Assembly (NCBI RefSeq): GCF_022045235.1 | Contig: NW_027266343.1 | Location: forward strand, 49,848,001-49,912,000 | From: Haliotis cracherodii | Taxonomy: Eukaryota | Length of the DNA: 64,000 nt | Direction: 5' to 3' | Part shown: positions 1 through 64,000 of the stretch, piece after piece | Position numbering within the stretch: position 1 is the first letter of the stretch | How the letters are laid out: each line of letters opens with the position of its first letter | Position numbers and translations under genes: made by a program | Notes under the pieces: model-generated | Database searches by the model: none | Seen by the model: only the letters and a program-made list of their open reading frames with translations | What the model was told of the DNA's origin: nothing

Positions 1-11945: not shown

Positions 11946-12119
11946 GAGTGTGAGTGAATGTGTGTGTATGGTTTTACGCTGCTTTTAACAATATTCCAGC
12001 AATATCACGGCAGGGGACACCAGAAATGGGCTTCACACATTGTACCCATGTCGGGAATCGAACCCGGGTCTTCGGCGTGACGAGCGAACGCTTTAACCAC
12101 TAGGCTACCCGACCGCCCC
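11946..12119 (-). mobile_element. Short tRNA-derived SINE family A
   Basis: Near-identical to 63765-63930; A/B boxes, (ACTC)n tail; also 13945, 16583, 21225, 30617, 31674, 51279, 54157. Confidence 0.9.
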
Positions 12120-13369
12120 GATTGGCTAATGAACACACACTAATAAATGATCATTCCCTTAGACCAATAAGGGCTGAAATATCGAATATAATAACGTTCC
12201 GATAATGTGCATTTTAGTGATCCTCACAGTTGATAAGTCATTGGAAGAAACATAACACCGTCTATTGTTCCAGACGTCAGTGGTGTTAAATCATCAGAAC
12301 AAGTTTCGGTTCGAATCCCTGATTCGCCTTGGTGTCATGCCCATGTTTATCGACTTCACCAAAGTTGTAAACCTCTGAGCAGACGCGCATCACTTTGGGC
12401 CCGCATCAAGCTGACGCGCCTTGCAACTGAAGTGCTGGTCTAAGAACTTGAAACCTAGTCCTCCAATGTTGAAATGAGCGCCTGACCATAGGCCCGTGCC
12501 AGGTATATCTCGTCTCGGGCCCGTAGTTTCAAATTTGTATGGGTCCTTATGGCCTGCAGTAAATTTACGAGTCTATTAATAGACTTGTCACAAGAAGCTG
12601 CAGTTTCTTAAATGAGTGCCAGAAGAGTTTTGTCAGGGCCGACAGCTTCTAAACACTGATTCGCCCGTCCTTTCATGCCAAACATGCTAAAGGCGGGTAC
12701 ATACTTTCTGGCAAAGGATAATATAAACATTACTCAGCTCGGAATTATTGAATATAGGTCCGTGACTTTCATGCTACATTCATTGCCATGGATATAATCA
12801 AACGTTGATTAATCGACTTGGTAGACTTAACTGGATTTACATTATCGTGGACAGTTTCGAAAAGGTCTACTTCGCAATTCTTTTGTTGTGTATATTCCAA
12901 ACAAAAGACTTGTCATTTTATAAATAAACAACGTTGCAAAGAGGTACCTACATGCGTCAACAAGCAAATGTTGATGCGAGGCCTAAGACAGTGTTATATG
13001 TTGAAAAAACATATTTTTTTGGTCCAAATGAAATTTTTTAAAACCGGGTGAAAACTCTTGCAAATCACGCGAGACGTTTCAGTAGAAGACAAACAGACAG
13101 ACAGAAGTGTTTACTTATCTCTCACTCATAGATACATTCAAAATACAAACAAAATACAAATACATGTTATGTACATGTATGACCACAATATCTACGACCA
13201 GCAGCACAGCGATTTATCAGGTACAATAGAACCAAAATAATAAAATACATAAAATGTTATTTTATGAGGAGACTAAAATAGCTAAATATACACAATATAT
13301 ATAACATAAAACAATCTAATGTATATACACGTATACATTCACATACATTACCCATATCAAATCTGTCAG

Positions 13370-13690
13370 CGCATAACAGGTTTTGGCAACGCAAAAGATA
13401 AGATCTGGGTTTGCTATAATACTAGAGTAAATTTGTCTGTACAAAACATTTTGTTAAAATAAGGTAGAGTAAAGTTACATGTAGTAAGACGGTTGGTCTT
13501 CTGGTCGTTATATATAGGGCATATATGTAAAACATGTTCTTCGTCCCCGATAAAGTCTGTACAGTTAAAACAATTTATTTGTTCTCAAGATACATTCTCT
13601 TCGCGACCAGTCTCTACTCTTAAAGGCGCCACTCCACATCTAAATTAAGCCAGTGCATGCATGTGAGGGGATGTTTCACACAAGGTTCAA
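13370..13690 (-). mobile_element. Decayed non-LTR retrotransposon ORF2 C-terminus
   Basis: Minus frame reads ALA*FRCGVAPLRVETGR...CFNC...DEEHVLHICPIY, a LINE C-terminal CCHC motif with in-frame stops. Confidence 0.75.
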
Positions 13691-13703
13691 CGACATAATT
13701 ATC

Positions 13704-13902
13704 ACGTAAGGATATGATTTATGGGTGAACAACTTCTTTATTATAATTAGGAGCGACGTTTCGGTGTAGGTTCCAACACCGTTATCAAGCAAGTGTTAGA
13801 ACCTACACCGAACGTCGCTCTTAATTATAATAAAGAAGTTGTTCATCCATAAATACTATCCTTACTTAGTACTCCAACTTATCAAAAATGCCTATCAAAC
13901 AA
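13704..13902. mobile_element. Penelope-like fold-back element with minimal hammerhead motif and 12-bp direct repeats
   Basis: Long inverted arms; gacataattatc at 13692 and 13903; minus strand TTGATAA-c-ggtgt..acacc-GAAAC-GTC. Confidence 0.65.
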
Positions 13903-14975
13903 GACATAATTATCTTTAAACAAGGTGTATGTCCTCATTTTATTTCTATTCCCGACATGGGTACAATGTGTGAAGCCCATTTCTGGTGTCCCCCGCCGCG
14001 TAAAATCATACTCACTCACTCACTCACTCATTTTATTTCTTCCTTGTTTAACGAAGTTGAGACATTAATTAGTGTCACGTGACTATGCAAGTCGGTCCTG
14101 TCGATCTGAGTGCCGCTCAACAAATTGTCCAATACACTTTATGTGTTTTTAATAATACATAAAAACACAAAAGTACGAATAGAGCACGACACTTGACAAT
14201 CATTCGTTTAGAGATGGTACCTCCTTGTTTCTCCCGTCTTTTCAGTGATGGAGGAGAAGTTGCAAACACTTGAAGTGACATTTCGGCCGAATAACCGATG
14301 CGACGTGAAAAAAACATTTTACTCACTCACCCTAGCTAATACCTGGAATGGGCCAAATACATCCCCGGAAGAGGCCGAGAGTTTTCCGAGTGGTAAATCT
14401 TGTCAAGCTCCTATCCAGCGCGTGACACCGTTACACTCTCGTATAGAGAGCTCCGCGAACGGGCTATCGCTGTGAGGAGCTTGGAATCTTGTACACAAAG
14501 GGACGCAACCTACTTCCTCATCTCGTGCTGGAAATATTGAGAAGCAGTAGAACTACTCTGAACTTGTAGTTGTAAAAGACAACGGACAATGTGACACAAT
14601 CATCGACAAAGATGATTTGGAAGGTATTCGTCTACATTCAATGCTCTCGTTACAGTTAGTAGAAATTGTCACATTATTTAATTCTGCACTTGCACGGCAG
14701 CATTTGGCAGTGAAGGTGGCAGATGCCTGGATGCCAGTTTCACTGCATTGATCTTGTCAATATCAAGCCTGGTGACGAATGCGTCAATCTGCGTCTGAAA
14801 GTCACGTGTGTGGTAGTCGTTAGAGATCTTATGGTCAAATTCACGTGAGATCACACTTCATGACTATATAAACGTATTGACGTTATTCGCCTATGGACTG
14901 GTGTGCAACGTAACCAATTATTTTGACCATATCCACATGTCATAAATAAGTGTTTTTCAAAGTATCATTATCATT

Positions 14976-15105
14976 TAAGTAAGGATAAGATATATGGATG
15001 AACAACTTCTTTGTTACAATTAGGAGTGACGTTTGGGTGGAGGTTTTAACACTGTTATCAAACAAGTGATGGTAACTTGCTTGATAACAGTGTTAGAACC
15101 CACTG
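14976..15105. mobile_element. Second fold-back copy of the Penelope-like element
   Basis: Homologous to 13707-13800; two inverted cttgataac/gttatcaa motifs. Confidence 0.6.
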
Positions 15106-15789
15106 TTACATTATGTTGTGTTTCTATGTATCACTTTTTAGTTTATATTGAAAGTGTATGTTCAATTACCTGAATTTTCATGAATAAAAAGCTATATGTA
15201 AAGGAAATATCTATATGACAGAAACTTGCCATATGACGTCTGTATCAAGTATATGGTACAAGAGAGCCTCTATAATAGTTATTGACAGTAATTAGAGATG
15301 AAGTGCGCACTATTACTGATATGCCATGATGTTAAATACCAATGATTACAATATGTATATTTCCTATTCAAAAACATGCAGATTTTCATCTTGTTGGCAA
15401 AGTTGACATAAGTGTCAAGTCAAAACTAAAATGATGGAATTAGCAACTGATTCCTGTGATCGAAAAAGCAAAACTACTCGTGACCAGCTTCCTGTATATA
15501 ATGGGTTTTTTCACATGTGGACGTCAGCAAAGTGGTAAAAAAATGTGCTAGAAAATTCCGGTGTATGGTTCTATTTTGGACAAAAAAACGAAAACATGAT
15601 CAGAAAATCAAATTACAGATGAAAGAATGCAATATAGTGTGGTACGTATCGCAATACATAAACAATTATTGCAAAATAAATTGCATTATGAAAGTCAGGC
15701 CTATAGGAATCACTAAATTAGAGATGATGTTGTCATACTTAATTCTCTCGTTTCAGTTGTAGCCAACGAATCTCTTCAGGAAGCAGCAA

Positions 15790-16011
15790 ATGTTTGTGCT
15801 ACGGTCTGTCCTCCTGATGGGCCGTATCACGTGGCGTGTGCACAACTGTCCATCTCGCGTGTGGGCGTGGGTCAAGAGGCACAGGAAATGGTGGTCACTT
15901 CTGTACAAAAGTCTGTTTTACAATGACCATAACTCTTGTAACACTGCCACAGACGCAATGATGGAACCAATGTTTTGGTGTGTGGATCATTTTGCAAAGT
16001 ATATGGGTCCG
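15790..16011 (+). CDS. ZDHHC16: Palmitoyltransferase ZDHHC16, coding exon 1
   Basis: SLFYN...DAMMEPMFWCVDHF N-terminus typical of ZDHHC16; acceptor at 15756, donor CCG|gtaaga. Confidence 0.85.
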
Positions 16012-16075
16012 GTAAGACTTCTTCTCTGTGTCTATCCATCTTTGCATGAAACCATTTTCCAGGCTATATGTTCCT

Positions 16076-16559
16076 CAATCTCATTAAAATCAGACCTTAG
16101 TTCTCGCTATCGCTAAACAAAGATCTGAAGACATCCCATTTGGGGTCACCTCAGAACGACCTTTCATCTGACCAATCAGAGCGTCGCTTACCAAATTATG
16201 AAAGTGACAGTCAGAATGTGATTTCTAAACATGCAATTTCGAAAACTTTAACACGGGGTATTCCGAAAGATAGTTACGGGTTTAACGACTGAATACATAC
16301 AATATAGACCATCTATTAGTCACTCCAGAATGTTCTTTTGTTTAGGTTTCAAATTTGTTATAGAAAATTTGTCAAAATATGTTTCGAAGCGTAGTCGCCA
16401 ATTTGAAATTAGTGTCGTAAAGCACGAGGAAGCTTCCTTCTGATTGGTCATTCCATTGGTCGGTCAAAGTTCGTGCAAGGTCGATCTGACCAGTAATGGG
16501 ATGTCCTCAGATCTTTGTTTAGCGGCAGCGAGATCTAAGATCTGATTTTAATCAGATTG
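16076..16559. mobile_element. MITE family M2 (long TIR CAATCTCATTAAAATCAGA...), 9-bp TSD
   Basis: About 65-bp TIRs; perfect TSD tatgttcct. Confidence 0.9.
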
Positions 16560-16582
16560 TATGTTCCTATGATTGTTTTTCA

Positions 16583-16744
16583 GGGAGGTCGGGTAGCCTA
16601 GTGGTTAAAGTGTTCGCTCGTCACGCTGAAGACCTGGGTTCGATTCCCGACATGGGTACAAGATGTGAAGCCCATTTGCCAATGTACCCCGTCATGATAT
16701 TGCTGGAATATTGCTAAAAGTGGCGTAAAACCATACTCACTCAC
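16583..16744 (+). mobile_element. SINE family A
   Basis: Full-length match to family consensus. Confidence 0.85.
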
Positions 16745-17206
16745 TTTTATTGTTTTTCAAATTTGCAAGCAGATTTATACATTTATCATCCATAGCTGGC
16801 TCCCACAGGAAATATGCTTGGGTGAGATCAAGCGATATCTAGGTTGTAGATATCGCTGCAATGTAATTGCATCACAATGCTTTATAGACCATTGTGACGT
16901 CATTGGTTACCATTACGTCACAATCAAAAAACATCACTAATGGTTCTACTTTTTACAATTAAGACACTGCTTATTACTGTCTACAAATTGAAAAAATTGA
17001 ATGATGTTGGATGATAAATAAAATCTCACCCTAGTGTCTTTTAATATCAATTATATCAACACTCTTTGATTTATTTGATATCAAAAGAAACTCGGGTGAG
17101 ATTTTCTATGTAGTAACAAATTGAACTAATGAATCAAAACAGGGGAAGACATCTCTTTTTAGGAGTAAAAAGTCATTTCAGTATAATATTTGTCTTAATA
17201 TTTCAG

Positions 17207-17398
17207 ATTATGGTAACAATGGTTGTGTTCCTGACGACGATGGTAGTGGCCATCTTCTATGTGTGTCTGCTTCCACATATTTATTACGAGTCTATGGCAG
17301 CTACTGTGTTTCACCTGGTGTTTGGGCACTGGCTGCTTCTCATGATCATCTTCAACTACATCATGGCCTGCTTCACCAGCCCTGGACACCCCCCAGAT
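17207..17398 (+). CDS. ZDHHC16: ZDHHC16 coding exon 2 (TM1-TM2, TSPGHPP)
   Basis: tttcag acceptor, GAT|gtaagt donor, phase 0/0. Confidence 0.92.
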
Positions 17399-18000
17399 GT
17401 AAGTACACCAGCCCCGGACACCCCCCTGATGTAAGTACACCAGACACCCCCCAGATGTAAGTACACCAGCCCCGGACACCCCCCAGATGTAAGTACACCA
17501 GACACCCCCCAGATGTAAGCACCCCAGACACCCCCCAGATGTAAGTATACCAGCTCCAGACACCCTCCAGATGTAAGTATACCAGCCCCGGACACCCTCC
17601 AGATGTAAGTATACCAGCTCCAGACACCCTCCAGATGTAAGTATACCAGCTCCAGACACCCCCCAGATGTAAGTATACCAGCTCCAGACACCCTCCAGAT
17701 GTAAGTATACCAGCTCCAGACACCCTCCAGATGTAAGTATACCAGCTCCAGACACCCTCCAGATGTGAGTACCCCGGACACCCCACAGATGTAAGTATAC
17801 CAGCTCCAGACAACCTCCAGTCGAAGTACCCTGGACACCCCACAGATGTAAGTACACCAGCCCCAGACACCCTCCAGATGTAAGTATACCAGCTCCAGAC
17901 ACCCTCCAGATGTAAGTACCCCGGACACCCAACAGATGTAAATACACCAGACACCCTCCAGATGTAAGTACCCCAGACACCCCACAGATGTAAGTACACC
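17375..18000. repeat. 32/26-bp minisatellite made from the ZDHHC16 exon 2/intron junction
   Basis: Unit ACCAGCCCCGGACACCCCCCAGAT|GTAAGTAC, about 21 copies including the real junction. Confidence 0.95.
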
Positions 18001-18155
18001 ATGCCACTGTTACATGCAAGGACACTTCACCACAGATGCCTTCCAGATGTAATAACTTTGTTATATTAATCCAATAATAAAAAGGGTTATGTATAGTTTC
18101 AAATTCAGCTGATTGTAAGTATCATGTTGCTTACTGCCTGACTCTGTGTGTGCAG

Positions 18156-18267
18156 AACCTGCCAGAAGTTGTCTCCATCTGCAAGAAATGCATCTCCCCC
18201 AAGCCTCCTCGCACACACCATTGCAGCGTGTGCCGCCAGTGCGTAATGAAGATGGATCATCACTGTC
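18156..18267 (+). CDS. ZDHHC16: ZDHHC16 coding exon 3 (DHHC-CRD)
   Basis: [29 protein letters not shown]; ends C|GTATCCTTT. Confidence 0.95.
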
Positions 18268-18307
18268 GTATCCTTTCACCGAGTCAATCTCCACACAGGC
18301 TGGAATC

Positions 18308-19215
18308 CATATTCCCGAGGCAAGGGAGTTAACTGACTGTCCTGTTTCCACTCTTGCCAAACTATGCTGGCATTATAGAGTTATATTCTGGCTGAACTAA
18401 CCAGTCTATGCATAGTCCAATCAAAATTGCTTGACGAAATCGACATCGGTTTCGTAAAGTGCCCAGAATTTGTTCGCTTGCACAATTTGCAAAGCATGTA
18501 TACCGCCAACATATGATATTTTCCAAATCATTTCATGTTTTTAATCAAGGTGCTCACGTCATCTGCTCGCGAGTACGCAGCCCGTGTTTTGATATTACTG
18601 GTAGCTGCATATTACGGCTGCAATGAGATGTCCTCAGATCTTTGTTTAGTGGAAGCAAGAACTAAGATATGATTTTAATGAGATTGTACATCTTCCAGTG
18701 GCAATGGCGTTAACTGACTATAAAAGTCCAGTTTTCACCCTTGCCAAACTAGGCTGGAATTCCGGAGTTACTTTCAAAATCGTGTAACGAACTAGACATC
18801 TGGTTCGTAAACAACATGGATTTCAACATGCAGATTTTGGTTGACATAAGGATTTGCAGAGCATTTGTACCGTCCACTTGGCATCGACTGATATTTTGCA
18901 AATCTTTTCATGTTTTCATATTTTTCAAGGTACTCAAGTTATTTGATGCACTTCGTGAGATAAGGCCCTTTTAGTTACAATATAGATTTTGATTATAGAT
19001 CAGATCGTCATGACTGGACGCCTCAATTTTGTTTGAGGCAATTGCAAGTGATATGAGAGGTGGAATTTGGTTGGTCAATAGGAGGGACATAGAAGGGACA
19101 AAACTCGTAATAGTCACTGGTGGCACCACAATCGGGCCTGGAAATGCCAGCCAGGTTCGGCAAGGGTGGAAACTGGACTTTCATAGTCAGTTAACTCCCT
19201 TGCCTCAGGAAGATG
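18308..19215. mobile_element. Composite of M1 fragment, M2 right arm and a complete M1 MITE
   Basis: M1 left end 18308, M2 right TIR ~18624-18686, M1 18689-19215. Confidence 0.75.
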
Positions 19216-19497
19216 AGGTCAATATTCTGGGGGGTCCACATTAGGATACATTGTTTCATCACATGATTAACCAATAGAATTGCAAGATTCTTAATAGAGG
19301 TATAACAGCTGCTGTCCTTGTTTTCGCATATTGACCACATGTGCACACCTGACCTTCTCACATGATGCATAGTTCTCCCTAGGGACGAATCTTATGCGAA
19401 ATGTATGCTATTCTATACTTGCAAGGGACCATTATTTACTAACATGAACCTCTCAGTGTTATCCTCGTACACATCTATACAGACCTATACTGTTCAC

Positions 19498-19740
19498 ATC
19501 CGTGAAGATTCCGGGGTAGAATAGGTCTTCAGCAACCCATGCTTGCCGTAAAAGGTGACTATGCTTGTCATAAAAGGCGACTAACAGGATCGGGTGGTCA
19601 GGCTCGCTGACTTGGTTGATGCATGTCATCGATCCCAATTGCGTGGATCGATGCTCATGATATCATCACTGGATTGTCTGGTTTAGACTCGATTATTTAC
19701 AGACCGCCGTCATATAGCTGGAAATTGCTGAGTGCGGCTG
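19498..19740 (+). mobile_element. SINE family C (tgtcgtaagaggcgact-type body)
   Basis: Matches 62440-62710; also 20614, 23555(-), 27615, 37823, 53086, 56160, 59655, 61805. Confidence 0.85.
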
Positions 19741-19786
19741 TTCCAATACATGTTCTCCTCCAGCTTGTTTTCCTCAACCCCCCCAG

Positions 19787-19920
19787 CGTGGCTGAACAAC
19801 TGCGTCGGCTTCTACAACCACCGCTACTTCTTCATGTTCTGTGTGTACATGTGGTCTGGCACCATCTACGTCAGCAGCGTTGGCTACAACCTCTTCAAAC
19901 AGCACTTCTACGGCAGCAAG
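19787..19920 (+). CDS. ZDHHC16: ZDHHC16 coding exon 4
   Basis: PWLNNCVGFYNHRYFFMFC; donor AAG|gtaaac. Confidence 0.95.
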
Positions 19921-20142
19921 GTAAACACACTCCCAAGCAGTGAACTGAATGTTGCTAACACAGCAATACTTCAGCTGTTCCATATTCATTTTAGTCTGTA
20001 CGGCCATCTTGCTGCTAAACTTCAAAATTATAAAAACCCTGGGGGGATTCTTGGTTTGAATAGGTGCCCAGCTAACTATACTGGTTGTAAGAGACAGCCA
20101 TGATTAAATTTTAGTCCCAGAAATAAAGTTATGTTATTGTAT

Positions 20143-20289
20143 ACAGTAAACTACATTTGTAACGAACTGACGAATATAACAAACATTTCTTGGACCTTTC
20201 TTGGGCCGAGCATATAGTTAATACGAACTACGGTTATAACAAATTGAAATTAGTGGTCCCTTTGAGTTCGTTATAACCATAGTTTACTG
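20143..20289. mobile_element. Tc1/pogo-type MITE (TA TSD)
   Basis: TA|cagtaaacta...tagtttactg|TA; related copy ~28787-28925. Confidence 0.7.
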
Positions 20290-20891
20290 TATATATATAT
20301 ATACTGAACAGCATTGAAAACACACCAGCAATAAATCTTGAAATATTACAAAAACAACTGGTCGATCTCTGGTGGTTCTTGTCTGCTGGTATCTGTTCAG
20401 TAGCCTGAGGACTGTTGAATGATGGCATTGAAACCGTTGTGTGACGTACCAACTTGAAGCATGCCCATGGCACGTTCACGTGTAAAAGTAAAGTAAAGTA
20501 AAGTAAAATCCAAATGGAGCCCAGAATAATGCTTAATTTCAGGCCTGAGGCAATCTAGACTTGCCAGATAATGCTAGACTTGACTGTGATTCATTTTGTT
20601 GTTTACTTTCTGGGGTTCAGGAGACCGACTCAGGCGACCAAATGGATCAGTGGTCAGACTTGGTTGAAAGTGTGTCATCGTACCCTGTCTTTTTTGACAA
20701 TATTAGTCACTGGAATGTCTGGTCCAGACACGATTATTTACAGGCCTCTGTCATATAGATGGACTTTTGCGACATTAAACAACAAACGGATACAATCTTC
20801 TAACCATTCCTAACTTACTGACTGACTACGTTGTTAACATCTTCAAGTGCCCAACTTAGTTTGTGCACTCAGTTAGTGTTGATTACAGAGG

Positions 20892-21186
20892 CAGGGACCC
20901 ATTCCACGTAGCACTACAACAGTCGTAAGTCTATGTTAAAGTGTGGGAGTTACGATCACCTTAGTGCTACGATAGCTTTGTGGAATGAGGCCCTGGTATA
21001 CAAACAACATGTAAGTTTATGTTAAAGTGTGGGAGTTACGATCTCCTTAGTGCTACGATATCTTTGTGGAATGAGGCCCTGGTATGCAAGGAACATGTAA
21101 ATCTATGTTAAAGTGTGGGAGTTACGATCACCTTAGTGCTACAATAGTTTTGTGGAATGAGGCCCTGGTATACAAGGAACATGTAA
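20892..21186. repeat. Small TIR element whose right end is triplicated (86-bp period)
   Basis: cagggacccattccac / gtggaatgaggccctg TIRs; units at 20925, 21011, 21097; related to 5282-5355. Confidence 0.8.
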
Positions 21187-21674
21187 AGCTTGTATTTTTT
21201 TTCTGAGTTGGTACTTGTGTTGTAGGGGCGATGGGGTAGTCTAGTTGTAAAAGCATTCACTCGTTGCTCCAAAAACCCCACATTGGTACAATGCGTGAAG
21301 CCCATTTCTGGTGTACCCCGCCATGGTATTGCTGGAATATTGCTAGAAGTAGTGTAAAACCATGCTCACGCACTCACAGAACCTCCTCCAGAATGTATTT
21401 TAACCATGTAAATAAGGTGTAATATAAATAAGATCTTAACCCAGGAAGCCAGGGACAGACAGAGGTTGTAACAATCCAGACAGGCTCAGGGTATAACATG
21501 CAATCAACTAAGTCAGACTCACAGAGCCTGCCCTTTAATCCCAACATTACTTGGCCCGGGCGACAAGCATGAGATATGGGGGAACCAGTTCTGAGCCGGA
21601 ATGCCCTTTTGCCAAGAGTTGCCATGGCGATAGTTTGCAGTACTTTTCTCTGTAACGGAATGTGTCTGTTTCAG

Positions 21675-21740
21675 GACATTGTGTTTCCTGGGATACTTTA
21701 TCCGGTGAATCTCGCCTGGGAAGCGTGGACCTCTAGAAAG
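21675..21740 (+). CDS. ZDHHC16: ZDHHC16 coding exon 5 (66 nt, loop region)
   Basis: tttcag|GAC...AAG|gtaaca, open, phase 0/0; little homology support. Confidence 0.65.
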
Positions 21741-22087
21741 GTAACATCCAAAAGGGATAATATTCTCTGCATGTTTCTTTTCCACAATATTTATCAACTT
21801 TGTTCAAAGACCATTAATTTTCTGTTGCAAGGTCTATCAGCGTGTCCGTAACAACCAAACTTCAGGTTTTATACAGAATGCAGAGAAAAATCATCCCAAC
21901 CAAAGTTTTTCTGTCACATGTTTTCAGGGTCTGAGGGTAAAACATTTATTCATAGGCTCAGGAGATAAACATACTGTGTAGATCTTGTTACTTATTGATT
22001 TAACCATGCTGAATTGTATTTGGAACCGAACACTTGCACATACTTTAAATACTGCAATTCTGCATTTTGTAACCGATGATTTTATGC

Positions 22088-22610
22088 TGCCTCCATGGTG
22101 TAGTAGATAGAGCATCTGCTTGGGGAGTGGGATCTCTTGGCCGTGCGACAACCTCCGTGATGAAGTGGATAGAGCATCTGCCTGGAGAGTGGAAGGTCGT
22201 TCCCTGGATCTCCTGGCCGTGCGACAACCTCCGTGGTGTAGTGGATAGAGCATCTGCCTGGAGAGTGGGAGGTCGTTGGCTTGATCTCCTGGCCATGCGA
22301 CCGCCTCCGTGGTGTAGTTGATAGAGCATCTGCTGAGGGAGTGGGAGGTCGTAGGCATGATCGGGCTGTGTGACCGTCTCCGTGGTATTGCTTGGAGAGT
22401 GGAAGGTTGCTGGCTTGATCTACTGGCCGTACCTTGTGAATAAAGACGTTAAAAGATGGTACTTGGTGTTACCCTGTCTGATGCTTGACATTAACAGGAT
22501 AAAACAAGGACTGGTCGGTTTGGAGTAGGCATAATATGTCTTAGTGGGGTATCCATGTTACACTGCAGCATGTTTCTCAGTGGGTTGGCACTATGACACT
22601 GGCAGAAGTA
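22088..22610 (+). mobile_element. SINE D with about five tandem tRNA-like heads (~76-bp period)
   Basis: Repeated ctccgtggtgtagtggatagagcatctgcc...gcttgatctcctggccg followed by the SINE D body. Confidence 0.75.
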
Positions 22611-22674
22611 ACTAGAAAGTATTTCAGTCTCCGAGACATATTTTTCAGATTGTGTATTATCGCTAAATGTTTTG

Positions 22675-23155
22675 CAATCTCATTGAAATCAGATCTTACT
22701 TCTCACTACCGCTAAACAAAGATCTGAGGACATCCTATTATGGGTCACATCAGACTGACCGTGCGCAAACTTTGACCGACCAATGGAATGACCAATCAGA
22801 AGGCAGCTTTTTCGTGCTTTACGGTACTAATTTCAAATTTTTCGACTACGCATCGAAACATATTTTGACAAATTCTCGATTACAGATTTGAAACCTGAAC
22901 AAAAGAACATTCTGGATTGGCTAATAGATGGTCTTGATTGTATGGATTTAGTCGTGAAACCTGTAACTATCATTCAGAGTTAAAGTTTTCGAGGTTGCAT
23001 GATTAGAAATCACATTCCGACTGTCATTTTCATAATCTGGTAAGTGATGCTCCAATTGGTCGGATGAAAGGTCGTTCTGACGTGACCCCTAATGGGATGT
23101 CTTCAGATCTTTGTTTAGCGGTAGCGAAAACTGAGGTCTGATTTTAATGAGATTG
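22675..23155. mobile_element. MITE family M2, 9-bp TSD, next to the ZDHHC16 exon 6 acceptor
   Basis: Perfect TSD aatgttttg (22666-22674 / 23156-23164); opposite orientation to the 16076 copy. Confidence 0.9.
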
Positions 23156-23173
23156 AATGTTTTGTCAAAGCAG

Positions 23174-23419
23174 GTGACACCCAAGGTGCCTGTGATAGAG
23201 GCAGACATGTTGACAAGCAGCATGGACGAGTTTCAGCCAGACCTGAAGGGACAGTGGATCCACAACGCCATCATCTTCGAGTTCCTGCTGTGTACAGGGG
23301 TTTGCATTGCTCTCGGGCTCCTCACCGTCTGGCACGCCCGCATGATCAGCACCGCGGAGACCAGCGTCGAGGTCCACATCAACAAGAAGGAGAGGAAGAG
23401 GCTGAGGAAGAAGGGCATG
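23174..23419 (+). CDS. ZDHHC16: ZDHHC16 coding exon 6 (TM4, ETSVE); NAGNAG acceptor 23171/23174
   Basis: FLLCTGVCIALGLLTVWHARMISTAETSVEVHINKKE; donor ATG|gtaggg. Confidence 0.92.
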
Positions 23420-23760
23420 GTAGGGTCTCCTTCTTCTGTTATCTCGTGTACAGAGATTTATGTAGGACTCCTAGCTAAGTGCCTTTGGCAAACAAACTTG
23501 GAAACAATTATTATTGCGTTCAGAATCAGGATTTTTATAAGTTATTTTTATCTTGGTTGGTTGGTTGGTTGGTTTGTTGTTTTATGCCACACTCAGCAAT
23601 GTTCCAGCTATATGATGGCGGTCTGTAAATAATCAAGTCTGGACCAGACAATCCAGTGATCGACATCATGATCATCGATCTACAAAATTGGGATCGATGA
23701 CAGGCATCAACCAAGTCAGCGAGCCTGACCACCCAATCCCGTTAGTCTATTTTTTAATTT

Positions 23761-24398
23761 TTTTATCCCCCGCCCAACAAAGTTGGGGATATAGAAACGG
23801 GCTCCGTCCGTCCGTCTGTCCGTACATCAGTCCGTCCGTCACGTTTCGTTTCCGGAGCATAACTCATGAACCATCAATATTTTTTCATCAAACTTTGCAG
23901 GTCTGTCAGGTGCTATTTAGAAATTTTAGAAATGTTTATTTTTTACGTTTCCTTGGCAACAAGATGGACTTAGGTTCTGTGTTTTCATCAAACTTTGCAG
24001 GTCTGTCAGGTACATGCTGGACTGGTGCCTTTTGCTATTTAGAAATTTCAGAAATTTTTATTTTTTATGTTTCCATGGCAACAAGATGGACTTAGGTTCT
24101 GTGAGGGTAGGGTTCATTTCCGGAGCATAACTCATAAACCGTTCAATATTTTTTCATCACACTTTGCAGGTCTGTCAAGTACATGCTGAACTGGTTCCTT
24201 TTGCTATTAAGACATTTTAGAAATTTTTATTTTTTATGTTTCTATGGCAACAAGATGGACTTAGGTCTTCTTTTTTTACAATTTCCATGACAAGTTCCAC
24301 CTCGGTTAAAAAAGGTTAGGGTTTGTTTAGATTTCATTATGTCATAAATTCTGCAACAGGGGCGGGGGATATAGCAACGTTAGTGGCAAACACTTGTT
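23761..24398 (+). mobile_element. Helentron/DINE-1-like non-autonomous element
   Basis: T-rich site, subterminal IR tatcccccgcc/ggcgggggata, 5' hairpin cccaac/gttggg, (CCGT)n, internal tandem core repeats. Confidence 0.7.
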
Positions 24399-24923
24399 GA
24401 CATTTATCTGAGTAACAAGATGAGGTGGAAATGGAGCGTATTCTGGATTATTGCACTTAAATAGTGACGTGTTAGTGTACTGGTCCGAAGTAATGATGGT
24501 TTTATTGTGCAAGCCCACTGAGAAACCATAGCAAAGTTTAACATGGATACCCTACTACAGATACTGACTCTGACCCGACCAGTCCTGGTTTTATCCCCTT
24601 TATGCTAGGGTCAAGCAGGGTAATAACAAGTACCATCTTTTAACATTTTTGGGTATGACATGGCTGGGATCGAACCAGCAATCTTCTGCTCTCTGGGCAA
24701 GCGCTCTTTCCGCTAGACCATGGAGGCGGTCTGTGAGTTACAAATTGTTGATATAATTAACTATGAGGTTCCCTGTTATGTCCAGAGTTGACTAAAAAGC
24801 AGGACTTGGAGATGTTTGACCAACACACCCTTGCTCTGTTGGTAGTGTGCCTTTCAACAAATTTCTTTTTCCATTCATTATTTACTTTTCGGAAAATGAT
24901 ATTCAAATACTCTTCTCTTGCAG

Positions 24924-24994
24924 ATTTTCAAAAATCCTTATGACTTTGGATTTGTGGAGAACTGGAAAATCTTCCTGGGAATAGAAAAGGACAG
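24924..24994 (+). CDS. ZDHHC16: ZDHHC16 coding exon 7
   Basis: IFKNPYDFGFVENWKIFLG (PaCCT motif); ttgcag acceptor, AG|gtaaga donor. Confidence 0.93.
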
Positions 24995-26490
24995 GTAAGA
25001 TGTTTCTGTAAAAGGATCAATAGTACTCTTTTGAAGGAATACAACACTGGTGCTTGTTTGTCTGTATTGCTGACTTGGTGTCCTTTGCAAGTATGTGATT
25101 ACCACAGTTAGCTCCCAGAATACCTATCTGAACTTTAAGGTGTTGAAACTTATTGCAAATCCTTCATAACCTGATATGTCATGTCAAAGTCAAGGTCATC
25201 TTCAAGGCCTTAGCCTGAAAAAAAGTTTGTTTAGTGTCTAATTCAAGGATTTACTGTAGGTCAATGAAACATGGTCTTCCTGAAGACAGGGCAGAGATCA
25301 GGAAAGGTCATGAGTGACATAAATATAAGGTCAAGGTCACATTGAAGGTCATTCGCAAAATATGTTTGCCATTTTCCCTCACATGTGTCATACATGTATT
25401 AAGTCTTATACATGTTTGTGTATTATTTCAGGATATATGTATGATACATGATAACAGGTCACAGTGACCTACTTTCAACGAATGACATATGCTGTTTTAT
25501 TGTTATTGCACTGAATTCGGCCTCGGAACATCATATTTGAGGGATAACCAGTTATAGTCTTGAAATGATTCCACATGATATTGAAGCTCAAATTCACTCT
25601 CAAGGTCATACACTCAGAATTGTTCCCAATAACTAAAAAGCTGAAATTGAGGGTCAAGGTGATTAAACCAAAAGGGCATTGAGGTAGCTGGAAGCATGAG
25701 CTTCTGATATTGGGGAATGAAGTTATTCTGTACTTTCTTATTTCGCTTTGTTGGAGGCAATGGATTTCTGTTTCAAAGTCACACTGGAAGTGATATCATT
25801 CAGCCAGAAGTGTGCATAAATTTCTCATCAAGGTAGCTGAAGGTATCAGACTTTCTGTTTAAAACAGTCTTGCATGAGACATGTTTTCCCAAACTAGAAG
25901 GGTAGCCATTAGAATGGAAGGGCATGCAGCAGTCTTATGAAGCTAGCTACAAGCATGTGAGATTCTGGTTGTCTTGCATTAAGCATGTACTTGGCCAAAC
26001 CAGAAGTGATGCCATTACAGTGGAAATGCCTTTACAATCCTCGGTATGATAGAGAGGGGACATGTACATGTACTTGAATCTGTCCTGAGGTTGTAGCAGT
26101 CATCATTTCACAAAGGTAGGCAATGAAATGTGGGTATGTGAGATGTCCGGGACTTCTAGAAATGGCAGTGACAGCTCTGCTTTTTTTTTTATTGCAAGTA
26201 CTTGCAGACACTTTTCAGGTTAATTTGAGCTTATATCTACCCTGGTATTATTGCGTTTATTATCTAATATTCCAGGCCAATTACAGTGAACCACAGAGCC
26301 TTCTGACCTTTTTTTTCATTAAAAAAGCTTGAAAACATATATTGCTAAATATGGCTCTGGGTAAGCAAAAATTCTAGCTTTCTTTAACAAAGGGAACACA
26401 AACTGAGGTTATTTGCTGGTCTGTTGGACCATCGTTATACCTGTGGTATGTAACCATGGTAACTGTTGTACACCATCTTGTCAGTTCCAG

Positions 26491-26608
26491 GTCCTTCTGG
26501 CGACACATCCTCCTCCCATCATGCCATACACCAACAGGAAACGGTCTCACGTGGAGAACTGCCACCTATCAGTTGAACCAGGAAGAAAATGGCCTCCGGT
26601 TGTTATGA
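26491..26608 (+). CDS. ZDHHC16: ZDHHC16 last coding exon (386 aa total)
   Basis: RSFWRHILLPSCHTPTGNGLTW...LL*; phase 2 matches. Confidence 0.92.
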
Positions 26609-28084
26609 CGATGGCACACAGAGGCAGAATTCTTTTACAGACTGATGTGGTTGATACCCAGATTTATTTTAAAGGATTTTAAGGCTGTTGTGATAAATAT
26701 GGTGAATGTTTTCTCTCTGCGACTATGCAGGATATTCACAGGATGTTCGCAGGAAAGTAACTGCAGGATAGGACTTCCTAACAATCATCACAAAACATCT
26801 ATAGGACATTAAACTTCAATAGGATATCCACAAGACTTGACAAGGACATTTACATGAGTTATCAAGGACATTCACAACATTTTTCAAGGACAATCACAAG
26901 ACAACATCCATAAGATACCTACATGACTTTCTACAGACGTACTGAGGACAGGCACAAGACAGCAATAGGACATTCATCTCACTTTCACATGTTATCTGGA
27001 GGACTTTACAGGACATCAACAGGACATTCACAGGATTCCATGTGCTTTTTTTACTCCGTCTTCCTCTCAGGGATTTACTCCCAGTCTGACATGCTGCATC
27101 TCCACTTTCCACGCATCACGTCATGACTGGGAGCTGGTGTGGCTGCTACGCCAGGTTTCTACATGATTGAGAGTTTTTGTGTCATGGACATTCCACCCAC
27201 AATCTCATTAAACTCCGATCGGTTACTCCGATATGACACGGCCCCTGTGGGGAGGTCTGAGGACACGACCATAGGAGGGTGCATGAGAGGAACCCTGAGC
27301 AAACTTTGACCACAATGTCCACCGGTAAATGAAGGATGTGTGGGTTCTTGATCTTAGCAACAAATAACATAGAACACAAAGATATGTCCATATATTACTC
27401 ACTCTTTTGGGTGTAGATGACACGTTCTGTGTACAAGATCCACAACAACATAATTGTAGAATAAAATTCCCTGAATATTTTCATTTTCAAAATATGGTGG
27501 GGCGGTCGGGTAGCCTAGTGGTTAAAGTATTTGTCACATCGAAGATACTCCCGTAGTGATATTTGCAATAATATTGAATATTGAATATTGAATATTGATC
27601 ATATTGAAAACTACCCTTCAGCAAGTAATGTTTGTCATAAGAGGCAACTTACAGGATCGGGTGGTCAGGCTTGCCGACTTGGTTGATGCATTTAATCATA
27701 TCCCAATTGCGTAGATCGATGCTCATGATGTCAATCACTGGATTGTCTGGTCCAGACTTGATTAGTTACAGACCGCTGTCATATAACTAGAATATTGCTA
27801 AGAGTGGCGTTAAAGAACAAACAAACACTCAGAAGAAATCAGATACGCTTGTCTGAATGCTTCACTCACTCATTCCGAGAGTAGAAAAGTCCCTATACTG
27901 ATGTGCTGGTGAAAACTTCACCTGACACAACCTATGAAAGTGTCCTCAGTTCTCCACACAGGGAAGCATTGTATCAGAGTAAAAATCTGATTTTAATGAG
28001 ATTGTTCCACCCTTTCATGCTCTCAACTAGTAAAACCTTACAAAATTAATATAGATGTTCAAAGGCAGCTTCTGATGTCATTAC

Positions 28085-28284
28085 TGCTAACGGTCAGGGA
28101 ACCTTGCTGATGGTCAGGGAACCTTGCTGATGGTCAGGGAACCTTGCTAATGGTCAGGGAACCTTGCTAACGGTCAGGGAACCTTGCTGATGGTAAGGGA
28201 ACCTTGCTGATGGTCAGAGAACCTTGCTAACGATCAGGGAACCTTGCTAACGGTCAGGGAACCTTGCTAACGGTCAGGGAACCT
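28085..28284. repeat. 20-bp minisatellite (TGCTAACGGTCAGGGAACCT)n
   Basis: 10 units. Confidence 0.95.
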
Positions 28285-29759
28285 GGAATTTGTTTACAAA
28301 GTTGACAGCTCAAGAACCCATGCAGCCATTATTTTGCTCAGAGTCAAACTGATGTGACCTTCCATCGGGGGTGTCCTCGGATCTTCATGCAGATGTATTG
28401 TATCGGAGTGAAAGATCATATTATAAGGTGGGGATAATTGGGGTCATTTCAAAATAAAATAATAATCAGTTTAGCTTTATTGACCGTATCATAAACAATT
28501 CTGCAAACATGTCAAGGAAAAAGTGAAAAAGGGTCAGGTTTAAAGACATGGCTCTTGTGAGGGGGTGGCACAAAGATCAAATGAACAATCAAATCAACAA
28601 GTAGTTGAGCTTGATGTCAGTAAACAGTAGACAGTAGACCTGAGACTGTTTTTCCCGCTAAGTGTCACAGAACTTGTGTTCATTGTTGTAAATGTACATT
28701 TGTATATGTTATTGTTATGATTTTAATAAAATAACAAGTACAATGTTCGTAAATGACTTGTGTGTTTATGGTATGTAGCCATGTACAGTAAACTACAGTC
28801 ATAAAAAACTCAAAGGGACCACTAACTTGTTCATTATAACCATATATACAGCAAAGGGAACCAAAACATGCTCGCTATATCCGTCAGTTCATCATAAGCA
28901 TGTTTGTTATAAACATAGTCTACTGTACAGTGAAATGTAGACAAACATCTAGTCTGTGAAATGAACTATTTCCTAGACATAACTGGCAGAACACAAAACA
29001 AAACCCAATAATTCCTGAATAATGTCATTTATTGAGGTTTCACACGATTCCTGTTGGTGCATCACCAGCTCAAGTAAAACCTTACTGTCAGTGTCAGACT
29101 CGCCAGTATGCCGTCTGTGTCTCACGTAACATTTGTCATATAAAATTGCATCTATACTAAACACAAAATGTCAGGGATCATGAATATTTTTTTGGATTTT
29201 GTTTTCTAGTGAAGACTGACGACACAATTTCATAAAAATATCCCCCGAAATACTCATGATCCCTAACCTTTTGTGTTCAGTATAGAATGTGTAACATCTC
29301 ACACAACGAAATGATCCACTTTATTCGTTACCAGGCTGTGTGAGCACTGTCTTCACAAGTATAACTTATAACGTTGGAGGCCCTACGAGCCTGTAGTTGA
29401 GGCTGTTTGATGCATGGACACACACAGGGTGGGAATATCACTGTCAGTGTTCGTTGACATCGTCTCTCCAAATGCAATCCTAATATTGACAATGTTTTCT
29501 CAAAGTTTGCATGCTGGTGTGGGCCTAGGTTAGGCACATCGATGTTCAGAGACGCTGACTGCAATTGATGGCCACTCAACAACTCAACTCATGTCTCAGC
29601 TCCAGTTCATGTCAGTGTTTGCCACCATGAGTTAGCCACAGTGGGACATCAAGTAGACCCATGTGAAACAAGACATGGAATATGCTCTCTCCGATCTAGC
29701 ATACCAATGTTTCAATGAAATAACTCACTCAATCTCAGGTGAGGCATACCGGTTCCTAT

Positions 29760-30263
29760 GCTGGACTTGACAACACGCATATACTCTCCAATCAGGCACA
29801 CCAATGATGGATGCGACAACGCACATATACTCTCCAATCAGGCACACCAATGTTGGATGCGACAACACACGCTATCTTCAATCAGGCATACCAATGTTGG
29901 CCGTGATATAACACACGCTATCTTCGATCAGGCATACCAATGTTGGCCGTGATATAACACACGCTATCTTCGATCAGACATACCAATGTTGGACGTGATA
30001 TAACACGCTATCTTCGAACAGGCATACCAATGTTGGCCGTGATATAACACGCTATCTTCGATCAGGCATACCAATGTTGGCCGTGATATAACACACGCTA
30101 TCTTCGATCAGACATACCAATGTTGGCTGTGATATAACACACGCTATCTTCGATCAGGCATACCAATGTTGGACGTGATATAACACACGCTATCTTCGAT
30201 CAGGCATACCAATGATGGACGTGATATAACGCGCTATCTTCGATCAGGCATACCAATGTTGGA
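29760..30263. repeat. 44-46-bp minisatellite made from the MED28 last codons, stop and start of 3' UTR
   Basis: Minus-strand unit TCCAACATTGGTATGCCTGATCGAAGATAG-CGTGTGTTATATCACG, about 9 good plus 2-3 decayed copies. Confidence 0.93.
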
Positions 30264-30587
30264 CATAGTTTGTTCCAGGTAAGCTAGGGGCCCTGGTTGG
30301 TATGCTGGTGGGGGTTGAGGCGGAGGCATGACGAAGGGCTGAGGGACGGCACCTGGCATGGGGGGGCCAGGGTACGGGGCCATGCCTGGGTGCTGCTGTG
30401 GGTGCATCGGCTGGGGAGGGGGAGGTTGTTGCATCTGGGGGGGTTGCTGCTGGTGAAGCGAGGGCTGCTGGGGGGTTCCAGTGCCAGGCATGTTGCGGAG
30501 GAGGTTCTGCCAGTGCTGTAGACGTTCATGGTGTTTTTCTATCAGCTTCTCTTTTCTCTCAATCTCACTCTTCAGGTCGGCGATGTC
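30234..30587 (-). CDS. MED28: Mediator subunit 28, exon 4
   Basis: DIADLKSEIERKEKLIEKH...W..., P/Q-rich tract, GPLAYLEQ..SNI motif; tttcag acceptor. Confidence 0.93.
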   Translation of the reverse strand, partial: DIADLKSEIERKEKLIEKHHERLQHWQNLLRNMPGTGTPQQPSLHQQQPPQMQQPPPPQPMHPQQHPGMAPYPGPPMPGAVPQPFVMPPPQPPPAYQPGPLAYLEQTMSNIGMPDRR

Positions 30588-31673
30588 CTGAAACAGTGAC
30601 CATGTCATGTAGTTAGTGGGTGAGTGAGTTTAGTTTTACGCCACTTTTAGCAATTTATCAAGCAATATCAAGGCGGTGGAACACCAGAAATGGGCTTCAC
30701 ACATGTCAGGAATCAAACCCAGATCTTCGGTGTGACGAGTGAACGCTTTAGCCCCTAGGCTACCCAACCGCCTGGCCATGTCATGTAACTTCCATTTGTT
30801 GATATGACTGGGGTAAAAATTGGCGCTCATCAAGATGTTTAAGTGTGTCATTTGGAATCTGAGTGTGTCAACCAGAAGGATACTTTTGAGAACTTCTGTA
30901 AGAACTTGATGACTTTTCGTATTGAGCTAAATAATAAGCAGTTTTTTGGGAAATTGCACCCTTCTTTTTCATTCAATTGATTATACCCTTCTCAATTTCT
31001 GAATGCCCAGGATTATTTTGTGAATCAAACGGTGTAAGAATTTTTATATTGCTATTTCCATGAGTTTAATCAGTTTATCTGTATGCCAGTGCAAGTGTCA
31101 CTGGATTCATACCATAAAACACGTTTTTCTACAAGCACCGGAAACAAATTTTAACCATGTGATTGTCACTCTAAAACAAGCAGTTTGAAACCCTGCATGT
31201 GTTACACACAATCCAACTTCCACAAGATGTCAAGTCTATGTTAAGATAAAGGAAGAGTAGCGCTACCATCCCTTTGTAAGACCAGGCCTTTAACAGCAAT
31301 TCCAATATGTAGGTAGAGGTAGGCAGGTAGAGAGGCAGCATTTTGGCTTGTAAGGCATTTGCCAGGTCAATACTTGTGCCTCTTTCAGCAAGCATGGGTT
31401 GCTGAAGACCTATTCTAACCCGGATCTTCAAGAGGAAACATCTTGTCTGTTTAGATATTCAGTACTCTTGGACAAACAGACTAGTGGGTGTATCTGAACA
31501 CAGAACCATATGGCTTCCTGTCCAGTAAAAACCTTCACTAGAATCATATGACTCTTGTTCACTGCCCCTCCGCCCTCCGCCCCCTCCCCAATGCCTTAAA
31601 GTAAATGACCAGTCAGTTTGCTGTTACAACAGACATCGGCTGCTATGGACCTATACTGCTGCATCATCCCTAT

Positions 31674-31863
31674 GAGTGAGTGAGTGAGTGAGTGAGAGTG
31701 AGTGTGAGTATGGTTTTACGCTGCTTTTAGCAATATTCCAGGAATATCACGGCAGGGGACACCAGAAATGGGCTTCACACATTGTACCCATGTCGTGAAT
31801 CGAACCCGGGTCTTCGGCGTGATGAGTGAACACTTTAACCACTAGGCTACCCGAACGCCCCCC
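31674..31863 (-). mobile_element. SINE family A
   Basis: Full-length match with (ACTC)n tail. Confidence 0.85.
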
Positions 31864-32007
31864 CTATGGGTGAATGCATGTCAGTAAGAATGTGTGATTA
31901 TCATAAATCCAATAACACAGCCACTGTAGCCACTACTCGGGAACCACCTGACCAGAGTCCCCGAGTTCCTAGTGGCCACACTGGTCCACATCATCAGGGA
32001 CACACAC

Positions 32008-32120
32008 CTCCTTCAACACCTGCTCCGGCTTCTCCGTGGACATGATGAGTCTCTGACTCAGGAAGTACGCCTCTGTCTGACGCGCTAGATCCAGGAACTT
32101 GGATATTGTGTGGTCCACCC
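32008..32120 (-). CDS. MED28: MED28 exon 3
   Basis: [25 protein letters not shown]...KPEQVLKE; phases 1/0. Confidence 0.93.
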
Positions 32121-32782
32121 CTGCAACATGAACACATCACCTGGGATACTATTATAATCTCTTTATAGCTTACCAAACCACATATCCCACATGAGTTTTT
32201 GTCTTGGCCTGTTCGTCTGCCTGTTTGTATGTCGTAGTGGCAGCCATATTGGGAAACCCATATTACCACATGCCAGAACTCTGCCATTTATGCATTTATT
32301 TGAATCTCATGTCTTGTAGGCTTTAACCGTGTTTCCTGTATGACGTTGATCTTAGGTGGTATACTGCCCTTGGAATTCTATTAAAATCAGGGCTAGAAAT
32401 TAACCTTAAAAGTCTACTCAACTACTGGCTTGAATAGTGGGATCAGATGGATCAAGCTAGTGTTAATTTCTACCCCTGACTTCTGCAATCGGCTGGAAAG
32501 CCAAAAGTGGTGAAGGTCATAGTAAGTTAGCAGATGAATGTTATGTCAATGCCGCAGACAACCTGACCACTTAGTCACCTCTTGGATTCAAACCAAACCA
32601 GTGCAACCAGAACAGAGACATTTCTTATTTAACTTGAGTGAAAAATGTATCTAAAAGTTTCAGATATATGTACATCAACACAAAACATGCATCACAAGTA
32701 CATCCTAACATAAATTAGTAGAAATATTATATATATTATTCTTTTCTTAATCCAAAGATTTGATTTCCCCATGAATACCCAC

Positions 32783-32849
32783 CTGTCTTGGTCTCTTCGG
32801 AATCAACAACATTGAAATGCTCCTGGGTAGTGACCAAGGCAAGACAATT
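32783..32849 (-). CDS. MED28: MED28 exon 2
   Basis: NCLALVTTQEHFNVVDSEETKT; tttcag acceptor, G|gtgggt donor. Confidence 0.9.
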
Positions 32850-32924
32850 CTGAAACCAAAAATACACAATTAGGATCAGTCTTACCACTATCATCCCCAA
32901 TAGACCAGATACATAGTGTAATTT

Positions 32925-33280
32925 ACCGTTTTCGACATCATAAGCACCCAGGGCCCTCTCAAAATTAGAAATAAAGGGCTCTTATTAGAATATTATTTGA
33001 GTGAAAAAAACAGAAGTTGAAAGATAAATTTCGTGATTTATGCTGACAGCCTGAAATGTTTACATAAGACAGATATATTTTTCCAGAATTTAATTGCCCA
33101 TAATTATGTATGCATATAACACAAGAGTGCGTATTATAATAATATATATACGCGAATAAGTAAGTCTTTTGTACATTGATCAATCGAAGGGGTGCTAATT
33201 GGGATTATTCACTAGCCAATATATTAGCAAATATCGCTGTGGGCACCTTTAGAGCGGGGCGCTTATTACGTCGAATACGG
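32925..33280. mobile_element. Mariner/pogo-type MITE (TA TSD)
   Basis: TA|ccgttttcgacatcataagcaccc ... gggcgcttattacgtcgaatacgg|TA. Confidence 0.7.
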
Positions 33281-34302
33281 TAATCTCCATTCTGTTTAAA
33301 TAATACTGTGGACCCATTTGCTATCATAGCTGTATTTGGGAAGTGGTGTCCCATGTCCATCTCTTTCACCAGTAAGTTAGAATTTATCTCACATATGGGT
33401 GTTAGTTGATTGGGCGGCTATTTTGAGCATAAAAACAACAATGTCATTTGAGTCAAAACATGGCTATGGTAGTGAATGGGTTCAGAGCAGTCTGCGACTT
33501 TAGCCACTGGTCCAAATTCCATGTCTAGTAAATTTCTGTTCAATCTGGTTAACTCAGCTAATAATAAAAATAGTCCATATAATAACACTAAAATCTAATG
33601 AAAATGATGTAGTTATGTTCGGGCTAGTTGGCACAAAGATTTTTGGGACAGAGTTTCAGTGTATTTACCATGATACAGTGGAGATAACACATGGTACTGG
33701 TAGAATATCGGTCAAAAGTATTTATCATCATAATATGGAGTTGATACTCGAAGATGTTCTACCAATGACCACTGTACCATCTTTTCTTGACAGCTTCTTA
33801 TTGTGACATTTGACAATCATAATGCATAAATCCCCAGTATAGATCATTTGAGCATATTAAACATAGAACACAGTCCTTATTATTTGTGATACCATCAGTG
33901 TTGCCATGGTAATGTGTTGGCTCATGAACTCTTTAACCGAGCCGAGCTTCAAGTTGGCAGCCCTAGTGCAATCCTCCTCTAATCATGCAGCGCTAATTGG
34001 AATAAAAAGTAGATGTACTCCCAGTTCGTGAAAAGGGAGATAGTGATGTCCCATCTATGTGTTCATAGGTGCAGACATAATCCCAATGAAAGGTGAAACC
34101 AACATTCTTCGACATAAATATTTTAATGAGTTTATCCCAGAAAAGTCATTATGAGCATATCTGCATTTGCAGCATGCGAGTCATTGTCAAAAAATAATTC
34201 CGAAATATAGATAAGCAATCAAATAGCAAGACAAAAGAAGGAAACTTATTACTGCCACATATTTCACATAACTATTGTTTACCACGTGTCCAGGGGAATA
34301 TT

Positions 34303-34584
34303 GGGGGCACTGGCGGCCCAGTAGTCTAAGGAGCCATGATTCGCCTTGCAGAGTTGTGTCCCTTGGACACGCCAGAAACCTATGATTGTGGGTTCGAATC
34401 CCGTGTCGTCCCGATTATCTTTCTAGGTTTGTCAGCACCATACCCGTTCTCATGGGTTTCACCGAAGTGGTAAACGTCTTAAAACCTGCATCACTTCGGG
34501 CTTTCCTCCCATATTAAGCTGACACGCCGTGATGAAACTGGAATACTGTTAAAAGCGGCGTTAAACCCAACTCACTCACTCACT
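34303..34584 (+). mobile_element. SINE family B
   Basis: Full-length match to 8805-9087. Confidence 0.85.
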
Positions 34585-35875
34585 AAGGCGATTATCAATT
34601 AGAATAAGATAACATGGGTTTTTACTCTACATAGTTTGTTGGGTTTTTTAATGATAGATTGTGGCTATAGAACATATAAATTTATCTGAAAAATCTATTT
34701 CCATATCATTTGAATCCTAATTAGACTGACTTTATACACAGGAAAGTCAATACATCTACTGAGTTAGTAAATCATGTTCAGGTGTATGAAACAACACGTA
34801 GAGTGAGTGACTCTAAGGAGATGAACATGCGAATTTAACATTTTAACATAAGTTGAATGGACTATCATTAATCAACATGAGTTTCACCCACACCAGTGAC
34901 ACTCATGTTGCATACTCCTTCAGTTTGTGAATTTGTGTTGATATATTAACATTACCCTTTTTTGATACATGACAAATGTGATATTTTGCAATATATTAAG
35001 AAACAGTCGTAGTTTAAACTCTAATAACATGAACAACTGTAAAACACATCAAGACAACTTTCTCTTAAAAACAAGCCATCAACTGAATATTTACAATGTC
35101 TGTATGATGCTTACACTAACACACACACACAGATACATAGACACACAGACACCACTAAAGCGCGAGTAATTGTGATAAAAATGGCCATCCAAAAGTGTAT
35201 GATGTCCGAAAACCCATGATCTGACGATATATTTTATGTTGCAACATCAGGTTATTGAGAAAATGGCTGCTTGTGAAAATGGACCCAAACAAAACTAACG
35301 CAAATCTGTAGTGGTTTAGTTTATACCATTAGGGCATAGGATCCTTCTCTCCCATCTGGCATTATTAATTATTATTTTGTTTGTGTTTCAATTAATGGTT
35401 GTACTACCCACTGTCACATAGAAAGCCAGAGAGGCCACAGACAATGGCACATAATGGAGAAGTGAGGATTAGTGAAGGCCCTATATTTGAGTAAAGGGAG
35501 CTATGTATTAATTGTTATTTGGTTTGGGGCTTTTCAATCACAATTATTGAGAACTTCTGGGGCCCCAAGTTCTTTGGTTAGTTCATACAAGTGATTACCA
35601 ATTAACTTTGTTAGCATGGTTATCCATTGGTCCCTTTTATTTATGGGCATGGCTGACATTAGCGAAAGTGCACTCCGTGAACTGTGGAAATGATTAAATT
35701 GTGCACTGATGACAGTGGTGTGGAAAGAACGAAGAACAGATGGTCTGAAACATACAACTTCGAAACTCGGTGCTAAGAAGACGATAGTAGCATGTGCCCA
35801 GTTAAATGCATCCAATCTTTCCTTCAACATATAACTTGTTGGGGATTTCAGAAAAGAAATATCGCGCGTCTTTAC

Positions 35876-35941
35876 CTGAAACGCTGTTTCCAAATTATCA
35901 ATGATGTGAGTTTGGCCTCCATCACTTGTGGAGGCGGCCAT
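35876..35941 (-). CDS. MED28: MED28 exon 1 (199 aa total)
   Basis: aaaATGGCCGCC start; IIDNLETAFQ|gtaaag. Confidence 0.9.
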
Positions 35942-36572
35942 TTTTCGGTAAACAATGAAAACTTCGGTAACGTTCGGAATATTCCGCCTCAAGGTGTCAC
36001 CCGTTTATCCAGCATGCAGTTTCAAGTGTATGTATAATCGAGGTCATAACGGTCATCACTTTGTTTACTTCCGGGTTCATCTCAGCTGAGGGACACCACT
36101 CTTCTGTCTGAACGGGATCGAAATAGTGACAGCTTTATTCTCGGAACAACGACGATTCATATTTTGTTATATGGATAATCTGATGTAATGGTCTACATGG
36201 AAAATTGATGTTGTACGAATTTTATTGTAACCTTCAACAATTTTCCAACGATTCAGACAGACTCTGCGTGGTGTTTATTAGGAACCCGGAAGCACTGTTA
36301 GATTGGGTTTTAATACGTGCCTCCCTGTGAATAAGTTATTTAGGGCGTGTCATGATTAAAACTCTACATGACAGAGAGAGGGAGACAACTGACAGATCTT
36401 CCCACAATTTTGAAGTCACGTCATTTACTCAAGTCTTTACTGTGTCAGTGGTTCGAGCATATCTACTTTCTGACATCATATCCTGTTTATAACTCCTTAC
36501 ACTCTGTATGGGCAGTTGACGTAAACTATCAATTCTAAAAGTGAGGAAATAGTTTCTCACGTTTTTGCAACA
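35942..36572. promoter_or_regulatory. Probable bidirectional promoter MED28/TMEM127
   Basis: Divergent ATGs about 630 bp apart; ETS-like ACTTCCGG (~36067) and CCGGAAG (~36286). Confidence 0.6.
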
Positions 36573-36960
36573 ATGCCGTCAAGCACAAGTACAAGTAGGA
36601 GTTCAGGGAGAAATCGCGAGGGTGGCACAAGGCGAAATCGATCCAGAGTAAGATCTCGTACTCGACACCGAGAATCAAGAAGCCATTCACAGAGTCAGAG
36701 TCAGAGTCGTTTTCGCTTCAAGCTGAAGGAGCGAAACTACCCGGCAGCAGTGTGCAGCATGATAACGATCGTGCTGTTGTGTGTATCAATGGCTGAACCC
36801 CGATGGATATCCCTCCGCGGAGGGGGCTGCAGTTTGGCAGACACAAAGAATGGATATCTTCATTCTCTCGGTGTCAACCAATTCTTCTACAGCGGCAAAT
36901 TGGTTACCATGCAATCAGACAAGTCTATACACTACCATTTTGGTCCAGATCCAGATGAAG
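36573..36960 (+). CDS. TMEM127: Transmembrane protein 127-like, copy A, coding exon 1
   Basis: RS-rich N-terminus, ERNYPAAVC...LCVSMAEPRW motif; G|gtagtc donor. Confidence 0.85.
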
Positions 36961-38378
36961 GTAGTCATCATTTCAGCATCTGTAATCACTGTGTATATCT
37001 ATCATAGGGATGCTAGTGCCATAGTCATGATTTTAATTTAATACAGACATCCATTCCTTTATTTTTGTTTCTCAATAAGAACTTAAAGAGTGACTTTACT
37101 TATGGATCAGTCCATTTGGCACTCTTAGAACGTTTGATTAAATTGGTTTAAACTCTTGCACCACACGCACGTTTATGTTATGTATGCCAATCTAGCATTT
37201 ATATGTTTAATAATGTTTAAGCACTGCATCTCAGTTAATAATGATCACTAGTTACAAAGTCTAAACTATAGCAATACTTATTGTGATATATAGGGAGCTA
37301 AAGTGTTTGACAGCTATGGACAAATTCTGTCTTCTAAACACTAAATATGGTCATTTGCTGCCTTTTACATGTTTTAGTTGGCATGCATTCAGGGGAGATA
37401 ACGATGTGAGAGAAAAAATCACTTCCATGATTCCGCCATTGTGTCAATCAATTTGTGATTGAATTTCTGTGTAGGATAAGCAATACAAATAATAATCAAA
37501 CTTGTTATATATTGTTTACTCACTATTTGGGAAGATTGGAAGATTTTTTGAATGAACAAGTCGTTCAGAAATGATATGCCAAAAATATGTTTGTTCGCAA
37601 CCCCACCCAACCCCCCTGCTATAAATCAAATGGATGCTCCCAAATCTGCTAATGGGACACAGAAAAAATATTTCAAAATGTATCATTTGAAACGTGTATT
37701 ACCATGATTAAAGTACACAGTTGTATACCAGAAATACAGTGCTGTTCTAATAATGAACCAATTATTGTTCAAGACAGCCATCTTGATTTGAGAACTGCAT
37801 GAATGGTAGTTATCTACATTTGAGACCCGTGAAGATCCGGGGTAGAACATCTTCAGCAACCCATGCTTGCCGTAAAAGGCGACTATGCTTGTCGTAAGAG
37901 GTGACTAACAGGATCAGGTGGTCAGGCTCGCATGTCATCATATCCCAATTGCATGGATCAATGCTCATGATGTCAATCACTGGATTGTGTGGTCGAGACT
38001 CTATTATTTACAGACTGCTGTCACATAGTTGGAATATAGCAACAAACACAAAACAAAATATCTTCATTTGACATTATCATATGTAAAACAAAGGCACTTA
38101 TTCAGCGTTTTATATGTTTTATTTCATCTTGTCATCACCAACGTGAAAAGCCATGAGTTGGACAGGATAGGCCATACTTCTTTGATAGAAAATGAATCGG
38201 CTGTGTCACAATGCAGTTGCATTATCATGGTTATGCTTTGTTCTCATGTTATTGGTAAATAAGGCCAGGATATTACCAATCACTATTGCATTAGTGGCAT
38301 CACAATAGTGTGTTTAATTAAAATGACCCAAACAGGCGCACCTAGTACTGACTGTTGCCATGTAAACTGTCATTCCAG

Positions 38379-38549
38379 TGTTGATCAACTGTGTGGACAG
38401 CAAGTCGGTGCTGCTCTTCAAGATTGTCATCTTCTTCAGTTTTTTGACGATTGTGATCTGCATGGCTTCCTTCCTCCTCGATCTAACAGGGCCGTCCGGG
38501 AGAGTTCTGCAAAGATTTCACCGTAATGCAATCTTCAGCATCATTACAG
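38379..38549 (+). CDS. TMEM127: TMEM127 copy A exon 2
   Basis: NCV...FLLDLTGP...RNAIFSIIT; phase 1/1. Confidence 0.9.
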
Positions 38550-38747
38550 GTAGGTGGCAGTACACGGTACCCTGGCTAGAACGAGAACAGGCTCTTGTAC
38601 CTTGGTAACTACAAGTAAATATTATTCTGCAAAGGCCATTCTAACCATGTGCTAACCTTGCTAAGCATGAGAAGTACACCATGTGCAAGTAATGTCATAT
38701 ACCATGGCTATGCTGTACCTTTGACTTTAACTTACTATGTGTGGGTT

Positions 38748-39242
38748 CAATGTGTTTCACATGTTTCAGGGATCTTGTGCATGGTTATCAATGTGTTTCA
38801 CATGTTTCAGTAACCCTGTGCATTATTATCAATGTGTTTGACATGATTCAGTGACCCTGTGCATGGTTAACAATGTGTTTCACATGTTTCAGGGATCTTG
38901 TGCATGCTATCAATGTGTTTCACATGTTTCAGTGACCCTGTGCATGGTTAACAATTTGTTTCACATGTTTCAGTGACCCCGTGCATCATTATCAATGTTT
39001 CACATGTTTCAGTGACCCTGTGCATGGTTAACAATGTGTTTCACACGTTTCAGTGACCCTGTGCATGGTTAACAATGTGTTTCTCATGTTTCAGTGACCC
39101 TGTGTGGGGGAAATAATGCATGTTTGAAATGTTTCAGTGACCCATTGTGTGATTATCAATGTGTTTCACATGTTTCAGTGACCCTGTGTGTGGGTAATAA
39201 TGCATGTTTCACATGTTTCAGTGACCCTGTGTGTGGTCATCA
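38748..39242. repeat. ~41-bp minisatellite made from the TMEM127-A exon 3 acceptor junction
   Basis: Unit ATGTGTTTCACATGTTTCAG|TGACCCTGTGCATGGTTATCA, 12 copies, the last is the real acceptor. Confidence 0.93.
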
Positions 39243-39604
39243 ACCTGTTCTGCTACTGGATATCCTTCCTTGTTGAGCAAATCCAGAAGAAGACCAAGCA
39301 GGATCACGTGGAGGTCACATTTGACATCAGTTTCTACTTGGTGGCGGCGGCAGGAAGTGCCTCCGTGTTTGCCGTGGCGTGTAACTGTTTCCGACGCTAC
39401 CCCCTGCACGAGGATGTCTCATACCAGCGCCTCAATGAATGTGATGACATGGAGTATCTGGCTGCCCTGTACGACCAGCAGAGCGCCCCACCCCCTAACG
39501 TCTCCCCGCCCCCATATTCTCCCTCCCCCAACACACCAGCAGCAGGGGTCACACCCGCCCCACAGGAATCAGCTGCTGCTCAGTCTCTCAGTGTCAGTGC
39601 TTAG
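39222..39604 (+). CDS. TMEM127: TMEM127 copy A exon 3 (313 aa total)
   Basis: VTLCVVINLFCYW...VTFDISFYLVAAAG...PPPYSP (PY motif). Confidence 0.9.
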
Positions 39605-40477
39605 CAAGAAGCCAGTCTCGGGTGATGGGCTAGGTCGTACAGGGAATACAGCCACAGTTACGTTGGCCGGAGCTGGCACACATTCACATTCAGTTACAAG
39701 AGATGTGTCACAGACATGTACTGTAAGGGGTTGGGGTGGAGAGAAGCATTTGATGGTCATGAATATATATGACAGAATTTTCATGAATAGGTCACAATAA
39801 ATTAATAATTAAATTTGGATATGATTTTTTTAAGTATGAGTCAGGAGTGTATCTCTGTGTTATTGGTGTTCGTACGCTTAAGATTTAAAAATAGGCCATC
39901 ATCCGAGTATTTGCAATGTCTGTGTGACGACACACCCTTTGCTATAGCGCTAGTAATCAGGATAAGCAAATGATGTCCGAAAACATATGATGTCCGAAAA
40001 CGTATAATGTCCAAAAACCTATGATGTCCGAAAACCTATGATGTCCGAAAACTTATGATCCGACGATACATTAACTGTTGACGGATGCGATTTACAGGAA
40101 GCCTGCATGGACTTTGTACAGTGTGTATTTTATCAAGTAAGGAAAGAAGGACACATGTCGTGAGTTTCTTCGCCTGTAGGTGCTGATGACTGTAATACGA
40201 CGTGAGGCAGGGTGTTTGGTAGGGAGTCGGGTGGGGATGAAAATCTAAGAATTAATTTATAATGGCCACAGGCAGAGGCCTTTGGAAAAGAAATAGGCAA
40301 GGGAGAATTATTTTTTGGTTACATATTTAGAACATTACCATTGCTTTAGTGATGACTGCGAGGGCGTTGTTGCCTAGTTGGGGAAGACCATCTCATCTGC
40401 AAACATGACTGAATAATCTCTGTACACCTATACTATACCTTTGTATAATACCAGTCAGTTTGATCATGTTGATCTGA

Positions 40478-40985
40478 CTTTATAGCCACATGTAGGGTAC
40501 TATACGGTTATAGCCCTATGTAGGGTATTGTTCCCTGTTTATAACCATATGGAGGTTATTGTACCCTGTTTATAGCCACATGTGGGTACTGTACCCTGTT
40601 TATAGCCATATGTAGTGTACTGTACCCAGTGTTTATCGACATGTAGGGTATTGTACCCTGTTAATAGCCATATGTAGGGTACTGTACCCTGTTTATAGCC
40701 ATATGTAAGGTACTGTACCCTGTTAATAGCCATATGTAGGGTACTGTACCCAGTGTTTATCCACATGTAGGGTATTGTACCCTGTTAATAGCCATATGTA
40801 GGGTACTGTACCCTGTTTATAGCCATATGTATGGTACTGTACCCTGTTTGTAGCCATATGTAGGGTACTGTACTCTGTTTATAGCCACATGTAGGGTACA
40901 GTACCCTGTATATAGCCATATATAGGCACTGTACCCTGTTTATAGCCATATGTAAGGTACTGTACCCTGTTTAGAGCAATATGTC
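40478..40985. repeat. 31-bp minisatellite, variant 1 (GCCATATGTAGGGTACTGTACCCTGTTTATA)
   Basis: About 16 units with internal palindrome agggtac-t-gtaccct. Confidence 0.93.
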
Positions 40986-40999
40986 TTATATTGTCCTTT

Positions 41000-41482
41000 T
41001 TGAAGGGCAGTATGTATCATACTGTCCTCTCTTTAGGGCAATATGTATCATACTGTCCTTTCTTTAGGGCAATATGTATCATACTGTCCTCTCTTTAGGG
41101 CAATATGTATCATACTGTCCTCTCTTTGGGCAATATGTATCATACTGTCCTCTCTTTAGGGCAATATGTATCATACTGTCCTCTCTTTAGGGCAATATGT
41201 ATCATACTGTCCTCTCTTTAGGGCAATATGTATCATACTGTCCTCTCTTTAGGGCAATATGTATCATACTGTCCTCTCTTTAGGGCAATATGTATCATAC
41301 TGTCCTCTCTAGGGCAATATGTATCATACTGTCCTCTCTTTAGGGCAATATGTATCATACTGTCCTCTCTTTAGGGCAATATGTATCATACTGTCCTCTC
41401 TTTAGGGCAATATGTATCATACTGTCTTCTCTTTAGGGCAATATGTATCATACAGTCCTCTCTTTAGGGCAATGTGTATCAT
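41000..41482. repeat. 31-bp minisatellite, variant 2 (GCAATATGTATCATACTGTCCTCTCTTTAGG)
   Basis: About 15 highly homogeneous units. Confidence 0.95.
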
Positions 41483-43349
41483 CACCGCTCCCACTTTTGT
41501 TACATTCCTAATATGGTCTATTATTGTGTATATATTCTGTATATATTGAGAACCAATCCCCCGTGAAGTGTGATAATGTGTATATATACATTGAATCTGT
41601 ATTGACAGATTAACATGTTGAAGATCTGGAAAATTTGAATCCACAAGTTGTTCTATTTTTTATTGTTGGTTGTGATCACATGATCATGTTATGTCGTCAT
41701 GTTTATAGAACTATATTTTCATATGATATAGTCAGGAGAATCTCTTTTCAAGATTTTTGTTATGTAAGTTAGCAGGTTAAGGGACCTAAGATCGTGTAGC
41801 CATGGCAACACAATGACAGGAATTGCTATGCCTGATATGAGACTCTGTCTACAATATGAGAGTAAGATGAGGATAAGTTAGACAATCAGATGCGTGAAAA
41901 CTTGGCACTTGTCATGTTGAGGATCCAGTTTCATTACCAGACCTTATATTTTTTATCTGTTGATCTACAACAGGCAGTACAAAACTGAAAACAGAAAAAA
42001 AACTTTGGACAAAATATTTGTATCTACTCTTGTTTCGCTGTTATATCATATTGTCCTAACACAATTCTGTTTGAAGGACAAACCCACTCCAATTTAAAGA
42101 CAGATGGTCTTGAAACTACTTAAAGGTGGGCGTGTCATTGATTGGCATGTTTAGTATCGATATATCGACTCAAAGATATCATGATATATATCGATTAATA
42201 AATGAAGCAGTTATTCTAGATATGAATAAATAAAGAAATTCTATCTAAACCTGCAATTAATCAACTTATTGCTAAATTTGAACTAGGTTGATCCCTTAAA
42301 TTAAATTTGAATTTTCTGCCTTTTTATTGTCCATCTTAACCATGGTAATCTTAACATATGCAGGGAATTATCAGCATCATTTTTCATTAATTTGTATTGA
42401 TACAGCATCAACATTATAAATTTATCGATATCGCGATATATGATTACGTCCCAACTAAAAAGTGATAATTGAAACCCCAAATGACACACTGGCTGATGTG
42501 TTTCTAGATTTTCACTTCAAATGTCTGTGTGTGTTAATAAGGACGACACGATCTGCTGGAATAGTGCCAAACCAACGACTACCAACACAAACTCAATGTC
42601 CTGTCAAGTTTAGAATTATATTTCATTAATAAGAAGTAGCAGTAGCAGTTAATTTGAAATTAAAAAATGTAATGCGATTTACAGTTGGCAGTGTCAAGTA
42701 TGGAGCAATTTATGAAAATATTTATGTTTTCACTTGTAATTAGTGTTTGGTGTAACGTTTATGAAAGGTAAGAATTGATACTTTTTATTTTGAGTGCAAT
42801 TGTGATCGAGAAGTAAAAACCCATGATCCACCGATGTATCGTGTATTGTCCCACTACTATTAGATGGCCAGAGGAAAGATGTGTTATCAACACACGAGTA
42901 GTCTCAATATTCAGGTGTTGCTGTATTTTGTGTGTAGTGGAAGCTGGTGAAGTGATTGTTCTGATTTGCCTTGGGACATGGACTTGCTACACTAATACAT
43001 TAATACTTCTGCAAGATTGAACCTGCCAGTAGCGTCTTCCTACATTCCACTGTCTGTTGAGTCTTTTACAATTTTGAGGCTGTTGTTAATTTCCAGTGCT
43101 CCCCATTTCTCTGGCAGGCCATGGTAGGTTGTATATACCTTGCTGCTATATCTACCCCACTCTGTTGATGTCATGTTAACACTTCTCACACTGTGTGTGA
43201 TGAAGGCTGTGTTAAGTTTGCATATTTATTAAACCTTGCATTTTTGTAAACATTTTATGTTGCAAGCTCCCCATCGACCGTGATCAACAAATAATGTCAC
43301 ATATATAATTGTTCTGTCATCCTGAGATCACAAATAATTACATTTGTTG

Positions 43350-44620
43350 TCATACAGATGACACACTTGAAGTCAGACATGTGACTTACATTGATTGTCA
43401 TACATCCGACTCACATTGGTTTCATATAGGCGACTCACATATGAAGTCATACAGGTGACTCACATGAAGTCATACAGGTGACTCACATATGAAGTCATAC
43501 AGGTGACTCACATATGAAGTCATACAGGTGACACACATATGAAGTCATACAGGTGACTCACATATGAAGTTGTACAGGTGACTCACATATGAAGTCATAC
43601 AGATGCCTCACATATGAAGTCATACAGGTGACTCACATATGAAGTCATACAGGTGACTCATATCTGAAGTCATACAGGTGACTCATATATGAAGTCATAC
43701 AGGTGACTCACATATGAAGTTGTACAGGTGACTCACATGAAATCATACAGATGACTCACATATGAAGTCATACAGGTGACTCACATATGAAGTCATACAG
43801 GTGACTCACATATGAAGTTGTACAGGTGACTCACATATGAAGTCATACAGGTGACTCATATCTGAAGTCATACAGGTGACTCATATATGAAGTCATACAG
43901 GTGACTCACATATGAAGTTGTACAGGTGACTCACATATGAAGTCATACAGGTGACTCACATATGAAGTCATACAGGTGACTCACATATGAAGTCATACAG
44001 GTGACTCACATATGAAGTTGTACAGGTGACTCACATATGAAGTCATACAGGTGACTCACATATGAAGTCATACAGGTGACTCACATATGAAGTCATACAG
44101 GTGACTCATATCTGAAGTCATACAGGTGACTCACATATGAAGTCATACAGGTGACTCACATATGAAGTCATACAGATGACTCACATATGAAGTCATACAG
44201 GTGACTCACATATGAAGTCATACAGGTGACTCATATCTGAAGTCATACAGGTGACTCATATATGAAGTCATACAGGTGACTCACATATGAAGTTGTACAG
44301 GTGACTCACATATGAAATCATACAGATGACTATACAGGTGACTCACATATGAAGTCATACAGGTGACTCACATATGAAGTCATACAGGTGACTCACATAT
44401 GAAGTTGTACAGGTGACTCACATATGAAGTCATACAGGTGACTCACATATGAAGTCATACAGGTGACTCACATATGAAGTCATACAGGTGACTCATATCT
44501 GAAGTCATACAGGTGACTCACATATGAAGTCATACAGGTGACTCACATATGAAGTCATACAGATGACTCACATATGAAGTAATACCGGTGACTTTCATCA
44601 TCATTCAGGTGACTCACATT
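43350..44620. repeat. 25-bp minisatellite (GACTCACATATGAAGTCATACAGGT)n
   Basis: About 50 units. Confidence 0.97.
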
Positions 44621-45516
44621 GACACAATCTTAAATGTAGAAACTAGGTCTCATTGAACATTCCCCACCCTAAGTCTCAGTAAATATAAACCTCTCTCAAT
44701 GCCCAGGTCTAACATTCCCTGCCAAGGCTTGGTAAACATCCAAAATCCTCTGTCTCAGTAAGCACCCCCACTTATAGGTCTTTGTAAACAGCCCCAACCT
44801 ATGTCTCAGAAAACAGCTCCACCTTCATATCTCTGCAGACAGCCCCACCCCTAGGTCTGTAGACAGCCCCATGCCTAGGTCTCTGTAGACAACTTCCTCT
44901 CAAGGTCTCTGTAGACAGCCCCATGCCTAGGTCTTTGTAGACAACTTCCTCTCAAGGTCTCTGTAGACAACTTACCAATGTGTTAGGCCCAGTAGGATGT
45001 AGCATCTCAAACTTGTCTTATTACTACGCCAGGGTATTCATGGAATCACTCACTCACTCACTCACTCTACTTTTTGTCAGTATGTCTCTGTAAGCCAGTA
45101 GGTAGGATGTGATGTGTGTCTACTGACTCAGCTGATGCCTCCAGGATGTATATATACAGACAGCACATCTGATATTTCTGGTTACATCGATTTGTCTTGT
45201 TCACAGTTCTATATGAATAATTTGTGACTGCTAATTATAAAACCAACCACAAGCTTATGATTATTGTGATACATGTCTGCCTTGAGTATGCACAAACCTC
45301 CACAATCTTAAACACTTACATTTCAGAGTGTTGCATTTTGTTTACATGAAAGATCTGAGATGAATGACTGTAGATATGTAAATAAGTCTGTTAAATCAGA
45401 AACTGTACACTTATTATCCATTGTTACCAATATTCAAGACTCGTGGAATAAATTTTATATTACAGAGGGCATTATTTTTATTGAATTATTGTCTGTGGGG
45501 AATAAAGTTCCCATCA

Positions 45517-47230
45517 CCACATGCCTGTCTCCGTGGTTGGATACGATATGTCACATGCCTGTCTACATAGTAAAATACAATATGTCACATGCCTGTCTAC
45601 ACAGTGTGATACAATACGTCACATGCCTGTCTCCGTGGTTGGATATGATATGTCACATGCCTGTCTACATAGTAAGATACAATATGTCACATGCCTGTCT
45701 ACACAGTGTGATACAATAGGCCACATGCCTGTCTACACAGTGTGATACAATAGGCCACATGCCTGTCTACACAGTGTGATACAATAGGCCACATGCCTGT
45801 CTACACAGCGTGATACAATAGGCCACATGCCTGTCTCCACAGTGAGATACAATAGGTCACATGCCTGTCTACATAGTGAGATACAATAGGCCACATGCCT
45901 GTCTACACAGTGAGATACAATACGTCACATGCCTGTCTACACAGTGTGATACAATAGGCCACATGCCTGTCTCCACAGTAAGATACAATAGGCCACATGC
46001 CTGTCTACATAGTGAGATACAATAGGCCACATGCCTGTCTACACAGTGAGATACAATACGTCACATGCCTGTCTCCACAGTGTGATACAATAGGCCACAT
46101 GCCTGTCTCCACAGTGAGATACAATAGGCCACATGCCTGTCTCTACAGTGAGATACAATAGGTCACATACCTGTCTACACGGTGTGATACAATAGGCCAC
46201 ATGCCTGTCTACACAGTGTGATACAATAGGCCACATGCCTGTTTACACAGTGTGATACAATAGGCCACATGCCTGTCTCCACAGTGTGATACAATAGGCC
46301 ACATGCCTGTCTCCACAGTGTGATACAATAGGTCACATGCCTGTCTCAACAGTGTGATACAATAGGTCACATGCCTGTCTCCACAGTGTGATACAATAGG
46401 CCACATGCCTGTCTCCACTGTGTGATACAATAGGCCACATGCCTGTCTCCACAGTGTGATACAATAGGCCACATGCCTGTCTCCACAGTGTGATACAATA
46501 GGCCACATGCCTGTCTCCACAGTGAGATACAATAGGTCACATGCCTGTCTCCACAGTGTGATACAATAGGCCACATGCCTGTCTCCACAGTGTGATACAA
46601 TAGGCCACATGCCTGTCTACACAGTGAGATACAATAGGCCACATGCCTGTCTCCACAGTGAGATACAATAGGTCACATGCCTGTCTCCACCGTGTGATAC
46701 AATAGGCCACATGCCTGTCTCCACAGTGAGATACAATAGGTCACATGCCTGTCTACACAGTGTGATACAATAGGTCACATGCCTGTCTCCACAGTGTGAT
46801 ACAATAGGTCACATGCCTGTCTACACAGTGTGATACAATAGGTCACATGCCTGTCTCCACAGTGTGATACAATAGGTCACATGCCTGTCTCCACAGTGTG
46901 ATACAATAGGCCACATGCCTGTCTCCACAGTGAGATACAATAGGTCACATGCCTGTCTACACAGTGTGATACAATAGGCCACATGCCTGTCTACACAGTG
47001 TGATACAATAGGCCCAAGCCTGTCTCCACAGTGAAATACAATAGGCCACATGCCTGTCTACACAGTGTGATACAATAGGTCACATGCCTGTCTCCACAGT
47101 GTGATACAATAGGCCACATGCCTGTCTCCACAGTGTGATACAATAGGCCACATGCCTGTCTCCACAGTGAGATACAATAGGTCACATGCCTGTCTACACA
47201 GTGTGATACAATAGGCCACATGCCTGTCTC
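45517..47230. repeat. 34-bp minisatellite (CACATGCCTGTCTCCACAGTGTGATACAATAGGC)n
   Basis: About 50 units. Confidence 0.97.
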
Positions 47231-47244
47231 TATAAGTCATAATT

Positions 47245-48486
47245 GTAAATACCTGTGTATAAGGTCACAGGCTCCAGCATGGTAGTATATACTTGTGTGT
47301 TAGACCACAGGCTCCAACACAGGAGTAAATACCTGTGTGTCAGACCACCGGCTCCAACACGGTGGTAAATACCTGTGTATCAGACCACAGGCTCCAACAC
47401 GGTGGTAAATACCTGTGTATCAGACCACAGGCTCCAACACAGGAGTAAATACATGTGTATCAGACCACAGGCTCCAACACGTGGGTAAATACCTGTGTAT
47501 CAGACCACAGGCTCCAACACGGGAGTAAATACCTGTGTATCAGACCACAGGCTCCAACACAGGGGTAAATACATGTGTATCAGACCACAGACTCCAACAC
47601 GTGGGTAAATACCTGTGTATCAGACCACAGGCTCCAACACGGGAGTAAATACATGTGTATCAGACCACAGGCTCCAACACAGGAGTAAATACCTGTGTAT
47701 CAGACCACAGGCTCCAACACAGGGGTAAATACATGTGTATCAGACCACAGACTCCAACACGTGGGTAAATACCTGTGTATCAGACCACAGGCTCCAACAC
47801 GGGAGTAAATACCTGTGTATCAGACCACAGGCTCCAACACAGGAGTAAATACCTGTGTATCAGACCACAGGCTCCAACACGGGAGTAAATACCTGTGTAT
47901 CAGACCACAGGCTCCAACACGGGAGTAAATACATGTGTGTATCAGACCACAGGCTCCAACACGGGAGTAAATACCTGTGTATCAGACCACAGGATCCAAC
48001 ACGGGAGTAAATACCTGTGTATCAGACCACAGGATCCAACACGGGAGTAAATACATGTGTATCAGACCACAGGCTCCAACACGGGAGTAAATACATGTGT
48101 ATCAGACCACAGGCTCCAACACGGGAGTAAATACATGTGTATCAGACCACAGGATCCAACACAGGGGTAAATACATGTGTATCAGACCACAGGCTCCAAC
48201 ACGGGAGTAAATACATGTGTATCAGACCACAGGCTCCAACACGGGAGTAAATACCTGTGTATCAGACCACAGGCTCCAACACGGGAGTAAATACATGTGT
48301 ATCAGACCACAGGCTCCAACACGGGAGTAAATACATGTGTATCAGACCACAGGCTCCAACACGGGAGTAAATACCTGTGTATCAGACCACAGGATCCAAC
48401 ACGGGAGTAAATACCTGTGTATCAGACCACAGGCTCCAACACGGGAGTAAATACATGTGTATCAGACCACAGGATCCAACACGGGA
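47245..48486. repeat. 40-bp minisatellite (GTAAATACCTGTGTATCAGACCACAGGCTCCAACACGGGA)n
   Basis: About 31 units. Confidence 0.97.
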
Positions 48487-48630
48487 TTGGGGTTGAGTCC
48501 AGTCCGGGATTCGAACCCCACTGTCAGAGTGAGGCACCTATTCGCCAGCACACAAAGTTAGCGATCCAACCCACTCAGCCACCTAGGCTTCCACAAAAAA
48601 TGAAAGTCCGACAACTGGTCGTCTAGATCA
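48487..48630 (-). mobile_element. tRNA-B-box-containing repeat family E; related inverted pair at ~49420-49650
   Basis: Reverse complement matches 49520-49650 (accagttgtcggactt...ggctgagtgggtt...gggttcgaatcccgg). Confidence 0.6.
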
Positions 48631-50844
48631 CGTACTTTGTGTACCCCTCTGACAAGTGTTAATTCGCACGACTCCCATGGCCGAAAGCTATGAAGACACA
48701 ATGCCATTTAGAAAGTGGTCAAATGTAACAAATGTTATATTTCTTTCTTTTACCAGGGCTACGGTCAAACAATTCCCAATCGGACTTTTTACACCCAAGT
48801 CTTGAGACATATAGCGGGTATCCGGGTAGGGTCGGGTAATAGCGTGGTGGGTACCCGGATAGTAAATTTGGACTCGTCCCAGCCGTAGTGTTAAACCACA
48901 CTTATCCTTTGGAGCTACACAACCATTGTTATATTGCATGTCTGCGACACCCATTTTTTCAACATCTTCCTTAAAAACCGATATAAGAATCTGACGCAGG
49001 TTTTCTCCACATATCTTAATTTGGGGGATTATACAGTCTCAGTAAGGGACCAGTTCAAAAGTTCGAGGTCGAATTAAGTTTTGTGACAACCCCCTCCACC
49101 CCACACCCACACACCCGAACCCCAAAATACTTAATTCTGAAAATGTTGGAATTCTGAGTTTAGTGGCTCTTTTGTCACACATTCGTGTGTTTCCCCCTGT
49201 TTTCTTTCTTTATTACTAGGCGTGGAAATCATCTGTAGGTTTTTTTATACACACAGTCTGCAATTCTATATTACGCACTGCAATAGATGGGCTTACCACC
49301 ACTGATGAAAAAAAAAAAACCCACATTAAACTGACACGCCGTGACATAACTAGAATACTATTCTAAGCTGCGTTAAACCTACCTCACTCACTCTTAGTAA
49401 ATTACAAATTCTAGCACTTTGGGGATGGAAACCTATCCGGGATTCGAAACCACAATTTCCGAGTATGACAGCACACAACGGCCAGGGTGTCGGGCTACAA
49501 GAAGGGAACAGAAAGTAGCGGATCTAGACTACCAGTTGTCGGACTTCCAGTTTTCAGGCTGAGTGGGTTACGTCGCTGACTATGTTTGCTGGCGTTGAGT
49601 GCCTTATTCTGAGGATGTGGGTTCAAATCCCGGATGGGACTCCATCCCAAACAGTACTAGACGTGTAATCCCAAGTGTAACATATGTTACGTATGTAAAG
49701 GTGTAATCAATAATTATTTTCGGGCCTAATGAGCCGTAATCAACACACTATCTTAATTGGTAACGCGGCATAAATTCGATTTCTCTATAAACATTAGGTA
49801 AACACTATATGGAAGACCATTTGATCACAGAAATTACTTTATATATCCACCTGACACAGTGACCATTATAAACACGTCTACTGGAAATAATTAGCACAAC
49901 CACATTGCCCCTGACATAAGAGACTGGTAATTTATTATAGATCAAGATGTGTTGGGGGGTGGGGTGAGGGTGGTGACGCCGAAATTGTTGTGATGAATTT
50001 GCCTCGTATCAGAGAGTACTATCATATGTTCCCTGTTCTTATCTCCGCACCGCCGTCATATAGCTGGAATATTGCTGACAGCCGACAAGGATTTGACGGA
50101 AATAGCCGAACATAACCGAAGATCTCCTTCCGGTTTCCAAAGATAACTCTGCGAAGGATGTAAGAAAAATTGGTGACAGAAGAATTTGGAGGTATATTGA
50201 TTTGTACTGTTGCTTAGAAACGTAACCTGAAATTGTATGTATGAGGACGTGTTACAATACATTCCTGAGGTTATTTGCGATAATGATAGATAAGATCTGT
50301 CATCTTTTCGAGTTGGTGTAAGACTAACTTCGGCAATTCCACAATAGAGGATCTGTCATGACCAGGTCTTCGGCAGCGTTATGACACAACCTGCCAAAGT
50401 ACACAACATGACTTCATTGTAACACTAAATAACCTTCTTGTATCATTTAATAAGTCAATACTGTTCCAAGCGAAGGTATAACCAACTCACTCGTTCACTC
50501 GTACCGTTGGGTAATTATGAGGTAAGACTTGGTGTTTGACGCATATCTTTGTCCACGAGAAAAATGGAAGCAAGCTTCTGGAATAAGTAATGGAGGTGGT
50601 CAGACAAGTTAGTGTGATCCTGGAATGGCAGTGGTGTCCGAATAATTAAAAATGGGAAAATAATGTCTAGACATGGTCAATATTTGATGAGATTTTAGAA
50701 TCTGTTTGATCCCAATATTTTAATAAAAAAGAGATATATCTCAAGAAAAAATATTAAGTAGATTTATCGCAAAGATAATTTACGCACCCCTTTTCAATTC
50801 TTAGGGTTAGCGTAGGTTACTTAGCCCTTGGTTCATTGAATATC

Positions 50845-51106
50845 GGGGGCACGGGTGGCCCAGTCGTCTTAAGGCAACGCGATACGCTGTGCAGAGTTGC
50901 GTCCCTTGGGCACGCCAGAAACCTATGATTGCGGGCTCTAATCCCGGTTCGCCCTGATCATGTTTCTAGGCTGGTTAGCACCATACCTGTGCTCGTGGGT
51001 TTCACGGAAGTAGTTAACGTCTGAGACCCGCATCACTTTCTTCCCACATTAAGCTGACACAACTGTAATACTAATAAAAGCGGCTTTAAACCCAAGTCAC
51101 TCACTC
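50845..51106 (+). mobile_element. SINE family B
   Basis: Match to 8805-9087. Confidence 0.85.
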
Positions 51107-51786
51107 GTTGAAAACAAATAGAGGTGAACGTGTTCTATAGCTGCTCCGATCAGTTGTTGATAGTATATGAGAACAGAAGGTAGTACTCTACTGTGCTTTA
51201 TTCCTATCATTAAACACACAGGGACATCTTGATTGTGTTGTTGTTATATTGTTACCAAAGTCAATTCTTTGTTACAACAGGGGCAGTGGGGTAGCCTGGT
51301 CATCATCATGCCAAAGGTTTGATTCCCCACATGGGTACAATGTGTGAAGCCAATTTCTGGTGTCCCCCACCTTGGTATTGCTGGAATATTGTGATATTGC
51401 TGGAATATTGCTAAAAGTGGCGTAAAACCATACTCACTCACTCTTAGTTACAACACCCAGCCCCATCGCTACATCTTATTGGTTTCTCTGCCATTAATGC
51501 CATTGGCTTCCTCATTATATACCTACCTTTATCCATTAATCCCACCTTGTGTAAAATCGATATGCTTATTCAGTATTCACCTGATGAAGGGTCAAGAATG
51601 TTCCCTAAGATGGTTAAGAAGTTATTACTGTTAGCCATTAACAAGTTTCATAGCTTCCCATATAAGGACACCCCCCCTAAAAAGCCTGACATTTTACTAG
51701 TCTGCCCTTAAGATACCTTTAACATTAAACGAACTGACTCAGTATATATAGCAAGCTAGTGCCAAGTTGCATCCCTGAGTTAAGCA

Positions 51787-52291
51787 GCTCTCACACTTTG
51801 CCGAGGTGGTTGTCTTAGGATTCGGGAAGAGGCTACATATATACGCGTATCATACATGTACGCTACGATTGTGTTACGAGCCCCATAGGAGTCCAATAGG
51901 AGTCTGTTAAGAGTTTCATACGAGCACAACAATCTCGATACGAGCTGTACGACTTTGGTACCAGGTAGCTACAACCTGCTAAATAATTCGGTGTATAGCT
52001 CGTATTAGACATGGTCAACTTGGCAATAAATTTTGCAGACAATCCTCATACGAGTTCTCTACGAGCACCACGAGGGTACTACGAGTAGGACGAGTATGTT
52101 TGTTATGAGTTTGTTAGGAGTTGGCTGGCGGCCCAAGTGTTTTGAGCAGTTCCAAAACTCTCATAGATCAGTACGAGGTATCCAGAGTTACCCTGAGTTT
52201 AGTACGACCTCGCTATGAGCTCCATAGGAGTACCCCCTGAGTCAGCTCGGGTCCATATTTGGGACGCAACTCGGCAAAGTGTGAGAGCCCC
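51787..52291. mobile_element. Non-autonomous TIR DNA transposon
   Basis: gctctcacactttgccgag / ctcggcaaagtgtgagagc TIRs; many internal acgag motifs. Confidence 0.7.
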
Positions 52292-53491
52292 TTTGGACGT
52301 TATATGATACTAGTAAGGAAGGGCGATTCCTGTGGCCCTTGTCTGAGACAGCAGTCAGGAGGTGCATAGTTCAATCAAAATTGTGTACTGAACTGTTAAT
52401 AAACAACATGAATTTCAATGTACAGATTTCAGTCAACTGCAGGATTTGCAAAGCATTTGTACTAACAGATAGGAAAAAAAACATCAGGGAACATGACTAA
52501 CACTACTGACATGTCAGATATCACAGGGATAGATGTGAACACTGGTTCATTAGTGCATGACAACTGAAAATCTAGCAGGACTAGTTGTTGCTCCCCCATA
52601 TAGAGTTACTTTACTGAAACCACCAGTCCAAAATAAGATGAGGACAAGTTGGATATTACCCCTGTATCATATAAGTAGAAAAACAAAACAGATATTTTTC
52701 ATGTTCACTAGTGAACATTAGTGGTCATTAAACATGCTAAAGGTCACCAACTATTAACAATTACGGTCTACAGTCACAGTAAAGAGTGTCACATCGGCAA
52801 TATTTCAACCATATTGTGACGAGACCAATTTATGTATTGAGTAAATACATTTAAAGTTTATAAAAATCTGTCGACAATGGACAGTAAGACAGCTAGAGTA
52901 TTATAGATTTGTATTTGAAGCTAGCATATACTCTTAAAATATGACTATTCATTACAATACATACTGAAAGTGAGCCATAGATCACCAGCAACCAAAATTA
53001 GGCCACCAGACCAGGGACCATGGGAACTTACGGTACTTCTGCTACCTTGATAACATGAATCTGAAGCTTGACCCTCTGAAGATACTGGGTGAGAATTTGT
53101 CTTTGGAAATCCATGCTCCTTGTAAGAGGCGACTAACGGGATGGGGCGGTCAGGTTCGCTGACTTGGTTGACATATGCCATCATATCCCAAATGAGTAGA
53201 TCAATGTTATTGGTATCAATCTCTGGATTGTCTGGTTGAGACTTGATTATGTACAGACTGCCATTATATAGCAGGAATATTGCTGAGTGCGATGTTAGTA
53301 AAAAAAGCAAAGATAAAACGTTGCTCTGACTACCAGGAAATAATACTGAAAGTGAGTTGGCGCTCTTGTCATGAGTCAAACTATTATGAATATTCAAAAT
53401 GGCCTTTATGCCTTTGGCACACCTTGATATGTTTCTAGTAATGAAGTTTGTCTTTCTTGTTTGACAGGCATGCATCAGTAGACTACCCACT

Positions 53492-53879
53492 ATGCCAAGT
53501 TCACGGAGTTCAGGGAGAACTCGAAGTCGGGAGTCGACATCAAGAAGAAGTCGCTCAAGCAACCGATCACGCAGTCGTCATAGCGATGGCCAGAGTCGCA
53601 GTCGACGCCATTCACACTGTAATTTCAAACAGCGTGAACGGAACTTTGCCGGAGCCGTTTGTAACATGATAACTATTGTGATTCTGTGTGTGGCCTTGGC
53701 GGAACCCAAATGGGTGTCCATCTACAATGGACTCTGTAGCCTCATCCAGAGACCGCGGGGAGGATTGCACTTCCTGGGAGCGTTTCAGTTCTTCTATAGT
53801 GGACATTTTATAGCGCCGGGCACATATCCAGACGAAGGCTCTAGTGTTTTATATCAGTATGGGCCCAGCATGCTAGATG
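53492..53879 (+). CDS. TMEM127: TMEM127-like copy B, coding exon 1
   Basis: Paralog of 36573-36960, same 388-nt length; acceptor at 53468 implies an upstream non-coding exon; G|gtaaga donor. Confidence 0.87.
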
Positions 53880-55137
53880 GTAAGATACATGCCAGGTGAA
53901 CATTCTTGTGGTAACCAGCGGTAGAAACGTAACATTTTTAGTCCACTAGTCCTTACAATGATAACATATAGCAAAACCCTTAAAAATGGCAAATTTCATG
54001 ATATCTTAACTCTTGGGCAGTTTGGCCAGGACTACAGGGCTAGTGTCAATTTCTAATGCTGGTTTAACCAATGAATTAAAATGCACAAAATCTTTCAAGA
54101 TAGCTGAACCTTTTTACATATTTTAGGCATTAGCTGCATTCATTCTAGTAAGTGAAGGGACGGTGGGGTAGCCTAGTGGTTAAAGCGTTCGCTCGTCATG
54201 CCGAAGACCCAGGTTCGATTCCCCACATGGGTACAATGTGAAGCCCATTTCTGGCGTCCCCCGCCGTGATATTACTGGAATATGAAGCAGCGTACTCACT
54301 CACTTTAGTAAGGGAAATGCTACTAAACTATGGAATAGGTTCACACTTTAAATAGAAATAGCAACACAAATTACAAAGAAAGACACACTCCCCATTAAGT
54401 CTGCATTGTAATGATAAACAAACACAGTTAATTGTGCAGGATGCAACAAACTTGTATCATCCAAAACTGTCCCCAACAAGAGATATTGCTTGGTTGAGAA
54501 ATTGCTTCACAATGCTTTGCAGACCATTGTGACTCCATTGGATACCATGACGTCACAATCAAATGACATCACTAATGGCTCTTCTACTGAAGCCGTTAGC
54601 AGTACTTTTTACACTTAACAATGCTTAAGACACATCTTAGTACCGTCTACAAACTCAAAAAGTTGGAAGAATGATGTTTGATGATAAATAGAATCTCACT
54701 CTTGTGTCTTTTGATATCAAATATATCAAAACTTGTTGATAAAGGTTTAAAACTCCTTTGCAAGACTCAGAGTTTTGAACTTTTATCGACTCGTGTTGAT
54801 ATATTTGATATCAAACGACACTTGGGTGAGATTCTCTATATCACTACGATGCAAACTTTATCATGTCTTTGGGGATTGTGTCTTTGTTTGTAATTTGTGT
54901 GGCTATTTCTATTTAAAGTGTGAACATATTCCATTGTTTGGTAGCTCTCTGCTGGGTTTCTTTGGTAGGCCTGAAGTGACAAAAGGTGGGTTTCTATTTA
55001 ACAAGGGAACAAGAGGTTCAAGTACAATGTATTTTCCTCTGAATTTATGAAAAATAAGAATCCTATTTTGCCTGCCAAGGCGCTTAGTTTGGAATCCTTT
55101 GCTAATTCTGTACTGCTATGTTTGAATGTTTCCCCAG

Positions 55138-55308
55138 TAATGGCCAACTGTGTGACCACAAAGGCTGTGATGGTGTTCAAGTGGGTGATAGCTGCCTCGT
55201 GTGTCGCAGTCATTTGTAGCCTCATCGCCTTCCTGCTGGATTTGACTGGGCCCACGCAGAGGACCTTCCGCATGTTACATCGCAACGCCATCTTCAGCAT
55301 ACTCACAG
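55138..55308 (+). CDS. TMEM127: TMEM127 copy B exon 2
   Basis: NCVT...AFLLDLTGP...RNAIFSILT; 171 nt as in copy A. Confidence 0.9.
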
Positions 55309-55556
55309 GTACACAGAACAAGTTAAGATGCACCACACTCAGTTTAATAAAAGTCAGATCTTAGTTCTTGCCACCGCTAAACAGATCTCTGACAACATCC
55401 CGTACAGGTCATGTCAGAAGACCTTTCATTCGACCAATCAGAGCATTGCTTACCAGATCGGAGAAAGTGAAAGTCGGAATGTGCTTTTCGATCATGCAAC
55501 CCCGAAAAGGGTAACACAGGGTATTCCAAACAACAGTTCGGGCTCTACACACAGAA

Positions 55557-56093
55557 AATGCACAACACTGCCAAACACGAGGGAAGATGCACAATACTGC
55601 CAAACACGAGGGATGAAGCACAATACTGCCAAACACGAGGGATGATGCACAGTACTGCCAAACACGAGGGAAGATGCACAATACTGCCAAACACGAGGGA
55701 AGATGCACAGTACTGCCAAACACGAGGGAAGATGCACAGTACTGCCAAACACGAGGGATGATGCACAATACTGCCAAACACGAGGGATGATGCACAATAC
55801 ATATGTACTATACACAAGATGCATAACTCTACATATAAGGGAAGATGCACAATACTGCCAAACACGAGGGATGATGCACAATACATATGTACTACACACA
55901 AGATGCCTAACTCTACATACGAGGGAAGATGCACAACACTACGCACTTGTGAGGATGCACAATACTACTCACTAGGGAAGATGCACAATACTACACACTA
56001 GGGAAGATGCACAATACACATGAACTATACGCAAGATGCCTAACTCTACATACGAGGGAAGATGCACAACACTACGCACTAGTGAGGATGCAC
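55557..56093. repeat. 29-bp minisatellite following a truncated M2 MITE (~55345-55540)
   Basis: Unit GGGAAGATGCACAATACTGCCAAACACGA with higher-order variants. Confidence 0.9.
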
Positions 56094-56428
56094 ATATCAC
56101 TGCATGCTATGATTTAGTAACTCTTGTATGATTCTCTGTCATTTTTGTATGGCTTACCACCATCCCCTTATCATAAAAGGCGACTCAGGGGCTTGGATGA
56201 TGGCATGTCATCATATCCCAATTGTGTGGATTGATGCTCATGATCTAAACAATCTGGTCTAGACCTGATGATTTACAGACCGCCATCACATAGCTGGAAT
56301 ACTGCTGAGTGCCATGTTAAGCAACGAACACTCACTCACTCACTCATCACTCACTTTTGTGTGATTCATTCATTCACTCTTGTATGATTCACTCTCTCTT
56401 GTATTATACATTAACTCTTGTGTTGCAG

Positions 56429-56826
56429 TTGTGATCTGTGTGATTGTGAACATCCTGTGCTATTTCATCACGACACAAGTACAGCAGCTTCAAGGGGACA
56501 ACAAGAAAGTAGAGGTGTCCTTTGATGTCAGTTTCTACCTGATCTCGGCAGCGGGAAGCGTGTCCGTGTTTGCTGTGGCCTGCAACTGCCTGCGCCGATA
56601 CCCTCTCCACGAGGAGCCCCGCCCTCAGCCGTACTTGCTGGACGACTGCGACGACCTGCACTCTCTACTGTCTCCCTACAGTCACGACGTTTCCTTCATA
56701 GGGCAACTGCCGCCACCCCCAGCCTACTCCCCCAATGTCCCCTCTACAGCCCCATCTGCAACAACATCTAACACATCTGCAACCTCCTCCACCCCTGGCC
56801 CAGCTCCTGCTAGTGTGGTCGCTTGA
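56429..56826 (+). CDS. TMEM127: TMEM127 copy B exon 3 (318 aa total)
   Basis: VVICVIVNILCYF...VSFDVSFYLISAAG...PPPPAYSP. Confidence 0.9.
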
Positions 56827-56936
56827 AAAGCTCAACAGTGTATGTGTATTGGTCAGGCCTCCACAATCCCAATCCCCACTCCCTCACAGAACCAACCTTG
56901 ACCTCAGCCCAACCTCTACATTGCCGCTGTCCCTCC

Positions 56937-57432
56937 CATCTTCCCAAGTCAAGGGAGTTAACTGAACTAGGCTGGAATTATGGACTTATATTTTGGCTGG
57001 ACTACATTTATGCATAGTCCAATCAAAATATCCGGTTCGTGAACAGCTGTGTAGATTTCAGTCAATTGCAGGATTTGCGAAGGATGTGTACCGCCAGCTC
57101 AGCGTCAGCAGATATTTTCCAAATCTTTTCATGTTTTTGATCAAGGTGCACAAATGATCTGATGCACTTCGCGAGGTAAGACCCATAATATTATAATAAA
57201 GATCTTGATTATCGATCAGATCATCTTGACTGAGGACAGCCACTTTGTTTGAAGCAAATGCATGTGATATGAAAGGTGGAATCTAATTGGTCAATAGGAG
57301 GGACAAAAAAAGGGACATAACTCGTAATGGCCACTGGTGGCGCTACATTCGAACTCAGAAATTTTGGCCTAGTTTGGCAAGGGTGGAAACTGTACTTGAC
57401 TCTAAAGTTGATTCCTTTGCCTCGGGAAGACG
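56937..57432. mobile_element. MITE family M1 in TMEM127-B 3' UTR region
   Basis: TIRs; 9-bp TSD tgtccctcc/tgtcactcc. Confidence 0.8.
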
Positions 57433-57546
57433 TGTCACTCCCCGAAGGTCCTCACTGCATAGATATTGATCATATCACACAAACCCCAACCCCCAACCCC
57501 AGCACCTCTACACTGCCATTATCCCTCCTTGGCATAGTGTGGTGAG

Positions 57547-57650
57547 TCTTTGGATGGCATTTAGAAGTGATTCACATAAGAGAGAGAATTTATGGATGTC
57601 AACTTGTTCCTCATGATAAAGAAGTTGACATCCATAAATTCTTTCTCCTA
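57547..57650. mobile_element. Short fold-back copy of the Penelope-like element end
   Basis: agaatttatggatgtcaactt / aagttgacatccataaattct arms plus family tail. Confidence 0.55.
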
Positions 57651-58087
57651 TAGTGTTATTTGAAAAGAACATCAGTACATATGTCATATCTCCACAACCG
57701 CCATCCCTCCTTACTCCCCCGCTGAACCAACCCCAACCCCACCCTTTTCCCACACTAGGCCTGCCCTCCATGTTATGGTGATCTGAAAAGAGCAACAGTG
57801 TATATCGCTTATCATTTATCAGTGACCTCTGCCAGGGCCGGGCCTTAGATGTATATTATAGTGCTCATTATTATCCCGACCCTACCCCTACCCCTACCCC
57901 CAGCATCACGCCAACACAGACCACTACCCCACCCACCCCCATCAGAGACGCTCCTCTATTGACAGTGACTCTCTGCGAGAGAACTGAGTATTTATTGCTA
58001 ATGCTTCACAGAAGTTGATTTAGTCCTGATCTGTTGTGTTGGGTTGATATTACCAGACTACTTAGGACATGTGTCTAGAGACTGTAG

Positions 58088-58841
58088 AGACTGTGTGGGA
58101 TTGTCCTGTCATAGAGGCTCTGTGGGATTGTCTTGTCATAGAGGCTCTGTGGGATTGTCTTGTCATAGAGGCTGTGTGGGATTGTCTTGTCATAGAGGCT
58201 GTGTGGGATTGTCCTGTCATAGAGGCTCTGTGGGATTGTCTTGTCATAGAGGCTCTGTGGGATTGTCTTGTCATAGAGGCTCTGTGGGATTGTCTTGTCA
58301 TAGAGGCTCTGTGGGATTGTCTTGTCATAGAGGCTCTGTGGGATTGTCTTGTCATAGAGGCTGTTTGGGATTGTCCTGTCATAGAGGCTGTGTGGGATTG
58401 TCTTGTCATAGAGGCTGTGTGGGATTGTCCTGTCATAGAGGCTGTGTGGGATTGTCTTGTCATAGAGGCTGTGTGGGATTGTCTTGTCATAGAGGCTGTG
58501 TGGGATTGTCTTGTCATAGAGGCTGTGTAGGATTGTCCTGTCATAGAGGCTCTGTGGGATTGTCTTGTCATAGAGGCTGTGTGGGATTGTCTTGTCATAG
58601 AGGCTGTGTAGGATTGTCTTGTCATAGAGGCTGTGTGGGATTGTCCTGTCATAGAGGCTGTGTGGGATTGTTCTGTCATAGAGGCTGTGTAGGATTGTCT
58701 TGTCATAGAGGCTGTGTGGGATTGTCTTGTCATAGAGGCTGTTTGGGATTGTCTTGTCATAGAGGCTGTTTGGGATTGTCCTGTCATAGAGGCTGTGTGG
58801 GATTGTCCTGTCTTGGTGGCTCTTTTGGATTGTCTTGTCAG
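58088..58841. repeat. 27-bp minisatellite (GTCATAGAGGCTGTGTGGGATTGTCTT)n
   Basis: About 28 units. Confidence 0.97.
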
Positions 58842-61804
58842 CATATATTGTTTGACTAAGATATATGCAGAATAATCTATTCATTATTAGTGTTGTGTTG
58901 CATACATGTACAAAGATTTCTGCTTTAATTGTTTGTGTGTGTGTATGTGTGAGTGTATAAATTTATGTGTCTTGCTGGTTATGTTTGGGTGTGTTACGAG
59001 AAAGTGTATGTGTAAGTACATATATGTAAGGTATATGCACCTTAGTGCATGTGTGTGTGGCCATGTGTACAGGATGTATAACAATGTGTGAGGAGACTCG
59101 GTGTCTTGCTACTGTGTGTGTCTTTGTGGAGTCAGTAGTGTTCTGCTTAGTGGCGTGTGCCTGGGCGGGAGAGACATACTGCTCGTCATTGTTATATGGA
59201 AATATTTCTTACTTTTGACTTGTTCTTACGCAGACCTCGACCATGTAAACCAAATGATTATTTAAAGTGAAATAACCATGATAAAAGAAATGCTGGTATC
59301 ACAGTCACCGTACAATATTGCCTAGAGTTACTTCCCTTTGACTGTTCTTTCTGCTTGCAGCCCCGATTCAGAAACATGATCTAAACTATTTTTACTTAAG
59401 TCAGTAAACTAATTGTGTGGTCATTTTGCATTGCCTTAAAATGACCTTTGTAGTTTGATATAGAAAATAAAAATATATGGTGAAGTGTTAAATTAAGTCA
59501 ATTGTTTGCTGAATTGATAGGCTCCATGTTGCTTTTAGCGAGGATATCAGCTGATATTATTTGTGCTGATTATTTATTACTCCTATTTTATAAAAAAAAC
59601 TTGAGTTATGATTCAGAGGACAGTTGTGTTACATAGTTTTATATTATGACTTTGGGATCTGGTAGTTAGGCTTGCTGACTTGGTTGATGCATGTCATCGT
59701 ATACCAATTGTGTAGATCAATGTTCACAATATCAGTCATTGGAATGTGTGGTCCAGACTCAATTATACATATGACTGCTTCCATATAGCTGAAATATTGC
59801 TGAGTGCGTCATTAAAAAAATAAAAAAATATTATGTTTTGAAGTGAAGATGAATCAGCTCAATGACAATGTTTCCTCTAGAGGAATATAGCCCAGCATCC
59901 ATATTGTCACATGTTACTGTTTACCAGTCTTGTAGCGTAGAATTCATTTCACTAAGCAGGGCAGGTGTGAGTCTCGATTAGTTATACCTTCAGCCACAGA
60001 GTGAAGGGGGGATTGGTTGCCTTGTCATCTGAGGTGTCGCAATTCACTGTGCAGAGTTGTGTACCTTAGGCCTGCCAGAATCCTGTGATCTCTGGTGTTG
60101 AATCCCAGATTTGCCCTGATTATGTTTCTTGGTTTATCGGGGACATGGGTGGCCCAGTTGTCTAAGGTGCTGCGTTTCACTGTGCCCTAATTCTGGTCTT
60201 TGGTTTGTCAGCACCACATATGGGTGACCCGTGCCCCCTGCGGAACCCTAGACTTCTGGGCGAACTGTGCCCCGGCAGTACCCTCGACATCAGGGCCAGT
60301 GATTGGCTCAGGGCTCTAGGGTGATACAGGGGCATGGGTGCTGTAGGCGACACAGTGTGCCCATTGATCTAGGGTAATGAATGAGGCATGGGTAACAATA
60401 CTAACATAGTGCTGCGGGGGGCACGATTGATGTACTGCACTGGGCATGAATGGTGTAGCTGTTTTTGGTGCTGCAAGATGGCATGGATGGCCCAGAGATC
60501 TAGGTGGAGCAACTTACAAGGATCCATTGACTATGGGTTCAGTTCATCCTCATCATGATCCTTGGTTTGTCAGGGTCAGGCTTTTACTGTTTACATGTTT
60601 AAAGATGCAAAACATATGATTCTTGTCCTAATTTAGCTGCACATACCTGTATGTACGAGCATTTGTGATATATTTGTGTAATTTATCAATAGTCAACATG
60701 AATTATTGATCTATTTTCACTGTACTACCTAAGTGCTGCTTGTTTTTTAAATAAAACCAACTAACTGCAGATGTGTTGTTTTGTTCGTCACTCCTTTAAG
60801 CATCATAATTCTATATCTCACCTCACATTAGAGTTCCTGCTTCTCTTTGGTTAAGGAGCAGGCAATTATTTTCCATGTAGCCGGCTTGTGTAGCCCACTG
60901 AGAAATCAATAGGAACACTGTAGGTAACTTGCTTATCTCGCATAAATATCAATGTTTTTTCTAATGCATTGGGCAAGGTGATGTTACTCAGTTCATTTGT
61001 GTCGTCTGCTAGCTGTCAAAATGTCTGAATCAGAGATTTCTACTCCTTGAAACTTCAGACATGTATGGATAAATGTCTGTGAGATAAGTTCGTTGTCAAC
61101 CGATCCCTGAGGGCACACGGTGTGTTCATCACAGATATACCCCTCAAGATTAGTTGACAACTTATAATGTCAAATGTGACTTCAAGCTCGTCTCCCTGTG
61201 AGGACTGTAGGTAACTTGCTTATCTCCTGTAAGGACTCGGAGGAAGAACAGGTCCTCAAAACCCCTGATTTTTACCCACTTTGCATTCCAGGGAAGAATC
61301 GTAGACTCTGAAAACGTACATGCGTACATGTGATCATGTGACAGTGGATGTGAACGACATGACTCCTGCTAGTGGTCATGTGACAAATTGAAGGGTCACA
61401 AGACCCTTCCTGGGGGTCATGTCTGTGAACATGGTTGAAGTATCATGTGACTAGCTAGTGGTCATGTGACTGGTTAAATGATCACATGACTCCCGTATGT
61501 GGTCATTCCATGATGATAAATATCGTGGACCCATTCGTCATCATAGCTCCGTTTCAGAGTTAGTGAGTCAGTGTTGGTTGTTTTACACTCCACTGACCAA
61601 TATTTCAGACAATCCACTGATTAATATTATGAGCAACTACCCACGTCGTCGTCAACGACGATGTCATGCAATCCACCACCAAGTACCCAGTCTGACCACC
61701 CCATCCATTCAGTCGCCTCATACCACCAGCGTTGGTGCCCCTCCATTTCTCACCCATCTACCCGCCGCCACTTCTCATTTGCCCGTTAGAGTAATTTGAT
61801 TGAA

Positions 61805-62046
61805 TAGAATAGGTCTTCAGCAATCCTTGTCGAAAGAGGCGTCAATGTTTGTCGTAAGAGGCGACTAACGGGATCGGGTGGTCAGACTCGCTGACTTGGT
61901 TGATGCAAATCATCGTATCCCAATTGCGTGGATCAATGCTCATGATGTCAATCACTGGATTGTCTGGTGCAGACGCGATTATTTACAGACCGTCGTCATA
62001 TAGCTGGAATATTGCTGAGTGTGGCGTTTAACAACAAACAACAAAC
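61805..62046 (+). mobile_element. SINE family C
   Basis: Match to family; (ACAA)n tail. Confidence 0.85.
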
Positions 62047-62279
62047 ATAATTGGACGGCTATTTCTAGCGTTGTGCTATTCGAATCGAACTCGTTATCAT
62101 CATAGAATGGAGACATAATACCCTGGATAATCGTGGATGATATATTCTCCGTATGACAGTGCAATTTGGTTAAACGAAAGTTTACATTTAGTTGACGTGA
62201 CCATCCAAATAAAAGTTGACCCTGTGATATAACGAAAATCTGTTCGAGGCTTCATTAAACCATTCACTCACTCACTCTC

Positions 62280-62710
62280 GTGGACGGACCACATGGTTCT
62301 GTAGTTGCCTGGTCACATGACCGGGACGCTGGGTTTGAACTGGTCCCTAGCAACTTGTGCTTGTCGGAAGAAGCAACTTCGGGCTCGGAAAATCAGGTTT
62401 GGTGACTCGGTTGAATCCTGCATGTCATCGTACCCGACGAGACCCGTGAAGATCGGGGGTGGATTAGGTCTCTACCAACCCATACTTGCTGTAAACGGTG
62501 ACTATGCTTGTCGTAAAAGGCGACTAACGGGATCGGGTGGTCAGACTCGCTGACTTGGTTGATGCATGTCATCGATCCCAATTGCGTGGATCGATGCTCA
62601 TGATATCAATCACTGGACTGTCTGGTCCAGACTCAATTATTTACAGACCGTCGTCATATAGCTGGAATATTGCTGAGTGCGGCGTAAAACAACAAACAAC
62701 AAACAAACAA
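62280..62710 (+). mobile_element. SINE family C, longest copy with degenerate head
   Basis: Internal duplicated body, (ACAA)n tail. Confidence 0.8.
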
Positions 62711-63204
62711 CGTACCCCGACGACGAGGAACACTGCGCGTCATTTTAATCACCGGTTTGTCTGGTCCACATTCGCTTATTTACAGCCCGCCGAGTGCGGG
62801 GCTTCTCAACAAGCACACAGTCAGATCTCATGGTCATTTGTTTACCGGATTACATAACTTCCGTTGGACCACAACTGGCATGGCGAAGTCTGGAACACAC
62901 TGAGCAACGTTTGGCAGATACGTTGACGGACCGAGCAGCCGTGATTGCACTTTAATGGAGTAGTCTAGGTAGTGAGCTGGTAAGCAGCCCATGTTTATGA
63001 TGGCGTCTGTCAAGTGCTGCTCGAACGTAAGTGGGCGTCTTGATGGCAGAGGCACCAGATTCACATAGCTGACATAGTTGAGCACAGAAACACTGCTGCC
63101 TCCCGCATGTTGCTCATAGATAAGCCTGTACGTTAGTATCAGAGCTAGCGAACTTTGCACTGCCGTTACTCCATACATCCATGGGCCCAGTTAAAAAGCG
63201 ATAT

Positions 63205-63470
63205 TTGCGCTGTCGTAACTCCTGTATCGATGGCTTGGGCTTCAAAAAGTGATTTCAGTTTTGCGTAAAACCGGTATCGAGCTCTTACCTTTGTCGTAAC
63301 TCCTTAATCCCTGAAACGTTAAAAGAGCACTCTTAGCGCTCTCGTAACTCCTGTATCGATGGGCTTGGCTACAAAAAGTGATTTTAGTTCAGTCGTAAAA
63401 CCGGTATCAAGTGTCAGGCTATACACAAAGCGCCCTTACCTGTCGTAACTCCTTAATCCCTGAAATTTTT
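63205..63470. repeat. Two-copy ~130-bp tandem duplication with repeated gtcgtaactcc motifs
   Basis: Units start 63207 and 63336. Confidence 0.75.
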
Positions 63471-63474
63471 AAAT

Positions 63475-63760
63475 GGGGGGCACGGGTGGCTCAGTCGTCT
63501 AAAGCGCCGCTGTTCGCTGTGCAGAGTTGCGTCCCTTGGGCACGGTAGAAACCTATGAATGTGGGTTCGAATCCCGGTTCGCCCCGATTATGTTTCTAGG
63601 TTTGTCAGCACCATACCCATGCTCGTGGGTTTCACCGAAGTGGTAAACGTCAGAGATCTGCATCACTTCGGGCTTTCCTCCCACATTAAGCTGACACGCC
63701 GCGATATAACTGTAATACTGTTAAAACCTTGTTAAACCAAACTCTCACTCACTCACTCAC
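63475..63760 (+). mobile_element. SINE family B
   Basis: Full-length, young-looking copy. Confidence 0.88.
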
Positions 63761-63764
63761 TTTT

Positions 63765-63930
63765 AGGGGGCGGTCGGGTAGCCTAGTGGTTAAAGCTTTC
63801 GCTCGCCACGCCGAAGACCCGGGTTCGATTCCCGACATGGGCACAATGTGTGAAGCCCATTTCTGATGTCCCCCGCCGTGATATTGCTGGAATATTGCTA
63901 AAAGCGGCGTAAAACCATATTCACTCACTC
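63765..63930 (+). mobile_element. SINE family A
   Basis: Full-length, directly after the SINE B tail. Confidence 0.9.
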
Positions 63931-64000
63931 TTCACTTATAAATCATTTAGACCAAGTCTAAAGCGTATGAAAGGTATTGCGGAGATGTTTGAATCTTCAT

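What the first reader, a model, noticed from the sequence alone, without database searches (positions are those of the whole stretch)
17375..18000. About 20 extra 5' splice sites behind ZDHHC16 exon 2
Seen: the last 24 exonic nt plus GTAAGTAC are repeated in 32- and 26-nt units, most keeping CAGAT|GTAAGT. The second donor shifts frame (+32) and all later ones include an in-frame TAA (17432-17434). Only the most upstream donor works, although equal-strength copies are closer to the next acceptor. The array fills most of a 757-nt intron.
Basis: seen in the sequence. Interest (0 to 1): 0.7.

Follow-up and report, generated by a model that had tools for sequence, protein, structure and literature searches.

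The report
Splice-donor minisatellite in abalone ZDHHC16
The end of one exon of an abalone lipid-transferase gene, with its splice signal, is copied 20 more times into the next intron, but contigs from likely RNA runs join at the first signal, so this is likely a harmless repeat of a kind already described in human and lancelet genes.

Summary
A single-locus minisatellite (17375-18001; 32- and 26-nt units) starts 24 nt inside coding exon 2 of an abalone ZDHHC16-like gene and fills 603 of 757 intron bases. It adds 20 unit copies, 16 with an exact GTAAGT. Only the first donor (17399) gives the 389-aa protein; the second shifts frame and all later ones include TAA 17432-17434. Contigs of three guessed-RNA runs (two studies) use the first donor, but contigs cannot show rare use of others. 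DNA contigs from other studies, including a second organism, carry multi-copy units, so it is not an assembly artefact. The arrangement is known: human F7, CBS and 6-16 donor VNTRs and amphioxus 'mirages'. It is common in this genome: 3 of 176 sampled kinase exon edges carry one (chance 1.4, P=0.17), and four more lie in or near the window. The scan noted the same kind before on other DNA of this genome. No sign of selection on the spare donors. Best reading: neutral slippage product, tolerated because the most upstream donor is chosen. A length-tuned decay rheostat is not excluded but has little support.

The parts
15790..16011 (+). ZDHHC16-like coding exon 1 (ATG at 15790)
   Evidence: exon chain equals P0001
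17207..17398 (+). coding exon 2; its last 24 nt (17375-17398) are the exonic part of the repeat unit
   Evidence: 100% to P0001; contigs of X5 and X11 lie on 17206-17398
17399..17406 (+). authentic 5' splice site GAT|GTAAGTAC (phase 0)
   Evidence: X6 contig joins 17369-17398 to 18156; X5 and X11 leave the stretch at 17398
17375..18001 (+). donor-spanning minisatellite, 32- and 26-nt units, 20 copies of the donor register beyond the real one
   Evidence: unit pattern found 12 times in G000, all here
17431..17438 (+). second donor (+32, frameshift, 178-aa product); contains the in-frame TAA 17432-17434 that ends all longer extensions at 149 aa
17374..17378 (+). CACCA microhomology, repeated at 17997-18001; the two would lie 32 nt apart in an array-free allele (inferred seed of the first duplication)
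   Evidence: inference
18002..18155 (+). unique part of intron 2 with acceptor; two degenerate donor look-alikes at 18049 and 18115
   Evidence: covered by DNA contigs of X10 and X18
18156..18267 (+). coding exon 3 (zinc-finger/DHHC motif), followed by a U12-like donor
   Evidence: X6 and X17 contigs lie on 18156-18267; Pfam DHHC on P0001
19787..26608 (+). coding exons 4-8 (19787-19920, 21675-21740, 23171-23419, 24924-24994, 26485-stop)

Best explanation
A tandem repeat that begins in the last 24 bases of ZDHHC16 coding exon 2 copies the exon's splice donor 20 more times into the intron; contigs from likely RNA runs join at the first donor, and the repeat is likely a neutral slippage product that is tolerated because the spliceosome likely commits to the most upstream donor. 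Inferred steps: a first 32-nt duplication between two CACCA microhomologies flanking the exon/intron border; expansion and partial homogenisation as an ordinary minisatellite before organisms A and B split; donor choice by position (5'-to-3' scanning or exon definition from the exon's own acceptor) rather than by strength or closeness to the next acceptor; any leak to later donors gives premature stops 541-1187 nt before the last junction and would be removed by nonsense-mediated decay.
For: Shown: anatomy and frame effects. First-donor junction in X6, and X5/X11 contigs (1696 and 1957 nt) that leave the stretch at 17398 with no depth on 17399-17430. Multi-copy units in DNA runs X7, X10, X18. 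Single locus in G000. Donor columns vary about as much as the rest of the unit: 3 variant alleles in 9 columns against 9 in 17, over 20 regular units. No folding difference between first and later donors: mean unpaired 0.34 against 0.28-0.42. Such arrays are common and not enriched at exon edges: 3 of 176, null 1.4, P=0.17. The mirror case in this window has the real acceptor as the last copy (TMEM127-like; by frame, no RNA laid). Precedent: F7 minigenes use only the most upstream site whatever the copy number, and stronger copies do not compete unless perfect (PMC1557585).
Against: All RNA evidence is from assembled contigs of runs only guessed to be RNA; contigs drop rare forms and steady-state RNA hides decayed products. 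X6 holds an 82-nt contig of array units at depth 5.1 (exon depth 10.3) with no cover of the unique intron; low-level pre-mRNA or DNA summed over copies explains it, but exon extension to later donors would look the same. In human 6-16 and CBS the nearest pseudo-sites are used (PMC1557585 introduction). The positional rule was shown in mammalian cells, not in molluscs. The array has persisted in two organisms. The selection test has little power (12 variant alleles).
Confidence: 0.75

Rival explanations
1. Leaky but masked: later donors are used often, but every product carries a premature stop and is destroyed, so only first-donor mRNA is seen. The array is then a mildly costly passenger, and decay rather than positional choice keeps the mRNA clean.
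For: 16 copies are equal to or better than the real donor in U1 match; all 20 alternatives give stops far upstream of the last junction; array-only contig in X6; CBS and 6-16 use nearby pseudo-sites.
Against: No depth on 17399-17430 in X5 or X11. In F7 the position rule held also for pseudo-sites that would give no stop (PMC1557585 discussion).
Confidence: 0.15
2. Selected rheostat: unit number or splicing-factor levels tune the share of unproductive ZDHHC16 transcripts and so the amount of enzyme.
For: The array is shared by two organisms; all alternatives are non-productive; repeats whose length tracks splicing are catalogued in humans (PMC10078293, passages); the next intron looks U12-type and may be slow.
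Against: No alternative junction seen; donor columns not more conserved; arrays sit at exon edges at chance rate; F7 copy number did not change donor choice; the stop follows from unit length.
Confidence: 0.07
3. Assembly artefact: the array was produced or inflated by the assembler.
For: The exact copy number could not be checked; no long read was laid across the array.
Against: Units differ from each other in patterned ways. DNA contigs of X10 (organism A, another study) and X18 (organism B) stop at the last unit, with about 10-fold summed depth on it and a unit-to-unit loose end in X10; X7 breaks at 17403 with high depth on the unit.
Confidence: 0.01

Closest known systems
Human F7 intron 7 37-bp VNTR (Borensztajn et al. 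2006, PMC1557585; read parts 1, 3 and 4 of 6: abstract, introduction, part of results, most of discussion)
   Same: First unit spans the exon/intron border; identical donors repeated downstream; only the most upstream is used.
   Different: F7 has 5-9 units with 4 exonic nt; here 21 units with 18-24 exonic nt, a GTAAGT core, mixed 32/26-nt units, in a mollusc. Polymorphism and pseudo-site competence were tested for F7, not here.
Human 6-16 intron 2, CBS intron 13, lamin B2 and PDGF intron 4 minisatellites (seen only as summarised in the introduction of PMC1557585)
   Same: Similar copy numbers (10-25) of a donor-bearing unit behind the real donor.
   Different: 6-16 and CBS also use the nearest pseudo-sites; no such use was seen here at contig level.
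Amphioxus 'mirages' (Adh3, globins BflGb6 and BflGb9; PMC3087553, passages of abstract and section 16 read; PMC3902484 seen as search listing only)
   Same: Minisatellite-like duplication of an exon/intron boundary in an invertebrate, at 5' or 3' boundaries, recurrent in the genome, not disturbing normal splicing; unit sizes 10-72 bp at Adh3 cover ours.
   Different: Described in cephalochordates; length and somatic instability were shown there and could not be tested here.
Human splicing-associated tandem repeats, spl-TRs (PMC10078293, passages read)
   Same: A tandem repeat next to a splice site.
   Different: Defined by a length-splicing association, which is untested here.

Membership tests
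Splice-donor minisatellite / 'mirage' | Head-to-tail repeat whose first unit spans a real exon/intron boundary | tested here: met
   Array starts at 17375, 24 nt inside an exon verified by protein identity and contigs
Splice-donor minisatellite / 'mirage' | Splice signal reiterated in the intron | tested here: met
   16 exact GTAAGT copies among 20 further units
Splice-donor minisatellite / 'mirage' | The exon-proximal site is the one mainly used | tested here: met
   X5, X11, X6 contigs; shows the main form only
Splice-donor minisatellite / 'mirage' | Copies silent or nearly silent | tested here: inconclusive
   Contigs drop rare forms; array-only contig in X6
Splice-donor minisatellite / 'mirage' | Locally born, not a dispersed satellite or mobile element | tested here: met
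   12 of 12 pattern matches and 11 of 11 DNA matches in G000 lie at this locus
VNTR in the strict sense | Copy number varies among alleles | not testable with these tools
   Only short-read contigs and one assembly were available
F7-type scanning system | Next copy is activated when the first donor is mutated | not testable with these tools
   Needs a minigene
Splicing-associated tandem repeat (spl-TR) / decay rheostat | Repeat length correlates with junction use or expression | not testable with these tools
   Needs matched genotypes and RNA
Splicing-associated tandem repeat (spl-TR) / decay rheostat | Spare donors kept by selection | tested here: inconclusive
   3 variant alleles in 9 donor columns against 9 in 17 others; no excess conservation, low power
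Recursive or microexon splicing via the CCAG|AT|GT in each unit | Extra bases or intermediate junctions in the mRNA | tested here: not met
   X6 joins the exon end directly to 18156 with no added letters; intermediates not testable

The most novel reading that the evidence does not exclude
The array is a length-variable unproductive-splicing dial: a measurable share of ZDHHC16 pre-mRNA is drawn to the stronger later donors and destroyed, the share depends on unit number and on the slow minor-type intron just downstream, and abalone carry thousands of such dials (about 1-2% of exon edges), a genome-wide layer of repeat-encoded expression variation in a mollusc.
Probability: 0.07. Interest if true: 0.6.

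Novelty: new member of a known kind. Interest (0 to 1): 0.2.

Why it matters
On its own, little: it is one more donor-spanning minisatellite. Its use is as a natural test substrate: 16 equal or better donors lie nearer the acceptor, yet the first is used, which fits the positional rule shown for human F7 and suggests that it also holds in molluscs. My searches found no paper on such repeats in abalone or molluscs (open-access library only). A rough extrapolation from 3 of 176 edges is thousands per abalone genome, so a genome-wide study would be worth more than this locus. Practical point: these arrays can mislead gene prediction and short-read mapping.

Tried and rejected
No run on record as RNA was listed; the four transcript-like runs are guesses. 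X4 (DNA, depth 2.4) covered only 17210-17360 and says nothing about the array; X17 has only 7 letters before 18156, so it does not identify the donor; an interspersed repeat at 17066-17112 crowded the loose-end table. X1 and X2 (possible source of the assembly) were not used. No relative's genome is held, and the look-up of look-alike stretches in other genomes was empty, so no array-free ortholog was seen. The kinase search mostly returned intronless genes; I used 40 of its 135 matches, chosen for short open frames, and 176 automatically called edges from 113 exon hits; edges were not checked with RNA. The exon coordinates were off by one and its stop table is void; one search replaces it. 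The unit at 17820 was left out of the column count. The splice-edge screen gave many false candidates and its output was cut; only Pfam-supported ones are reported. The search for ZDHHC16 as a minor-intron gene gave nothing specific (listing only). Rejected: dispersed satellite, structure masking, microexon use, designed stop codon (follows from unit length).

Full report
Gene and anatomy. The window lies in a 1.18-Gb animal genome. Exon 17207-17398 matches P0001 at 100%, named palmitoyltransferase ZDHHC16-like of Haliotis cracherodii, with cluster members from H. rufescens, H. rubra and H. asinina; all 8 members read TSPGHPPD-NLPEVV across the junction. Eight coding exons of the window translate letter for letter to P0001, and two small acceptor shifts give the annotated isoforms P0002 and P0004. 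Intron 2 of the coding chain runs 17399-18155 (757 nt). A tandem array at 17375-18001 begins 24 nt inside the exon. It has 21 unit starts; the spacings are eleven of 32 nt, seven of 26 nt and one 29+28 pair. Of the 20 copies after the real donor, 16 keep GTAAGT, 3 have one change and 1 is rearranged. Against a recalled U1 5'-end motif the real donor matches 8 of 11 positions (-6.8 kcal/mol); 7 copies are equal and 9 are slightly better (9 of 11, -7.3).

Consequences. Donor 1 gives 389 aa. Donor 2 (+32) gives 178 aa with the stop 541 nt before the last junction. All 19 later unit starts, and intron retention, end at TAA 17432-17434 after 149 aa; for the later donors the stop lies 654-1187 nt before the last junction. 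All lose the DHHC motif region or its frame and would be decay targets by the usual junction rule (established knowledge, untested in abalone). The stop is a by-product: both unit lengths are 2 mod 3, which puts the TAA of the second GTAAG in frame.

Is it real? Yes. Of 22 runs listed I laid 8, all as contigs. In DNA run X7 (organism B) the single-copy contig (depth 24) stops at 17403 and summed depth on the unit rises to 500-3000. In X10 (organism A, another study) and X18 (organism B) the unique-intron contigs stop in the last unit, summed depth there is about ten times single copy, and X10 shows a loose end that continues as another unit. X18 differs from the window by 8 letters and 14 gap letters in 328, so the array is probably older than the split of the two organisms (inference). 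Summed depth is not a copy number. X4 was uninformative. The unit pattern occurs 12 times in G000, all at this locus.

Which donor is used? In guessed-RNA runs X5 (organism A) and X11 (organism B) one long contig each lies on 17206-17398 and nothing lies on 17399-17430, which any later donor would retain. In X6 the contig on exon 3 continues upstream as the last 30 letters of the true exon, with no added bases. That is 3 runs from 2 studies; X17 does not reach far enough. Against this, X6 also holds an 82-nt contig of array units at depth 5.1 without cover of the unique intron. It may be pre-mRNA or DNA summed over copies, or extended exons. Contigs cannot exclude rare use.

Origin (inferred). 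CACCA occurs at 17374-17378 in the exon and 17997-18001 after the last donor; without the array the two would be 32 nt apart, the unit length, which suggests slippage at this microhomology from an intron of about 166 nt. The middle units are homogenised and the end units more varied, as is usual for minisatellites. Donor columns show 3 variant alleles in 9 columns against 9 in the other 17 (20 regular units, 17820 left out): no sign that spare donors are kept or purged, with low power. Predicted pairing does not single out the first donor.

Base rate. Minisatellites cover 60 of 264 kb around the window (57 merged arrays) and 47.5 of 400 kb around 40 kinase exons from across the genome (68 arrays). 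Of 176 called kinase exon edges, 3 are spanned by an array that repeats the splice site (L066 donor, L072 donor, L083 acceptor); random shifts give 1.4 (P=0.17). Four more lie in or near the window at Pfam-supported exons: a TMEM127-like acceptor, a NOP5/NOP56-like donor, and one donor and one acceptor of an X-family polymerase gene. In these donor cases the reading frame points to the first copy as real, and in the acceptor cases to the last, which is what exon-centred choice predicts (no RNA laid there). The scan's earlier notes list several more in this genome with the same verdict (AI notes, loci not checked by me).

Known kin. Human F7 intron 7 carries a 37-bp VNTR whose first unit spans the border; minigenes showed that pseudo-sites are functional, only the most upstream is used, copy number does not matter, and stronger copies compete only when perfect (PMC1557585, parts 1, 3, 4 of 6). 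Its introduction lists 6-16, CBS, lamin B2 and PDGF, the first two with some use of nearby copies. Amphioxus 'mirages' are the invertebrate counterpart and did not disturb splicing (PMC3087553, passages; lead). Searches for Haliotis + minisatellite + intron + splice site, ZDHHC16 + Haliotis and mollusc + tandem repeat + exon-intron boundary + cryptic splice + intron gave 0 papers; one search gave 4 unrelated ones; one search gave 6 listings not read. The library lacks most subscription papers, and no supplements were read.

Verdict. Shown: the array, its frame effects, main use of the first donor, presence in independent DNA data, commonness of the kind. Inferred: slippage origin, positional donor choice, decay of leak products, neutrality. 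New member of a known kind; interest 0.2.

Noticed in passing
window 18268-19786 (+): The next ZDHHC16 intron looks U12-type: donor C|GTATCCTTT and TTCCTCAAC 8 nt before the final AG, splitting the H-C-P-W codons; X6 and X17 contigs confirm the junction. The U12 consensus is recalled.
   Followed up: partly
window 38747-39243 (+): 41-nt x 12 array spanning the acceptor (39222) of a TMEM127-like exon; 11 TTTCAG copies, the last in frame with the exon. Mirror image of the finding.
   Followed up: partly
window 1-839 (-), continuing into L020:9376-10000: 30-nt array starting exactly at the donor of a NOP5NT-domain exon (840-1047); 45 GTGAGA copies, 43 with a weaker exon side.
   Followed up: partly
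L013:619-2663 and L013:6965-7655 (+): X-family polymerase gene with a 21-nt x 97 array over one donor (73 GTGAGT copies) and a 32-nt x 22 array over the last acceptor.
   Followed up: partly
L072:2053-2500+ (+), L083 (-), L066 (-): Kinase exons with splice-site-spanning arrays; L072 repeats about 70 exonic nt plus CAG|GTGAGA in 75-nt units, 9.5 times.
   Followed up: partly
L061:5158 onwards (+): Intronic array starting about 17 nt after a kinase donor, with 16 CAG|GTATGT sites preceded by pyrimidines, i.e. acceptor and donor back to back.
   Followed up: no
window 29769-30264 (-): 46-nt array seeded from the last codons and stop of a Med28-domain gene.
   Followed up: no
window 36525-39604 and 53465-56826 (+): Two similar TMEM127-like genes in tandem (Pfam hit shown for the first only).
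   Followed up: no
window 23171/23174 and 26485/26491 (+): Tandem acceptors 3 and 6 nt apart give annotated isoforms X1-X3, also annotated in H. rufescens.
   Followed up: yes

What the first reader, a model, noticed from the sequence alone, without database searches (positions are those of the whole stretch)
38748..39242. Eleven decoy 3' splice sites before TMEM127-A exon 3
Seen: TTCAG at about 38769, 38810, 38851, 38892, 38932, 38973, 39012, 39053, 39094, 39137 and 39178, each followed by a copy of the exon start; the real AG ends at 39221. The nearest decoy shifts frame (+43), and in-frame decoys meet a TGA at or before 39179. The spliceosome must skip 11 near-identical acceptors. Paralog B has no such array and is a natural control.
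Basis: seen in the sequence. Interest (0 to 1): 0.7.

Follow-up and report, generated by a model that had tools for sequence, protein, structure and literature searches.

The report
Splice-acceptor "mirage" repeat in mollusc TMEM127
The end of an intron and the first 22 bases of the next exon of a mollusc TMEM127 gene are repeated eleven extra times, yet the transcripts assembled from three runs join only to the last copy, so this is likely a tolerated repeat of a kind already described in lancelets and found at other genes of this genome.

Summary
A 41-bp minisatellite (38747-39243, 12.1 units) consists of 19 intron bases plus 22 exon-3 bases of a TMEM127 gene. All 11 extra AGs lie where stated, and each would truncate the 313-aa protein to 200-246 aa. 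Contigs from three RNA-like runs (two organisms) join exon 2 (38549) to 39222, the last AG. A related organism's DNA-like run also holds such units, so this is not an assembly artefact.

The layout is a known kind: lancelet "mirage" minisatellites (PMC3087553); human CBS 844ins68 and F7 are analogues. It recurs in this genome: at UNC80 exons, at 1 of 124 acceptors and 2 of 120 donors in a kinase-exon sample, and at three more gene borders in this window. This scan has reported it several times before, in this genome and others.

Seven of 11 decoys outscore the real site, so the exon downstream, not site strength, likely decides. Exon 3 appears terminal, which weakens the proposed NMD test. Paralog B (48% identical) is a poor control. 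Ordinary; low interest.

The parts
36573..36960 (+). TMEM127-A coding exon 1 (ATG to donor); the transcript begins further upstream
   Evidence: open model of 313 aa; contigs X1, X2, X5 cover 36450-36958 and skip 1418 nt, GT..AG
38379..38549 (+). TMEM127-A exon 2
   Evidence: PF20517 positions 1-56, E 7e-14; contig pieces 38377-38549
38550..39221 (+). intron 2 (672 nt, GTAGGT..TTTCAG); its last 475 nt (71%) are the array
   Evidence: skipped by the contigs of X1, X2, X5 (record coordinates)
38747..39243 (+). 41-bp 'mirage' minisatellite: unit = last 19 nt of intron + first 22 nt of exon 3; 12.1 copies; units 63-98% alike (mean 82%); two 43-nt variant units near the exon
38765..39178 (+). eleven acceptor copies not used by the contigs (AG ends 38769, 38810, 38851, 38892, 38932, 38973, 39012, 39053, 39094, 39137, 39178); each would give a 200-246 aa product
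39217..39221 (+). the acceptor that is used (TTCAG), last unit of the array
   Evidence: the loose end before 39219 in X1 is the end of exon 2; record coordinates are continuous in X1, X2, X5
39222..39604 (+). TMEM127-A exon 3, coding part (stop TAG 39602-39604); the 3' UTR continues to at least 40156 without a GT..AG joint; purine-rich GAAGAAGA about 60 nt into the exon
   Evidence: PF20517 positions 56-112, E 8.5e-16
53492..56826 (+). paralog TMEM127-B (predicted exons 53492-53879, 55138-55308, 56429-56826; 318 aa; 47.5% identical over 265 aa); no junction copies; not checked against RNA

Best explanation
This is a minisatellite made of head-to-tail copies of the gene's own intron-2/exon-3 junction (a 'mirage'), which the assembled transcripts skip and which is likely a tolerated by-product of the frequent tandem duplications in this genome's introns. 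Origin (inferred): a 41-bp slippage or unequal-exchange duplication, possibly seeded by the TCAA/TGTGTGG likeness between the intron 22 nt before the AG and exon base 22, then expansion and turnover; it predates the split from organism B. Splicing (use of the last AG is shown in contigs; the reason is inferred): the copies carry only 22 exon bases, so only the last AG is followed by a whole exon with purine-rich enhancer-like words and the 3' end. Exon definition would therefore commit to it even though many decoys have equal or better local signals. Selection (inferred) would remove expansions that disturbed this choice or extended into the coding exon, so the array ends where the exon begins.
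For: Unit anatomy and 0 of 500 shuffles. Three RNA-like runs, two studies and two organisms, each have one contig running exon 1-2-3 through 38549|39222 (X1 record 1000-1172 then 253-1002; X2 912-1084 then 1082-1358; X5 724-896 then 58-726). The DNA-like run X19 (organism B) has contigs that end inside the first unit (38777) and start inside the last (39205). It also has unit contigs at about twice single-copy depth and the G/A letters diagnostic of the 39095 variant unit. Seven of 11 decoys score above the real site on a matrix from 125 kinase acceptors of this genome. Four decoys have TTAAC at -23 and the real site has no YTRAY. Only the real AG has GAR-type hexamers within 90 nt (4 against 0 for all 11). 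The same layout occurs elsewhere in the genome: two of three consecutive UNC80 exons, 1 of 124 acceptors and 2 of 120 donors in kinase genes, and a triple-TGTTTCAG pattern with 5842 matches against 677 for the reversed word and 4945 for the three other last bases together. Published mirages did not disturb splicing (PMC3087553 section 16; PMC3902484 passages).
Against: Only Logan contigs were available. They drop rare forms, so minor decoy use is not excluded, and 'RNA' is the tool's guess (supported by the skipped introns). The exon-definition step was not tested, and the enhancer count is a crude motif count. The acceptor matrix rests on heuristically called sites. In the kinase sample real acceptors were not richer in junction arrays (1 of 124) than acceptor-like AGs away from the known exons (34 of 2215), so the arrays may simply reflect a general high minisatellite load (11.8% of those loci). 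Persistence in two organisms is compatible with neutrality but does not prove it.
Confidence: 0.82

Rival explanations
1. The array is a regulatory decoy field: a share of transcripts uses a decoy AG, giving truncated 200-246 aa TMEM127 without its C-terminal part, and unit number tunes the dose of full-length protein.
For: Every decoy truncates the protein. Seven of 11 decoys score higher than the real site. The array is shared with organism B.
Against: The contigs of three runs pass the junction unbroken at 39221. The same layout occurs at unrelated genes (UNC80, kinases). Units are only 82% alike on average and some AG contexts have decayed (38851 and 39137 score 3.6 and 6.0). Published mirages gave no aberrant mRNA (PMC3087553, PMC3902484).
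Confidence: 0.08
2. Same neutral origin, but the last AG is chosen by something other than exon definition: for example the 43-nt variant unit next to the exon supplies the preferred branch point (TAATAAT at -27..-21), or upstream units are masked by structure or bound proteins.
For: The unit before the real AG is a 43-nt variant with TAATAAT that is shared only with the unit before 39137.
Against: The sister variant unit (AG 39137) is not the site used. Four decoys have a closer branch consensus (TTAAC at -23). RNA structure was not examined.
Confidence: 0.07
3. The array is an assembly or sequencing artefact.
For: No raw or long DNA read of the assembled individual was available, so the exact unit number is unverified.
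Against: The units differ from each other (63-98%), with nested variant types. An independent DNA-like run of another organism holds units at both ends, including the same variant unit.
Confidence: 0.02

Closest known systems
Amphioxus 'mirage' minisatellites (Adh3; globins BflGb6/BflGb9; troponin C; PGBD5). PMC3087553 (passages and section 16 read), PMC3902484 (passages read)
   Same: Tandem copies of an intron 3' end plus exon start (as in BflGb6), many keeping the AG; units 81-100% alike in BflGb6; unit size within the 10-72 bp quoted for Adh3; normal splicing is kept.
   Different: Here in a mollusc, with 11 extra copies against 3-6 in BflGb6; length polymorphism and somatic instability were not testable here.
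Human CBS 844ins68 (PMC2630376, passages read; it cites Romano et al. 2002, not read)
   Same: Duplication of an intron/exon junction in which the more distal site is strongly favoured and the extra segment is spliced out.
   Different: A single 68-bp duplication and a polymorphism, not a 12-unit array.
Human F7 intron 7 37-bp VNTR (PMC1557585, abstract and Discussion read)
   Same: Minisatellite spanning an exon/intron border; near-identical splice sites stay silent and only the one next to the intact exon is used.
   Different: Donor side. There the used site is also the first met in 5'-3' scanning, whereas here the used acceptor is the last, so simple first-AG scanning from the intron cannot explain it.
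TMEM127 family (Pfam PF20517)
   Same: Exons 2 and 3 of both paralogs pass the curated cut-off and together cover the profile.
   Different: Two tandem paralogs, 48% identical, in this genome; their function was not examined.

Membership tests
Mirage minisatellite (PMC3087553) | Tandem, minisatellite-like repeat whose unit spans an intron/exon boundary of the host gene | tested here: met
   unit = 19 intron + 22 exon bases, 12.1 copies
Mirage minisatellite (PMC3087553) | Many units keep the AG/GT splice signal | tested here: met
   11 of 11 extra units keep TTCAG
Mirage minisatellite (PMC3087553) | Regular splicing is kept; the authentic site at the edge of the cluster is used | tested here: met
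   3 of 3 RNA-like runs laid have a contig joining 38549 to 39222; rare forms are not excluded
Mirage minisatellite (PMC3087553) | Tandem-repeat turnover: similar inner units, diverged boundary units | tested here: met
   inner units at 38852, 38933, 39013 and 39054 are 95-97% alike; the units next to the exon are 62-86% like the inner ones
Mirage minisatellite (PMC3087553) | Length instability between haplotypes or in somatic cells | not testable with these tools
   only short-read contigs, which break in the array
TMEM127 (PF20517) | Match above the curated cut-off over the profile | tested here: met
   52.2 and 58.5 bits against a cut-off of 25.3; profile positions 1-56 and 56-112 of 113
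Regulated unproductive splicing coupled to NMD | The alternative acceptor is used at a measurable level | tested here: inconclusive
   only the last AG is seen in contigs, which drop rare forms
Regulated unproductive splicing coupled to NMD | The premature stop lies upstream of a further exon junction | tested here: not met
   no GT..AG joint between 39222 and 40156 in X1 and X2; X5 pieces reach 40300; a junction further downstream is not excluded

The most novel reading that the evidence does not exclude
This mollusc carries on the order of a thousand or more mirages (about 1-2% of junctions, extrapolated), each a natural competition in which the spliceosome passes up to about 65 equal or stronger acceptors to reach the last one. 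At TMEM127-A the heritable unit number would act as a dial that leaks transcripts into a truncated, NMD-escaping 200-aa form. The genome would then be a massively replicated natural test of how 3' splice sites are chosen and of repeat-length splicing QTL in an invertebrate.
Probability: 0.1. Interest if true: 0.55.

Novelty: new member of a known kind. Interest (0 to 1): 0.18.

Why it matters
By itself it is one more mirage and matters little. Its use is as a clean natural substrate for an open question, how the distal acceptor wins when stronger look-alikes lie upstream: short intron, 11 copies, unambiguous read-out, and a terminal exon, so that junction-dependent NMD likely does not hide mistakes. 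It is also a warning for annotation, because ab initio gene finders can pick a decoy AG in such arrays. Four literature searches listed no mollusc mirage paper, so a genome-wide description in molluscs may be unpublished. That library lacks most subscription journals, and this single locus is not that description.

Tried and rejected
No listed run is on record as RNA ('no RNA holder listed'); X1, X2 and X5 are treated as RNA because they skip GT..AG introns.

X1, X2 and X5 give no cover over 38583-38800 or 39100-39181, although a transcript using any decoy would run through the latter. Contigs drop rare forms, so I do not count this as evidence of absence.

The first idea that the C5 array (70% alike) is a dispersed copy of the same satellite was rejected: it is an independent mirage of an UNC80 exon that shares the common acceptor word.

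Stronger local signals at the real site as the reason for the choice: rejected. A 3' UTR intron at 40157: not supported, because the contigs land in the 31-bp array without a preceding AG.

Enrichment of mirages at true acceptors over acceptor-like intronic AGs was not shown in the kinase sample (1 of 124 against 34 of 2215).

Of the 9 chromosome-1 arrays fetched, 4 showed no clear exon behind them. Four exon-like frames had no Pfam match above cut-off, and one of them, searched in the PDB sequences, had no meaningful match.

Gene-model translations were off by one base for gene A and were redone. No structure, complex or protein-database search was needed.

Full report
Observation. The array is real: TRF reports 38747-39243, period 41, 12.1 copies, 83% matches. 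Each unit is the last 19 bases of intron 2 followed by a copy of the first 22 bases of exon 3; identity to the real junction is 15-18 of 19 on the intron side and 11-18 of 22 on the exon side. All 11 upstream copies pass an 80% match to the junction 20-mer, none of the other seven TMEM127 junctions in the window has any copy, and 0 of 500 shuffles of the intron gave one. The array makes up 475 of the 672 bases of intron 2.

The gene. Exons 36573-36960, 38379-38549 and 39222-39604 give an open 313-aa protein. Exons 2 and 3 match Pfam TMEM127 at profile positions 1-56 and 56-112, so the frame fits only if 39221 is the acceptor. A second paralog at 53492-56826 is 47.5% identical over 265 residues. 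Joining exon 2 to any of the 11 decoys gives 200-246 aa. Six of them give exactly 200 aa, because 41 = 2 + 13 codons puts the next unit's TGA (TAA in one case) in frame. That is a consequence of the unit length and needs no selection.

Which AG is used. No run is on record as RNA. In X1 and X2 (organism A, 2 differences in 515 exon-1 bases) and X5 (organism B, 14 in 515) a single contig skips intron 1 at GT..AG and then continues from exon 2 into exon 3. Record positions are 1000-1172 then 253-1002 (X1), 912-1084 then 1082-1358 (X2), and 724-896 then 58-726 (X5). The 3-base overlap is the shared CAG, so the joint is 38549|39222. The loose letters before 39219 in X1 are the end of exon 2. These are contigs, so minor use of a decoy cannot be excluded. 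After the stop, X1 and X2 run to 40156 and X5 pieces to 40300 without a GT..AG joint. Exon 3 is therefore probably terminal, and decoy products would likely not be targets of junction-dependent NMD (inference from the general rule, recalled).

Age and reality. Run X19 (organism B, covers introns, so read as DNA) has a contig that ends at 38777 inside the first unit and one that starts at 39205 inside the last. Between them lie short unit contigs, one at depth 74 against 31-34 for unique sequence, one with G at 39191 and A at 39195, the letters that distinguish the window's variant unit at 39095. The array, including a variant unit, is thus older than the split between the two organisms, which differ by about 3% in exons and 5% in intron 1. 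Inner units are 95-97% alike and the units next to the exon are more diverged, the turnover pattern described for lancelet mirages. The array starts and ends with TCAA, and the left flank resembles the exon start. A pre-existing short repeat may have seeded the first duplication (inference).

Why the last copy wins. On a matrix built from 125 heuristically called kinase acceptors of this genome, the real site scores 8.2; seven decoys score higher (up to 11.6), one equal and three lower. Four decoys carry TTAAC at -23, and the real site has no YTRAY in -40..-18. Local strength therefore does not explain the choice. What the last AG alone has is a complete exon behind it, with four GAR-type hexamers in the first 90 bases against none for any decoy. 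Exon definition across the terminal exon is the most likely mechanism, but it is inferred, not tested. The F7 paper notes that scanning is widely accepted for 3' sites (PMC1557585, Discussion); a first-AG scan can only hold here locally, after a branch point in the last unit has been chosen.

How common it is. The only other match to the region in the genome is a 37-bp array of 66 units on C5 that ends exactly at an UNC80 exon. The next two UNC80 exons are also preceded by arrays, one containing the AG and exon start and one abutting the acceptor. A pattern of three TGTTTCAG spaced 25-40 apart has 5842 matches, against 677 for the reversed word and 4945 for the three other last bases together, about 3.5-fold per base. 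These are overlapping matches, not arrays. I fetched the 9 arrays behind the first 100 listed matches: 1 ends at a Pfam-confirmed exon (LDL-receptor class A), 4 at exon-like frames without a Pfam match above cut-off, and 4 at nothing clear. In a sample chosen by gene rather than by repeat (136 HMM-located exons in 48 kinase loci), 1 of 124 acceptors (95% interval 0.1-4.4%) and 2 of 120 donors had two or more junction copies; a third donor array was seen by eye. Array ends lay near 5 of 124 acceptors and 7 of 120 donors, against 2.4% and 2.1% of random positions. Against a junction-specific mechanism: 34 of 2215 acceptor-like AGs away from the known exons also end a run of copies (some may be unrecognised exons), and tandem repeats cover 11.8% of these loci. 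In this window alone three more arrays sit at gene borders. So the TMEM127-A array is one of many.

Comparison with what is known. Ebner et al. [quoted passage not shown] PMC3902484 (passages) adds PGBD5 and troponin C. CBS 844ins68 (PMC2630376, passages) is a single junction duplication with the distal site favoured. The F7 VNTR (PMC1557585, abstract and Discussion) is the donor-side mirror. Four of five mirage features were met and one could not be tested. Searches listed no mollusc case; I saw only listings for the other hits and no supplements. Earlier notes of this scan report the same class many times, several in this genome, which they call an abalone (unchecked; the taxon is not from my own calls).

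Verdict. A real, correctly described feature, and a new member of a known class. Probably neutral; of value mainly as a test substrate for acceptor choice. Interest 0.18.

Noticed in passing
window 1-839: 30-bp array that begins at the donor of a minus-strand exon matching NOP5NT (PF08156, E 5e-26); each unit repeats GTGAGACC from the donor.
   Followed up: partly
window 17375-18001: 32-bp array whose first unit covers the end of a plus-strand exon-like frame (17150-17398, no Pfam match) and GTAAGT: a donor-side mirage like F7.
   Followed up: partly
window 29687-30264: 46-bp array that repeats the last codons and the stop of Med28 (minus strand, PF11594) into its 3' UTR.
   Followed up: partly
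L047 4168-9625 (G000:C5:33.740-33.746 Mb): Three consecutive UNC80 exons, each preceded by its own minisatellite (37 bp x 66, 40 bp x 31, 38 bp x 5) ending at the acceptor.
   Followed up: partly
window 40157-40559: Contigs of X1 and X2 leave the window sequence at 40156 and continue with letters of the 31-bp array (40479 onward); no AG at the landing site, and X5 and X19 do not skip it. Probably a deletion allele in the 3' UTR of organism A.
   Followed up: no
window 35534-36004 and 52945-53577 (minus strand): Open frames of 156 and 210 codons upstream of TMEM127-A and -B, without a Pfam match; the first may be a divergently transcribed gene.
   Followed up: no
window 37823-38037: Very high-copy interspersed repeat in intron 1 of TMEM127-A (summed contig depth up to about 10^7 in X19).
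   Followed up: no
L103 ~2095, L132 ~547, L094 ~2347, L115 ~3270 (gene-strand coordinates): Kinase-gene mirages: donor arrays of 75 bp (at least 8 copies), 35 bp x 21 and 39 bp x 28, and an acceptor array of 52 bp x 17.
   Followed up: partly
L059-L064 (G000:C12:28.406-28.415 Mb): Six near-identical intronless kinase frames in tandem at a spacing of about 1.6 kb.
   Followed up: no
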